Positions 1 through 64,000 of a stretch of DNA of 64,000 bases are shown here, one piece after another (within the stretch, counting starts at the first letter, position 1; the number at the start of each line of letters is the position of its first letter). This stretch comes from Obrimoposthia wandeli (lineage: Eukaryota), in contig CDROCS010003840.1 in NCBI GenBank assembly GCA_977020255.1, positions 124,001-188,000 on the forward strand, read 5' to 3'. The notes under the pieces are model-generated. The model was not told the origin of the DNA. It saw only the letters and a list, made by a program, of their open reading frames with translations, and made no database searches. A program made the translations under genes and the position numbers.

Positions 1-1
1 A

Positions 2-652
2 AGATTAAAAGTTGAATCTGAACGACTTGAACAAAATTATCAACAGCAAAAGTCAGTAACGGTTAATGATGCAGAAAAATTGACTGTTCTTATTTATCAA
101 GTCGTTAATGCGATTAATGAATATTTGATCGTTGAAATAAAAGACTCCAATAATATCCCACTGAATATAGACGCAAAGAAAACCTCATCTATCGTAGACG
201 CAAGTGATGAAGTGTCGGGGAGTACCAAACAGTCAGTGGTTGATAAAGATAAAGAAAAAAGACCGTCATTTTCTGAATCCACATCTAAGGTTGCTATCGA
301 TCTTCCACTGATGTTGGAAGCAATGGATGGCGATCTAGATTCTGTACAAATAATCTTGGGTATCTTTATGGATGAACATGCCTCTGATGCAGAAAAATTA
401 CACCATTTCGTATCGCAGTGTGAGCCAACCAATATTAGCGAACCAGCTATCAGAATCGTACATAGCTTAAAAGGTGTAGCAGGTAGTTTGGGCGCGGCAA
501 AACTAAAAGCGATAACGGGTGAAATTGAAATGAAGTTTATACAGCATCAAGTTGTGGGTGATGCGGATTATCGCGTTTTATCTCTTGCTCTAGATGAATG
601 TATTACGCAAGCTATATCTTATATTTCTGAAGAATCTAATGTTCATGCTTAA
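2..652 (+). CDS. C-terminal part of an HPt-domain signalling protein (probably a hybrid sensor kinase); 5' end lies outside the window
   Basis: Frame is open from base 2, so the TTG at 80 is not the true start. HPt signature VHSLKGVAGSLGA. Confidence 0.75.
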   Translation, partial: RLKVESERLEQNYQQQKSVTVNDAEKLTVLIYQVVNAINEYLIVEIKDSNNIPLNIDAKKTSSIVDASDEVSGSTKQSVVDKDKEKRPSFSESTSKVAIDLPLMLEAMDGDLDSVQIILGIFMDEHASDAEKLHHFVSQCEPTNISEPAIRIVHSLKGVAGSLGAAKLKAITGEIEMKFIQHQVVGDADYRVLSLALDECITQAISYISEESNVHA

Positions 653-737
653 GGTTTGAAAGCTCAGACGTTATTACAGTATTTTACGCTGTAAAATGAT
701 GGATTTATCGACATAAAAGTGTGATCGAAGTATTATT

Positions 738-751
738 TTGATCTTAATCAA
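738..751. promoter_or_regulatory. FNR-type box
   Basis: TTGAT-CTTA-ATCAA, a perfect match to TTGAT-N4-ATCAA, 36 nt before the ATG at 788. Confidence 0.55.
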
Positions 752-787
752 CAATCAAATGGTGTAGCGGCGGATAATAGCCGCACT

Positions 788-1150
788 ATGACAGTACTAA
801 ATAGACATTCAGTTCGTACGCAACGTGAACTGGATACAGTGACGGCGATGATTCGCCTATATTGTAAAACGTTGCACCGTGGGGCGATTACTTGCCCTGA
901 ATGTGAAAGTCTTCTCGCGTATGTTGAAAGTAGGATGGCTAATTGTCGTTTATCCGATGAAAAACCAACATGCTTACAATGTCAGGGACATTGTTACCAA
1001 TCAGCAAAACGCTTGCAAATCATGCATGTGGTGCGCTGGTCGTTACCAAGGTTCATGTGGCGGCATCCAGTTAAAGCGCTGCAGTTTAAATTCGATAAGA
1101 TGCGTTCAAACACTATTTTATCTTCACGTAGAGCTGGCTATATTAAATAG
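788..1150 (+). CDS. ygbA: YgbA / nitrous oxide-stimulated promoter family protein
   Basis: Cys pattern CPEC...C...KPTCLQCQGHCY and MWRHP tail, typical of the family. Confidence 0.75.
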   Translation: MTVLNRHSVRTQRELDTVTAMIRLYCKTLHRGAITCPECESLLAYVESRMANCRLSDEKPTCLQCQGHCYQSAKRLQIMHVVRWSLPRFMWRHPVKALQFKFDKMRSNTILSSRRAGYIK

Positions 1151-1295
1151 CTTGATGATAGTGATAGAGCAAGGGCGGGAGCCGCTGAAGTAGGGTATTA
1201 CAAAGGCTGTGTTTTGAGAGTTGTTTTTCGGTAATCATCAAATTACCGAAGTACAGTTAACAGATCACAGCCTTTTTTATTACGTATGTTTTATA

Positions 1296-2432
1296 TTAAC
1301 CAGCAATCTTGGTTAATACTTTCATCAGTAGTTTAATGCGAGGTTCGATAGTATCGAGCTCTAAGTACTCATCAGCACTGTGGAAGCCTGCACCAGCAGG
1401 ACCAAGGCCATCAAGTGTTGGAATGCCCATTACCGCGGTTAGGTTAGCATCTGAGCCACCACCCACTTCTTGCCACTTAATATCGATACCAAGCTCTTTG
1501 CCTGATTCTTCAACCAATGCCATCAGTGCTTCTGTTTTCTCTGTTGGTACCATTGATGGTTTATGCGCTTCACGTTCAACCGTGATAGTCACGCCTTCAA
1601 CAAAGGGTGTTTCTGTTAGTGCACGAATCTTCGCATCAGCTTCAGCGTATTCGTCGTTATCCCAGAAACGTACATCAACAACCGCTTCTGCTGAATCAGG
1701 TACGATATTCGCACCAGCACCACCTTTGGCGATACCGACATTTAACGTAGTACCTGATTCAAAATTGGTTAGATTGTTTATCGCCAAAACCCAGTTAGCC
1801 ATTTCAGTGATAGCACTACGACCGTTCTGCGGTTCGTTGCCAGCATGCGCGGCTTTACCTGCGAATGTTAGGCGGTAACGCGCCATTCCTTTACGTGCTT
1901 TCACTAAAGAGCCATCAGCACGTGCAGCTTCTGCAACAAGTACATTTTTTGCATTTACGGCAACGCTTTTTAGCCATGCTTCAGAGTGCAATGAACCAAT
2001 TTCTTCATCAGGGTTCATGCAAATGCAGATAGATAGCTTATCGAGCGTTTCTTTGTCCATATTACGTAAAGCATGAACAACATTAAGTAAACCAGATTTC
2101 ATGTCAGAAACGCCTGGACCGTATGCGCGTTTTTCATCAAACGTCATAGGTCGTGCTGCAACGGTACCTTCTGGAAAAACAGTATCCATGTGGCCAATAA
2201 GCATTACGTCGATGTCGCTGCTTTCAGGTTTGTTACGTACTTCTATGCCTGTACCCGCAATACCACAATCGATACGTTTTACGTACCAACCCATATCTAG
2301 ATACTTTTGCTGCATTTGAGTGGCAATAACTTCGATACCGTCTTTAGTATACGTGCCGCAATCAACATCAATTAATGGGCGTAGTTCTTGTAAGTAATTT
2401 TCTAGAGAAAAATCTTGTAGGGCGAAAGTCAT
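1296..2432 (-). CDS. M20 family metallopeptidase (glutamate carboxypeptidase-like)
   Basis: GHMDTVF, GPGVSDMK, DEEIGS, GGGSD and HSADE motifs. Start moved to the ATG at 2432, which follows GGAG. Confidence 0.9.
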   Translation of the reverse strand: MTFALQDFSLENYLQELRPLIDVDCGTYTKDGIEVIATQMQQKYLDMGWYVKRIDCGIAGTGIEVRNKPESSDIDVMLIGHMDTVFPEGTVAARPMTFDEKRAYGPGVSDMKSGLLNVVHALRNMDKETLDKLSICICMNPDEEIGSLHSEAWLKSVAVNAKNVLVAEAARADGSLVKARKGMARYRLTFAGKAAHAGNEPQNGRSAITEMANWVLAINNLTNFESGTTLNVGIAKGGAGANIVPDSAEAVVDVRFWDNDEYAEADAKIRALTETPFVEGVTITVEREAHKPSMVPTEKTEALMALVEESGKELGIDIKWQEVGGGSDANLTAVMGIPTLDGLGPAGAGFHSADEYLELDTIEPRIKLLMKVLTKIAG

Positions 2433-2540
2433 CGGAAACTCCAAAGAGACTCAGTGGTGAGTTTTAATCGCGAAAAGAAGGGAGAGAGCAGAGGCCCTCT
2501 CCATTAACATCTATATACGGAAAAGCGGTATATGGAAAAC

Positions 2541-3002
2541 CTATACCAGAATGTTCATTACAAACATTGCTGCAAAAGCGTTGAGCACAGATAGAGCAAT
2601 CATTACTGGAATGTATCGGCCTTCAGTTTTGATAGGGCCCATGATGCGACCCATGTATTGAACCTGAGAGCCCATAAGGTAGATTGCTGGGGCTAAAATT
2701 GCGATGTGTTGACCATTTAAGATACCTTGGTCGAAAAGTGTAATAACCACACCTACCGCACCGCCCATCGACATCCAAGCACCGATCAGCACGGCAGCAG
2801 CTTCACCAGGAAGACCAAATACAGCCATAATGGGTGAGAATACGGTCCCCATTAGTTCTAAAGCGCCAGTGATCTGCAATGCTTTGATGATCACGAAAGC
2901 CATTAATACGTTGGGTACGGTTGACGTTGTAGCAATTACCCAACCTTTCTTAGCACCTTCAACGAAGATGTCCGTCACCATTGGTTTTTTAGCCGTAGTC
3001 AT
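2541..3002 (-). CDS. yjiG: YjiG-family membrane protein (Gate/nucleoside-recognition domain)
   Basis: DIFVEGAKKGW...PNVLMAF motif. Its start overlaps the yjiH stop. Confidence 0.85.
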   Translation of the reverse strand: MTTAKKPMVTDIFVEGAKKGWVIATTSTVPNVLMAFVIIKALQITGALELMGTVFSPIMAVFGLPGEAAAVLIGAWMSMGGAVGVVITLFDQGILNGQHIAILAPAIYLMGSQVQYMGRIMGPIKTEGRYIPVMIALSVLNAFAAMFVMNILV

Positions 3003-3733
3003 TATGCTGTTTCCTCTTTCATTTCAGGCTTTGTATCTTCTTTATCAGCTTTACCTTCAGTAATGTTTAGGTATAAGCGGAACATGTTGGCACCGACAAA
3101 CTTAAAGATAAACATAATGGCAACAGCGAGACCAATTGATGATGTAACCGCTGGCGTACCATCGGTATTGGTTAATGTGAACAGTACAGCGCCAGAAGAG
3201 AAGAAGTTAACAATAGCTGCACCCGCAGAAAACTGGAACATAGTGAAAACATCGGTTTCACGTTTGGTCAGGTGGCCTTCATCTTTTAACTGGCGGGTCA
3301 TTGCAGCGCCTGCATCTGTACTTTGCAGCGAGGCAATCAGTGCAAGGCCAGAGTTACCAGGAATACCCATTAAAGGGCGAAGTAGTGGCGTCAGAATTTT
3401 ACGAGCCGCATCTAGCGCACCATAATGTTCCAGAACATTGATCATACCTAAAGCGAACATTACTGTTGGAATTAATGTTAATGCGAATAGGAAACCGTCA
3501 CGAGCACCACTACCACCTTTACCGCGCATGGATGTTGAAGCGGTTTGGATGCCATCTGCTGTCTCGTTTACTGAGTGAACAACGCTACCAAATGAACCAT
3601 TTAACGTTGTGAAATCAAAAACACCATACCATTCGTTTGATTGAAGTAGCCCAGAAAAGAAGACAACAGCAAAGGCGAGGGCAATGTAGCTGCCAATCGT
3701 TACTTTGCGGTCTTGTCCAACCTGATTGCTCAT
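3002..3733 (-). CDS. yjiH: YjiH-family membrane protein (Gate domain)
   Basis: GSGARDGFLFAL, LLRPLMGIPG and SLQSTDAGA motifs. Confidence 0.85.
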   Translation of the reverse strand: MSNQVGQDRKVTIGSYIALAFAVVFFSGLLQSNEWYGVFDFTTLNGSFGSVVHSVNETADGIQTASTSMRGKGGSGARDGFLFALTLIPTVMFALGMINVLEHYGALDAARKILTPLLRPLMGIPGNSGLALIASLQSTDAGAAMTRQLKDEGHLTKRETDVFTMFQFSAGAAIVNFFSSGAVLFTLTNTDGTPAVTSSIGLAVAIMFIFKFVGANMFRLYLNITEGKADKEDTKPEMKEETA

Positions 3734-3878
3734 GAATATAACCCCTTAGGAAATTAAAATCGCAAATGCGAAAATGTGTCTTTCGTAATCCTGTTCAAAA
3801 GTTTTAATATTTTGATACAAGTGAAAACTAAGATTTAAATAAACTAGTGCTATTTTCACTGATTTTGATGGGGTTTTA

Positions 3879-3892
3879 TTGATTGGGGTCAA
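3879..3892. promoter_or_regulatory. FNR-like box upstream of yjiH
   Basis: TTGAT-TGGG-GTCAA, 9/10 match to consensus. Confidence 0.35.
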
Positions 3893-4095
3893 CATGTGCT
3901 ACTGAATATTAACACTTTGGAGTTAGTTGGTGTTTTTGTGAACTTATTCACTAAAAATACATCTTTAACATGTTTTTTAATTTAATGGCTTATTTTGTAT
4001 TTTTGTTAATTTCAATCGTTATATAACAGTAGCTTATGTTTTAATATGAAAATATAATCGGATGATATGTGACAAATAACATACACTATAGGTGT

Positions 4096-4126
4096 AAAAA
4101 AAGAGCGCTATTAGGCGCTCTTCTTT
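4096..4126. terminator. Intrinsic terminator downstream of nhaC
   Basis: AAGAGCGC/GCGCTCTT stem with flanking A and T tracts. Confidence 0.75.
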
Positions 4127-4153
4127 GAGTTGCTTATTTTGTGTTTTTTACTG

Positions 4154-5593
4154 TTAAGCTGTTTGTTGAGTAACGGCTAGGTTCTCATTCTCATCAGTTT
4201 CTTCAGTAATTGTTGGTGGACAACGGTCAACAAACCAACCCATGTAAGATGTCACGATAGTCACAATAATACAGACAAAGCTTAACCACATAAATGGTGC
4301 GTAAGAGAAGGTTGCAACCCCCAAGATACTCGCCATGTAAATACCGTTATCACTCCAAGGCACCATACCAGATGTTAACGTACCGCCAAATTCAGCGTTA
4401 CGAGACAGGTTCTTACGTTGGTAACCTAGGCGGTCATAGTTCTTCGCACAGATTTTAGGCGTTAGAATTAATGATACGTACATAGCAGAGCCAAATACGT
4501 TACCAAAGAATGCAGTCGCAATCGTCGATGTAGCTAAGCTACCCGCAGAGTTAACGCGTTTTTCGAATAGCTTAGCAACAGTTTGTAGTACACCTACTTT
4601 ATCAAGTAGACCACCAAAACCTAGACCAAAGATGATAACGGCTACTGAACCCAGCATAGAAGACATGCCACCACGGTTTAGAATCGCATCAATGAAGTCA
4701 ACGCCAGAACTAATAGAGAAAGGTGCCCATGCAGTGTTAAATGCCACTAGTGGGTCCATATCTTGAACCATTACCGCCCATACGATACCCAACAGCGAAC
4801 CGAAAGAGATAACAGGGAAAGACGGTAGGCGCATTGCCAGTAGACCTAGAACAATAATCACAGGGATGAAAGAGAATGGAGAGATAACAAACTGATTTTC
4901 CATCGCAACAATGACAGAGTCAACCTGAGCCATGTCTACATTACCTGCATAGTGCAAACCAGCACCGGTAAATAGAATACCTGTAATGATGTAACTGATT
5001 AATGCGATAGGTAACATGCCTTTGATGTGTTCCATCACTTCTACGCCAGACATAGAAGAAGCAAGAATTACCGAATCAGATAGTGGTGACATTTTGTCAC
5101 CAAAGTAACAACCTGAAAGCACAGCACCTGCAGTCATTGGAGCTGGAACACCAAGACCTTGTCCAATCCCCATCATCGCGATACCAGCGGTACCTGCTGC
5201 ACCCCAAGATGTACCTGTTGCCAACGCTGTTAGTGAACAAATAATCATGGTTGCAAGCAAGAAAATGGATGGATGAATGGCTTGCAAGCCGTAATAAATG
5301 ATTGTCGGAACAATACCACCAGCAATCCAAGTTCCCACAAGAGAACCTACAGCAAGCAGTATTAGTACAGCCCCTAAGCCATTTGAAATGCCTTGGGTTG
5401 CTGCTTTTTCAAGCGATTTATAGTCATGGCCAAGTTTGATACCTAGCGTGATAATAATGAACCAGCCGATATAAAGTGCTAGTTGAATAGGTAAATCAAG
5501 TTTAGCGGTGAAAGAGAATGCCAGTGCAAGGAAAGTACCAAGGGCAAGGATCACTTGCATTAGCGATGGTAGCTTCATAGTCTGTTTTTCCAT
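4154..5593 (-). CDS. nhaC: NhaC-family Na+/H+ antiporter or amino acid transporter
   Basis: ATGTSWG, GCYFGDKMSPLSD and GMVPW motifs; multi-TM protein; divergent from asd. Confidence 0.85.
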   Translation of the reverse strand: MEKQTMKLPSLMQVILALGTFLALAFSFTAKLDLPIQLALYIGWFIIITLGIKLGHDYKSLEKAATQGISNGLGAVLILLAVGSLVGTWIAGGIVPTIIYYGLQAIHPSIFLLATMIICSLTALATGTSWGAAGTAGIAMMGIGQGLGVPAPMTAGAVLSGCYFGDKMSPLSDSVILASSMSGVEVMEHIKGMLPIALISYIITGILFTGAGLHYAGNVDMAQVDSVIVAMENQFVISPFSFIPVIIVLGLLAMRLPSFPVISFGSLLGIVWAVMVQDMDPLVAFNTAWAPFSISSGVDFIDAILNRGGMSSMLGSVAVIIFGLGFGGLLDKVGVLQTVAKLFEKRVNSAGSLATSTIATAFFGNVFGSAMYVSLILTPKICAKNYDRLGYQRKNLSRNAEFGGTLTSGMVPWSDNGIYMASILGVATFSYAPFMWLSFVCIIVTIVTSYMGWFVDRCPPTITEETDENENLAVTQQTA

Positions 5594-6363
5594 ACTGTTA
5601 ACCTTGTTTGATCGAGCTTATTAAAGGGGGAACCCTGAAACTAACGTCATTAAGAACGTTAATAATTAATTTTTCTTCTGATCACTGAGTCCTTCTTTAA
5701 AGAGACTCATGTTGTTTCGGCGCTACTCTATCTAAATGAGTTGCTCACTGCGATAGATATTGTACTTTTCTGTGACCTGAATCTTTTAGTACTGATAAAC
5801 GCTTAAAAATATATGTTTACATGTGTTTTTACTGTTAATTTTAGGTTTTAAATTTGTTCTTGTGTTGTTTTTTAATCGATTTATAAGTTGTGTTTTTATA
5901 TTAATGATGTGGTTTTTAAAGTGTAAATAACTACATATACTTATTTTATTGGTACTTTAAGTCTGCCTAATCAGTCTGCGTAGGTTATCAGGGTGTGGGT
6001 TTTTATTCAAAACTTGTGGTTTGTTTGATTTTATTGGTTGGCGGTTAAAAGTTATTTGTAGTGTGTGAATTGTTCACTCTTATTTGCTTTTGTTTGCAAA
6101 TTAATCATCTTTGGAATGTTTTCTAGCCCGTATTAATTGTTGACCGAATGTGTATCTTTACTGTCTTAGATGCCCACTAATTTCTAGATATTAAATAAGT
6201 AAAACAAAACGTGTCCGGATTTTTTATGCAATTTCTTCAGATTCTGCTTGTTTTTCACAGTTTAAATCTCTATAGATGGAAGTAGAAATACTCATTCGTG
6301 TAGTGATAGGAATATTACTACAAGCGTTGGGTTTGTAATTATGAACAAGGAGTGTAGCAAGCG

Positions 6364-7482
6364 ATGATGAAGGTTGGTTTAGTTGGTTGGCGTGGCATGG
6401 TAGGTTCTGTGCTAATGCAGCGCATGGTTGAAGAGGGTGACTTCAATTTTATTGAGCCTGTATTTTATTCAACATCTCAAATCGGAATCCCAGCGCCTAA
6501 CTTAGGTAAAGATGCTGGCTTACTGCAAGATGCGTTTGATATTGAAAGCTTGAAAAAGCTGGACACCATTATTACCTGTCAAGGTGGTAGCTATACAGAA
6601 AAAGTATACCCAGCATTGCGTGCTGCAGGTTGGAAAGGTTATTGGATTGATGCTGCCTCTACATTACGTATGGATCCTCAATCTATTATTACGCTAGATC
6701 CGGTTAACTTTGATCAAATCAAACAGGGCATTCATAGCGGTACTAACACTTATGTGGGTGGTAACTGTACGGTTAGCTTGATGCTAATGGCGGTTGGTGG
6801 CCTTTATAAAGCAGGCCTTGTTGAGTGGATGACATCGCAAACTTACCAAGCGGCTTCTGGTGCGGGTGCGAAAAATATGCGTGAGTTGATCAACCAAATG
6901 GGTGTGATTAACGATACGGTGTCAAGCGAGCTTGCAAACCCAGCCACATCGATTCTAGATATTGATCGTAAAGTATCTGAAACCTTACGTTCACCAGGTT
7001 TTCCTGCGCAAGAATTTGGCGCTCCGCTTGCGGGTTCATTAATTCCGTGGATTGATGTGAAGCGTGAAAATGGCCAGAGTAAAGAAGAGTGGAAAGCGTC
7101 GGTAGAAACAAACAAAATTCTTGGCTTACAAGATAACCCAGTGCCGATTGATGGTACGTGTGTACGTATTGGTGCTATGCGCTGTCACAGCCAAGCATTA
7201 ACGTTGAAGCTAAAGAAGAATGTACCATTAGATGAGATCGAAGAAATGATCGCATCACATAATGATTGGGTTAAAGTGATCCCGAATGAACGTGATGCGA
7301 CTGTTCAAGAGCTTAGCCCTGCGAAAGTAACGGGCACATTGTCTGTTCCAGTTGGTCGTTTACGTAAACTGGCAATGGGTGATGATTTCCTTAATGCCTT
7401 TACTGTTGGTGACCAATTACTATGGGGTGCTGCAGAGCCACTTCGTCGTACACTTCGTATTATCTTGTCTGAAAAAGCGTAA
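6364..7482 (+). CDS. asd: Aspartate-semialdehyde dehydrogenase
   Basis: [20 protein letters not shown] and [10 protein letters not shown] motifs. Confidence 0.97.
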
Positions 7483-7498
7483 CGTAAAAACAACAAAT

Positions 7499-7526
7499 AA
7501 AAAAGCCTGCAATTAAGCAGGCTTTG
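7499..7526. terminator. Bidirectional terminator between asd and sodB
   Basis: AAAGCCTGC/GCAGGCTTT stem between convergent genes. Confidence 0.75.
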
Positions 7527-7557
7527 TTGGCAATAATTGAACCGCAATGAAGCGATA

Positions 7558-8142
7558 TTATGCCGCTAGGTTCTTCGCTACAAATTCCCAGTTTACTAGT
7601 GACCAGAAAGCAGCCATGTAATCAGGACGAACGTTACGGAAATCGATGTAGTAAGCGTGTTCCCACAGATCAACAGTAAGAAGAGGAGTAACACCTTCTT
7701 CTGTGATTGGAGTACCAGCGTTAGATGTGTTTACGATTTCTAGAGAACCGTCAGCGTTCTTAACAAGCCAAGTCCAAGAAGAACCGAAGTTGTTGATTGC
7801 TGAATCAGTGAATTTCGCTTTGAATTCTTCGAAAGAACCGAATGCTTTAGCGATAGCGTCTGCTACTTCACCTGTTGGTGCGCCGCCAGCGTTAGGGCTT
7901 AGGCAGTGCCAGTAGAACGTGTGGTTCCAGATCTGAGCTGCGTTGTTAAATACACCACCAGTTGAAGTCTTGATGATATCTTCAAGAGACTGCTCTGCTA
8001 GATCAGTACCTTCAACAAGGCCGTTTAGCTTAACAACGTAAGTGTTGTGGTGCTTACCGTGGTGGTATTCTAGCGTTTCTTGAGAGATATGTGGCTCAAG
8101 AGCGTTGATTGCGTACGGTAGAGCTGGTAATTCAAATGCCAT
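7558..8142 (-). CDS. sodB: Fe superoxide dismutase
   Basis: HHGKHH, NNAAQIWNH (Fe-type Gln) and DLWEHAYY motifs. Confidence 0.96.
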   Translation of the reverse strand: MAFELPALPYAINALEPHISQETLEYHHGKHHNTYVVKLNGLVEGTDLAEQSLEDIIKTSTGGVFNNAAQIWNHTFYWHCLSPNAGGAPTGEVADAIAKAFGSFEEFKAKFTDSAINNFGSSWTWLVKNADGSLEIVNTSNAGTPITEEGVTPLLTVDLWEHAYYIDFRNVRPDYMAAFWSLVNWEFVAKNLAA

Positions 8143-8401
8143 TGCTCAATTCTCCATTTGGTATATTAGAGAGGGACAAGCCCTCGACATTGCTTCCGGC
8201 AGACTTCAAACGAGCCCGCATTATTTTTCTAAACTGACGGGTTTTATTTTAGCAAGTTTTTACTTTATTAAAAGCCCTAAACACTAAAAATCGTCATGTA
8301 ATATATCCTTACAGATAATAGGCGTTTTTTTCCAGTCCGTGACAACGTAGAATGTCACTGTTATAAGACCCTATATAAGCAAATTGTTGTAAGAGGAAGC
8401 T

Positions 8402-8743
8402 ATGGAAACCATCGATAAAATTAAGCAGCAAATTTCAGAAAACCCAATTCTGTTATACATGAAAGGCTCTCCAAAACTACCAAGCTGTGGTTTTTCATCT
8501 CAAACGTCACAAGCGCTAATGTCATGCGGTGAGAAGTTTGCTTACGTAGATATTCTTCAAAACCCAGACATCCGTGCAGAACTACCTGTTTACGCACAAT
8601 GGCCAACTTTCCCACAATTGTGGATCGACGGTGAGCTAATTGGTGGTTGTGATATCGTTCTGGAAATGTTCCAGAAAGGTGAACTTCAGCCGCTAATCAA
8701 AGAAGCTGCTGTACGTCGTGATGGCGAAGCTGCTGCTGAGTAA
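8402..8743 (+). CDS. grxD: Monothiol glutaredoxin Grx4
   Basis: CGFS active site and WPTFPQL motif. Confidence 0.96.
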   Translation: METIDKIKQQISENPILLYMKGSPKLPSCGFSSQTSQALMSCGEKFAYVDILQNPDIRAELPVYAQWPTFPQLWIDGELIGGCDIVLEMFQKGELQPLIKEAAVRRDGEAAAE

Positions 8744-8859
8744 GCGCTAATATACCTTCCTTTTTTAGGCGGGTTATATATACAAAGCCCCGCAGGTCGG
8801 GGCTTTGCTGTATCTGGTCATTGTCCCATCCGGAATAGTCTTATTTTTTACAGCGGCCT

Positions 8860-9126
8860 CTAACTACCTGCAATTAATTCTCGTCCAAATTCAGCATGCG
8901 TAGTCAGTGGAGTAATCGCCATAATGGTATCTAAGCGTATTGGCTGCGATTGTCCATTTTGCTCTATAACTAACCATTCCGATTTATCTGCTTGGGTTCT
9001 GGTATCAATCGCCGTGCCGACCAAGGTCGTCTTGTCGTTCAGTTCAATAGATAACAGATAACGTCGCATGCAAGCAATCTCGATAAAATCGTACCGTTGG
9101 CATTGGATCGGCTGGTAGTCGCTCAT
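8860..9126 (-). CDS. rof: Rho-binding antiterminator Rof
   Basis: YQPIQCQRYDFIEIAC N-terminus and IRLD motif; 88 aa. Confidence 0.88.
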   Translation of the reverse strand: MSDYQPIQCQRYDFIEIACMRRYLLSIELNDKTTLVGTAIDTRTQADKSEWLVIEQNGQSQPIRLDTIMAITPLTTHAEFGRELIAGS

Positions 9127-9154
9127 ATGTATCCTGTGGTTTTGTCAGTACCTA

Positions 9155-9209
9155 TATAACCAAGTTACCTCAAGATGTCGGTATCAGCGAGAATTTGTTG
9201 AGATCGAGG
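9155..9209 (+). repeat. Truncated left end of the ERIC-like MITE found at 50343
   Basis: 47/55 identity by hand alignment to 50343-50397. Confidence 0.75.
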
Positions 9210-9326
9210 TTAGGTGAACAATCGATAGATGAAAAAAATCCGCCCATAGAAGGACGGATTCAGATGTTATGTTTGCCAATATTATTTAACCAATAGGTAA
9301 TTAACCAGTATTTGGTTAACCAAAGG

Positions 9327-10664
9327 CTATAGCACCATTGATGCTAACCAACCAAATGCGATAAGTGGCAGGTTGTAGTGTAGGAAAGTTGGAACCACTG
9401 TTTCCCAAACGTGTTCGTGCTGACCATCAGCATTCAAACCCGCTGTAGGCCCTAACGTTGAGTCAGATGCCGGTGAACCCGCATCACCCAACGCAGCCGC
9501 TGTACCGACAAGTGCGATTGTCGCCATTGGTGAGAAACCAAAGGTTAGACACAAAGGAACATAAATCGTGGCAAGAATAGGGATGGTTGAGAACGAAGAA
9601 CCAATGCCCATCGTCACAAACAGGCCAACAACCAGCATCAATAATGCCGCTAATGGTTTGTTATCCCCAATAACGGTAGCAAGAGAACTAACCAGTGTTT
9701 CAACACCACCTGTTGCTTTCATTACTGAAGCAAAACCAGCAGCTGCAATCATGATAAAGCCGATCATTGCCATCATGTGTACACCTTTTGTGAACACATC
9801 ATGCGTTTCTTTCCACTTAATCACGCCACCAAATGTGAACACCATGAAACCCGCGAGACCACCAATAATCATTGAGCCACTGTATAGCTGAGCACCTAGC
9901 GCAGCAAAAATAGCGACCACTGCGATATAGACATGGCGCAGGTTAATCTCTTTATGTTCAGGCTCATTGGCTAGAATTTTCTCTTCAGAATATTCACGTG
10001 GTTTACGGTAAGTGACAAACGTCGCCAAAAGTAAGCCAAAAATCATACCAGCGGCGGGTAAAAGCATTGCTATTGGTACTTGGCTTGCTGTGACATCTAG
10101 CCCGTTATCATGCAGGTTCTTTAACAAAATGTTGTTAAGGAAGATACCGCCAAAGCCAACGGGTAGAACCATATAAGGCGTTACTAAACCAAACGTTAGT
10201 ACACATGCGATTAAACGACGGTCTAATTTTAACTTAGCAAAAACATGCAGTAGCGGTGGAATAACAATTGGAATAAACGCGATATGCACCGGAATAACGT
10301 TCTGAGAAGAGATAGCCAGTAAAACTAAAATGATAAGAACGCTATATTTCACGCCAGTTGCTGCCGCTGCATTTTCATGCCCACTAATACGTTTAATGAC
10401 TTTTTGAGCCAATACATCAGTAATACCAGAGCGGGAAATTGCGACAGCAAAAGTACCGAGCATTGCGTAGCTTAATGCTGTTGTAGCACCGCCACCTAAG
10501 CCGCCTTCAAATGCAGATACTGCTTCGGTTAATGGCATGCCGCCAATTAAGCCACCGATTATGGCACTAAAGGTAAGCGCAACTACTACATTAACCCGCA
10601 TTAGTGCGAGTAAAAGCATGACGCATACCGAAATTACTACAGGGTTCATAAAACTAAGATCCAT
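9327..10664 (-). CDS. YuiF-like Na+/H+ antiporter family transporter (putative amino acid permease)
   Basis: [11 protein letters not shown] and [15 protein letters not shown] motifs; multi-TM protein. Confidence 0.8.
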
Positions 10665-10953
10665 CGTTGTGTTATGTCATAGGTGAAAAGCAGAGAATTG
10701 TTAATTGTGTGATGCACATAATTATTTTTCTCATTTTTTTATTATATTTTGAGCTGTTCTACTCAAAACAATCAGTTTGCTGGATTTTTTACACATGTCG
10801 AGGAAAAAGTGATACTCGTACGGAATTTTATTAGCATTGTGCCAAGTGTCTTAGTCTTGTCATCTTCTCGACGTTATACTGAAATTTACTGTATTGGTAG
10901 ACAGAACAAAACGTTACTGTCGATTTCAATGTTAAAAGTTAATGGAGTTAACC

Positions 10954-11559
10954 ATGAGTGTATTAGTAGGTCGTTCGGCACCTGATTTTACTGCAGCCGC
11001 AGTGCTTGGTAATGGTGAAATTGTTGATAGCTACAACTTGTTTGAAAATATTAAAGGTAAAGCCGCGGTTATTTTCTTCTATCCGTTAGATTTTACGTTT
11101 GTATGCCCATCAGAATTGATTGCCTTTGATAAGCGTTATGCTGATTTCCAAAGCAAAGGTGTAGAGGTTATTGGCGTATCTATTGATTCTCAGTTTTCAC
11201 ATAACGCATGGCGTAATACGCTGGTGGAAGATGGCGGCATTGGCGAAGTACAGTACCCATTAATTGCAGATACCAAGCATGAGATTTGCAAAGCTTACGA
11301 TGTTGAACATCCTGAAGCGGGCGTTGCGTTCCGTGGTTCATTCTTGATCGACAAAGAAGGCATGGTTCGCCACCAAGTAGTAAATGACTTACCTCTAGGC
11401 CGTAATATTGACGAAATGCTACGCATGGTTGATGCCCTTCAATTCCATGAAGAACATGGCGAAGTATGTCCAGCGCAGTGGGAAAAAGGCAAAGAAGGTA
11501 TGGATGCATCACCAGCAGGTGTCGCGGCATACTTATCAGAGCATACTGACGATTTGTAA
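10954..11559 (+). CDS. 2-Cys peroxiredoxin (AhpC/TsaA family)
   Basis: FTFVCPSE and EVCP motifs. ATG at 10954 follows GGAG. Confidence 0.93.
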   Translation: MSVLVGRSAPDFTAAAVLGNGEIVDSYNLFENIKGKAAVIFFYPLDFTFVCPSELIAFDKRYADFQSKGVEVIGVSIDSQFSHNAWRNTLVEDGGIGEVQYPLIADTKHEICKAYDVEHPEAGVAFRGSFLIDKEGMVRHQVVNDLPLGRNIDEMLRMVDALQFHEEHGEVCPAQWEKGKEGMDASPAGVAAYLSEHTDDL

Positions 11560-11621
11560 TCGTATTGGTGTGACGTGTCAAAAGTGTTCATACATTTTGG
11601 GCGAGAGACATAGATAAAAAG

Positions 11622-11649
11622 AAGGCTAGCCACATGGGCTAGCCTTTTT
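11622..11649 (+). terminator. Intrinsic terminator of the peroxiredoxin gene and intron target site
   Basis: 10-bp perfect stem AAGGCTAGCC/GGCTAGCCTT followed by a T tract. Confidence 0.85.
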
Positions 11650-11651
11650 GT

Positions 11652-13719
11652 GTTTGCTCGGCGAAGCCAGCAAACCCGTCTGCTTGAAAGAAAGCAGAAT
11701 CACCCAGACTGAGGGGAAGATAATCCGAATGGCAAGGGCGTCATTGGCCAACGATGAGGTCTGAAGGAAGCCATAGGAAGTTAGAGGTACATAACGCAAG
11801 TGAACCCATATGTGGCGGGATTGGTGGGTAAGTGTCCGCAATAGCACGAAGCCCGATACTCAGACAAACCAATCACGTGAAAGGGATGGGATCTCTAACA
11901 GGGACTGGTGCAGTATCCGAGGAAGCTGGCATCAACTCCAGCATTGGAAGCATAAGCACAAGTGATTCAAGGTTTATGTCGGTGTGAGGTGGCAGATGAA
12001 CCCGTAGTAGTGAGTAAGGCTAGGCCTGTGAAAGCCAGCAATGGTGTGGAGGACAAAACTGAGCCGACCAGCAGCAAAGCGTGTGCTGTACCTAACTTCT
12101 GCCAATAGCTATGTGGGTTGCGAATGGGGGTAGTAATCTTTAATACTCTGAAGAGTAGCCAAAAACCTAAACACGTGCGCAGGCTGCCGATTAGGCGGGG
12201 AATCCTCCCAATGGCAAAGAGTGAAATCGGCGCGATGGCTAGGAGCTTAGGGAGTAGTCATTCCTACTCATTGGAGGCAAGAAGGCGGGCAGATTGCGAA
12301 ATGCTAGAACACCTACCTGCGGTGACGAAACAAACCGAACTGACTTGGAAATAGCGAATGGACAGTGATGTGAGACAGTAACCGTGCGAGTATATTACAG
12401 CCTTTATGGACGCATGCTATCACTGCAAGCGCTTTATGTGGGATTCAGAAAAGTGTGGAAAAACAAAGGCGCTCCCGGCGTAGACGGGCAGTGCGTAAGA
12501 TTTTGCGCAAGATCTGAAAGTAACCTCAAACAGTTACTGCTTGAACTGCAAGAAAGCGGTATCAACCGCAACCCGTTAAGCGCGTCGAGATCCCAAAAGA
12601 TGACGGCGGCATACGTTTATTGGGGATCCGCAGTTCGAGATCGAATTGTTCAACAATGTCTATCGACATCATGACCCCATCTTCGATCGACTTTCATCCA
12701 TCAAGTTATGGATATCGTCTATAGGAGTTGTCATCAGGCTGAACATCAGTAAAGCCACGATGTTTATACGCCAGTATGGCGTCGACATGTGGTGGATATG
12801 GATCCGTCGAAATGCTTTGATATGCTCGATCATGACCTGATCATCCAATCAGTCAAACGACGTATCACAGACGGCAGTATGGCTGATAGATAAATTCTGA
12901 AAAGTGGGTCATGATAGGTGACGGTTGGCAGAAAAGTGAGCTGAGAAGCCCACAAGGTGGCGTGTTCAGTCCACTGCTTGCCAATATTTATCTCGATGCC
13001 TTTGATCAAGACATGAAGAAGCGAAATCACCGAATAGTGCGCTACGCTGACGATATTCTGATCTTGTGCTGCACGCAAGCTGCCGCCGAATGCGAGAAAA
13101 GTCGCCAGTCATATCTTGAAAAGCAACTGAAGCTAAAGAGTGAATGAACGCAAAACTCATATCGCCCACAGTGACGAAGGGGTTAAATTTCTTGGCGTTG
13201 TGATAGGGACACACTCTACACGGATACAAGAAAAGAAGTTCAACCACTTTAAAGCCAAAGTAAAGCGGCTCACCCGACGAAACAGTGGAAAGAACTTAGC
13301 CATGGTGCTTAAAGAACTGAATCCTGTTTTGAGAGGAACCGTCAACTACTTTAAGATAGCGAATATAAGCCGAAAGTTAACCCAATTAGCGGGATGGATA
13401 AGGCGTAGGCTGAGGCGTTTACAATTAAAGTTGTGGAAGAAGCCGATGAAACTGCATCGGAGATTGAAACAGCTTGGTTATAAGCCGCCATTCAAGTTTA
13501 TGACGATGGACTCATGGAAAAATGCCGCGAGTCCATTATCCCACTATGCCATGCCGAATCAATGGTTCAAGGAAATTGGCTTATATGCGATAGACGAAGT
13601 GAAAACAGGGATCTTGCTCCCTGTAAGATAGGGAATAGAAGACTACAGGAGCCGTATACGAGGTCCGTACGTACGGTTCTGTGAGAGGGATGAGGCGGTA
13701 ACGCCTCACCCTACTCGAT
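11652..13719 (+). mobile_element. Group II intron, IIC-like (terminator-targeting)
   Basis: 5' end GTTTGCTCGGC aligns to the IIC-type GTGCGCCCGGC. Domain V GAGCCGTATACG...CGTACGGTTC at 13649-13679. Domain VI ends CCTACTCGAT. RT ORF inside. Boundaries are approximate to a few nt. Confidence 0.9.
12384..13631 (+). pseudogene. ltrA: Intron-encoded reverse transcriptase/maturase, multiply frameshifted as given; no endonuclease domain
   Basis: Fragments in different frames: KGAPGVDG, R(V)EIPKDDGG, SPQGGVFSPLLANIYLD, RYADD (TAC at 13043), FLG and maturase LNPVLRG. Confidence 0.88.
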
Positions 13720-13736
13720 TTGATCCTTGTCAGCTA

Positions 13737-16154
13737 CTAAGGTGTAGCATCTAGGACATTATTACTGTTATCGACAGCTAATACTGTGCCATCACCATTT
13801 AATAAAGAAGCGACTTCTGACTGCATTTCTAGCATGACAGTTGGGTTATCGTTCAATAAAAATGTTGAATGGGTGCCAGCATTAAATAATGCAGCGCTAC
13901 GTACCGTTGTACCATTGATATCGGTTGTCGTTGGTGTCAGAGACATCGTCTTCAATAATGGTAACGTGCCACCAAATGGCGAGTACGGTTGTAGGATCGC
14001 TGTACCTGTTACTACCTCACCAGCTATCAATTTGTTTGGTATGGTTTCATCATCTTTAACTTGTGCAAGGTAGATAGGGAGATCTGATGCAATTAAAGGA
14101 GAGTGTGTGATTGGATCGATAGCGTCAAGAACGGTTTGAGCAGCATAAGCAAATTGACTGAAATCTGCGTACATTTTTGTCAAAGTCGCTGTAGATACGT
14201 CATCCCCTTTAGCAATTAGGCTAGCTTCATAATTGGCATAACAGGTAGCGTTATCCAATGGTTTTGCCTTACAACCATCTTTAAATTGGCTATTTTGTTC
14301 TGCAACAAGATTACCTTTTACAAAGTTACCAAAACTTTTAGATCCTAAGAGTAGATAGCTAATACTTGCGCCAGGATTGGCGAGTGCCAGTTTATTAAAG
14401 TTAAAGAAAGCGGCATCAGCTTGCGGATCGCCCACCGATTTATTAGATACATACCCAACATTAATACCAGTCATTGCACCCAATGAATGACCGACAAAAC
14501 CAACACCTTTCGTTGGGTCTAACGTTGCGAGAAGACCTAAAGAGCCAATTGCCGTTGGATCTTGTGTAGCCAATGTCGCGAATACCTTACCGATTGCTGC
14601 ACGTAAGTTAATTACATCAATAGCACTCTGACGAAGGTTATCACGGGCTACGGTGAGTGAAGCAAGATTTAAATACATCTCTGGCTTGCCAGTAGAAGCA
14701 CTACCAACGCCGGGGATGCCACGAGTTCCATGTAATGGATGATCAATTGCGAAGATCGCTTGGCATCCGGTACCTATAATATTATCCGCAAGTGTCGTTA
14801 CTTTGAGTGGTTCTTTTGAGCTGGTAATGCCATGTTGATAGATAGTAACAGCGTTTGAAGCTGGAGCTTGGCACTGCGCATCCTTAGGTAGAATTAATGT
14901 ATATTTTACTTCTTGAACTGATTTGAGTTTTGGTACTGGGCTGTAACGCGTAATTAAGCGTTCGGTATCCAATTGCTTACCATCGGCCAGCGTTAACGTT
15001 GCACCAGTGAGCGCTGCAAGTACTTTGACTTGTGTTGCTGCATCCGTCGAGACGTTTGCTAAATCTTCTGTCGTGATACCAAGTGCGCCAAGTTGAGTGG
15101 CAATGGCTGCTTTATCGGCATCAGTGCCATTGGATAGCGTATATTTAATTTTTGCTAGGCTTGGCATACCACTTTGCCAAGGAGTTACAGAAAAAGTGGT
15201 TGGCGCAACTTCTAGGAAATAAGGTAATGAAACTGTGCCTTTATATATTCGTCCAGTCCCCATAGGTGTATCAGCGGTTGTATCTACAGGATTTGAAAGA
15301 GTGAAGAGGCCATCGAGTTGAACTTCTGTGACAGAACTGCTAACTGCCGATCCTTTCCAAACTGTATTTGCACCATTTTTAAGCGAGAGGGCTGTTGCTG
15401 ATTTTGCAGCGTAAAGAACATCACCTGCAGAAGCTGTTGTGAACCAACTGCTGAAAATAATTTCATTGCTGGCCACGCCAGCAGTATCAAATTCTTTTTC
15501 TGTTGCCTGAACAATAACTTGCGCTGGTAAAAGGGCATCTGAGGGTGGCTTGTTGGTCGATTTCAATACTGCGTATGAATTTGACATCCCCACACTATTA
15601 CCTTTGCTGTCTTTCAAAGCACCAGTAATCGCAAACATATAGTTGCTAGAAGGATTTAATGGTTTTGTTAAGACAACGGTTAATGTTGTACCTGATGTAG
15701 TTACTACAAAATCACCATTAGCGACAGATAACGTTACTGGTTGAGTATTATCTGCACTGTTTGTTGGATCTTTTGAGGCAACCATAAAGAAGCCATCAGC
15801 GGCAGTTGTAGGTTCGAGATCGTTACCAATAAATTTAATGATGAAAGGTTGTGTTGGGCTCCAACCATCAGTTTTACCCATTGCGACAGCTGGGTCGCCA
15901 AGATCGGTTGGATCATCAGCTGTGCTTTCAACACTAAGCGTACCATCTGTTGAATCCATAGCTAAGAAAGTAGGAGTAACAACTACTGGGTTTGAAGGAT
16001 CAGATATTAAATCAAAATTGATCTTTGTTTCGGCTTTTAAACTTTTTGCAATATCTGGGTCAATGGTCGCTTTACCCTCTAGACTAGTTTCATCACCACA
16101 GCCATATAGTCCTAAACTTGAAGCAATTAATAGCGCTAATAAATTCTTATTCAT
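13737..16154 (-). CDS. VolA/Pla-1 family surface lipoprotein lipase
   Basis: Lipobox LYGC, YQHGIT, IDHPLHG and GHSLG nucleophile; lies downstream of a fadL homolog as in Vibrio volA-fadL2. Confidence 0.85.
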   Translation of the reverse strand: MNKNLLALLIASSLGLYGCGDETSLEGKATIDPDIAKSLKAETKINFDLISDPSNPVVVTPTFLAMDSTDGTLSVESTADDPTDLGDPAVAMGKTDGWSPTQPFIIKFIGNDLEPTTAADGFFMVASKDPTNSADNTQPVTLSVANGDFVVTTSGTTLTVVLTKPLNPSSNYMFAITGALKDSKGNSVGMSNSYAVLKSTNKPPSDALLPAQVIVQATEKEFDTAGVASNEIIFSSWFTTASAGDVLYAAKSATALSLKNGANTVWKGSAVSSSVTEVQLDGLFTLSNPVDTTADTPMGTGRIYKGTVSLPYFLEVAPTTFSVTPWQSGMPSLAKIKYTLSNGTDADKAAIATQLGALGITTEDLANVSTDAATQVKVLAALTGATLTLADGKQLDTERLITRYSPVPKLKSVQEVKYTLILPKDAQCQAPASNAVTIYQHGITSSKEPLKVTTLADNIIGTGCQAIFAIDHPLHGTRGIPGVGSASTGKPEMYLNLASLTVARDNLRQSAIDVINLRAAIGKVFATLATQDPTAIGSLGLLATLDPTKGVGFVGHSLGAMTGINVGYVSNKSVGDPQADAAFFNFNKLALANPGASISYLLLGSKSFGNFVKGNLVAEQNSQFKDGCKAKPLDNATCYANYEASLIAKGDDVSTATLTKMYADFSQFAYAAQTVLDAIDPITHSPLIASDLPIYLAQVKDDETIPNKLIAGEVVTGTAILQPYSPFGGTLPLLKTMSLTPTTTDINGTTVRSAALFNAGTHSTFLLNDNPTVMLEMQSEVASLLNGDGTVLAVDNSNNVLDATP

Positions 16155-16207
16155 ATTGGAATCCTTTCTTTCAAATCATCTGATGGTGTATCTACACCAA
16201 TAAATTT

Positions 16208-17455
16208 CTAGAATGTGTAGTTCATTTGTGCGGCACTAATAATGGCGCCACCGGATGAAGTGAAAGTGCTGCCATCTTCTTCGAAGGTGCCTTCTTTTCC
16301 GTATAGGTAAGTCAGGCCGAGATCAAATGACATGTTTGGGCTGTAGGTGTAAGTTGCGCCAGCTGAGTACCAATAACGATCGGTATCAGGGATACTTAAA
16401 GTTGCTTGACCTGCTTGCTCGTCAAACGCAAAACCAGTACGTACTGTCCACGTTGGGTTGATAGTGTATGTCGCACCTAATGCATAGCGGAAAGTGTCTT
16501 CGTAATCTTCTTCTTTTAGCAAACAAGTACCTGATTCACCGTTATAACCTGGTGAACATTCGTTACTTGTTGCTTTTAATTCTTCAAATTTGCTGTATTG
16601 CGTCCATTGAACGCTGTAGTGCACGGCCCATTGATTGTTTAACTGGTGGAAGCCTGAGAACTCAGCAATGGCAGGTAATACTACTGGTAGCTTACCGGTT
16701 ATGGTGTTATTGGGTGTACCTGTAATCGCACCAAGGTAGTCAGTGAAGTCACCTTCAAACTCGAGATCCACTTGTGAACGGTAGCTGAGACCGAAACGGT
16801 TGTTTTCGTTGTATTCGTATAAGGCACCAATGTTCCAACCCCAATCAAAGGTATCTCCTTTCATGCTGATGGTTTTGTCGCTGGGGCTAGAGTTAGGAAC
16901 TGCAGCAGAAAGTGAGCCAAGATGACGGTTTAATTCAGCATCGCCATACACCAAGCTTACGCCACCACCAATACTGAAATTTTCATTGATACGGTAAGCG
17001 ATATTTGGGTTGAAGTTGACGGTAATCAATGATGTTTCACCAGCGGAAGATCCCGCGTTAAAATCGGTTGGATACTCGGTGGTTACGCCATAGTTGGAAA
17101 AGAGTGCCAAGCCAACAGCGAAGCGATCATTGATTGGTTGAATGTAGTAACCTGATGGTACAAAAGCGACGGGCGCAACATCTTTAGCTGTTTGGCCAAA
17201 GCTTTTATCTTCAACATCGACACTAGGGTCAACAATACTGAATCCACCTGAAATTTCAGCTGTTTTGAAAAGGGTCATTGCGGCGGGGTTACGTGAAAGT
17301 ACGGCGGCGTTATCAGCGATAGCTGCATCACCTGCGAATGCTCGACCAAGACCTGATGCTGAATGTTCTGAAACTTGAAATCCAGCGCCATGTGCTGTTG
17401 TTGATATTAATGCTGCTGTAATGGCAAGTGCTGTATATCTAACTTTTACGGACAT
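16208..17455 (-). CDS. fadL: FadL-family long-chain fatty acid outer membrane transporter
   Basis: AGFQVSEHSASGLGRAFAG, NPA motif, IPDTDR and C-terminal YTF. Confidence 0.92.
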   Translation of the reverse strand: MSVKVRYTALAITAALISTTAHGAGFQVSEHSASGLGRAFAGDAAIADNAAVLSRNPAAMTLFKTAEISGGFSIVDPSVDVEDKSFGQTAKDVAPVAFVPSGYYIQPINDRFAVGLALFSNYGVTTEYPTDFNAGSSAGETSLITVNFNPNIAYRINENFSIGGGVSLVYGDAELNRHLGSLSAAVPNSSPSDKTISMKGDTFDWGWNIGALYEYNENNRFGLSYRSQVDLEFEGDFTDYLGAITGTPNNTITGKLPVVLPAIAEFSGFHQLNNQWAVHYSVQWTQYSKFEELKATSNECSPGYNGESGTCLLKEEDYEDTFRYALGATYTINPTWTVRTGFAFDEQAGQATLSIPDTDRYWYSAGATYTYSPNMSFDLGLTYLYGKEGTFEEDGSTFTSSGGAIISAAQMNYTF

Positions 17456-17886
17456 TATACTGCCTCTCTATTCACTTCTGTATTTAGCTTCTTGTTCTTC
17501 ATTCCATGAAGGAAAAACAACTCAATTTTATTGAGTTTCAACAATGTTCAGATACATAGAGCCATGTTAAGCGCGCTGAAAGGAAAGGATGCTATCTAGG
17601 TATAGATGCGTCATATCCATATGATGCAAAGTGATTATGCTTGCGCGATTAGTCTCTCATGGGAATTGTCTGAAACAATATGAAACACTGTTATTGAGTA
17701 TAAAGAGGAAATGCTGAAATGTTAACCCAATGTAAATCATTGTTTTTGGTATTGATGGACAATTGAGCGCCATTCGATTGCGCGGTGTTTGAAACGGCTG
17801 TTTTAAATGAAACGAGCGTTTAGAATTGTAATTCTAAAAGCCCAGCAGTACTGGGCTCGTAGGAGGTCTGATGAGTTTTGGTTGTT

Positions 17887-18558
17887 TTAATTTTGAGACT
17901 TATCAATTTCTTCTGTTTGAGATTCAAAAAGCGGCCATCCGCCTAATTTCTTCCATTTGTTAACAATCTCACAAAACAGTTCTGCTGTTCGCTCGGTATC
18001 ATAGAGGGCAGAGTGTGCTTCTTTGTTATCAAATGCGATTCCAGCCGTTTTACATGCTTTTGCTAAAACGGTTTGACCGAACGCTAAACCACTCAATGCG
18101 GCAGTATCGAAAGTGGCAAAGGGGTGGAAAGGGTTGCGTTTTAGATGGGCACGTTCTGATGCTTCCATTACAAAGCTATGATCGAAGTTAGCATTATGCG
18201 CGACCATGATTGCACGTGAGCAATCCTCCGCTTTTTGTTCTTTACGTATTTGCTTATAGATTTCTTTTAATGCCGTTTCTTCAGACACAGCGCCACGTAA
18301 TGGGCTGAACGGGTCACGAATGCCATTAAATTCTAATGCTTCTTTATGTAAAACGGCGCCTTCAAAGGGGGCGACATGAAAATGAATGGTTGAAGCCGGT
18401 TTTAACCAACCATCGTCGTCCATTTGTAATGTAACGGCACAGATCTCAAGTAAGGCATCCGTTTTGGCATTAAAGCCGGCAGTCTCAACGTCAATGACCA
18501 CGGGAAAGTAGCCGCGGAAGCGACTTTTTAATGTATTTAGTTCGTTTTGTTCGCTCAT
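17887..18558 (-). CDS. rnt: Ribonuclease T
   Basis: [17 protein letters not shown] and [15 protein letters not shown] (DEDDh). Confidence 0.96.
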
Positions 18559-18728
18559 AACACTGCTGTCGATAAAAAAGAGGGGGGCATTATGTCAGAT
18601 TCAGAAGTCTAGCTAAACCTTCTGATTACAAATGTTCATGATCTCGCAGTGATAGGCTAAAGATTTTTGAATTAAATTCGATACAATAGAGAGTAGTGAA
18701 AAAGCCCCGTTGTTAGATTTGGAAAAGC

Positions 18729-19619
18729 ATGAATACATTTTTTAAAATTGTTTGTTTAAATGCTTCAGTATTAACGAGCTTAGTATTAAGTCCGTCAGTC
18801 ATGGCAGCGAAACAATATGTGGCGACACCGGCACAATCGAGCTGGAAAGTTGCAGTAGATACGCCACTTGAATGCCGTATGATTCATGCTATTCCTAGTT
18901 ATGGTGAGGGGCAGTTCACGTCAAAGGCTGGGAAAAAAATCAATTTAGATTTCGAGCTTAAAATGCGCCGTCCGATGGGTGAAACGCGCAATGTTAATTT
19001 AGTGTCAATGCCTGCACGTTGGATGCCTGGTGAAGCGGCTGAACCGATAACGCGTATCCAATTTTTTAAACAGTTTGATGGTTACGTCGGTGGTCAAATG
19101 GCATGGGCAATGTTGTCTGAGCTTGAAATCGGGCGATATCCTACGTTCAGTTATAACGATTGGCAACACCGAGATAAAATGATTGAAGTGGGGCTTTCTG
19201 CGGTGTCATTCCAAGCGCCATATCAGCAATTCAGTTTATGCTTAGACAACCTACTTCCTTACAGCTTTGAAGATATCGCTTTTACTGTATTGCATTATGA
19301 TATGGACAGTGATGAATTGAACAAACCTTCTCAGCGGCGTTTAGCTCAAATTACAGATTTTGTGCGTTACAGTGATGACATTGATTTAGTATTGCTAGCG
19401 ACTTACAGTGATTCTACTGGGGGCACCAACGTGAATCAGAGTTTATCTGAACGTCGTGCAAAGAAACTAGAAGAATACTTTATGTCGTTAGGGCTACCTA
19501 AAAATCGTATTCAAGTCGAAGCGTATGGTAAGCGTCGTCCAATTGCTGATAACGATAGCCCAATAGGGCGAAATAAAAACCGTCGTGTTGTTATCTCGTT
19601 GGGTAGAACAATCATTTAA
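18729..19619 (+). CDS. motY: Sodium-type flagellar motor protein MotY
   Basis: TPLEC...HAIP N-domain and C-terminal OmpA-like domain (RNKNRRV). Confidence 0.92.
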
Positions 19620-19719
19620 TACGTATTTCGCTACAGCTGGTGGCTTACTGAGGATAATAGAAAGAGTTTCGGGTTTAGGTGCGAAACTCTTTTTTTTTAC
19701 CCGCAAGAATGAATTGGTA

Positions 19720-20163
19720 TTAATGCAGGCGGAACTTCGCGATTAATTCACATTGATTACTAGTACTGATGTGAGAGAGCTGCTTTGCGATAATAGGGTT
19801 TGGGTGACGTTTTAGAAATTCAACTAAAGCAGAGCGACAACAGCCTAGGGTTTCAATAAAAGCATCACACTCTTTTCTTGGGCATTGTGGAATTAGTGAC
19901 ATCACTTGTTCAGACGCAAGCTGAAGGTATTTAAGCTCATAATCACTGTCTCCATTTTTACGCCAAAAATCGGCAAGATTATGGCATGAAACCACTTTAA
20001 TGGTAAGCAGGTCTTCTAATTCATCACGCGTACCATGAATCGGTTCAAGTTGCTGAGATTCAGCTAAAGCAAGTTGATAATGAATAATAGACATCATAGG
20101 TTTGTTATTATTTTCGGCTTCCGTTGCTAGTAGGGTATGTGTTTCCCACCTTGAAACGTCCAT
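19720..20163 (-). CDS. DUF2753-like protein
   Basis: WETHTLLA, VVSCHNLADFWR, LKYLQLASE and LGCC pattern, recalled from Vibrionaceae proteins. Confidence 0.7.
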   Translation of the reverse strand: MDVSRWETHTLLATEAENNNKPMMSIIHYQLALAESQQLEPIHGTRDELEDLLTIKVVSCHNLADFWRKNGDSDYELKYLQLASEQVMSLIPQCPRKECDAFIETLGCCRSALVEFLKRHPNPIIAKQLSHISTSNQCELIAKFRLH

Positions 20164-20274
20164 GGTCTTTCCCTTTTGTTACCCCAGCGTGAATCCAAAG
20201 GGGACGTGATATTAACAGTGACTGATACCAATCAGTATCAGTCATTGAGGTTATTTGTGAACGAAAGACGCTGA

Positions 20275-20886
20275 TTATTGCTGCAAGATAGCTAAGTAGT
20301 GCAGTGAGACTTGCTCCCAATCGACCACATTCCACCAAGCATTAATATAATCAGGACGTTTATTTTGATAGCTGATGTAATAAGCATGTTCCCATACATC
20401 AAGGGCTAGAATTGGCTCGCCATGCTTATCAACAATATCCATCAAAGGGTTGTCTTGATTGTTTGTTGCTGAGATCTCTAATCGACCTTCTACAACTGAA
20501 AGCCAAATAAATCCTGAACCAAAGTGGTTTGCTGCCGCATTAGAAAATTCTTCTTTAAATAATTCAAAACTACCGAAGTGGCTGTAAATTGCTTCAGCGA
20601 GTAAACCTGAAGGTTGGCTACCTCCTGTTGGTGACATACATTGCCAGTAAAGATTATGGTTAAAGAAACCGCCACCATGGTTTCTTACCGCTGGTGAATG
20701 TGATGAGACATCGGCAAAAATAGTATGCAGTGACTGGGTTTCAAGCTCTGTTCCGGCAATGGCAGCAATGAACTTATCAAAGTACGTTTTGTGATGACGG
20801 CTATAGTGGATCTCTACCGTTTTTGCATCGATAAAAGGTTCAAGTGCATCATAGGCATAAGGTAATTTTGGAAAGCTAAAAGGCAT
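20275..20886 (-). CDS. sodA: Mn-type superoxide dismutase
   Basis: RNHGGG and NQDNP (Mn-type residues); DVWEHAYY. Confidence 0.85.
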   Translation of the reverse strand: MPFSFPKLPYAYDALEPFIDAKTVEIHYSRHHKTYFDKFIAAIAGTELETQSLHTIFADVSSHSPAVRNHGGGFFNHNLYWQCMSPTGGSQPSGLLAEAIYSHFGSFELFKEEFSNAAANHFGSGFIWLSVVEGRLEISATNNQDNPLMDIVDKHGEPILALDVWEHAYYISYQNKRPDYINAWWNVVDWEQVSLHYLAILQQ

Positions 20887-20917
20887 AGAAGGAACTCCCT
20901 TGATTATTCACATATAT

Positions 20918-20936
20918 GGTAATGATAATTAATCGC
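20918..20936. promoter_or_regulatory. Fur box upstream of sodA
   Basis: GGTAATGATAATTAATCGC, 14/19 to GATAATGATAATCATTATC. Confidence 0.65.
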
Positions 20937-21049
20937 ATTAACAACCATAACTTTTTTGAGATTATTTACTATGATTAGGTTGGGCTCGGTGATGAGTGCA
21001 GTAAAAATCATTGCTGAAACATATAACTAAGAAGAAAGAGTGGTGTGAT

Positions 21050-21388
21050 ATGAAAAAAATTATTTTATTACTAATGATGTGCTCATTTTCCGTTTTTGCT
21101 GACGACAAAGCGGTGGTAGGTAGTGATGCGACTGAAGCGCTAGAACAAGTTACCAGTGAAGTGACTTCAGAGTTGGTTACGGTGGAACGAGCAGAAGAGT
21201 TAGGTTTAAACCGTGCAACGACTTATGAAGTATACAGCACCGTTAGTGTTGATAATTTAGAGCAGAATATTGCCGAAAAAGTGAAGGAGTCTAAAGTGCC
21301 ATTCTATTCAGTTGAATTTAATGAAGCGACTCAGAGCGACAGTAATTACCGCGCAGAAGTGACGGAGTATTTTAGTAAAGTTGAGTAA
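21050..21388 (+). CDS. Small secreted acidic protein of unknown function
   Basis: Signal peptide MKKIILLLMMCSFSVFA-DD; terminator at about 21405-21430. Confidence 0.7.
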   Translation: MKKIILLLMMCSFSVFADDKAVVGSDATEALEQVTSEVTSELVTVERAEELGLNRATTYEVYSTVSVDNLEQNIAEKVKESKVPFYSVEFNEATQSDSNYRAEVTEYFSKVE

Positions 21389-21437
21389 GCAGTACGTTCA
21401 TACTAAAAAGCCCGATGATATCGGGCTTTTTGACGAA

Positions 21438-21830
21438 TTATGCGCGTTGGATTAGCTCAATCTTATAACCATCAGGGTCGGTAACAAAAGCAATATGTGT
21501 ATCACCACCTTTAACAACCCCAGGTTCGCGAGTTACATTGCCGCCAGCCGCTTTAATGGCTTCGCATGTTGCATAGATATCTTCAGTGCCAATAGCGATA
21601 TGACCAAATGCGTCACCCATTTCATATTCAGTTGTTCCCCAGTTGTAGGTCAACTCGATAACAGCACCTTGCGATTCATCACCATACCCGACGAAAGCTA
21701 GCGTGTATTTATAGGCTTCATTTTCACGCTTACGCAGTAAATCCATACCCATTACATTGGTATAAAAATTGATTGCGCGGTCTAGATCACCGACGCGAAG
21801 CATTGTGTGAAGAATACGTCCATTAGCCAT
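21438..21830 (-). CDS. gloA: Lactoylglutathione lyase (glyoxalase I)
   Basis: [18 protein letters not shown] and [10 protein letters not shown] motifs. Confidence 0.96.
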
Positions 21831-21852
21831 GTTTTACTCCAGTGTTTAAAGA

Positions 21853-22494
21853 TTATTCATCAGGGTATATTTTGTCTTTGAACTCGCAAAGGTCTTCAAT
21901 AATACAGCTGCCACAACGGGGTTTACGTGCAATACAGGTATAACGTCCGTGTAGAATTAACCAGTGGTGCACATCTACTTTGAATTCTGTTGGCACGACT
22001 TTAAGCAGTTTTTCTTCAACTTGGTCAACGTTTTTACCCATGGCAAATTTGGTACGATTCGACACGCGAAAGATATGGGTATCAACGGCAATCGTCGGCC
22101 AGCCAAACGCGGTATTTAGCACAACATTGGCGGTTTTTCGCCCTACACCGGGTAGTGCTTCTAGCGCTTCACGATCTTCTGGAATTTCACCTTTGTGCTT
22201 ATCCAGTAAAATCTTACAGGTCTTAATGACGTTTTCAGCTTTGGAATTAAATAACCCAATGGTTTTAATGTACGTTTTAACCTCATCAACCCCCAAATCG
22301 TAGATAGCTTGTGGCGTATTGGCGATAGGGTAGAGTTTATCTGTTGCCTTGTTCACACTCACGTCTGTCGCTTGAGCTGATAAGAGAACAGCAATCAGTA
22401 GCTCGAAGGGAGAACTCCATTTTAGCTCTGTTTCAGGGTGAGGGGTTTCTGCCCGTAAGCGTTCTAGAATTTGGATACGTTTTTGATTGTTCAT
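21853..22494 (-). CDS. nth: Endonuclease III
   Basis: LPGVGRKTANV HhH motif, VDTH, and C-X6-C-X2-C-X5-C cluster. Start set at MNNQKR. Confidence 0.96.
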   Translation of the reverse strand: MNNQKRIQILERLRAETPHPETELKWSSPFELLIAVLLSAQATDVSVNKATDKLYPIANTPQAIYDLGVDEVKTYIKTIGLFNSKAENVIKTCKILLDKHKGEIPEDREALEALPGVGRKTANVVLNTAFGWPTIAVDTHIFRVSNRTKFAMGKNVDQVEEKLLKVVPTEFKVDVHHWLILHGRYTCIARKPRCGSCIIEDLCEFKDKIYPDE

Positions 22495-22630
22495 TGCTTG
22501 CTTCCTGGCTGCACCGCAAATGGCTTGTATCACATTAATTCATGTCGGGGGAGTGATGGGCGGTTGAGTCGCCCATCATGTGATGAATGTTTTGCGGTTT
22601 ACTTTGTACGGTTAACAATACGAATGTGCT

Positions 22631-23332
22631 CTAATCGGCAGATGTAATGCGTACTCGTTCGATTTCTGGCTTTTTATCGGCAGTTAATGCATTTTTCTCT
22701 TCACGTTTTTTATCGATCACATTTTTTAACGCAATCATGAAGCCGACACCGAGGAATGCACCGGGTGGCAGCATGGCAAGTAAGAAGCTGCTATCAAAGC
22801 TGAAGACTTCAATACGCAGTGACGAAGCCCAGTCACCCAATAGGCGATCTGCACCATCGAAAAGTGTGCCGTTGCCTAAAATTTCACGCATGGCACCGAG
22901 TACAACGAGTGCAGCTGTCATGCCTAAACCCATCCATAGACCATCTAAGGTCGCGGGGATTGGATCGTTTTTAGAGGCAAATGCTTCGGCACGACCAATG
23001 ATAATACAGTTAGTCACAATTAACGGAATGAAGATGCCTAATGATTGGTATAAACCATAGGTGTATGCATTCATTAGTAATTGTACGCATGTGACGAGTG
23101 CCGCAATGATCATCACAAAGACCGGAATACGGACTTCTGATGGGATCCATTGGCGCACCAAAGATACGATCAAATTAGAACCGACCAATACCGCCGTTGT
23201 CGCTAAGCCTAAGCCAAGGGCATTGGTCACTGTGGACGATACGGCTAATAACGGACACAAGCCTAATAGTTGTACAATGGCAGGGTTATTGACCCACATG
23301 CCATTTTTCATTAATTCTTTATTTGTGCTCAT
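22631..23332 (-). CDS. rsxE: Rnf/Rsx complex subunit E
   Basis: [20 protein letters not shown] and LPPGAF motifs. Confidence 0.95.
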
Positions 23333-23964
23333 GATTCACCCTGACAGTTCAAAGGTTGACTGAGTAGCGCTTGTTGGTAACGTTCAAAGTATAGTGAAAC
23401 ATTCTTCACTGCTTTTACAACGGCACGCGGTGTGATCGTTGCGCCAGTAAATTGGTCGAACTCACCACCGTCTTTTCTGACTGCCCATGCGGGATCTTTC
23501 TCACCGTTCAGTTTCTTACCTGTAAAGGCATAGATCCAGTCGGTAATACGCGTTTCGATTTTATCACCTAAACCGGGGGTTTCATTGTGCTGTAGAACAC
23601 GAACACCTGTTACATACCCGGCCATGTCTAAACCTACAATCAGTTTAATCGCACCACTGTAACCATCGGGTGCAATCGCTTCTATGGCGACACCCGTCGG
23701 TTCACCATCCTTTTCTGCTATGTATGCAGGCATAGATACTGGTGTGCCTATATATTGCTGGTTCGTAATGAGTGTGCAGCTTTTGTATAATTCATTGTCA
23801 TGATTAGCGGCTGGGATCACCTGATTAAGAACTTTTAGCAGCTGTTTTTGCTGCTGTTCTAGAATTTTATCTTCTGTCAGTAAATGGGTGACTGAGACTA
23901 ATGCTGTTGCCAATAAGGCAAATATCGCTAGCACGCCACCGTTTTTTTTCATTGCATTTAGCAT
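23329..23964 (-). CDS. rsxG: Rnf/Rsx complex subunit G
   Basis: APDGYSG, ETPGLG and FTGATIT (FMN attachment) motifs. Confidence 0.95.
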
Positions 23965-23976
23965 GGTAGTGCGCTC

Positions 23977-25026
23977 CTAAGAATGACCGAAAGTACGAGG
24001 TCGGGTGTAATAATCAATCAGTGGTACACACATGTTGCCAAGTAAGACCCCAAATGCAACCCCATCAGGGAAGCCACCCCAAGTGCGAATGAGGTAAACC
24101 AGCAGCCCAATGAGTGCGCCAAAGATGATGCGCCCTTTCACTGTCGTGCATGCCGATACGGGGTCAGTTGCAATAAAGAATGCCCCTAACATGGTTGCAC
24201 CAGAGAACAGGTGGAAGATAGGAGAGGCAGTACCATCAGGGTTTAATAGGTAGGCAATACTGCTGATCAAAAATAGCATGCCTAGCATTCCTGCTGGAAT
24301 TTGCCATTGGATAATGCGCATTTTCAGCATGATTAAACCACCAATCAAAAAGCCAATATTAACCCACTCCCAACCGATGCCTGCAATGGCGCCATATATT
24401 GGGTTTGCCAATGTTTCAGAGGCTGTTAGCCCTGTGGTTAATGACGTCTTAAATGTATCAAGCGGTGTAGCCATTGTTACGCCATCGATTGACATGCGTA
24501 GCTGATGAACACTAAAACCGTCTTGAGTGAATCCTGTAAAAACAGCATATACACTATCAATTAAAGAGACTGGCTCTGCACTTAATGATGCTGGTGGTAA
24601 CCATGTTGTCATTTGTACTGGAAATGAAATGAGCAGTACCACATAGGCAACCATTGCCGGGTTAAAGAGGTTTTGCCCTAAGCCGCCATAGAGATGTTTA
24701 GCGATAAGAATGGCAAAAATAACCCCGATTACTGTTATCCACCATGGTGCTAACGGTGGAATAGACAACCCTAATAAAAGACCGGTTAGTAATGCGCTAT
24801 TATCACGAAGATAAGGCATTATTGGACGTTTTCTTAATTTAACAATGATAGCTTCAGTGACAACTGCAACAGAAGACGCCAACAGAATTTGAATTAACGT
24901 ACCCCAGCCAAAAAAGAACCATTGTGCAGCTACACCAAAAACGGTGCAGAAAATAACGGTGCGCATAATGTTGCTGGTACTGCGACGATTATGAGTATGC
25001 GGAGAACTGGCAATTTTGAAAGCCAC
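23977..25026 (-). CDS. rsxD: Rnf/Rsx complex subunit D
   Basis: [25 protein letters not shown] and FIATDPV motifs. Confidence 0.95.
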
Positions 25027-25029
25027 GGC

Positions 25030-27618
25030 TTAATTATCCTTGTTATTCAGTTGAGCTTCTTTTTCTGCTTGTTGCGCCGCTTTACGGGCTTTCGCACGTG
25101 CAACGGCAGCAGCTATAGCGGCTTTTTTCGGATCGATTTCGGCTTCCTTCGGATCGACCTCGGCTTCTACCGCGGAAGCAGGTTCTGTGTTTGAACTCGA
25201 ATCGGGTTCTTCTACGTCATCTTGGTCAGCTTGTTGCGCGGCTTTACGGGCTTTCGCACGTGCAACGGCAGCAGCTATTGCGGCTTTCTTCGGATCGACC
25301 TCGGCTTCTACCGCGGAAGCTGGTTCTGTGTTTGAACTCGAATCGGGTTTTGCTACGTCATCTTTTTCAGCTTGTTGCGCCGCTTTACGGGCTTTTGCAC
25401 GTGCAACGGCAGCAGCTATTGCGGCTTTCTTCGGATCGACCTCGGCTTCTACCGCGGAAGCTGGTTCTGTGTTTGAACTCGAATCGGGTTCTGTTGTGTT
25501 CTTTTGGTCAGCTTGTTGCGCGGCTTTACGGGCTTTCGCACGTGCAATGGCGGCAGCTATTGCGGCTTTCTTCGGATCGACCTCGGCTTCTACCGCGGAA
25601 GCAGGTTCTGCATTTGAACTCGAATCGGTTTCCGCTGCGTTAGTTTGGTCAGCTTGTTGTGCCGCTTTACGGGCTTTTGCACGTGCAATGGCAGCAGCAA
25701 TTGCGGCTTTCTTCGGATCGATTTCGGCTTCTACCGTTGAAGCTGATTCCGTGTTTGAACGCGAATCGGGTTCCGCTACGTCATTTTGGCCAGCTTGTTG
25801 TGCCGTTTTACGGGCTTTCGCACGTGCAATGGCAGCAGCTATAGCAGCTTTCTTAGGATCGACCTCGGCTTCCACCGCTGACGTAGATTCCGTGTTTGAG
25901 CTTGACTCTGATTCAGCAGCTTTTCTCTCACGCGCTAAACGTTTACGTTCTTCTCGTAATTTCGCCATTTCTGTATTATCAGGAACCGCGGTTTTATCTG
26001 CTTGGGCTGCTTGTTTGGCTTTTGCTCGAGCAATAGCGGCAGCTACAGCGGGCTTCTTTTCTGTATCTGGTGAACTTGCAGCGGCTTGTTTGGCTTTCAC
26101 GCGAGCAATGGCTGCGGCTACCGCATCATCACCACCCTTAGTTGCGGTTTCTTTACGACGATCATCAGCGGCTTTCTTAAAGCGATTCTCACGCTCAGCT
26201 TTGTCTCGTACCATACGCGCATTTTTAGCTTCAAAGCGTAATCTTGCGCGCTCGGCATTGGCTTCATCTTGTTTTCTGGCGGTGATTTCAGATTTAGCCT
26301 GACGGTAGTATTGAACAAGTGGGATTTCACTTGGGCACACATAAGCACACGCACCGCATTCAATACAGTCGAAGAGGTTATATTCTTCGCATTTTTCGTA
26401 ATCTTTATCTTTCGCGTACCACTGTAATTGCTGAGGTAATAAAGATGCAGGGCAAGCTTCTGCACACGCAGTACAACGAATACAGGCCATCTCGTGAGTA
26501 TGTAAAGGCAATTCTTTTCGTTTAGGCGCAAGAATGCAGTTTGTCACTTTAGTAACAGGCACATTGGCGTGAGGTAAAGTGAAGCCCATTAATGAACCGC
26601 CAATAATGACGCGAGGGTACTTCTTATCTGGCTGATAGCTGTAGTTATCAAGCAGGTATGAAATTGGTGTTCCGAGGCGCGCAAAAACATTACCACGTTG
26701 CTGAAAAGCTTCTCCCGTTAAGGTAACGACGCGTTCAATTAAAGGCTCGCCGTCGATAATGGCACGTTTGACAGCAAAAGCTGTTCCCACGTTTTGTACA
26801 ATGACACCGACCGATGTTGATCGCGCTTGGCTGGGTACTTCACGCCCAGTCAGTACTTTAACCAGTTGCTTTGAACTGCCTGATGGGTACTTAGTCGGTA
26901 TAACTCGAATAATGATGTGGTCATCTTTCGTAACGTGTTTTTCTAATGCTGTAATGGCTTCTGGTTTGTTGTCTTCAATACCAATCATCGTTAACTTTGG
27001 TTTCACGATATGGCGAAGAATACGAATACCATCAATAACTTCTGCGGCATAATCTTGCATTAAGCGATCATCTGCGGTGATATAAGGCTCACACTCCGCT
27101 GCATTGATGATCAGAATATCAACTTTACCCAAACCACCTTGCAATTTACGGCTGGTCGGGAAACCTGCGCCACCTAAACCTGCAATACCACTGAGTCGTA
27201 TTTTCTCGATCAGATCAGCAGATTCTTCGGCGGTATAATCAGCTACAGGTGATTGTTCACACCATTGGTCATTACCATCGCTGTCGATAACAATACATAA
27301 ATCGGTTAAACCTGAAGGATGGGCGATCGTGCGTTGTTCTATTGCCGTAATTGTTCCCGACGTGGGCGCATGCACAGGTACACACATGGCAATATCACCT
27401 TGGGTCAGTGGCTGACCTTTCAGGACTTTATCGCCAATCGCGATAATAATATCGCCTCTAGACCCTATATGTTGCTTTAGAGGGAGAATAAGTTGCTGCG
27501 GTACGCCAGCGTGTTGCAGTTCAACTTGATTAGAAATGGCTTTGTTTTCTGCTGGATGAACACCGCCATGAAAATCCCAAAGCTGACCTTGTTTTATTTG
27601 TTCGATTATTGACAGCAT
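25030..27618 (-). CDS. rsxC: Rnf/Rsx complex subunit C with long C-terminal repeats
   Basis: FHGGVHP, GLGGAGFPT, NAAECEPY and two 4Fe-4S motifs; DPKKAAIAAA repeats. Confidence 0.95.
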   Translation of the reverse strand: MLSIIEQIKQGQLWDFHGGVHPAENKAISNQVELQHAGVPQQLILPLKQHIGSRGDIIIAIGDKVLKGQPLTQGDIAMCVPVHAPTSGTITAIEQRTIAHPSGLTDLCIVIDSDGNDQWCEQSPVADYTAEESADLIEKIRLSGIAGLGGAGFPTSRKLQGGLGKVDILIINAAECEPYITADDRLMQDYAAEVIDGIRILRHIVKPKLTMIGIEDNKPEAITALEKHVTKDDHIIIRVIPTKYPSGSSKQLVKVLTGREVPSQARSTSVGVIVQNVGTAFAVKRAIIDGEPLIERVVTLTGEAFQQRGNVFARLGTPISYLLDNYSYQPDKKYPRVIIGGSLMGFTLPHANVPVTKVTNCILAPKRKELPLHTHEMACIRCTACAEACPASLLPQQLQWYAKDKDYEKCEEYNLFDCIECGACAYVCPSEIPLVQYYRQAKSEITARKQDEANAERARLRFEAKNARMVRDKAERENRFKKAADDRRKETATKGGDDAVAAAIARVKAKQAAASSPDTEKKPAVAAAIARAKAKQAAQADKTAVPDNTEMAKLREERKRLARERKAAESESSSNTESTSAVEAEVDPKKAAIAAAIARAKARKTAQQAGQNDVAEPDSRSNTESASTVEAEIDPKKAAIAAAIARAKARKAAQQADQTNAAETDSSSNAEPASAVEAEVDPKKAAIAAAIARAKARKAAQQADQKNTTEPDSSSNTEPASAVEAEVDPKKAAIAAAVARAKARKAAQQAEKDDVAKPDSSSNTEPASAVEAEVDPKKAAIAAAVARAKARKAAQQADQDDVEEPDSSSNTEPASAVEAEVDPKEAEIDPKKAAIAAAVARAKARKAAQQAEKEAQLNNKDN
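25060..25910 (-). repeat. Coding tandem repeat, 141-bp (47-aa) period
   Basis: GGATC anchors at 25856, 25715, 25574, 25433, 25292 and 25151, then 25130 (21-nt microduplication). Confidence 0.92.
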
Positions 27619-27620
27619 GT

Positions 27621-28199
27621 TTAGTCTACCTTGTCAGTATTGGGTTCAGTAGGAAGATTGACGACTGGAATCTGGTTAAGATCCCATTTCCAACTTTCCG
27701 GCGTATCTTTAACCGGAATCATCTCAATACAGTCGGTAGGGCAGGGGGCAACACATAAATCACAGCCAGTACACTCGTCTTTAATAACGGTATGCATGGA
27801 TTTTGTACCACCAACAATGGCATCAACAGGGCAAGCTTGAATGCATTTTGTGCACCCTATGCACATGTCTTCGTGAATAAAAGCAACGGTCTTTATGTTT
27901 TCTTTTTCGTGTGCTGAATCTTGTACTTCCACACCCATTAAGTCGGCTAGCTTTTCAATCGTAGCTTGGCCTCCTGGAGGGCATTTATTAATATCATCGC
28001 CGTTTGCAATCGCTTCTGCATAAGGGCGGCAACCCGGATAGCCACATTGACCACATTGAGTTTGCGGTAAAATGGCATTAATTTGTTCAACAATAGGGTC
28101 AGCTTCGACTTTGAATCGAATAGAAGCAAACCCCAGAATAAGGCCAAAAATTGCGGCTAAGACAGCTATCACAATAGCTGCAATTAAAATTCCGCTCAT
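27621..28199 (-). CDS. rsxB: Rnf/Rsx complex subunit B
   Basis: [26 protein letters not shown] and [12 protein letters not shown] motifs. Confidence 0.95.
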
Positions 28200-28781
28200 T
28201 TACAGTTTCACCAATCCAGTAAAGCCCATGAAGGCAAGAGACATAAGACCTGCTGTGATCATTGCAATAGAGGCGCCTTTAAAAGGGCCTGGCACATCTG
28301 CCGCGGCAATACGTTCGCGCATAGAAGCGAATAAAATCAAGACTAATGAGAAACCGACTGCGGCACCAAACCCATAAATAACGGATTCGATAAAGTTGTG
28401 GTGTTCATTGATATTCAATAGAGCAACACCTAATACCGCACAGTTAGTCGTAATTAACGGCAGGAAAATACCCAGCAAACGGTATAGCGTTGGGCTCGTT
28501 TTATGTACCACCATTTCGGTAAACTGCACCACAACGGCAATAACAAGAATAAAGCTAAGAGTACGAAGGTATTCAATGCCAAGAGGCGCGAGAATGTAAT
28601 TTTCCACGAGATACGCAGACACGGAAGCCATGGTTAAGACAAATGTCGTCGCCAAGCCCATACCAATCGCAGTTTCCAGCTTCTTAGATACGCCCATAAA
28701 TGGGCATAAACCTAAGAATTTAACGAGTACAAAGTTGTTAACCAACACTGTACCGACAAGTAATAAAAGGTATTCAGTCAT
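28200..28781 (-). CDS. rsxA: Rnf/Rsx complex subunit A
   Basis: [18 protein letters not shown] and [12 protein letters not shown] motifs. Confidence 0.96.
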
Positions 28782-29152
28782 ACCATCATAATTCTATTTG
28801 AAAGAGATCTTAGTATTATCTGATTTTGTGAAGGGTATAACAACTCCTCTCGGGCAGGGTTTTTCAAGTTTGGTGCTATTTTCCTGTTATAAATGCGGCA
28901 ATGTGCATTTCTTTTTATGAACTAGGCTGTCTAACGACATATCAGGATGTTGTATTACATGTGATTTAGTTTAAATTCGTGTTGGAGAACTGTAATTTAA
29001 TGGTATTTATTGCTGAATAATCACCCAATGCATTACTAATAAACTAGTCCCTTGCGCTTTTTGTGATCGCCCCTGTTGTAAATAAGCGTAATAAGGCGTT
29101 ATCTGTCTGCTATAAATTCGGTCAGTATCAAAACAGAGCATAAGGTAGAAAA

Positions 29153-29890
29153 ATGGATATTTTATTGTTAAGTAATGGCAAGATTGCGGGCAACCAACAT
29201 GTTATGGAGTTCGCGAGCGATGCTGTTGTCGAGCAAATCAAACGCACTGGGGCTAAAAACTTAGTTCTGATCCCTTATGCTGTGATTCGCTCTAGCCATG
29301 ATGACCGTGTTGCCTTGGTTCAAGAAACATTTGATGCGTTAGGTTTAGATTGCAAAGTAACGGGTTTACATCGTGCTGAAGATCCAGTGAAGGCGATTCA
29401 AGAAGCTGAAGGTATCTTGGTCAGCGGTGGTAATACTTGGGTACTGAATAAAACATTACACGATTTAGGCTTAGTAGGACCAATTCGCAAAGCGGTTCTT
29501 GATCAAGGCATTCCTTACATAGGCTGGAGTGCAGGAACAAACATTGCGTGCCCTACCATTCGTACAACAAATGATATGCCGATTATTACTGGTGCGGTAC
29601 TTTCATCATTAAATTTGGTGCCATTCCAAATTAACCCTCATTACCTTGAAGCCAATGTGGAAGGTCACATGGGGGAAACTCGTGATGAGCGTATTCAAGA
29701 GTTCTTAGAAGTTAATCAATATGAACCTGTTGTCGGTATTCCTGAAGGTACATGGTTACACCTGTTAAATGGTGAATTGAGCTATCACACTGCGAACGGT
29801 AAGCCGTTAAAGCTATTTAGCCATGGGAAAGACCCGGTTTACTATACTGCAGAACAAAGTGTTCAGTTTTTAATGGCGCATAGCTGCTAA
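29153..29890 (+). CDS. pepE: Dipeptidase E (alpha-aspartyl dipeptidase)
   Basis: VSGGNT, GWSAG, INPHY and GETRDERI motifs. Confidence 0.92.
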   Translation: MDILLLSNGKIAGNQHVMEFASDAVVEQIKRTGAKNLVLIPYAVIRSSHDDRVALVQETFDALGLDCKVTGLHRAEDPVKAIQEAEGILVSGGNTWVLNKTLHDLGLVGPIRKAVLDQGIPYIGWSAGTNIACPTIRTTNDMPIITGAVLSSLNLVPFQINPHYLEANVEGHMGETRDERIQEFLEVNQYEPVVGIPEGTWLHLLNGELSYHTANGKPLKLFSHGKDPVYYTAEQSVQFLMAHSC

Positions 29891-29920
29891 TAAAAGCGGT
29901 GATGCACCCAAATAGATAAT

Positions 29921-29996
29921 TCCCCTTTAGTTCAGTTGGTAGAACGGCGGACTGTTAATCCGTATGTCGCTGGTTCGAGTCCAGCAAGGGGAGCCA
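29921..29996 (+). tRNA. tRNA-Asn (GTT)
   Basis: 76-nt cloverleaf, anticodon arm GACTGTTAATCC, GGTTCGAGTCC T-arm and encoded CCA. Confidence 0.97.
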
Positions 29997-30073
29997 AATA
30001 ACAGGCCTCATCTTCGGATGGGGCTTTTTGCGTTTAGAGTTGGATTTGGACGATAGGCATGTAATGGGAATGT

Positions 30074-30109
30074 AAAAAAACGAGGCGATGGGGCCTCGTT
30101 TTTATTTTT
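30074..30109. terminator. Bidirectional terminator
   Basis: AAAACGAGGC/GCCTCGTTTT stem flanked by A7 and T tracts. Confidence 0.75.
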
Positions 30110-30269
30110 TAGAGCCGTTTTTCTGATTAAGTTGGTCTTTGTTGTGTTAAATGTTTGCTCACATTTACAACTATTTGACAATTGAGTTGCTGTTCAAGCA
30201 ATTGTCAGCCAACTTATTTCACATTTTTGGGCTGATTCAGCTTTTAGATGTGTCAAAAAAGGACGTTAT

Positions 30270-30344
30270 CTAGTGACCATTTTTGTATAGTTCAACAAAT
30301 ACTGGTTGGTATAAAGAGATGATTTTTTCAAAAATACGAGTCAT
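30270..30344 (-). CDS. Candidate 24-aa small protein MTRIFEKIISLYQPVFVELYKNGH
   Basis: GAGG 8 nt before the ATG; TATAAT at 30453-30448; amphipathic-looking sequence. Confidence 0.4.
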   Translation of the reverse strand: MTRIFEKIISLYQPVFVELYKNGH

Positions 30345-30749
30345 TGCGACTTCCTCAATCAATTTAGGTTTTAATAGGGAAACTGTTTTTAACCCACCTA
30401 AAAGATGACTTTTCTTCTCTGGATGGTTCAACCTGTTTCTGCCGCTGATTATAGATATTTTTCGCAAAGTGAAAAGCAAGAAAATTTCCACTTTTGGATT
30501 AGAATAACTAATCCAAAATCTGTGCTAACTTACAGGGTAACTCTATAATTTTGATGTTAATCCCTAGGTCGTATAGGCATGTAACAGATTTAGAAGAAAG
30601 GTGAGTTACCCTTCTTTTTTCTAACTATGTATATACGAGTGATGAAGATTTTAAAATAAGACGTCTTATCCTATTAATTAGCTCGATATGTTATGAAAAA
30701 TCTTATCTTTTAATATGTTATAAAAATTTCAAAAAGAGCGATCTAAAAT

Positions 30750-30763
30750 TTGATCTATATCAA
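30750..30763. promoter_or_regulatory. FNR box 1 of the cydAB promoter
   Basis: TTGAT-CTAT-ATCAA, perfect match. Confidence 0.75.
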
Positions 30764-30799
30764 GCTGGTGGGTGTTGATTGAAAAATGAACAGCTTTTA

Positions 30800-30813
30800 T
30801 TGATGTTTATCAA
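30800..30813. promoter_or_regulatory. FNR box 2 of the cydAB promoter
   Basis: TTGAT-GTTT-ATCAA, perfect match, 50 bp from box 1. Confidence 0.75.
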
Positions 30814-31075
30814 AGAAAAATGTGTGATAAATCCTTTGCCGCGGGCAGTGATTGTCAGTAATATTAGCAATGACTGTATTAGCTGTAGCTTAACAGTAAA
30901 ATAACTAATTTGACACATAGCCGCAACATAAAAAGGAAGTCATTGATATCACTTGATATGGCAGCCAGGACGGCAATCAAATTGCGGGTTTGTAAGCTAC
31001 ATTTTGCTAAGCCCAACAATCGGTACACTGTGTAAGTACTATCGTCACTCAGCCTGACGAAAAAAGGAGTTCAAC

Positions 31076-32662
31076 ATGTTCACTGATGTCGTCGAACTAT
31101 CGAGATTACAGTTCGCATTAACTGCGATGTATCACTTTTTGTTCGTACCACTGACTCTAGGTATGGCGTTCCTACTAGCCATCATGGAATCAGTTTATGT
31201 AATGACTGGAAAGCAAATCTATAAGGACATGACAAAGTTCTGGGGTAAGCTTTTTGGTATTAACTTTGCTCTAGGTGTGGCTACCGGCCTTACTATGGAA
31301 TTCCAGTTTGGTACAAACTGGGCATATTATTCTCACTACGTTGGTGACATTTTCGGGGCGCCTCTTGCCATCGAAGCGTTGATGGCGTTCTTCCTAGAAT
31401 CCACTCTGGTTGGTCTATTCTTTTTCGGCTGGGATCGTTTATCAAAACGTCAACACCTTGCGGTGACATGGTTGGTTGCGATTGCATCTAGCTTCTCTGC
31501 GCTATGGATTCTTATCGCAAACGGTTGGATGCAGAACCCAGTAGGGGCTGAATTTAACTTTGAAACCATGCGTATGGAAATGGTGAGCTTCTCTGAGGTT
31601 ATCTTTAACCCAGTCGCGCAGGTGAAATTCGTTCACACCGTTGCTTCTGGCTATGTAGCTGGTTCGATGTTCGTTCTTGCGATTAGTTCATACTACATGC
31701 TGAAAGGGCGTGATATTCCGTTTGCACGTCGTTCTTTTGCCATTGCGGCATCATTTGGTATGGCTGCGATTGTTTCTGTCATCATTCTTGGTGATGAATC
31801 AGGCTACGAGCTGGGCGATGTTCAGAAAACGAAGCTTGCTGCAATTGAAGCAGAATGGCACACAGAAGAAGCCCCTGCAGCATTCACTGTGTTTGGTTTA
31901 CCAAACCAAGAAACAATGGAAACCGACTTCGCCATTAAGATCCCATACATGATGGGTATTATCGCGACACGTTCTACTGATACCCAAGTAACTGGCTTAC
32001 GTGATCTGAAAGATGAGCACGAAGTCCGTATTCGTAACGGTATGGTTGCGTACGGTTTACTTGAAAAACTACGTAGTGGCGATCGCTCGCCAGAAAATGT
32101 AGCGGCATTTGATGCTGTGAAACACGATCTTGGCTATGGCTTCTTACTTAAGCCATATACAGACAACGTTGTTGATGCAACGCCTGAGCACATTGCACAA
32201 GCCGTTGACGATTCAATCCCTACCGTTTGGCCGTTGTTCTTTAGTTTCCGTATTATGGTTGCTGCTGGCTTCTTAATGCTGGGTATCATTGGTGCTGCAT
32301 TTATCCAAACGTGTCGTCATAAGATCACAGAGAAAAAGTGGTTACTTAAAGCTGCGCTTTACGGTTTACCACTACCTTGGATTGCAATTGAAGCAGGTTG
32401 GTTCGTTGCAGAGTATGGTCGTCAACCATGGGCTGTAGGTGAGATTTTACCTGTATCTATGGCGGTATCTGATCTTGAACCATCAGCCATTATCACAACA
32501 TTGGTGTCAATGATTGCACTTTACACCGTGTTCTTGATTGCTGAAGTGTACTTGATGGTTAAGTTCGCACGTAAAGGTCCAAGTAGCCTGAAAACAGGTC
32601 GTTATCACTTTGAACAAAATGATGCACCACAGAATGTGGTATCGCGTCAGGTTGAAGCGTAA
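31076..32662 (+). CDS. cydA: Cytochrome bd-I oxidase subunit I
   Basis: [25 protein letters not shown] and GRQPW motifs. Confidence 0.97.
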
Positions 32663-32679
32663 TTCAGGGAGAGTAAGCA

Positions 32680-33816
32680 ATGTTTGAATATGAGGTATTG
32701 CGATTCATCTGGTGGCTATTAATTGGTGTGCTTTGCATCGGTTTCGCGGTTACAGATGGTTTCGATATGGGTGTAGGTATCTTGTCTAACGTTATTGGTA
32801 AGACAGATACAGAACGCCGAATAATGATTAACTCAATTGCACCGCATTGGGATGGTAACCAAGTTTGGCTTATCACTGCGGGTGGTGCTTTATTTGCGGC
32901 TTGGCCTCTTGTTTACGCAACAGCGTTTTCTGGTTTTTACTTCGCAATGGTACTAACACTGGCGGCTTTATGGCTACGTCCGTTAGGCTTTGATTACCGT
33001 TCTAAGATTGAATCGCCAAAATGGCGTAATACTTGGGACCGTGCAATTTTCGTTGGTAGCTTTGTGCCACCAGTGATCTTTGGTGTGGCTTTCGGTAACT
33101 TGCTGCAAGGTGTTCCCTTTGTCTTGAGTGAATTTATGGTTCCGTCATACAAGGGTACATTCTTAGGCTTGTTAAACCCGTTTGCACTACTGTGCGGTAT
33201 TGTTAGCTTGATGATGATTGTGACTCAAGGCGCAACCTACCTACAGATGAAAACAACAGATGCTTTGCATGATCGCTCTCGTAACGTTGCCTCTATTACT
33301 GCTGTTATTACAGCGGTATGTTTTGCAGCTGCTGGCGTATGGGCTCAAAGCATTGACGGTTACGTTATTACTTCTGAAATTATAAAAAATGGTCCATCAA
33401 ATCCATTAACGAAAGAAGTGATTCGTGAAACTGGTGCATTGTTTGCAAACTTTGATGCTTACCCATTACTATGGATTGCACCAATTCTTGCGGTTGTTAT
33501 GCCACTGCTAACGGTTGTCGCTTCTCGTGCTAATCGTGCAGGTTTTGCATTTTTAACATCAAGCTTAACCATGGCAGGTGTAATCCTGACATTTGGTTTC
33601 GCATTGTTCCCGTTCATCATGCCTTCAAGCCTAGTACCATCGAATAGTTTGACAGTGTGGGACTCAACATCAAGTGAACTTACGCTAAACATTATGACTG
33701 GCGTAGCATTTGTTATGGTGCCAATTATTCTTGCTTACACTTCATGGTGTTACTACAAAATGTTTGGCCGTCTTGATAGTAAGTTTATCGAAGACAACAA
33801 AACTTCACTGTATTAA
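32680..33816 (+). CDS. cydB: Cytochrome bd-I oxidase subunit II
   Basis: DGFDMGVG and PHWDGNQVWLI motifs. Confidence 0.97.
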   Translation: MFEYEVLRFIWWLLIGVLCIGFAVTDGFDMGVGILSNVIGKTDTERRIMINSIAPHWDGNQVWLITAGGALFAAWPLVYATAFSGFYFAMVLTLAALWLRPLGFDYRSKIESPKWRNTWDRAIFVGSFVPPVIFGVAFGNLLQGVPFVLSEFMVPSYKGTFLGLLNPFALLCGIVSLMMIVTQGATYLQMKTTDALHDRSRNVASITAVITAVCFAAAGVWAQSIDGYVITSEIIKNGPSNPLTKEVIRETGALFANFDAYPLLWIAPILAVVMPLLTVVASRANRAGFAFLTSSLTMAGVILTFGFALFPFIMPSSLVPSNSLTVWDSTSSELTLNIMTGVAFVMVPIILAYTSWCYYKMFGRLDSKFIEDNKTSLY

Positions 33817-33827
33817 GGAGACACACT

Positions 33828-33935
33828 ATGTGGTATTTCGCTTGGATTCTTGGTGTTCTGCTAGCCTGCTCATTCGGTATCATCAACGCTTTATGGCTTG
33901 AAACAACTGAAGATATGGATAACAAAGGTGAGTAG
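33828..33935 (+). CDS. cydX: Cytochrome bd small subunit CydX (35 aa; not in ORF track)
   Basis: MWYFAWILGVLLACSFGIINALWLE translated by hand; AGGAG RBS. Confidence 0.95.
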   Translation: MWYFAWILGVLLACSFGIINALWLETTEDMDNKGE

Positions 33936-34233
33936 CCTCAGCTTATGGGTCACACAGGCTCATCAGTTATTTGATAATGCACTATTACGTGCATTATCCT
34001 TTCTGCTGGCGCTTGCATCTGCAGGGTTGGTAGTGTGGGAGCCTATTCATTTTGCACAGGCTATTGGTGGTTTTGACCTCATCAAATCGCCAACATTGAT
34101 ATGGGCAACCTGCTCTGCAATGATCTATGGGGTGGGCTTTGTACCGCGCCATTGGTATTGGCAAGTTGTGTTTACTCCATTTATCGCCTTGCCCATCTTG
34201 AGCTATATTATGTGGCTGCGTTTTAGTTACTAA
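33928..34233 (+). CDS. ybgE: cyd operon protein YbgE
   Basis: LRALSFLLAL, IWATCSAMIYGVGF and PRHWYWQ motifs. GTG start overlaps the end of cydX. Confidence 0.85.
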   Translation: MSSLSLWVTQAHQLFDNALLRALSFLLALASAGLVVWEPIHFAQAIGGFDLIKSPTLIWATCSAMIYGVGFVPRHWYWQVVFTPFIALPILSYIMWLRFSY

Positions 34234-34483
34234 ACAGAGTTACATTTAGATACACAATAGACAGCCTATTACTAATTGAGTAATAGGCTGTTTTTTTTAC
34301 GTAAAATATGCTTCTCTAGCAAAGAAACGCTGTACAATACTGCTCTTGTTAGAAATGTCATGCGTTGATGCTGAAGTTGCTTTCGGGATATTTCATAAAG
34401 CTGATGAAGTTAGGTATAGTAGGCAAATTAAGCCTTTAAAGTCATTATTAGGCACTTAGTTCCATCACTCTTGTGGATTAGAC

Positions 34484-34891
34484 ATGGCAGAAAAAAACAT
34501 ATTTAAATGGCCAATCACTATTTATTATGAAGATACTGATGTAGGAGGCTTGGTTTACCATGCTAACTACTTAAAGTTTTTTGAACGTGCAAGAACGGAA
34601 CTATTAAGAAGTATCGGGGTTAGTCAACAAGAGCTATTTAAAAATAAGGCGAGTTTTGTTATTCGTCATATTGATATGGATTATTTAAAAGGCGCGCGTT
34701 TAGATGAGCAACTTATCGTACAAACACGTGTTGAAACCGTAAAAAAAGCGTCAATCATATTTTGTCAGGATTTAGTTAACAATGCAGGTCATACCTTGTG
34801 TAAAGCTACTGTTAAGGTAGCCTGTGTCAATCCTGAAACCATGAAACCAACTGCAATTCCTCAATTTATTATGTCGGAGATTTCTAAGTGA
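34484..34891 (+). CDS. ybgC: tol-pal-associated acyl-CoA thioesterase
   Basis: [26 protein letters not shown] motif. Confidence 0.93.
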
Positions 34892-35574
34892 GTGCTGAAC
34901 TGTCAATTCTGGATCTTTTTCTACAGGCTAGCCTGTTAGTTAAGATCGTAATGCTAATCTTGCTTGGTATGTCAGTTGCTTCTTGGGCAATGATCATTAA
35001 ACGTTCGCAGATATTGTCTAATGCAGCGTCAAAGGCTGAGCGTTTTGAAGACCGTTTTTGGTCTGGCGTCGATCTGTCACAACTGTATAAAGAAGTTGAA
35101 GCGCGTAAAGATGATCTGATGGGATCTGAGCAAATTTTTTACAACGGATTTAAAGAGTATGCCCGTTTACATCGCAGTAATGGTCAAGTGCCAGATGCTG
35201 TAATGGAAGGTGCTTCGCGAGCAATGCGCGTATCGCTTTTACGTGAGGTTGATGAACTAGAAACCAGCTTACCTTTTCTTGCAACCGTGGGTTCAATTAG
35301 CCCTTATATCGGCTTGTTCGGTACTGTTTGGGGGATTATGCACGCATTTATTGCACTTGGTGCAGTCAAACAAGCAACACTTGCCATGGTTGCGCCTGGT
35401 ATTGCAGAAGCACTAGTTGCAACAGCGATGGGTCTTTTTGCTGCGATTCCGGCGGTTATGTTTTATAACAAACTGACGAACCAAGTGTCCAAGCTTGAGC
35501 ATACCTATGCGACTTTTATGGAAGAGTTTTCAAGTATTCTTCACCGCCAGGCATTTGCCGCTAATCAGGAGTAA
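34888..35574 (+). CDS. tolQ: TolQ
   Basis: [14 protein letters not shown] and [14 protein letters not shown] motifs. Confidence 0.97.
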
Positions 35575-35580
35575 TAAGCA

Positions 35581-36024
35581 ATGGCTTATCAACCTAAAAA
35601 GCGAAAATTGACGGCCGAAATCAATGTCGTACCTTATATCGATGTGATGTTGGTACTCTTGATTATTTTCATGGTTACCGCGCCTTTTGTTACACAAGGG
35701 GTCGATGTTGAATTGCCTTCTACTCAAACCGCGAAAACCGTCGCTGATTTATCGAGTGATAGTTCAGGTGCGCCAATTATTGTTGAAGTAGATCAAAACG
35801 GTAATTTAGGTCTAAGTGTTGATAACGGTGACATGCTTCGCGGGTTAGCGCTTAATGATTTATTGACCCGAGTGAAAGCAGAATTGCAACTTAGCCCTAA
35901 ATCATTAGTGATGGTTGGCGGTGATGGACGAGTGCCATACTCTTTCATTATCGAAACCCTTGATGCGTTAAGTCAAGCTGGGGTGGGTTCTGTTGGTTTA
36001 ATGACTGAACCCTTAGATCAATAG
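35581..36024 (+). CDS. tolR: TolR
   Basis: EINVVPYIDVMLVLLIIFM motif. Confidence 0.96.
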   Translation: MAYQPKKRKLTAEINVVPYIDVMLVLLIIFMVTAPFVTQGVDVELPSTQTAKTVADLSSDSSGAPIIVEVDQNGNLGLSVDNGDMLRGLALNDLLTRVKAELQLSPKSLVMVGGDGRVPYSFIIETLDALSQAGVGSVGLMTEPLDQ

Positions 36025-36036
36025 GTAGGTAGTAGG

Positions 36037-37083
36037 ATGAAAAATAATAATTACACTACTGCCGTTATCATATCGTTACTTTTTCATGTTCTATTGTTTA
36101 CGGGATTGCTTTGGGGAACGGATTTCTCTATGGACAAGCCCAAACCTTCCGGCAATACGATTCAAGCTGTGGTTGTTGACCCTGCGCTAGTTAATCAACA
36201 AGCCAAACAGATTCGTCAGCAACGTGACGCTGCCAAAAAAGCGGAGCAAGACAGATTAAAGCGTCTTGAGCAGCAAGCTGCTTCATTGGAGCAGCAACGT
36301 AAAGCAGAGGAGCAACATTTAAGGCAGTTAAAATCCGATAAAATCAAAGCAGAAAAAGAAACACGTCGTGCAGAAGCAGAACGTAAGCGAGTGAATGCTG
36401 AAAAGCGAATAGTCGCGGAAGAAAAACGTAAAGCTGATGAAGCGACAAAAGTGGCTAAGCAACAAGCAGCGAAAGCGGAAGCGGATAGAAAACAGAAACA
36501 AGCAGCGGCACAACAAGCTGAACTAGTCAGGCAGCAAAAAGTCGAGCAACAGCGTAAAGCAGAAGAAGCAACACGCAAAGCAGAAGCCGATCGCAAAGCA
36601 GCAGAAGCAGAACGTAAAGCACAAGTGGCGGCGAAAGAAAAAGCCGAAGCCGCTGCGCGTAAAGCAGAAGTCGCACGAAAGGAAGCCGTTCGTAAAGCGG
36701 CTGAAGCAAAAGAGCTTCAGCGTCAGCAAGAAGCGGCTTTAAATGATATGTTTTCAGGTCTTGAAACAGAAACGGAGCAACGGGGCGGAGCGCGTGGGCA
36801 ATTTGTTGCTGATGAACTCTCTCGCTATAGTGCAATCTATACTCAGATGATCCAACAGAATTTGTTGGTAGATCAAAGCTTCTTTGGTAAAGAGTGTATT
36901 TTAACAATGCGCTTATCAGCCAATGGCTTGTTACTTAATGCATCAGAAGCGGGTGGAGACAATAGTCTCTGCCGTGCTGCGAAAGCTGCCGTTGTCAAAG
37001 TGAGTCAGTTCCCGATGCCAGATGATCCTCAGGTTGTCGAGAAACTTCGTAGTATTCGACTTACGGTAAGTCCACAGAAATGA
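36037..37083 (+). CDS. tolA: TolA
   Basis: N-terminal TM with S-X3-H, IQAVVVDP, Ala/Lys/Glu-rich helix and C-terminal domain. Confidence 0.93.
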
Positions 37084-37094
37084 AGGAGATATTG

Positions 37095-38441
37095 ATGAAA
37101 CGTTGGATGATGAGCTTATGTATTGCTCTGTTGAGTTTTAGTCAAATCGCACAAGCTGAGCTTGAATTAGTGATTACAGAAGGTGTCGACTCAGCTCGCC
37201 CAATCGGTGTAATACCGTTCACATGGGAGGGGGAAGGTAAGCTACCGACTGATATATCTTCAGTTATTGCCTCTGATTTACAGCGAAGTGGTAAGTTTAG
37301 CCCTGTGGCGATAAGTAAAATGCCACAAACCCCAGATAGCGAAGAGCAAATCGATTATAACGCTTGGACATCAATGGGTGTTGATGCGCTAGTGACGGGG
37401 AAAGTAACCAAGAATGCAGACGGTAATTACGTTGTTAATTATCAGTTAGTTGATGTTGTTCGCGGGCAGTTAACCAGCGGTGAAAGCCGTGGTTTAGCGA
37501 ATGGTGAATTAGTTTTAACCAAAGATCATTTGCTCATCAATAATCGTTCAGAAGTTAAAAAAACCGGTTTACGCCAATATGCTCATCGTATTTCTGATGT
37601 GGTTTATGAAAAGTTAACCGGCGAACAAGGTGCTTTTTTAACCCGTATTGCATATGTTGTGATTGATGATAAATCGAAACACCCTTATCAACTTCGTGTT
37701 GCTGATTACGATGGTTTTAACGAACGTCTTGTTTTGAAATCTCAGCAGCCAGTAATGTCACCAGCGTGGTCGCCTGATGGCAGTAAGCTAGCGTATGTTA
37801 GCTTTGAAAATAAGCAAGCACAGATTTATATCATGGATATCTACAAAGGTACTCGTGAACTGGTTACCTCATACCCACGTCATAACGGTTCTCCTCGTTT
37901 CTCGCCAGACGGTAAAAAGTTGGCGATTGTGCTGTCGAAAACCGGTAGCTTGCAAGTTTATATTAAAGATTTAGAGACGAAAAAATTAACACAAATCACA
38001 TCGGGTCGAGCGAATAATACAGAAGCCTTTTGGGATCCAGACGGTAAGTCTCTGATCTTTACGTCAGACAGAGGTGGTCAACCGCAGATTTATCGCGTAA
38101 ATTTAGCGGATAATTCGACTAAGCGTTTGACTTGGCAGGGAAGTCAGAACCTTGGTGGGCAGTTGACACCTGATGGGCGTTACTTAGTGATGGTGAACCG
38201 TTCTGATACGGGTTTCAATATTGCTAAACAAGATTTGAAAACCGGTGCGGTTCAAGTGTTAACCAAAACTTTTTTGGATGAATCACCAAGCATTGCACCG
38301 AATGGTGGAATGGTTATCTACAGTTCAGTAAATAATAAATCTAATGAACTGTCGTTAGTGTCGATTGATGGGCGATTTAAAGCTCGATTACCTACGACAA
38401 ATGGGCGAGTACGAGCACCTTCTTGGGGACCGTTCTTATAA
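37095..38441 (+). CDS. tolB: TolB
   Basis: Signal peptide, TRIAYV and beta-propeller SPAWSPDG repeats. Confidence 0.96.
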
Positions 38442-38478
38442 CATTTAGCGTATTTTGCGATAATAAAGGAAATATAAA

Positions 38479-39003
38479 ATGCAACTTAACAAAATTTTAA
38501 AGGGTTTGGCAATTGCGCTGCCAATGATGACTCTTGCTGCTTGTAGCTCAACAGATAGTACTGATAGTTCAGCAGCATCAGAAACAACTGACGGTTCTAC
38601 TCAAACAGTAGTAACTACGCCAGTAGATGGTGGCTCAGCTGCACTTTCTGAGCAAGAGCTACGTAGTCAAGAGCTTCGTCAAGAGCAAACTGTTTACTTT
38701 AAGTTCGATACTTCAGAAATCCAAGCTGATTACCAAGCGATGCTAGAAGCACACGCAGAGTACTTGAGCAACAGTTCTGATGTTAAAGTGATTGTTGAAG
38801 GTCACGCCGATGAGCGTGGTACACCTGAATACAACATCGCTCTAGGTGAGCGTCGTGCAAACGCCGTTGCTCAATACCTACAAGCTCTAGGTGTATCTGC
38901 AAGCCAAATCTCAATCGTTAGCTACGGTGAAGAAAAGCCATTAGTGCTTGGTCACACTGACGCTGACTACGCTAAGAACCGTCGTGCGGTTCTAGTTTAC
39001 TAA
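38479..39003 (+). CDS. pal: Peptidoglycan-associated lipoprotein
   Basis: LAAC lipobox, [13 protein letters not shown] and KNRRAVLVY motifs. Confidence 0.97.
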
Positions 39004-39020
39004 TAGACAGGTAAACGATT

Positions 39021-39770
39021 ATGAACAGTAACATTGTGCGAAATATCGCATTAGCGTTGCTGATTGGTGCGGCAACTCAAGTAGTTGCCGCTCCTGCTCC
39101 TGTTACTGAACTCAGTAAAAGCGGACAAGGCACCAGTCTTGAACGTTTGGAGCGGTTGCTTGAAGCTCGAAATCAGGTTCAGCTTGATATGCAGCGTCAA
39201 CTTAATCAGCTAGCCTCAGAAATGGATCAAATTCGTGGTTTAGTTGAACGTAATAGTTATGATTTAAGTCAGATGCTAGAACGTCAACGTGAACTTTATC
39301 GTGAAGTGGATACCTTAAGTCAACAGCCACAAAAAGCCGCAAAGCAAGATTCTGCTGATAAGCCTGCATCGGGTGAAAGTTACAGCAGTGATGTCAGTGA
39401 AAATAAAGCGTATGAAAAAGCAGTTAACTTAATCTTAAAAGAGAAAGATTATGCGGGTGCAGTGACTGCATTCAATGCCTTTTTAACAACCTACCCAGAA
39501 TCAACGTACAAGGCGAATGCGCATTATTGGCTTGGTCAGTTGTACTTCACTCAAAATCAATTAGCAGAAGCGGGTAAAGAATTCAAAGCTGTAATCAGTG
39601 ATGAAAAATCGAATAAACGCGCAGATGCATTATTGAAACTTGGTGTTATTGCTGAGCGTAGTAAAGATGTTGAATTGGCGAAAAAATATTACCAAGAAGT
39701 CATATCGACTTATCCTGATTCAACTAGCTCGCGGCAAGCCGAAGGTAGCCTGAAGCAGTTTGGTAACTGA
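39021..39770 (+). CDS. cpoB: CpoB (YbgF)
   Basis: Coiled coil plus TPR domain (NAHYWLGQLY); follows pal. Confidence 0.93.
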   Translation: MNSNIVRNIALALLIGAATQVVAAPAPVTELSKSGQGTSLERLERLLEARNQVQLDMQRQLNQLASEMDQIRGLVERNSYDLSQMLERQRELYREVDTLSQQPQKAAKQDSADKPASGESYSSDVSENKAYEKAVNLILKEKDYAGAVTAFNAFLTTYPESTYKANAHYWLGQLYFTQNQLAEAGKEFKAVISDEKSNKRADALLKLGVIAERSKDVELAKKYYQEVISTYPDSTSSRQAEGSLKQFGN

Positions 39771-39921
39771 TACCCCCCAGAAAACGAATATATAAGGTCT
39801 GCCTGATTAAGATGGGCCTTTTTATTCCTGTAAAACAATCAGCTATGCTAAAGCTAAAAATTCCTTTTTAGACCGTGTATAATGTCCGGATAGTAAGGAC
39901 TAGCTGATGAGCAAGTAAGTA

Positions 39922-40983
39922 ATGAGCCTAACATACGATCCGTCTAAAACGATTTACCCGTTTCCGCAAAAACCTGTTCCATTATCTGAACAAGAGAGAC
40001 TGACTCACGTCGAGAAAATCAAAGCGTTGTTGAAGGAAAAAGACGCGGTTTTGGTTGCTCACTATTATACCGACCCAGAAATTCAGGCCCTAGCTGAAGA
40101 AACGGGTGGTTTTGTTGGTGATTCTCTTGAAATGGCCCGTTTTGGTAATCAACATTCAGCTAAAACATTGATCATTTGTGGTGTTCGCTTTATGGGTGAA
40201 TCTGCAAAAATCTTAACGCCTGAAAAAAATGTTCTGATGCCAACCCTAGAAGCAGAATGTTCGCTTGATTTAGGTTGCCCTGCTGATAAATTCTCTGAAT
40301 TTTGCGATGCGCATCCAGACCATACTGTTGTTGTTTACGCTAACACATCAGCTGCCGTTAAAGCGCGTGCAGATTGGGTTGTTACATCAAGCATTGCCCT
40401 TGAAATTATTGAGCATTTAGACAGTGAAGGTAAAGACATTATTTGGGGGCCTGATCGCCATTTAGGTGCTTACATTCAAAAAAATACTGGAGCTGAAATG
40501 CTATTGTGGCAGGGCGAGTGTGTTGTACACGATGAGTTCTCAGCAAAAGCGCTTCGTGACATGAAAGCACTCTATCCTGATGCAGCGGTGCTTGTTCACC
40601 CTGAATCACCAGCAAGCGTTGTGGCGTTAGCTGACGCGGTAGGGTCAACTAGCCAGCTAATTAAAGCGGCAAAAGAGCTACCGAACACAAAATTAATTGT
40701 GGCAACCGACAAAGGCATTTTCTTTAAAATGCAACAAATGGTGCCAGAGAAAGAATTGGTTGAAGCCCCAACGGCGGGTGCGGGTGCAACCTGTCGTAGT
40801 TGTGCGCATTGTCCGTGGATGGCAATGAACGGTCTTAAAGCAATTGAAAGTGCATTAGTTGAAGGCGGAGAAAAGCATGAGATCTTCGTTGATGAAGCGT
40901 TACGCGTGAAGTCTTTAATTCCGCTTAACCGCATGCTCAACTTTGCTGCTGAATTACAATTGAAGGTGAAAGGCAACGCATAA
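39922..40983 (+). CDS. nadA: Quinolinate synthase
   Basis: VAHYY, CSLDLGC, YANTS and CAHCPWM motifs. Confidence 0.96.
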
Positions 40984-41112
40984 TTGGGCGTTTCCTCAGT
41001 CTTTTAAGTGGCGACCATGTGGTCGCCATTTTTATGTGCTAGATTTAGTGCCGGTTAAATAACCATAATATTAATAGCTGTTATTTAAAATAAAGATAAG
41101 GAATGCTTTTCT

Positions 41113-41970
41113 ATGAGCCAGACAATGTTAACCATTGCATTACCACTCGCGTTAGCATGGATGATGTATTGTGTTGGCCTCACATTAACCTTTGCTGATT
41201 TTAAACGGGTTGCGACTTTTCCGAAAAAAATACTAGCAGGTTTAACCGCTCAATTAATCGGTTTACCATTACTCGCTTATGCATTGATTCATCTATTGGC
41301 GTTACCAGAACCTATTGCTGTTGGGTTATGGCTATTGGCGTTAGCACCAGGTGGGGCATCGTCTAATGCTATTACGCATTTGAGTGGCGGTGATACCGCG
41401 TTATCGATCAGTATGACTGCGGTTAGCAGCCTGATCATTCCAATCAGCTTGCCATTGATGTTGCCGTTAGTATTAAGCGATACTCAACTCGTTATGCCCG
41501 TTAAGATGGCAGTATTACAGCTAACGGCAGTAACGTTTGTACCCGTAATGATCGGTATGATCATGAAGCGATATATGAAGGCTCCATGGTTTTCTTCATT
41601 CATAATATTCGCTGGGCGTTCGTCTTTATGGGCATTATTTTTTACCGTTACCATTACGCTGGCAGCAAACACCAAAGTCTTTAATCAGCTGTTTTCTGTT
41701 GCGTCTATTGCTGCCATCATATTGTGTTTAAGTGGAATGATTCTTGGGGGCATTGTGGCTAAAGCCTTACGAGGCGATAAGACATTAGTCAAAACGTTAG
41801 CAATAGAAGTCGGTATTCAAAATGCAGGCACCGCTATCTTTGTGGCTGTTGTGCAACTACAAAGACCAGAGTTAGCACTAACGCCATTATTGTATGGGGT
41901 GCTTATGAACATTCCGGCGCTACTGATTATTCATCGAAGTAAGCGACAAGCCGTGCTGTCTAAGTCTTAG
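41113..41970 (+). CDS. Bile acid:sodium symporter family transporter
   Basis: APGGASSN, GGDTALSI and EVGIQN motifs. Confidence 0.85.
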   Translation: MSQTMLTIALPLALAWMMYCVGLTLTFADFKRVATFPKKILAGLTAQLIGLPLLAYALIHLLALPEPIAVGLWLLALAPGGASSNAITHLSGGDTALSISMTAVSSLIIPISLPLMLPLVLSDTQLVMPVKMAVLQLTAVTFVPVMIGMIMKRYMKAPWFSSFIIFAGRSSLWALFFTVTITLAANTKVFNQLFSVASIAAIILCLSGMILGGIVAKALRGDKTLVKTLAIEVGIQNAGTAIFVAVVQLQRPELALTPLLYGVLMNIPALLIIHRSKRQAVLSKS

Positions 41971-42088
41971 TGGTAATTGAAAGGCGTATAAGAAAAAGGT
42001 TGCCCGTTATTCGTCATAACATAAGCAACCTTTTTGCATTTCTGCGTAACAGCCTTGTGAGGCAATGCTTTAGATATAGTACGCGTTA

Positions 42089-42670
42089 TTAGTGAAGTGT
42101 CACTAATGCTTGTCCACGCTGTGTTAAGCCACATAACATGTTCGGTACTGCTGTAAAGATTTCTTCAAACTGTGCTAGTGCATCAGCGCCTTCTTCAGAT
42201 AATGCGACCATTGCATTTTCTGGATCGTATAGAAGTGTGATTGATAGCAATACGCCACCTAATAGGGCGTTATCTTCACTATGCTCTGGCATAATGTTTT
42301 CCCAATCGTCACGTGCTAGCTGCCAGCCCTGTAGCATGCCTTCGGCAAAATCACGTGTTTCTTCTGAAATGAGCTCAGCGTCATCAAGTGTACAGGTTTC
42401 AGGCCATTGCCATGTGCCTTCTAATAAGGACTCACGGCTCTCATTCCAGATATTAATAACCGCATTGGCATAAGCTTCAAGATCTTCGTGGCAGGTAAAG
42501 GGAGATGTTTCATCGCCACCCCATAGGTATGCCAACCATTCTGAAGGATCTAACAAATGCGGTGCAGCTGCCATTGCAGTCACAAAGCCATGAGTTTGCG
42601 CTTCAGTTAAAAGGTGGTTTGTTAGCTCTGGGTCTTGCAGTAATGCACCCAGTTGTGACTGTGAAGACAT
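42089..42670 (-). CDS. UPF0149 / YecA-family protein
   Basis: HGFVTAMAAAP...PSEWL...W, and FAEGMLQGW motifs. Confidence 0.8.
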   Translation of the reverse strand: MSSQSQLGALLQDPELTNHLLTEAQTHGFVTAMAAAPHLLDPSEWLAYLWGGDETSPFTCHEDLEAYANAVINIWNESRESLLEGTWQWPETCTLDDAELISEETRDFAEGMLQGWQLARDDWENIMPEHSEDNALLGGVLLSITLLYDPENAMVALSEEGADALAQFEEIFTAVPNMLCGLTQRGQALVTLH

Positions 42671-42947
42671 AGTTAATCTCGATTAATCGCTTGTATTGAT
42701 TACTACTTATTGACTTACTCGAATATATACAGAGTGAAAGGCAATAAATAATAAGTAATTATGGACGCTATTGTAGCAGCCTAGTTAAATATGGGCAGTA
42801 GCCTCAGCGTTATATTTTATGCGCCGTATTTTAATTTTGTAGAAAAGTGAACAATTATAAGACGTTTAGATGATTTTTGTTGACCGCTCCTTAGATGGTT
42901 ACTATAGTAGCGCTCCGTTGTGGTATTCATATCCAACGGCAATTTGT

Positions 42948-43035
42948 GGTGAGGTGTCCGAGTGGCTGAAGGAGCACGCCTGGAAAGTGTGTATACGGCA
43001 ACGTATCGAGGGTTCGAATCCCTCCCTCACCGCCA
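42948..43035 (+). tRNA. tRNA-Ser (GGA)
   Basis: 88 nt, anticodon loop CCTGGAAA, long variable arm, encoded CCA. TTGACC...TATAGT promoter upstream and terminator downstream. Confidence 0.97.
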
Positions 43036-43245
43036 TCCTTTAAAGAAGCCGTCCTCGTGACGGCTTTTTGCTATCTGCAATACTGTAAATAGCTTATCCC
43101 CCCTTTAACATCCCTTTTATTGGCGTGAACATTTGTTAACCACTCTGCAATTGTAACGAACATATATTGACCGACTGATTAGTCTATCTATTATTAATTA
43201 TGGATTGTTATTAAAGTGTTAACTCACAAGTCGTAAGGGGCAAGT

Positions 43246-44099
43246 ATGAGTCAGTTTGATTTCGATAATATAGTTGTGGGGTCGGGGTTTGGTGGCGCAG
43301 TAAGCGCATTACGTTTAACCGAAAAAGGATATCGTGTTCTAGTACTAGAAAAAGGAAAGCGGTATGAAGGCCAAGACTTTGCGAAATCTAACTGGCGAAT
43401 TAATAAATTTCTATGGATGCCGTGGCTTGGGTTACGGGGTCCGTTGCAAGTTGCGTTCACGCGTAAATTGTCTGTTGTGTATAGTGCTGGCGTTGGTGGC
43501 GGTTCACTGATTTACGGTAACACCCACCTTGTTCCAGACGACAAAGTGTTCAATTCTCCCCCTTGGTCTGATTTCATGATGATTGGCAGCGGCGCCTCAA
43601 GCCATACTATGCCTTAGCCCAGCGAATGATAGGGTTACAACAGAATGTATGGGAAGGCGAGGCAGATAAAACCTTAAAGTAAGTGGCTCAATACTTAGGG
43701 TGTGGTGATACTTATACGACAGTTTACTGTGGCTTGTTATACCCCGAAGATCATGATGTTTTTGGATCTGAACCCAACGAATCCACATTAGGCGCAGATC
43801 GTGGTGATCCTTATTTCAATGGCGAAGGCCCCAAACGCAAAAGCTGTAGTTATTGTGGAAATTGCATGGTGGGTTGTCGAAATAATGCAGGTATACAAGA
43901 TGGTAGTGCGGGTTATGTGATTACTGTTGAAGAGGGAATGGGGCTGATGGGGGGGGCACGGATAGGGAAAAGCGCTGATAATGCGGTTATTGATGATAGT
44001 GGTGAGGTATTCGCTCCGGCGCTGACTCGTAATCCATCAGCTTATCAAGGTGAGGGTGTGTTACATCAGCAGGCTGTGCAAGATAGCAATATGGACTGA
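43246..44099 (+). pseudogene. Cholesterol-oxidase-like GMC oxidoreductase pseudogene
   Basis: VVGSGFGG FAD motif; -1 frameshift at about 43570; in-frame TAA at about 43680; CGNCMVGCRNNA fused to a C-terminal MGGARIG...VIDDSGEVF, implying an internal deletion. Confidence 0.8.
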
Positions 44100-44922
44100 T
44101 CCCTTTCCACCTTTATTTCTAAGTAGTTAATGTCAATTATAAGCACCGTAATGGTGCTTTTTCTTTGTCTGATATTTGATATTAAGGCAGTTTGTATCGT
44201 GATTATTGGAAATGTGAATAACATGTAATTAACTTTCAGTTTGATATGGTTTGTTTTTTGATCTCTCTGGTTGTAAATCATGATTTATCGATAGGAATTG
44301 AGTGATTAATTCTGATTTTATACTTTAATTATAATGACGAATGTATGGCATTAAGTGTTAATTTCATATGCTTTGTAGCGATAGCATGTTTTGTGAGGTA
44401 TTTGTCTGGATAAATATAAGCATATACTGGTTAATTATCCGTTATCTTTTTATTTTTCAATGTTGGTTATTCATAAGTTTATTTTTCGTTTTTAGAGTTG
44501 ATTGTAACTACTTGTTATTAAATGATTTAATTTTATGACTTATTGTCTTTATTACTCGTGGGTTTTATTGCCATATTTTGTGGATAAATATCCATTACGG
44601 AATGATTGTAATAAGTATCGATTAATTATATGTGTTTACTGCCTTTTTAAAGTGCTTTTAATGCGACTTATAGTAGTTAAATGAAGATTGAATTTGGTGT
44701 TTTTTATCGATGTGGCACGTGAGTGGTGCGTGGGTAGTAAATTGTACCAAAAACGTGGTTAAAACTAGTGGTAAATTTACCAACATATAAAAAATTCAGC
44801 ATTTTATTTTAAAGAAAACCTGTTCTAATACGCAAATCAACTGGGTTAAGTGTTCAATCCAGTTTAAGTTTCTATTATTACCTATTTATCTGGTTTTATT
44901 TGCTATTGCTTGGGGGTTTAAG

Positions 44923-45402
44923 ATGTCTGTTAATGGTCGATTCAATATGCGTAATGCAGCGGCAGATACGTTTGCTATGGTTATTTTTAGCTTTATTACA
45001 GGCATGATGATTGAAGTTTTTGTGTCGGGTATGACCTTCGAGCAGTCTTTAGCATCACGAACCTTGTCGATTCCCGTTAACATTGCGATTGCATGGCCAT
45101 ACGGTGTGTTCCGCGATTACCTATTGCGTACGGGTTATCGATTATCTCCTTCTAGTTGGATGAAGGGTTTATCTGACATGGTGGCCTACGTATTGTTTCA
45201 GTCACCGGTTTATGCTTGTATTTTATTGGCTGTAGGTGCAGATACCGATCAAATCATTACCGCAGTAACAAGTAATGCTTTTGTTTCTGGTGCGTTGGGT
45301 ATTGTTTATGGTCAGTTCTTAGATGCATGCCGTCGTATGTTTAAAGTACCGGGCTACTGCCGTGATCTATCGCACCCAGAGCCTCAGCATCAAAAAATGT
45401 AA
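44923..45402 (+). CDS. alaE: L-alanine exporter AlaE
   Basis: ADTFAMVIF, SRTLSIPVNIAIAWPYGVFRD and FQSPVYA motifs. Confidence 0.92.
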   Translation: MSVNGRFNMRNAAADTFAMVIFSFITGMMIEVFVSGMTFEQSLASRTLSIPVNIAIAWPYGVFRDYLLRTGYRLSPSSWMKGLSDMVAYVLFQSPVYACILLAVGADTDQIITAVTSNAFVSGALGIVYGQFLDACRRMFKVPGYCRDLSHPEPQHQKM

Positions 45403-45490
45403 TCGTGTAATCAGCTCAAATAGAAAAGGCACCTTATTGGTGCCTTTGTTGTTTTTAGCGATTGTGTTTCTGATATTCGAGTTTTTATAT

Positions 45491-46366
45491 TTACGCTGTT
45501 TTCAAGTTCAGGTTGATCATTTCTATTGGAAATGTCTCGCTTGGTTCGACGAGTTCATTTTGGGCTAGAATGGTTTGCAATTCCCACTCGTTTAGCTGAT
45601 GAGTTTGTTTAAGAACGCCATAACAAGCATCATGGCAATGTTGGAATGCATGCATTGTTGAGTAACCTTTTAATAAACCCGCGGTGAACAACGAAGATAT
45701 CAGGTCTCCAACCCCAACGGGTTGCTGAGCAAACGTTAAATGAGGACGCTGGGCCAGAAAACAACCTTCGGGTGTGGCTAACAGCATGCTGAACTTATCG
45801 TCTGAAACACAATATAGATGCTTAACAAGAACAACTTTTGGACCTTTAGCTAAAGCAATGTTGCAAGCTTTCACTGCATCAGACAGCGTGTTGATTTCCA
45901 TTTGTGCAAATTGGCTGAGCTCGAATTGATTCGGCACGATAACATCTGCCATTGGCATTAAATGATTCACCAAGTATTCCGTAATGCCGGGAGCAACGAT
46001 ACAACCTTTATCGGGGGCTCCCATGACAGGATCACAGATGTACAAGGATGAAGGGTTTTTGGCCTTTACTTTTTCTACGGTTCTGATGACAGCCTCACAT
46101 TGTTCAGCACTTCCTTGATACCCGGTGAGAATTGCTTTACAACGCGTTAGCGCATCAATGTTATCAAGCCCCTGAACCAGCTCATCAATATCTGAGGCAG
46201 AGAAAGCACGTCCTGTCCAACCTTGTTTATATTGAGTATGATTAGAAAACTGAACCGTATGTATTGGCCATACTTCGAACCCCATTCTTTGCATCGGGAA
46301 AATAGCAGAGCTGTTTCCTGCGTGTCCGTAAGTAACATGTGATTGAATTGATAGAATGCCATGCAT
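45491..46366 (-). CDS. pdxY: Pyridoxal kinase PdxY
   Basis: [28 protein letters not shown] and GVGD motifs. Confidence 0.93.
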
Positions 46367-46530
46367 AATATTTGCCTTTCTATAAGTAACTCAAGGGGGG
46401 ATCCAAATTGCGTATTGAGAATAATAGAAATAATCTAAAAAAGCATTTAGTAATTTGATTATTTTTATTTTAGGTGGAGTAACATAATTGTGGGTACTCA
46501 AGCTTAAAATATCTTTTAAAATTCTAAAAG

Positions 46531-46740
46531 TTATCGTGAGGTAATAACTTCAATTTCAACTTTTGCACTCAGGGGGAAGCTAGCCACTTCAACACAAGAG
46601 CTTTCTGGGAAAGTAGCATCGATATTTTGGCGTCTAATCCAGCGTCTTTGACAATCGCTAATACAGTATTAATAGCAACTATTGTATATTTCTATTTATT
46701 TAATAGGCTGGTTATCTCTGTTTTCTGGATTAGTGGAATA
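46531..46740 (-). pseudogene. ridA: Degraded RidA (YjgF/YER057c/UK114) remnant
   Basis: Minus-strand fragments VLAIVKDAGL and DATFPESSCVEVASFPLSAKVEIEVITSR-stop match E. coli RidA NVKAIVEAAGL and NATFPARSCVEVARLPKDVKIEIEAIAVRR. The fragments are in different frames. Confidence 0.8.
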
Positions 46741-46779
46741 AGATAACCAGCAATCATTATGAGATTGAATTATATTTGT

Positions 46780-48033
46780 TTAGCCTGTAAAAGCTGGAAG
46801 TATGCCTAACATAGACATGAAGTGGAACACGGCTGTTAAAAAACCAAAGCCAATGACTAAATAAATCATGACCTCACCACCTGGCGCTTTAAAGCCTTTA
46901 TTACCGTTCTCTAACGTGCGTGCCTTTCTCACGAGAAGTGCAGGAATAATACACGTCCAAACGGTTGCTGCAGCGCCAGCATAGCCAATGACAATGACAA
47001 AACCAAATGGGAATAGCAATGATAGGATCAAAGGTGGTATGAAAGTCACCAGCCACGTTTTTGTACGACCTTGTTTGTTGTCTTCGAACTTGAACAGATC
47101 TGCCAAATAGTCAAACACCCCAAGTCCAACACCAATGAAGGAAGATAGAATCGCCGCCATTGAGAAGATATTGATCGCATGCGCCACTTTTTCAGATTCA
47201 ATAACTGAGCCTAACGCGGTTAATAGTGCATCTACGTTACCGCCTTGCTCAATCACAGGTCCAAATTGGCTTCTAGGCAGGTTTCCATAAATGCTGAACA
47301 ACCATAGGAAATATAGACCTAACGCGATTACTGTGCCGCCCAAAATCGCGTATTTCGCTTTTTGCTCTTCGCCGTAATAAGCACGCATTGAAGCCACAGA
47401 ATGGTGATAACCAAACGATGTCAAAGCGACTGGCAGCATCGCCATTGCGTAGGGTGCGTAGCTCGCTTTTTCATTGATGGTGTTAAACAAGATGGACATA
47501 TCTACTTTGATCGCCAGCCCTGACACACCAAATACAAAGCTTAAGACCATAAATGCGATTAGAACTACGGAAATTCGGTCTACTGCTCGAGTTGAGTGCC
47601 AAACGAAGGATGAAAACACCAAAACAAACAAAATAGAGGTAATTTTGCTATCGAGGTCCAAAATATCTTGAAGGATAAGGCCTGAAGATGTGATGTAGGC
47701 GTACAGTAAAATACCTCCGACAAAATACACAGCCAGGTTATTGAACATGTTGACTTTATCACCAAGCATGTCTTTGGTTACCGTGTTGAAAGATACTTTT
47801 AAGTCATAATGCTTAAAAGCTTCTAGCAGCATCCAACCCGAAACGGTCATTACGACCATTGTTACTGTAATCGCGAAAACTGACCAAGTAGTCCATGCTC
47901 CCGCCCCTGCGCTTGGGAGCCCCAGCATGCCCGCACCAACGCAGACACTGGCAATAATACATGCCCCTCCTATTAATGACGGATGTTTTTCCTTAACACT
48001 GTCGCTTGATACTAATGACGGATTCTGTTCCAT
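46780..48033 (-). CDS. tnaB: Tryptophan permease (TnaB/Mtr family)
   Basis: CVGAGMLGLP and TSFGYHHSV motifs; directly downstream of tnaA. Confidence 0.88.
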   Translation of the reverse strand: MEQNPSLVSSDSVKEKHPSLIGGACIIASVCVGAGMLGLPSAGAGAWTTWSVFAITVTMVVMTVSGWMLLEAFKHYDLKVSFNTVTKDMLGDKVNMFNNLAVYFVGGILLYAYITSSGLILQDILDLDSKITSILFVLVFSSFVWHSTRAVDRISVVLIAFMVLSFVFGVSGLAIKVDMSILFNTINEKASYAPYAMAMLPVALTSFGYHHSVASMRAYYGEEQKAKYAILGGTVIALGLYFLWLFSIYGNLPRSQFGPVIEQGGNVDALLTALGSVIESEKVAHAINIFSMAAILSSFIGVGLGVFDYLADLFKFEDNKQGRTKTWLVTFIPPLILSLLFPFGFVIVIGYAGAAATVWTCIIPALLVRKARTLENGNKGFKAPGGEVMIYLVIGFGFLTAVFHFMSMLGILPAFTG

Positions 48034-48147
48034 AATTCAGTCACTCTTGTAATTTCACGTTATTGGATTTATCACCCTAAACTGTTTTATTTTATTCTGT
48101 GTTTAGGAAAAAGAGCGCCACCGTAGGGGGGCGCTCTTTGATTGTGA

Positions 48148-49614
48148 TTAAGCTTCTTCTAGAACCTTGGTTTCCTTTTCCGCTGCTTTTTGTACTGGCT
48201 CAACTTCTTTGAGTCGAGCAGTAAAGTGACGAAGCACTGCTGGCTCATAAGTAAAATCAAGCCCTTTCACATTTGCTGCGTTTTCCTTCACTTTTTGGAA
48301 CGCTTCTATAACGAAATCCATATGCGTTTGAGTGTAGGTCGCACGTGGGATAGTCAAACGAAGTAGCTCGGCAGGACAAGGATGTTGCTTGCCTGTCGCT
48401 GGATCGCGACCTAGTAATAGAGAGCCGATTTCAACGGCGCGGATACCCGCAACTTTATAGAGTTCGCAAGCAAGAGCATGCGCTGGGAACTGCTCGGTAG
48501 AAATGTGTGGAAGCAGCTTACCTGCGTCAACGAATGCCGCGTGGCCACCCGCTTGCTGACATACGACACCGATAGTTTCTAGACCGTCTACAAGGTATTG
48601 AACTTGACCAATACGGTATGCAAGCCACTCTTGACGCATGCCGTCATACAGGCCAACAGCAAGACGCTCCATCGCACCGCCTTCTAAACCACCGTAAGTT
48701 GGGAAACCTTCTTGAATCACACACAAAGTACGACACTCTGTATATGCATCCATCATGGACTCATCTTTGAAGCAAAGTAGGCCACCCATCTGTACCATGG
48801 CATCTTTCTTTGCAGACATAGCTAGGCCGTCAGCATACTTATAGGATTCACGTGTAATTTCTTCGATAGTCCAACCTTTGTAAGCCTCTTCACGTTGTTG
48901 AATAAAGTAGGCGTTCTCAGCGTAACGAGCGGAGTCCATAATCACTGGAATGTCATATTTCTGAGCGATCTCATACACCGCTTTTAGGTTAGCGATAGAA
49001 ACGGGCTGACCACCTGCAGAGTTACAGGTAATGGTACTCACAATGTACGGTACGTTTACAGGGTCGGCGGCAAGGATCGCTTCTTCTAGCTTGACGAGGT
49101 CAAAGTTACCTTTGAAATCGGCATTGACCGAGGTATCAAACGCATCTTCTGTATACACATTTTTCGCCACGCAACAATTTACTTGAGTGTGACCTTGTGT
49201 TGTATCAAAGAAGTAGTTAGACAGTGCTACCATTTTGCTACGATCTAGTCCCTTCTCTATTTCACGTTTCTTAATAAGGACAGGAATGTAGATTTGCTCG
49301 GCACCACGACCTTGGTGAGTCGGAATGGTTAATTCATAACCAAAGATATCTTTTACCGCGTTCGCAAGTGCGTAGTAGCTGCGGCTACCACTGTATGCTT
49401 CATCGCCACGGAACATCGCGGCTTGCATTTCTTGAGTAATTGCCCCCGTTCCACTGTCAGTAAGCAGGTCAATGAATACATCTTCACTATCTAGCAGGAA
49501 TGGGTTCATACCCGCTTTTAAAATAGCTTCATCGCGATATTCACGAGTAGTGCGTTTTACTGGCTCAATAACACGGATACGGAATGGTTCAGGTAAATGC
49601 TTAAAGTTTTCCAT
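48148..49614 (-). CDS. tnaA: Tryptophanase
   Basis: [22 protein letters not shown] and MSAKKD (PLP lysine) motifs. Confidence 0.97.
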
Positions 49615-49812
49615 AATAATGCCTTTACTTTTATTTGGTGTTTTATTTCACCAGAAATTAATATTTGGTTTTTATGTCGCTAACATTCAAATTAATATCA
49701 TGCCTTCAACGTTATCTGACACTTTTATTTTACTGTGAGTAAAGCTGCGTCAAATAAATAACGAAATATAGGTGTATTAATTTCGCCTCAAAGAAAAGAG
49801 ACGTAAATGTTT

Positions 49813-49917
49813 CTATATATAATATAAAGGGAAGTAGTAAGATATTTTGTGATCTTCAATATACCATGGCTTTAGCGATGAAAATATTGAATGTTGCCAT
49901 TTGAAATACATGTTCAT
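49813..49917 (-). CDS. tnaC: TnaC-like leader peptide, tnaA-proximal (34 aa): MNMYFKWQHSIFSSLKPWYIEDHKISYYFPLYYI
   Basis: W18, D22, I25 and P30 reproduce the spacing of E. coli W12, D16, I19 and P24. Ends 198 nt before tnaA. Confidence 0.85.
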   Translation of the reverse strand: MNMYFKWQHSIFSSLKPWYIEDHKISYYFPLYYI

Positions 49918-50083
49918 TTTATGTGCTCACATAAAAATCAAAATAAAATCAACAGTCAGCATTATAAGTTAAATACATTAAAGCACCTTTGCTTTCACAA
50001 ATGTAATGTAACCTAAATAACACCAAAAGTTAGTTGTTAGAATGTATTGAATTATTGAGGCGTATAAAAATCGCCTCTATATT

Positions 50084-50182
50084 TTATATAGAAGATAACT
50101 GAAAGGATAGTATATGGTCTACGTTATACCAGGCTAACAAAGTTAGCGCCGAAGTTGATTTCCATTTGAGGTACACGTTCAT
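50084..50182 (-). CDS. Second TnaC-like leader peptide, distal (32 aa): MNVYLKWKSTSALTLLAWYNVDHILSFQLSSI
   Basis: WYNVD resembles E. coli WFNID; same register as the proximal copy; AGGA RBS; Ser at the Pro position. Confidence 0.7.
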   Translation of the reverse strand: MNVYLKWKSTSALTLLAWYNVDHILSFQLSSI

Positions 50183-50342
50183 TTTATGTCCTATATGAAA
50201 AAGCAATGCTTTAAATGTATAAAAAAAGTATCCTATAATTATATTAATAAATATATACTAATTATCAATAAATGTGACCAAGGGCGGCAAAAAGTCGCGT
50301 GTGAAAATTGAAAGGTTGTCATGTTGTGAGCAAAGTCAAGTG

Positions 50343-50596
50343 TATACCCAAGTTACCTCAAGATGCTCGTTTCAGCGAGAATTTGTTGGGCTCTAGGCAA
50401 GGCACTTATTTATAAACCGAGTTGTTCTACGTTGAAAATAAGTAACACCGCATAGAGCCCAACAAAACTCGCCCTTCGGGAGTGATTCAGCGTATCTACT
50501 TCTGTGTCAAATGTGTTTGAAAGGGAATGCCATTCCTACACACATTTCCCTTGAATTAAACACGCTGAGTCACTCTGAATCCTGCATCTGGGTATA
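50343..50596. mobile_element. ERIC-like MITE (non-autonomous, highly structured)
   Basis: TATACCCA...TGGGTATA termini and AGATGC/GCATCT. Internal inverted repeats TTGTTGGGCTCTA/TAGAGCCCAACAA and GAGTGATTCAGCGT/ACGCTGAGTCACTC. Confidence 0.8.
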
Positions 50597-50629
50597 GTGC
50601 TTTTTAGATGCGATCAGATTACCGAATAA

Positions 50630-53600
50630 CTATTTAGCAAAAGGGTGCGCCATTTGATCTTTTATCGATACTTCCAACTGAGGTGACGCAATGGAGATAT
50701 CATGTTTGATGAATTTATTTTTGATTCGGCAATGTAAGTCATGCGTTAACCCTAAACGATGCCCTGTTTCTGCCGCATAAGCACGCACTTCAAAGTTCTG
50801 GCAGTTTGCCGTTAGCCCTAAAAAGAACACTTCAGGTGCGGGGTTATCCAGTACTAATTCACATTCATCGGCGGCTTCAAATAATAACTGGGTAACTAAT
50901 TCGCTATCAGATAAATATTGAACACTGATTGTAAGTGTTACTCGAGTAATGGCATCTGATAGTGACCAGTTAATAAACTGCTCGGTAACAAAGGATTTAT
51001 TGGGCACGATGACTTCTTTGCGATCCCAATCTACGATGGTTGTTGCGCGAGTTTTAATTTTTGCTACGACACCAGTCAATTCCCTAATGGTGACGGTATC
51101 GCCAATTCGAATTGGTTTCTCGAATAAAATAATGATACCTGAAATAAAATTAGCAAAGATTTCCTGCATACCAAAGCCGATACCAACACCCAGTGCCGCA
51201 ACCAGCCATTGCATTTTACTCCAATCGAAACCAATCAACCCAGAGCCGATAATGATACCAGTGAAGATAGCAAAGTAGCGGGTGAGGGACGTTATGGCAT
51301 AACCAGTACCAGGACTAAGATCAAGGTGTTGGAGTATCAGTAGTTCCATTGCGCCGGGTAAATCTCGCGCGAGAATACCTGTTAAGAAGATAGCGAGAAT
51401 GGCCAGTAAAACACTTTTAATTGTAATAGCGCTGAGTTGTTCAATGCCATTAATAGTACTTGTCACATCCCACAGTGAAATATCTTCAAGTAGGGTGATC
51501 GCTTGATATAAGTCGTCCCATATCAATGACAATATGGCGACATAAATAAGTAATAACAATGAACGTAATAAACGTAAAGATTGCGCGCTAATTCTATCAA
51601 GATCAACTTCTGGTTCTTCTATTTCAATCTGTAATTCACTGCTTATTGGGGCATCATCTTTGTCTTCAAGTACTTCAGCTTGTCGTTGAGCGATTATTTC
51701 TTGTCGTTTTATTTTTGCTCGCTCGAAAGCCAAACGGCGTTTTTGAATGAGCATCAAACGCTTTACTAAGTAATAAATAAGCAGAGTAACAACCCCGATA
51801 ACGGCGGACATTTCCATCTTATTCATGACAATTTGAGATGAACCTAAATAACCATTTAAAGCCGCATAGTTTAAACATTGAGGGATTAGAATCAGTGTCC
51901 ACCAAAAAATGTGGTGACCAATATGTGCTTTACCTTCAGGTACATCACCGTAAGTCATCGGTAATTTTACTTGCCACATACGCCAATGAAAATAACTGAC
52001 AGCAATATTACTGATAATGAAGGCTAACCGTCCGAGAGTGCCACTGATATCAATATCACTATAAAGGTAGGTGAAGTTTTGAATCACCATCATCGGCAGG
52101 TAGATCCATAATAGATTCCGATAATGTAAAAATGTTTTGTTTACGACACTTTCATCCCAATTAAAGTGGCTGATAAATAAGCCATTATCTCTAACTATTT
52201 CACGCATGAAACAATAAACAACTAAAGCCAAAGGTAATGAGAGGGCTTGGCCTAAATGATGAACAAAAGGATATTGCCAAGCTGAACTGAGTAAAATACC
52301 GGTTATAGCAATAATAATGGGTACGGGCCAAGCAAGGCAGAAAGAGAGAAAAACATTGATATAGCTGTAACTGAATTTGTCTTGTGTCACCTTTCCTATT
52401 TTTTTACTCGTTTTCTCAAGGTATTTAAGCCACCTGCTGCGACACCAACTTAAACCCATAATAATAAGGGTGATAATACCCAGACCAATAAATAGCTTTA
52501 GTTTTTCTATTACGGCCGGGGCTTTTAATAAATCAACCCATTGGAATGGAGAGAAAAACCATTTTAGTTTCTCCCATGTGTCGGTAATGAGGTTAAGGCT
52601 AAATGTTTTGGCATCTGGTGCCCAAAAAAGCCGCTTTGTAGCTTCGGTTTTTAAATCAATAAGCATGTTATTTAACCGATCAAAAGCCACGGTTAATGTT
52701 GCTTGTTGGTAGATTAAAGTATCTGAAGCCGCTGTTACTTTTTGTAATAAAGCCAAATTAGTACTGATGAGTTTCTTTGCCGTTTTTTGTTGTTCTGGTG
52801 TGAGAGTCTCAATTTCAGTGAGGTTTTTTGCACGTTCAGATAAAACATCGTGTTGTTGTTGATACTCATATTTATTGATTTGGTTCTGAGCAATGTTTTT
52901 GTTTAAGGCTTCAATAGGAGGGTTAGAGGGTAAACGATCTATTCGGGTTCGAAGGCTTTCACTGAATGCAGGGCTTAGCTTAAGCCATTCAGACATCATA
53001 TCTAAGTCATCAGCTGTTTTAGAGACGATGGTGATTTGTTCATTCGTTGTTTTTATCTGTTGCTGTACTTGCTCTCTTTTCGTAGAGAAGCTACCAAATG
53101 AAGATGACAGTCGTTGATTTGTTACAATTAACTGACGAAGTACTGGTGGCTGATCAATTAAATTTTCTTGTAACTCATCACTGTTTTCAATGTTTGTATC
53201 AGCGCTGGTTCGAAGTACGCGGTTCAGCATATTTTGCAAGTTATTGCGGTAGGCCTGACGAGCTTCAATTTCTAAATTGGCATAGGTGATTTTTAATTTA
53301 GTTAACGTACGGCGATTACCTGAACTAAGTTGTTCGGCTTCCAGCATAAAGACTTGGCTGATATAAAATTGTTGTTCGATTTTTAATAACAGGCTTTCAT
53401 TCAGAGCAGTAGTATCGCTACTGTCATGCTGAGTATTTGCTAGCTGCGTTTCTACTTTTTTTATTTTTACTCGAAGCGCTTCTGATTGATAAGAAAACTC
53501 ATCAATTCCATGTTCAATTTCAAGTAGAAGATTTTTGTCATTTTTTCGTGTTACTTCTAATTGAACTAAAGCGCTGTCTTGATCGGCAATTTCAAGGGTT

Positions 53601-53938
53601 AATTCTTCTTTGCCCCACTCAAAAAAAACAGGGAATTCAGTTGAAGAGTAAGCGGCAATTTTTTGTTTTAATTTATCGGCTTCTTGCGGGAATGTTTCGG
53701 TAACCAGCTGATACTGACGTGTTCTAATATTAAATTCTTTGGTTTTATCAATCTGATTTTGTGCTTGTAAATAGCTATCAAGTTCTTTGATTGTTTCGGG
53801 GGTGTTCGGTAATTGGTTAAGTTCTTCAACTTTGCTGGTTAACGCAGCCTGAGAATCTTCAATCTCGTCTGCTATCGACGAAAATGCAGTAAGAAGAGAC
53901 AGAAAGAGGAAAAAGAGAAAGTGGTGCGCTTTTAACAT
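50630..53938 (-). CDS. Large MscS-family mechanosensitive channel (MscM/MscK-like)
   Basis: Periplasmic coiled coil, TM region, GIGFGMQEIFANFISG and IVPNKSF motifs. Confidence 0.9.
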   Translation of the reverse strand: MLKAHHFLFFLFLSLLTAFSSIADEIEDSQAALTSKVEELNQLPNTPETIKELDSYLQAQNQIDKTKEFNIRTRQYQLVTETFPQEADKLKQKIAAYSSTEFPVFFEWGKEELTLEIADQDSALVQLEVTRKNDKNLLLEIEHGIDEFSYQSEALRVKIKKVETQLANTQHDSSDTTALNESLLLKIEQQFYISQVFMLEAEQLSSGNRRTLTKLKITYANLEIEARQAYRNNLQNMLNRVLRTSADTNIENSDELQENLIDQPPVLRQLIVTNQRLSSSFGSFSTKREQVQQQIKTTNEQITIVSKTADDLDMMSEWLKLSPAFSESLRTRIDRLPSNPPIEALNKNIAQNQINKYEYQQQHDVLSERAKNLTEIETLTPEQQKTAKKLISTNLALLQKVTAASDTLIYQQATLTVAFDRLNNMLIDLKTEATKRLFWAPDAKTFSLNLITDTWEKLKWFFSPFQWVDLLKAPAVIEKLKLFIGLGIITLIIMGLSWCRSRWLKYLEKTSKKIGKVTQDKFSYSYINVFLSFCLAWPVPIIIAITGILLSSAWQYPFVHHLGQALSLPLALVVYCFMREIVRDNGLFISHFNWDESVVNKTFLHYRNLLWIYLPMMVIQNFTYLYSDIDISGTLGRLAFIISNIAVSYFHWRMWQVKLPMTYGDVPEGKAHIGHHIFWWTLILIPQCLNYAALNGYLGSSQIVMNKMEMSAVIGVVTLLIYYLVKRLMLIQKRRLAFERAKIKRQEIIAQRQAEVLEDKDDAPISSELQIEIEEPEVDLDRISAQSLRLLRSLLLLIYVAILSLIWDDLYQAITLLEDISLWDVTSTINGIEQLSAITIKSVLLAILAIFLTGILARDLPGAMELLILQHLDLSPGTGYAITSLTRYFAIFTGIIIGSGLIGFDWSKMQWLVAALGVGIGFGMQEIFANFISGIIILFEKPIRIGDTVTIRELTGVVAKIKTRATTIVDWDRKEVIVPNKSFVTEQFINWSLSDAITRVTLTISVQYLSDSELVTQLLFEAADECELVLDNPAPEVFFLGLTANCQNFEVRAYAAETGHRLGLTHDLHCRIKNKFIKHDISIASPQLEVSIKDQMAHPFAK

Positions 53939-54181
53939 AGATATGCCTATATAGAATCCATAATCATGAAGGCTCTAAACCATAAACTTACGATTAAACG
54001 TATTGAATTACTTCAAAATAAAAGTGTAGCAGTGAATAAATAGAATTGATTGGATTAAGAATAAGGCGAATTGGGCTAATAGTCGACAAACGAGAGTGGT
54101 TTGAAGAAAACCCCTTGACCCTATCGACCTAAAACATTACATTAGCCGCCGTTGAGACGTAGAGCGTCTTGGCAACAATGT

Positions 54182-54269
54182 GGTGAGGTGTCCGAGTGGC
54201 TGAAGGAGCACGCCTGGAAAGCGTGTATACGGCAACGTATCGAGGGTTCGAATCCCTCCCTCACCGCCA
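54182..54269 (+). tRNA. tRNA-Ser (GGA), second copy
   Basis: Differs by one base from 42948-43035; encoded CCA. Confidence 0.97.
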
Positions 54270-54293
54270 TATCTCTTTTAGAGATATAAAAAC

Positions 54294-54384
54294 GGAGAGA
54301 TGGCTGAGTGGTCGAAAGCACTGGTCTTGAAAACCAGCAAGGGTTTATAGCCCTTCTAGGGTTCAAATCCCTATCTCTCCGCCA
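54294..54384 (+). tRNA. tRNA-Ser (TGA)
   Basis: 91 nt, anticodon arm GGTCTTGAAAACC, variable arm, encoded CCA. Confidence 0.95.
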
Positions 54385-54649
54385 CATTCAAAGAAACCGC
54401 TAATTTATTAGCGGTTTTTTTACGTCTGAAGTTTGCCAATAAGATAGGGATGCAGAATCCTAGATTGGGTTCACCTGAGCGAAGCGAAAGCACATTGCTC
54501 GTACCGAAGGTGCGAAAAGGCAATAGCCCGAAGGGTACGAGCTTGCGAGTAATAAATCCCTATCTCTCCGCCACATTCAAAGAAACCGCTAATTTATTAG
54601 CGGTTTTTTTACGTCTGAAGTTTGCCAATAAGATAGGGATGCAGAATCC
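54365..54649 (+). repeat. tRNA-linked direct repeat: 96 bp twice, 189-bp period
   Basis: 54365-54460 equals 54554-54649; each copy holds the last 20 nt of tRNA-Ser(TGA) plus a terminator. Confidence 0.9.
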
Positions 54650-54825
54650 CCCCGCATTTTTCCCCCTATACTTCGTTGTCCCAAAAGTGAGAAAGTAACT
54701 TACACTTAATACAGAATAGTCGCAGGCTATTAATCAACTTAGTTCGTGTAATATCAATTGGTCTGTTATATCAATTGGTTTCGACATTCTCTTGTTTGAT
54801 TATGCCGTGAAAATGAGCCTTATCT

Positions 54826-55002
54826 ATGGGTAAATTTCTGTATGTTTATCTGCTCGGTATGTTAATGGTTGGTTGTACTAGCACGACAGCCTCTCATCAA
54901 CCTGATCATCAGTTTCGTCAACAATATATGGAACTCTATAGAACAATGGAGATGACCCCAAAGACATACCCAATTCTTATTCTACAGCCGAGTGAAGCAT
55001 GA
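54826..55002 (+). CDS. Candidate 58-aa lipoprotein (not in ORF track)
   Basis: MGKFLYVYLLGMLMVG-C lipoprotein-like signal; hairpin plus T tract at about 55030-55058. Confidence 0.55.
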   Translation: MGKFLYVYLLGMLMVGCTSTTASHQPDHQFRQQYMELYRTMEMTPKTYPILILQPSEA

Positions 55003-55317
55003 TCGGGGGGGGTAGAGCCACTCGTCAAATTAAAGAGAGCCTGAGGGTTCTTTTTTTATGGCAAGTTAGGTCATAAAATGGGGAAGAATAAAGAATGCTG
55101 ATATTGGCGTAATATCAGCATTACTAACCATGATAGCATCGTAAATTGTACGGTATTTACCAATACACACGCCTTCATCTTTTTGGTTGAATTATTCGTC
55201 CAAAGTGTAAACGTTACTTGAATATTCAGTTTGGGAAGAAGAGAAAACTCCGATACTATCATCCTGCCAAATAGTTTCGGGTATGGGCATCATGACCCAA
55301 TAAATAAGGAATTCCCC

Positions 55318-56520
55318 ATGATCATTGAACCAGTAGTAAAAGGGGTTGTTGCACGTTCAGCGCATCCATTTGGTTGCCAGCAGGCCATCCGCAACCAGAT
55401 CAACTATGTGAGATCGGCAGACCCTGTTACTGATGGGCCGAAAAAAGTATTGGTACTCGGCGCCTCGTCGGGCTTTGGTCTGGCATCTCGTATTTCACTG
55501 GCTTTTGGTGGCTCGATGGCGGATACCATTGGGGTTTCTCTCGAGCGAGGACCGAGTGAAAAAGGCGTAGGCACTGCGGGTTGGTATAATAATATTTTCT
55601 TTCGAGAAGACGCTGAAAAAGCGGGCTTAATTGGCAAAAACTTTATTGGTGATGCCTTCTCGCTACAAATGCGCCAACAGGTTATTGATTATATAAAGAC
55701 AGAGTTTGGTGGCCAGCTTGATTTGGTTGTATATAGCTTGGCAACGGGAGTACGGCCGAACCCTGAAACTGGGGAGCTATGGCGTTCGTCAATCAAAACC
55801 ATGGGGGAGCCTGTAACAGGGCCGACTATAAACATCGAAACCGACACCATGGAGCAGATGACGATTGGTACCGCGACACCTGAAGAAGTCGAAGACACTG
55901 AAAAGGTGATGGGCGGAGAGGACTGGACGAGCTGGATTGATATTTTGTCTGAAGCGGGTGTTCTGGCGACTGGCTGTAAAACGGTAGCCTATTCGTATGT
56001 TGGCCCTAAAGCGACGTATCCCATTTATCATCAAGGGACGCTAGGTAAAGCAAAGGCGCATTTGCATGCAACAGCCGATCAGCTTAATGAAAAAATGGCT
56101 GAAATGGGTGGTGAGGCTTATGTGTCTGTCTGCAAAGCGTTAGTCACTAAAGCCAGTGTTTTTATTCCTGCTTTTTCACCCTATATTCTAGCGTTGTTTA
56201 AAGTAATGAAAGACAAAGGTGTGCATGAAGGGTGCATTGAGCAGATGCAGCGACTCTATGCTCAGCGTCTTTACGGAAACGACAAAATGGTACCCGTTGA
56301 TGACAGCCGTTTGATCCGTGTTGATGATTGGGAGTTAGAGGACGACATTCAGCAGCAAGTGAGTGAGTTAATGGCAAAAATTACCCCTGAAAATTTCACC
56401 ACAATGGGGGATTACCAAGGCTATAAAGCCGACTTTATGCAGCTAAATGGCTTCGGTTTAGAGGGGGTTGATTATCAAGCGGATATTGACTTTGAAACGC
56501 TAACGCAATTAGTCGCATAA
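55318..56520 (+). CDS. fabV: FabV-family enoyl-ACP / trans-2-enoyl-CoA reductase
   Basis: LGASSGFGLASRI, LVVYSLA, Y-X8-K (YHQGTLGKAK) and KALVTKAS motifs. ATG at 55318 follows AAGGA. Confidence 0.88.
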   Translation: MIIEPVVKGVVARSAHPFGCQQAIRNQINYVRSADPVTDGPKKVLVLGASSGFGLASRISLAFGGSMADTIGVSLERGPSEKGVGTAGWYNNIFFREDAEKAGLIGKNFIGDAFSLQMRQQVIDYIKTEFGGQLDLVVYSLATGVRPNPETGELWRSSIKTMGEPVTGPTINIETDTMEQMTIGTATPEEVEDTEKVMGGEDWTSWIDILSEAGVLATGCKTVAYSYVGPKATYPIYHQGTLGKAKAHLHATADQLNEKMAEMGGEAYVSVCKALVTKASVFIPAFSPYILALFKVMKDKGVHEGCIEQMQRLYAQRLYGNDKMVPVDDSRLIRVDDWELEDDIQQQVSELMAKITPENFTTMGDYQGYKADFMQLNGFGLEGVDYQADIDFETLTQLVA

Positions 56521-57474
56521 ATGCATAAGGATCATGAAATGCGTCAAGTCAGTGAAAAATTACAGCCATGGCTTGAAGATTTTAACCAGCAAGTAGCAGT
56601 ATTAATTGAAAATGGTTTCAAACCAACTGCAATCAATGCCCGTGAAGGGTTAGCCAATCTAACTAAAGGTTTGGTTACGAATATTCCCGCTATTGCTTGG
56701 GTGCAAGATGATGTAGTCATCAATGATGAATACACTGTACCAGTACGTATTTACCATCCTGCACCAGAGCAGGCTTTACCTGTTTTGGTTTATTGCCATG
56801 GTGGTGGGCATATGGCTGGCAGTATTACGGTTTATGATCCTATTTGTCGCAAGCTAGCTAATGCAACCCAACATATCGTGGTTGCTGTCGACTACCGACT
56901 GGCGCCAGAATGCCCGTACCCGGCGGGTGTGAATGATGCTTATGCGGTTGTGAAAAACGTTTGGACGACATTGGATAGTCGTCAACTCCAGTACCAACGA
57001 AAATTAGTGATTGCAGGTGATTCTGGTGGTGGGGCGCTGGTCGCAACGGTAAGTGGTCAGGCACAATTTGATGACACAGTGAATATTGCTAAGCAAGTGA
57101 TGATCTACCCAAGCCTTGACTACACCATGGACTCCGACTCGATGGAACAAAATGCACTCGGGTATTTGCTTCAGAAAAGCAAGATAGCGTGGTATTTCGA
57201 TAACTATTTACAAAACAACGAAGATCGCCATCTAGTGTCTCCGTTATGTGGTCGCTTTACTTCTGCATTACCAGAAACCTTACTATTTACTGCTGAGTTT
57301 TGCCCGCTTCGTGATGATGGGGTGAGTTATTGTGAAAAAGCGAAAGCGGCGGGAGTACAGGTTGAACACATGCATTTCCCTGACATGATCCACACCTTTA
57401 TGAATATGGAAAATTTGGTCAAAGAAGAGTGCGCTCAAGTCTACCAAACCATTGCCCGTTTTCTTCGCACATAA
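56521..57474 (+). CDS. HSL-family alpha/beta hydrolase (esterase/lipase)
   Basis: HGGG, DYRLAPE and GDSGG motifs; abuts the fabV stop (TAAATG). Confidence 0.88.
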   Translation: MHKDHEMRQVSEKLQPWLEDFNQQVAVLIENGFKPTAINAREGLANLTKGLVTNIPAIAWVQDDVVINDEYTVPVRIYHPAPEQALPVLVYCHGGGHMAGSITVYDPICRKLANATQHIVVAVDYRLAPECPYPAGVNDAYAVVKNVWTTLDSRQLQYQRKLVIAGDSGGGALVATVSGQAQFDDTVNIAKQVMIYPSLDYTMDSDSMEQNALGYLLQKSKIAWYFDNYLQNNEDRHLVSPLCGRFTSALPETLLFTAEFCPLRDDGVSYCEKAKAAGVQVEHMHFPDMIHTFMNMENLVKEECAQVYQTIARFLRT

Positions 57475-57512
57475 GCGCTGTATTAAGTCATAGATCTTAA
57501 CTGCTTCCAATA

Positions 57513-60191
57513 TCAGACAGCGGTTAAAACAATACATTCTTCATCCAATATTTGTTGTAGCTCTGGCACACAGCTTCCGCAACCTGTTCCTGCTTTTGTA
57601 CATGCGCTTATTTGTTCAACAGAAGTTAGGTTCTGCTCTTTAATGGCTTGGCTAATCGTATTTTTTCCAACTTGTTTACACGCACAAATTGTTTTACCCG
57701 CGGCTAATTTACCTTCAGCTGTACCCGATATAAGCGATAGTTCGACAGAAGTATCGATAGGCCCATCTAATAGATTTTGTAGCCAATCTAAATCTTGTTG
57801 CTGTAAGTCGTTAGCGACTAGATAGCAACTGCGTAAATGTTGTTTCTCAATATTAGCGTAGCGATATTGTCCGTTACTCGCCCCATTGAAACTCAATTCA
57901 CGCCCATTTTCATGTTGGCAATATTGTGAAAGGCGCAGCATTAATTGTTCTGGTAATAAACAACTGGCGATTCGGTATAGATACCCCCCCGTTACTTTCT
58001 GACGTACCCAATAATCAAACTCGGAAATATCAAGAACCGTGCTGGATAGCAGCAGGGCTTCACTTTTATAAGCGAAAGAGGAAATAGATACAGGGGTAAA
58101 TTTGAACTCAGGTTGACCAGATATATCGTCTGTTTTTGGACTTATTAAGTTACAGACTTTACCCGCACTGGATGTGACATTATTCCAATGTATTGGCATA
58201 AAGAGCTGCCCTTGGCGAACCTGTTTTGATATATCAACCCGTACCTGAGCACTTCCGAATGGGCTAGTGAGTGTGGCTATTGTGCCGTGTTGTAACGCAT
58301 AATGTTCAGCATCCGTCGGGTTAACGGATACAAAAGGCTCTGGTTTATGTGCACCTAAACGTGCTGATAGCCCTGTTCGCGTCATGGTGTGCCATTGATC
58401 GCGAATACGACCACTGTTTAACGACAAAGGGTAGTCAGTACCACATTGTAAGGCGGTTGGTTGGTGTTGTACGGCAATGAACTGCGCTTTTCCTGACGGG
58501 GTAAAAAATCGACCATCAGCGAAGAGCCGCTTGTGAATGATTTCTTGGTCAATATTTAGAACGGGCCACTGCTGTGGAGATAATTGTGAATATTGTTCAG
58601 TGGTTAGGTGAGCGAGCCCCGTTAAGTTTAAATCACGTTTGGCATTATCGAGCCCCGTCATGATGGCATATTCATCAAAAATCTCGGCTTCATGCTGATA
58701 AGTAAATGCCTTAACAAAGCCCATCGATTTTGCGATTTCACTGATTATCCACCAATCAGGTTTACCTTCACCTAGGGTCGGTAATAAGCGTCGTTGACGT
58801 GATATACGACGTTCTGAATTGGTGACAGTGCCCGATTTTTCACTCCAACCTTGTGCTGGTAAAAGTACATCAGCACAACGCGTAGTATCGGTATCTGCAA
58901 TGCAATCAGACACTACAACTAACGGACATTTTTTGAGTGCGCGCTTAATTTTTTCTGCATCTGGTAAGCTTACTACAGGGTTTGTAGCCATTATCCAAAT
59001 TGCTTTAATTTTACCATTATCAATTGCATCAAATAGCTCGATGGCTTTTAGACCGGGCTGAGTGGCAAGTGAATCTGTTTGCCAATAGTCGCTGATTAAT
59101 TGGTGATGTGTTGGGTTACCAAAATCCATGTGTGACGCTAAGGTATTGGCCAGCCCACCGACCTCACGTCCACCCATCGCGTTAGGCTGACCGGTAACAG
59201 AAAACGGTCCCGATCCCGGTTTTCCTATTTGGCCCGTCGCAAGGTGACAGTTTAAAATACTGTTTACTTTATCTGTGCCGTGAATCGATTGATTGACCCC
59301 TTGTGAATATAGGGTAACGACCTTTTCCGTTCTAGCATACAAGTGATAAAAAGCGTGTAATTGCTCAATAGATAAACCCGTTTTTTCGGCAACCGTTGCA
59401 ATATCGCCAGCATCTTTATTAGCACGCTCTACTGCCTGTTCGAAACCTTCGGTATGTGTGTTGATATAAGGGTTATTCAGCTGGTGGTGTTGGTGAAGGT
59501 AGCTGAGTAAACCGTTAAACAAAGCCACGTCAGATCCCGCTTTTAATGCTAAGTGCTGATTGGCTATTTCACAGGTATCGGTTTTTCTTGGATCGATAAC
59601 GATCACCTGTAGATTGGGGCGGCGTTGTTTTTCAGCTTTAATACGCTGGTATAAAACAGGGTGGCACCACGCAAGGTTTGATCCTGTAATAACGATCATA
59701 TTGGCAAGTTCAAGATCTTCATAACAGCCTGGTACGGTGTCAGAACCAAACGCCCGTTTATGCCCTGCAACACTGGATGACATACAAAGGCGTGAATTGG
59801 TATCGATATTGCCAGTGCCAATGAAGCCTTTCATCAATTTATTCGCGACATAATAATCTTCAGTTAATAGCTGCCCTGAAACATAAAAAGCGACCGCCTC
59901 TTTTCCATGTTGTTCAATAATTTCAGAAAACTGTGTTGCCACGTGTTTAATCGCACTGCTCCAATCAACTTGATGACCATTGATTGATGGATATTGTAGG
60001 CGTCCTTCATGCGTAACGGTTTCGCCAAGCGCGAGTCCTTTTGAACATAAACGCCCATAGTTTGCTGGGTGATCAGCATCGCCTCGAATATCGAGTTGAC
60101 CGCTTGCAGTAGGCTTCGCTTCAATGCCACATCCTACACCACAATATGCACAAGTACTTTTAACCCAAGGGGTGACTTTGTTTATTGCCAC
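57513..60191 (-). CDS. nasA: Assimilatory nitrate reductase catalytic subunit (NasA/NasC type)
   Basis: CAYCGVGC...LCSKG 4Fe-4S motif, DTNSRLCM, GQPNAMGGRE and C-terminal BFD-like CAC...CGSC. Confidence 0.92.
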   Translation of the reverse strand: MAINKVTPWVKSTCAYCGVGCGIEAKPTASGQLDIRGDADHPANYGRLCSKGLALGETVTHEGRLQYPSINGHQVDWSSAIKHVATQFSEIIEQHGKEAVAFYVSGQLLTEDYYVANKLMKGFIGTGNIDTNSRLCMSSSVAGHKRAFGSDTVPGCYEDLELANMIVITGSNLAWCHPVLYQRIKAEKQRRPNLQVIVIDPRKTDTCEIANQHLALKAGSDVALFNGLLSYLHQHHQLNNPYINTHTEGFEQAVERANKDAGDIATVAEKTGLSIEQLHAFYHLYARTEKVVTLYSQGVNQSIHGTDKVNSILNCHLATGQIGKPGSGPFSVTGQPNAMGGREVGGLANTLASHMDFGNPTHHQLISDYWQTDSLATQPGLKAIELFDAIDNGKIKAIWIMATNPVVSLPDAEKIKRALKKCPLVVVSDCIADTDTTRCADVLLPAQGWSEKSGTVTNSERRISRQRRLLPTLGEGKPDWWIISEIAKSMGFVKAFTYQHEAEIFDEYAIMTGLDNAKRDLNLTGLAHLTTEQYSQLSPQQWPVLNIDQEIIHKRLFADGRFFTPSGKAQFIAVQHQPTALQCGTDYPLSLNSGRIRDQWHTMTRTGLSARLGAHKPEPFVSVNPTDAEHYALQHGTIATLTSPFGSAQVRVDISKQVRQGQLFMPIHWNNVTSSAGKVCNLISPKTDDISGQPEFKFTPVSISSFAYKSEALLLSSTVLDISEFDYWVRQKVTGGYLYRIASCLLPEQLMLRLSQYCQHENGRELSFNGASNGQYRYANIEKQHLRSCYLVANDLQQQDLDWLQNLLDGPIDTSVELSLISGTAEGKLAAGKTICACKQVGKNTISQAIKEQNLTSVEQISACTKAGTGCGSCVPELQQILDEECIVLTAV

Positions 60192-60271
60192 AATCCTTCT
60201 CCTTAGCGTATTAAGCTTCCTATCTCTGGTTATATAGCTCGGTTATATAGCTCAGTTATATAATGGGCAAA

Positions 60272-60286
60272 GCAATAAATATGCCA
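60272..60286 (-). promoter_or_regulatory. Sigma-54 promoter for nasA
   Basis: Minus strand TGGCAT-ATTTA-TTGC (-24/-12). Confidence 0.8.
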
Positions 60287-60425
60287 GTTTGAAATAAGTT
60301 AGAAAACGCATGAAAAAGAAAGTGTTAAGTCTTATTAAACAATGTCTTGCAGATTAATCCGCTTGCAGGTGTGGTTTTTGCGATGCCTCCTGCTACCACT
60401 AATGGGTTATTCCGTTGAAATTCGG

Positions 60426-60462
60426 TGCTTTATTCTGGTGTCTCGCGCACTCATTTTGTGCA
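60426..60462. promoter_or_regulatory. Tandem NtrC-like enhancer sites
   Basis: TGCTTTATTCTGGTGTC and CGCACTCATTTTGTGCA against TGCACCA-N3-TGGTGCA; 20 bp apart. Confidence 0.6.
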
Positions 60463-60593
60463 ACAGCCCTTTATTTGGAAGGGTTCAATGAGTAATGAAA
60501 AAGAGGTTAAAAGGTCATTACCATGTAGATTATGTTTTTAATTAATTGAAATATAATGATTTTATTTGGTTGTAGAATTTAAAGGCTCACTAC

Positions 60594-60608
60594 TGGCACT
60601 CTCTTTGC
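60594..60608 (+). promoter_or_regulatory. Sigma-54 promoter for cobA-nirB
   Basis: TGGCAC-TCTCT-TTGC, perfect -24/-12. Confidence 0.85.
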
Positions 60609-60655
60609 TGTAGCTCAACTCATAGCAAGCATGGAAGCGTAAGAGGAATTGAGTT

Positions 60656-61492
60656 ATGTCGAATAAATCGCCTACAAATAGCATTGTTAACTTTGCTGCC
60701 GTCACAGCTAAAGAAAGCCCATTTTCAGGAAAAGTTAGCTTAGTGGGTGCTGGTCCGGGAGATCCTGATTTACTTACCTTAAAAGCCCTAAGGGTTATTC
60801 AGCAGGCAGATCTGATCTTGTTTGATCGCTTGGTGAGCAAAGAGATCTGTCAGCTATTCCCTCCTTCAACCCCTGCATTGTATGTGGGAAAGGCCAAAGA
60901 TCGTCACAGCGTACCTCAAGCTGAAATAAATGATCTTCTCGTGACTAAAGCCCAGCAAGGCTTAAATATTTGCCGCCTTAAAGGAGGTGATGCGTTTGTG
61001 TTTGGGCGTGGCGGTGAAGAAATGCTGCGTTTAATACAAGAAGATATCGAGGTCGAACTTGTTCCCGGTATTACTGCTGCAGCAGGGTGCACCAGTTATG
61101 CGGGTATTCCATTGACTCACCGCGGCTTGTCGCAAGGTTGTACGTTTGTGACAGCACATGCAGAGAAAGCACTCGATATTCGTTGGAACAGCTTAGCGCA
61201 GCTTGATCATACCTTGGTGTTTTATATGGGGCTGAGTAAAGCAAGTTTGATTTCAGAAGAACTCATCAAGTCAGGCTTAGATAGCAATACGCCAGCCGCC
61301 TTAATCGAAAATGGATGCTGCCCGAAGCAACGTGTCGTCCGCGGTAAGCTGAACCAACTCGCAGAATTAGTCGCAGAGCATGACGTTAAATCCCCCGCCT
61401 TAATAGTGATTGGCAAAGTGGTGAATCTGGCGGATCAGCTTCAATGGTTTGCGACAAAAGATCACCAGAAAGTTGAACGCCTGATGGCGTAA
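60656..61492 (+). CDS. cobA: Uroporphyrinogen-III C-methyltransferase (siroheme synthesis)
   Basis: LVGAGPGDPDLLT, RLKGGD..VFGRGGEE and VPGITAA motifs. Confidence 0.92.
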   Translation: MSNKSPTNSIVNFAAVTAKESPFSGKVSLVGAGPGDPDLLTLKALRVIQQADLILFDRLVSKEICQLFPPSTPALYVGKAKDRHSVPQAEINDLLVTKAQQGLNICRLKGGDAFVFGRGGEEMLRLIQEDIEVELVPGITAAAGCTSYAGIPLTHRGLSQGCTFVTAHAEKALDIRWNSLAQLDHTLVFYMGLSKASLISEELIKSGLDSNTPAALIENGCCPKQRVVRGKLNQLAELVAEHDVKSPALIVIGKVVNLADQLQWFATKDHQKVERLMA

Positions 61493-61540
61493 TTCGCTGA
61501 TTTATTTAAAGTGTTTTTAGAGAAATAGAGAGGATACAAC

Positions 61541-64000
61541 ATGGATAAGCAGCGTATTGTTGTGGTTGGAAACGGGATGGTTGGACACAAGTTTATCGAC
61601 ACATTAGTGCAGGATGCCAGTGCCGATAAATTTGATATTGTTACTTTTTCTGAAGAAGCACGACTCGCCTATGACCGCGTAAAATTGAGTGCCTATTTTT
61701 CAGGTACAACAGCAGATGAATTGGCATTAACCGATGAAGGGTATTATCAACAACACGGGGTTAACTTTGTGTTGAGCGATAAAGTTGTCGCGTTAGATAC
61801 AGTCAACAATTACGTGGTTACCGAAAGTGGCCGCCAAGAACCCTATGATAAGTTAATTCTGGCGACAGGTTCATACCCTTTTGTGCCGCCTATTCCAGGG
61901 AATGACCAGCCGCATTGTTTGGTATATCGCACCATTGAAGATCTTGAGGCAATTACAGAATCAGGTAAAGACAGCCAAGTCGGTGTGGTGATTGGTGGTG
62001 GTTTACTGGGGTTAGAAGCGGCAAATGCACTGAAGCACCTAGGCGTTGAAACCCATGTTGTTGAGTTTGCTCCGCGCTTGATGGCGGTGCAATTAGATGA
62101 TGGTGGCGCACGATTACTGCAACGAAAAATTGAGCAGCTTGATGTTCAGGTACATACCGAAAAAGCGACCACAGAAATCGTGGCAGGTGAAACGTGTCGT
62201 TACCGCATGAACTTTGCTGATGGCAGCTTTCTTGAAACCGATATGATCGTATTTTCGGCAGGTATACGCCCTCAAGATGAATTAGCGCGTCAATATGATT
62301 TAGAGGTGGGTGAACGTGGCGGAATTGTGATTAACGATAACTGCCAAACGAGTGTCGACAATGTTTACGCCGTTGGTGAGTGTGCCCTTTGGCAAGGACG
62401 AATCTTTGGTTTAGTCGCACCAGGTTACAGCATGGCTAAAGCTGCGGTTTCACATATCTGTGGTGGTTCGGGGTCATTTATCGGTGCAGATATGAGCACC
62501 AAGTTGAAGCTGCTAGGCGTCGATGTTGCCAGTATCGGTGATGCACATGGGCAAACAGAAGGGGCGCAATCTTACACCTTTAACGATGAAGTTGAGCAAA
62601 TATACAAACGTCTTATTATATCAAAAGACGGTAACAAGATATTAGGCGCAGTATTAGTTGGCGATGTTGATGCCTACGGCACGTTACTGCAAATTATGCT
62701 CAACGATATGGAATTACCAGACAACCCTGCCGCATTAATATTACCAACGGTTGATGGCGAAGCAAGTATCGGCTTTGGTGTTGATGCCTTGCCCGATTCA
62801 GCCCAAGTCTGTTCATGTTTTGATGTAACCAAAGGGCAGATTAAAGAGGCTGTCGCTAATGGCTGTACTGATATGGCAAGCATCAAAGGCACAACCAAAG
62901 CGTCGTCAGGTTGTGGCGGCTGTACTGGGTTGGCAAAGCAAGTGCTAGAGGCGGAATTAGCGAGCCTTGGTTTTGAGGTGAAAAATGATATTTGTGAGCA
63001 CTTTGCTTATTCGCGAAAAGAACTGGCCGACATTATTCGCATTAAGGAAATAAAGACGTTTGATGAATTGCTAGCAAGCCACGGCGAAGGGCTTGGTTGT
63101 GAAGTCTGTAAGCCGACTGTAGGGTCAATATTAGCTTCATTTTGGAATGATTATGTATTAGATAATCAACATATTGGGCTGCAAGACACTAACGATATAT
63201 TTCTTGGCAACATGCAAAAAGATGGTACGTATTCGGTGGTTCCGCGTATTGCTGGTGGAGAAATAACGCCAGAGAAATTAATTGTACTAGGGCAGGTAGC
63301 GCAAGAGTTTAATCTTTATACCAAAATAACGGGCGGGCAACGCATTGACTTATTTGGTGCACAATTGCATGAACTGCCGAGTATTTGGAAAAAACTCATT
63401 GATGTGGGTTTTGAAACCGGCCATGCCTATGGCAAATCACTGCGTACCGTGAAATCGTGTGTTGGTAGCACATGGTGTCGTTATGGTGTTAAAGACAGTG
63501 TGGGTTTTGCGATAGAAATTGAAAACCGTTACAAAGGATTACGTGCCCCGCATAAGATCAAGTTTGGTGTCTCTGGTTGTACCCGCGAATGCGCAGAAGC
63601 ACAGTCGAAAGATGTCGGTATTATCGCGACAGAAAATGGTTGGAATCTGTATGTGTGCGGCAATGGTGGTATGCGTCCGCGTCATGCTGACCTCTTTGCA
63701 TCAGATTTAGATGATAAAACCTTACAACAATATGTTGACCGATTCTTGATGTTTTATATTCGCACCGCTGATCGATTACAGCGAACATCGGTATGGCTAG
63801 AGAATGTAGACGGCGGGCTAGATTACCTTAAAGAAGTCATTATTGATGATAAATTAGGGCTAGCAGAAGAGCTTGAAAATGAAATGGCACGTAATATCCA
63901 AAACTATCAATGTGAATGGAAAACAACCATTGAGTCATCTGAAAAACTCAAACGTTTCCAGCATTTTATTAATAGTTCTGATCCTGATAATAAGCTTTCT
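61541..64000 (+). CDS. nirB: NAD(P)H nitrite reductase large subunit; runs off the window and is missing from the ORF track
   Basis: MDKQRIVVVGNGMVGH, GGGLLGLEAA, CSCFDV...GCGGC, MQKDGTYSVVPR, KSCVGSTWCR and SGCTRECAE, read directly from the DNA. Confidence 0.95.
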   Translation, partial: MDKQRIVVVGNGMVGHKFIDTLVQDASADKFDIVTFSEEARLAYDRVKLSAYFSGTTADELALTDEGYYQQHGVNFVLSDKVVALDTVNNYVVTESGRQEPYDKLILATGSYPFVPPIPGNDQPHCLVYRTIEDLEAITESGKDSQVGVVIGGGLLGLEAANALKHLGVETHVVEFAPRLMAVQLDDGGARLLQRKIEQLDVQVHTEKATTEIVAGETCRYRMNFADGSFLETDMIVFSAGIRPQDELARQYDLEVGERGGIVINDNCQTSVDNVYAVGECALWQGRIFGLVAPGYSMAKAAVSHICGGSGSFIGADMSTKLKLLGVDVASIGDAHGQTEGAQSYTFNDEVEQIYKRLIISKDGNKILGAVLVGDVDAYGTLLQIMLNDMELPDNPAALILPTVDGEASIGFGVDALPDSAQVCSCFDVTKGQIKEAVANGCTDMASIKGTTKASSGCGGCTGLAKQVLEAELASLGFEVKNDICEHFAYSRKELADIIRIKEIKTFDELLASHGEGLGCEVCKPTVGSILASFWNDYVLDNQHIGLQDTNDIFLGNMQKDGTYSVVPRIAGGEITPEKLIVLGQVAQEFNLYTKITGGQRIDLFGAQLHELPSIWKKLIDVGFETGHAYGKSLRTVKSCVGSTWCRYGVKDSVGFAIEIENRYKGLRAPHKIKFGVSGCTRECAEAQSKDVGIIATENGWNLYVCGNGGMRPRHADLFASDLDDKTLQQYVDRFLMFYIRTADRLQRTSVWLENVDGGLDYLKEVIIDDKLGLAEELENEMARNIQNYQCEWKTTIESSEKLKRFQHFINSSDPDNKLS

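Follow-up and report, generated by a model that had tools for sequence, protein, structure and literature searches.

The tryptophanase operon in the window, the 64,000-nt stretch of DNA analysed here, is preceded by two homologous TnaC-type leader modules. The reading that we favour, with a probability of roughly 0.55, is that both modules are under selection, that each would arrest its ribosome in tryptophan, and that they would act as checkpoints in series before tnaA. The host is a Photobacterium of the profundum group, and its TnaA shares 98% identity with the Photobacterium frigidiphilum protein and 97% with the P. profundum protein. The region upstream of tnaA (49600-50300, minus strand) contains two short ORFs with their ATGs 265 nt apart, and tnaA and tnaB lie downstream of both on the same strand:

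50084-50182, minus strand: distal leader ORF, 32 aa, MNVYLKWKSTSALTLLAWYNVDHILSFQLSSI, stop TAA
49813-49917, minus strand: proximal leader ORF, 34 aa, MNMYFKWQHSIFSSLKPWYIEDHKISYYFPLYYI, stop TAG
48148-49614, minus strand: tnaA, tryptophanase, 488 aa (Pfam Beta_elim_lyase, 2.6e-77)
46780-48033, minus strand: tnaB, tryptophan permease, 417 aa (Pfam Trp_Tyr_perm, 2.4e-129)

The distance from stop codon to tnaA ATG is 469 nt for the distal ORF and 198 nt for the proximal ORF, and each ORF (32 and 34 aa) falls within the 24-36 aa of TnaC peptides and, as expected of a TnaC, lies directly upstream of tnaA in the same orientation. Downstream of tnaB, a 291-aa ORF (45491-46366, minus strand) presumably encodes a pyridoxal kinase of the PdxY/PdxK type. 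If this identity is correct, a cofactor-salvage gene lies beside the PLP-dependent tryptophanase.

A preliminary description of this locus had proposed two paralogous TnaC-type leaders with starts 265 bp apart, and the alignments bear this out. Local alignment of the two modules at the DNA level scores 62, against 18.9 ± 2.6 in shuffles (shuffle maximum, 33), while global alignment of the two peptides scores 59, a value reached in 0 of 2000 shuffles. A repeat scan finds a 48-nt direct repeat with 77% identity and 265-nt spacing across the two modules, and the homology begins ~25 nt ahead of the ATG and runs through the whole ORF. The start sequence ACATAAAATGAAC, which precedes the ATG of both ORFs, and the register M-N-x-Y-x-K-W7...W18-Y-x-x-D22-H, common to both peptides, are also present as previously described. 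Because the alignment scores lie far above those of the shuffles and a direct repeat is present, the comparison identifies the leader modules as a diverged tandem duplication and not a product of chance.

Against TIGR02616 (NCBIfam tnaC_leader; 22 profile positions, curated cut-off 23.55 bits), the proximal ORF scores 39.0 bits (E 5.2e-10, profile positions 2-22), above the cut-off, and the distal ORF 15.8 bits (E 0.011, profile positions 9-19 only), below it. Two orthologues of the distal ORF fall slightly over the cut-off, with 25.6 bits in locus L004 and 24.7 bits in locus L043. Neither leader peptide matches any model in a Pfam search, and an Rfam search of 49000-51000 gives matches at chance level only. 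The proximal peptide has the canonical TnaC residues W18, D22, I25 and P30 (CCT), followed by L-Y-Y-I. The distal peptide has W18, D22 and L25, but Ser30 (TCT) replaces the proline. The sensor pattern of TnaC (W-x3-D with Ile or Leu at D+3) is therefore found in both ORFs, and Pro at D+8, the equivalent of E. coli Pro24, in the proximal ORF only. The preliminary description had treated the two as equivalent W/D/P sensors, a view that does not hold for the distal ORF, whose Ser30 places it in a separate and widespread subfamily (class B, below). W, D and Ser at D+8 are all invariant in 24 aligned class B sequences. Class B peptides of the V. splendidus type and of Moritella score 19.2 and 16.4 bits with TIGR02616, both under the cut-off, and the class B matches cover profile positions 9-20 only, with the F-P end outside.

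The peptides of this strain show some departures from those of relatives. The distal peptide differs from the class B consensus by three C-terminal changes (K24I, H28Q and E32I), and the proximal ORF, which terminates in P-L-Y-Y-I-stop, has lost the P-(S/L)-K-stop ending found in most Photobacterium proximal leaders. The leaders of this strain may have drifted from the typical setting, and the distal peptide may be relaxed here.

Purifying selection is evident in both ORFs. Among 12 Photobacterium leaders, pN/pS of the distal ORF is 0.22 in frame and 1.16 and 1.52 in the shifted frames; the corresponding values for the proximal ORF (W-10 to P30) are 0.31, and 1.03 and 0.95. The selection at the peptide level that had been suspected earlier is thus seen for each ORF in its own frame only. 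In 35 unique sequences, the class B core A17-E32 has a pS of 0.72 and a pN of 0.12 (ratio 0.16), and its Pro-less C-terminus F27-E32 is as constrained as the sensor half (0.15 and 0.17, respectively). The class C core W18-P30 gives a pN/pS of 0.16 in 12 unique sequences, at a pS of 0.70 at which synonymous change is saturated. Mean pairwise nucleotide identity across the 12 species is 0.81 in the distal ORF, 0.72 in the proximal ORF and 0.57 in the inter-ORF spacer, while the proximal tail after Pro varies freely. The distal ORF, whose lack of conservation had been named beforehand as grounds for abandoning the proposal, is the better kept of the two (81% vs 72%) and the best-conserved part of the leader at the nucleotide level. 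Since purifying selection is confined to the proper frame, the substitution patterns indicate that both leader ORFs are translated and retained for their peptides. Both are very probably real, translated and selected TnaC-type leaders, and an explanation as chance ORFs is rejected in view of the module homology and the frame-specific selection.

A codon preference is found at the 3′-end of the class B ORF (codons 30-31; window 50090-50095). Ser30 is encoded by TCT in 32 of 35 unique sequences and Ser31 by TCA in 26 of 35, and Ser26 uses four codons freely. The bias at Ser30 and Ser31 hints at a tRNA-specific or RNA-level constraint at this end of the ORF.

A survey of the 80 closest tnaA loci, with one genome per species, yields four kinds of leader:

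Class A: ...SWFTLDYKIAFFFP(1-2 aa); single in V. cholerae, V. mediterranei, Grimontia, Enterovibrio and Aeromonas
Class B: ...LLAWYNxDHxLSFHLSSE-stop, without Pro; single in the V. splendidus clade, Psychromonas, Moritella and some other Vibrio
Class B': ...LAWYTHDYQISILPS...; V. anguillarum and harveyi-type species
Class C: ...PWY(I/V/N)EDxK(I/L)SxxFP(0-7 aa)

In the window, the distal ORF belongs to class B and the proximal ORF to class C. The same B-then-C tandem occurs with equal spacing in 11 other Photobacterium species (L001-L008, L010, L012 and L015), and the tandem-bearing Photobacterium are split into three well-supported subclades of the TnaA tree. V. tapetis (L040), the sister of the B-only V. 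splendidus clade, has the tandem too; it is degenerate in L046 and L047, and Vibrio sp. MA40-2 and TH_r3 have a proximal-type ORF in degenerate form. The class B alignment, used as a profile against 1.84 billion protein representatives, returned five clusters only; ORFs of this size are rarely called as genes. Both hits that were examined for location (2/2) lie just upstream of tnaA.

The Psychromonas leaders (L014 and L043) are collinear with the Photobacterium leader, minus the ~100 nt that hold the proximal ORF, of which the last codons are retained together with everything downstream. A relic of the proximal ORF was also looked for in V. splendidus-type leaders, and none was found. Because the Psychromonas leaders are collinear except for this gap, the tandem arrangement is probably ancient in this tna lineage, with the canonical proximal copy probably lost on more than one occasion. 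It follows from the loss of the canonical ORF in some lineages that two sensors are not required, and the class B copy, which is always retained, would appear to be a competent stand-alone regulator. In a Psychromonas metagenome-assembled genome (L024:2115-2720), the whole class B module has undergone an independent, younger tandem duplication, with a unit of ~322 nt and 82-83% identity. By this comparison, duplication of tnaC modules is recurrent.

Each leader stop codon is followed by a small hairpin:

50057-50077, minus strand: distal post-stop hairpin GAGGCG-N9-CGCCUC, 6 nt past the stop, -10.1 kcal/mol, z -4.2
49780-49808, minus strand: proximal post-stop hairpin AUUUACGUCUC-UUUUCUUU-GAGGCGAAAU, 4 nt past the stop, -9.1 kcal/mol, z -3.1

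A GAGGCG hairpin-like motif of the same design had been reported after both ORFs. This stands for the distal ORF, but the proximal GAGGCG is a 3′ arm that pairs with the upstream CGUCUC across the loop UUUUCUUU, not with the downstream CACCU. A GGCG...CGCC hairpin occupies the equivalent position in class B loci of several genera, and a few paired substitutions, G>A/C>U in L008 and in L011 (e.g. GAGACG/CGUCUC in L008), leave the stem intact. At the proximal post-stop position, the hairpin of other Photobacterium subclades differs in sequence. Post-stop hairpins that begin 5-8 nt beyond the stop codon are a general feature of classes A, B, B' and C, at mean z-scores of about -1.4 to -2.8. RNAalifold gives no consensus for the class B post-stop hairpins and a weak four-pair consensus for the proximal ones, from alignments that are out of register. 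As for the C-rich, G-poor, rut-like tracts of the preliminary description, G-free runs are indeed present: one of 36 nt with 9 C follows the distal hairpin (50025-50060), and another of 40 nt spans the 3′-end of the proximal ORF. The excess of C over G downstream of the leader stops is, however, modest (C minus G at most +12% in 60-nt windows). A scan for intrinsic terminators on the minus strand found none and the hairpins are without U-runs, and an intrinsic-terminator mechanism is rejected for these reasons.

In E. coli, free tryptophan binds the TnaC-ribosome complex and blocks release at Pro24-UGA, and the arrested ribosome masks the adjacent rut site, so that Rho does not terminate transcription before tnaA (PMC8429421, PMC12360218). 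The peptide comprises a sensor domain (W12 and D16) and a stalling domain (P24 and its neighbours) (PMC8429421, PMC12360218), and W12, D16, I19 and P24 are required (PMC8429421, PMC10941005). In Proteus vulgaris, TnaC has W20, D24 and P32 with two Lys codons after the Pro, and arrest takes place during elongation; TnaC peptides range from 24 to 36 aa, and their Pro is regarded as "semi-conserved" (PMC3902921).

The Photobacterium locus resembles the E. coli tnaCAB operon in having a small ORF directly upstream of tnaA-tnaB, the W-x3-D motif, a hydrophobic D+3 residue, a D+8 position close to the C-terminus, an untranslated spacer of ~200 nt before tnaA and, in the proximal ORF, all four critical residues. 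It differs in having two ORFs instead of one, peptides of 32-34 aa instead of 24, two to four codons after position 30 where E. coli has a stop directly after Pro, a small GC hairpin after each stop, and Ser for Pro in the distal peptide. Proteus vulgaris TnaC is similar in length (34 aa) and also has sense codons after Pro, but it is a single leader, and the window's proximal peptide closes with its own L-Y-Y-I tail.

In the favoured reading, each module has a ribosome-binding site, an ORF of 32-34 codons, a small post-stop hairpin and a G-poor tract. Transcripts would start upstream of the distal ORF, and free tryptophan would arrest a ribosome at the end of each leader, where it would shield the downstream RNA from Rho. 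Because promoter-like sites lie upstream of both leaders, RNA polymerase would pass two arrest-peptide checkpoints in series before reaching tnaA. The proximal peptide would combine a sensor part (W18, D22 and I25) with a stalling part ending at Pro30, and would be expected to function as the Proteus or E. coli peptide does. The distal peptide has the same geometry (W, D at +4 and position 30 at D+8, then two codons and the stop) and would have the same sensor part joined to another, Pro-less stalling part (F-H/Q-L-S30-S-E/I). As the stalling parts differ, the two checkpoints probably differ in sensitivity. Module homology, conservation, frame-specific selection, phylogenetic distribution and hairpins are computed from the sequences, and from these we infer ribosome stalling, the involvement of Rho, the transcription start and the action of the two leaders in series. 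That both leaders arrest in tryptophan and also act in series is an evenly balanced proposition. AND-like sharpening is uncertain and would depend on kinetics; strict AND logic is not guaranteed, because a stalled proximal ribosome could alone block Rho loaded upstream.

A change of Pro24 abolishes induction in E. coli, and for that reason the Ser30 leader may respond to tryptophan differently or not at all. Only the proximal, Pro-containing TnaC would then sense tryptophan, and the distal ORF would be a Trp-insensitive, translated upstream ORF retained for translation coupling in the leader, for basal read-through or for another ligand. The absence of the Pro that E. coli needs (PMC8429421), the score of the window's distal ORF under the TIGR02616 cut-off and the class B match to profile positions 9-20, short of the F-P end, are consistent with such a role. 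Yet class B keeps W, D and L/I at the exact spacing, the constraint on its C-terminus matches that on its sensor part (0.15 vs 0.17), and in many genera no other leader precedes tnaA. Genera with class B only would then be left without leader control, in spite of a retained post-stop hairpin and long spacer. Loss of the proline is also not beyond compensation by a neighbouring residue, since the defect of P24C is partially suppressed by R23H (PMC10941005). A proximal leader as the only tryptophan sensor is therefore unlikely. Because class B is strongly constrained and is the sole leader in many genera, it would be expected to arrest in tryptophan, and the Pro-less class B peptide most likely functions as an independent tryptophan sensor.

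The series arrangement further depends on where transcription starts. The relevant features of the leader are:

50183-50289, minus strand: promoter-like block upstream of the distal ORF, TCACATTTATTGATAA ... TATATTTAT ... CTATAGGAT
50189-50192, minus strand: Shine-Dalgarno-like AGGA, 6 nt before the distal ATG
49918-50056, minus strand: inter-ORF spacer, including a conserved GAAAGCAAAGGUGCUUU element and TATAAT at 49961-49966
49715-49779, minus strand: conserved leader block, mean pairwise identity 0.69, including TCGTTATTTATTTGACGC at 49747-49764

TAGG(A)ACAT at the distal start is conserved in 12/12 Photobacterium leaders, and at the proximal start the corresponding element is a weaker GUGAG, 8 nt ahead of the ATG. 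The best match to the promoter consensus, TTGATA-16-TAATAT (50268-50241), falls in the block upstream of the distal ORF. This block is conserved in 12 species, with a mean pairwise identity of 0.75 vs 0.48 further upstream, and holds the only promoter-scan hits on the minus strand. An internal start would instead give transcripts that meet the proximal attenuator only, or none, so that the sensors would operate in parallel and not in series. The idea of two promoters goes back to the preliminary description, which had pointed to the TATAAT between the copies. The hexamer is indeed there, but it has no -35 element and is not conserved, its counterparts in relatives being TACAAT, TGTAAT, CATAAT, TTGAAT and TTTAAT. 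The conserved leader block contains a second candidate, TTGACG-N15-TAAAAT (49740-49765), with a 15-nt spacer that is too short for a usual sigma-70 promoter. The scan gave no minus-strand promoter-like site at either place, and on that strand the stretch between the copies is also free of terminator-like hits.

Expression data consist of metatranscriptome contigs of relatives (90-97% identity, low depth, DNA carry-over possible). In one run, from marine sediment, tnaA is covered up to 49815 at a depth of ~22 and a separate contig covers 49809-50104 at ~3.7, a step of ~6x; in a second run, a contig crosses 49660-49938. None of these contigs of relatives extends to the start of the distal ORF, and at most they attest to RNA that spans the proximal ORF together with the inter-ORF spacer. 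The contig break falls exactly at the proximal stop codon (49809-49815). The depth step there could stem from stalled-ribosome processing, a second start or a break in the assembly graph. It fits badly with a single upstream start and, like the lack of an RNA contig at the distal start, agrees with an internal promoter, but the contig depths of relatives are a poor measure and, with DNA carry-over possible, constitute weak evidence. With promoter-scan hits confined to the region upstream of the distal ORF, the two-promoter arrangement has little in its favour and is improbable.

The TCGTTATTTATTTGACGC motif of the conserved leader block is unique in the window and lies ~140 nt before tnaA in Photobacterium and Psychromonas loci. 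It is retained in the two Psychromonas leaders (L014:1517-1529 and L043:2640-2652) although the proximal leader ORF is deleted there. The block could mark a site of termination, pausing or binding.

At 50340-50590, between an mscK-like gene and the tna promoter region, there is a dispersed short repeat with a second copy at 9155-9214 (83% identity). Its contig depth is ~1000-1900 vs ~14 in the flanks, in a DNA-like run, and it is probably a MITE- or REP-like element. A repeat scan of the whole window also finds six tandem copies of a 141-nt unit at 24995-25999 (63-93% identity over the 300-nt reference copy), a perfect 96-nt direct repeat at 54365-54460 and 54554-54649 (189 nt apart) that contains a terminator-like hairpin, and two tRNA-gene-like 92-nt copies with 99% identity at 42945-43036 and 54179-54270.

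Regulation by the distal class B leader alone, with the proximal copy a redundant duplicate heading for loss, is likewise improbable: the proximal ORF is missing in Psychromonas (a ~100-nt gap with the last codons left), the V. splendidus clade lacks it, the copies of Vibrio sp. MA40-2 and TH_r3 are degenerate, and the proximal tail is variable, but in the window the ORF retains all four critical residues and scores 39 bits, its W18-P30 core is constrained (pN/pS 0.16 at pS 0.70 in 12 unique sequences), and a variable tail after Pro is expected if arrest occurs with Pro in the P site, as in Proteus.

The preliminary description knew of no tandem tnaC. A full-text search of the literature likewise found no paper on a natural tandem or duplicated tnaC or on a Pro-less subfamily, although an earlier mention among published lists of TnaC homologues is possible. 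The ORFs themselves are already labelled in NCBI annotation: in P. alginatilyticum, both are named "tryptophanase leader peptide" (the adjacent NBI53903.1 and NBI53902.1), and the distal type is given the same name in other Photobacterium species.

Few ligand-sensing arrest peptides have been studied as thoroughly as TnaC, which also serves as a tryptophan biosensor. We tentatively propose, as a possibility clearly short of even odds, that the Pro-less LAWYNxDHxLSFHLSSE-stop peptide is a TnaC variant that has kept tryptophan sensing with proline-independent silencing of the peptidyl transferase, that it serves as the primary sensor of a large marine clade, and that in Photobacterium it forms a two-threshold switch in series with a Pro-type TnaC. 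A natural subfamily with the sensor residues but no essential Pro would reveal what the stalling domain requires and would offer new sensor variants. In tandem riboswitches and tandem T-box leaders, two complete sensors of the same ligand in series produce a steeper or lower-leak response. The tna leader is similar to these in having two complete, homologous cis-acting modules in series before one operon, and would differ in relying on nascent peptides and presumably Rho, instead of RNA aptamers and an intrinsic terminator. The system is tractable, with short ORFs, clear residues to mutate and natural relatives with one leader and with two. Two attenuators in series that are built on arrest peptides would parallel tandem riboswitches at the level of the nascent peptide, and a sharper or lower-leak induction of the tryptophanase operon may be possible.
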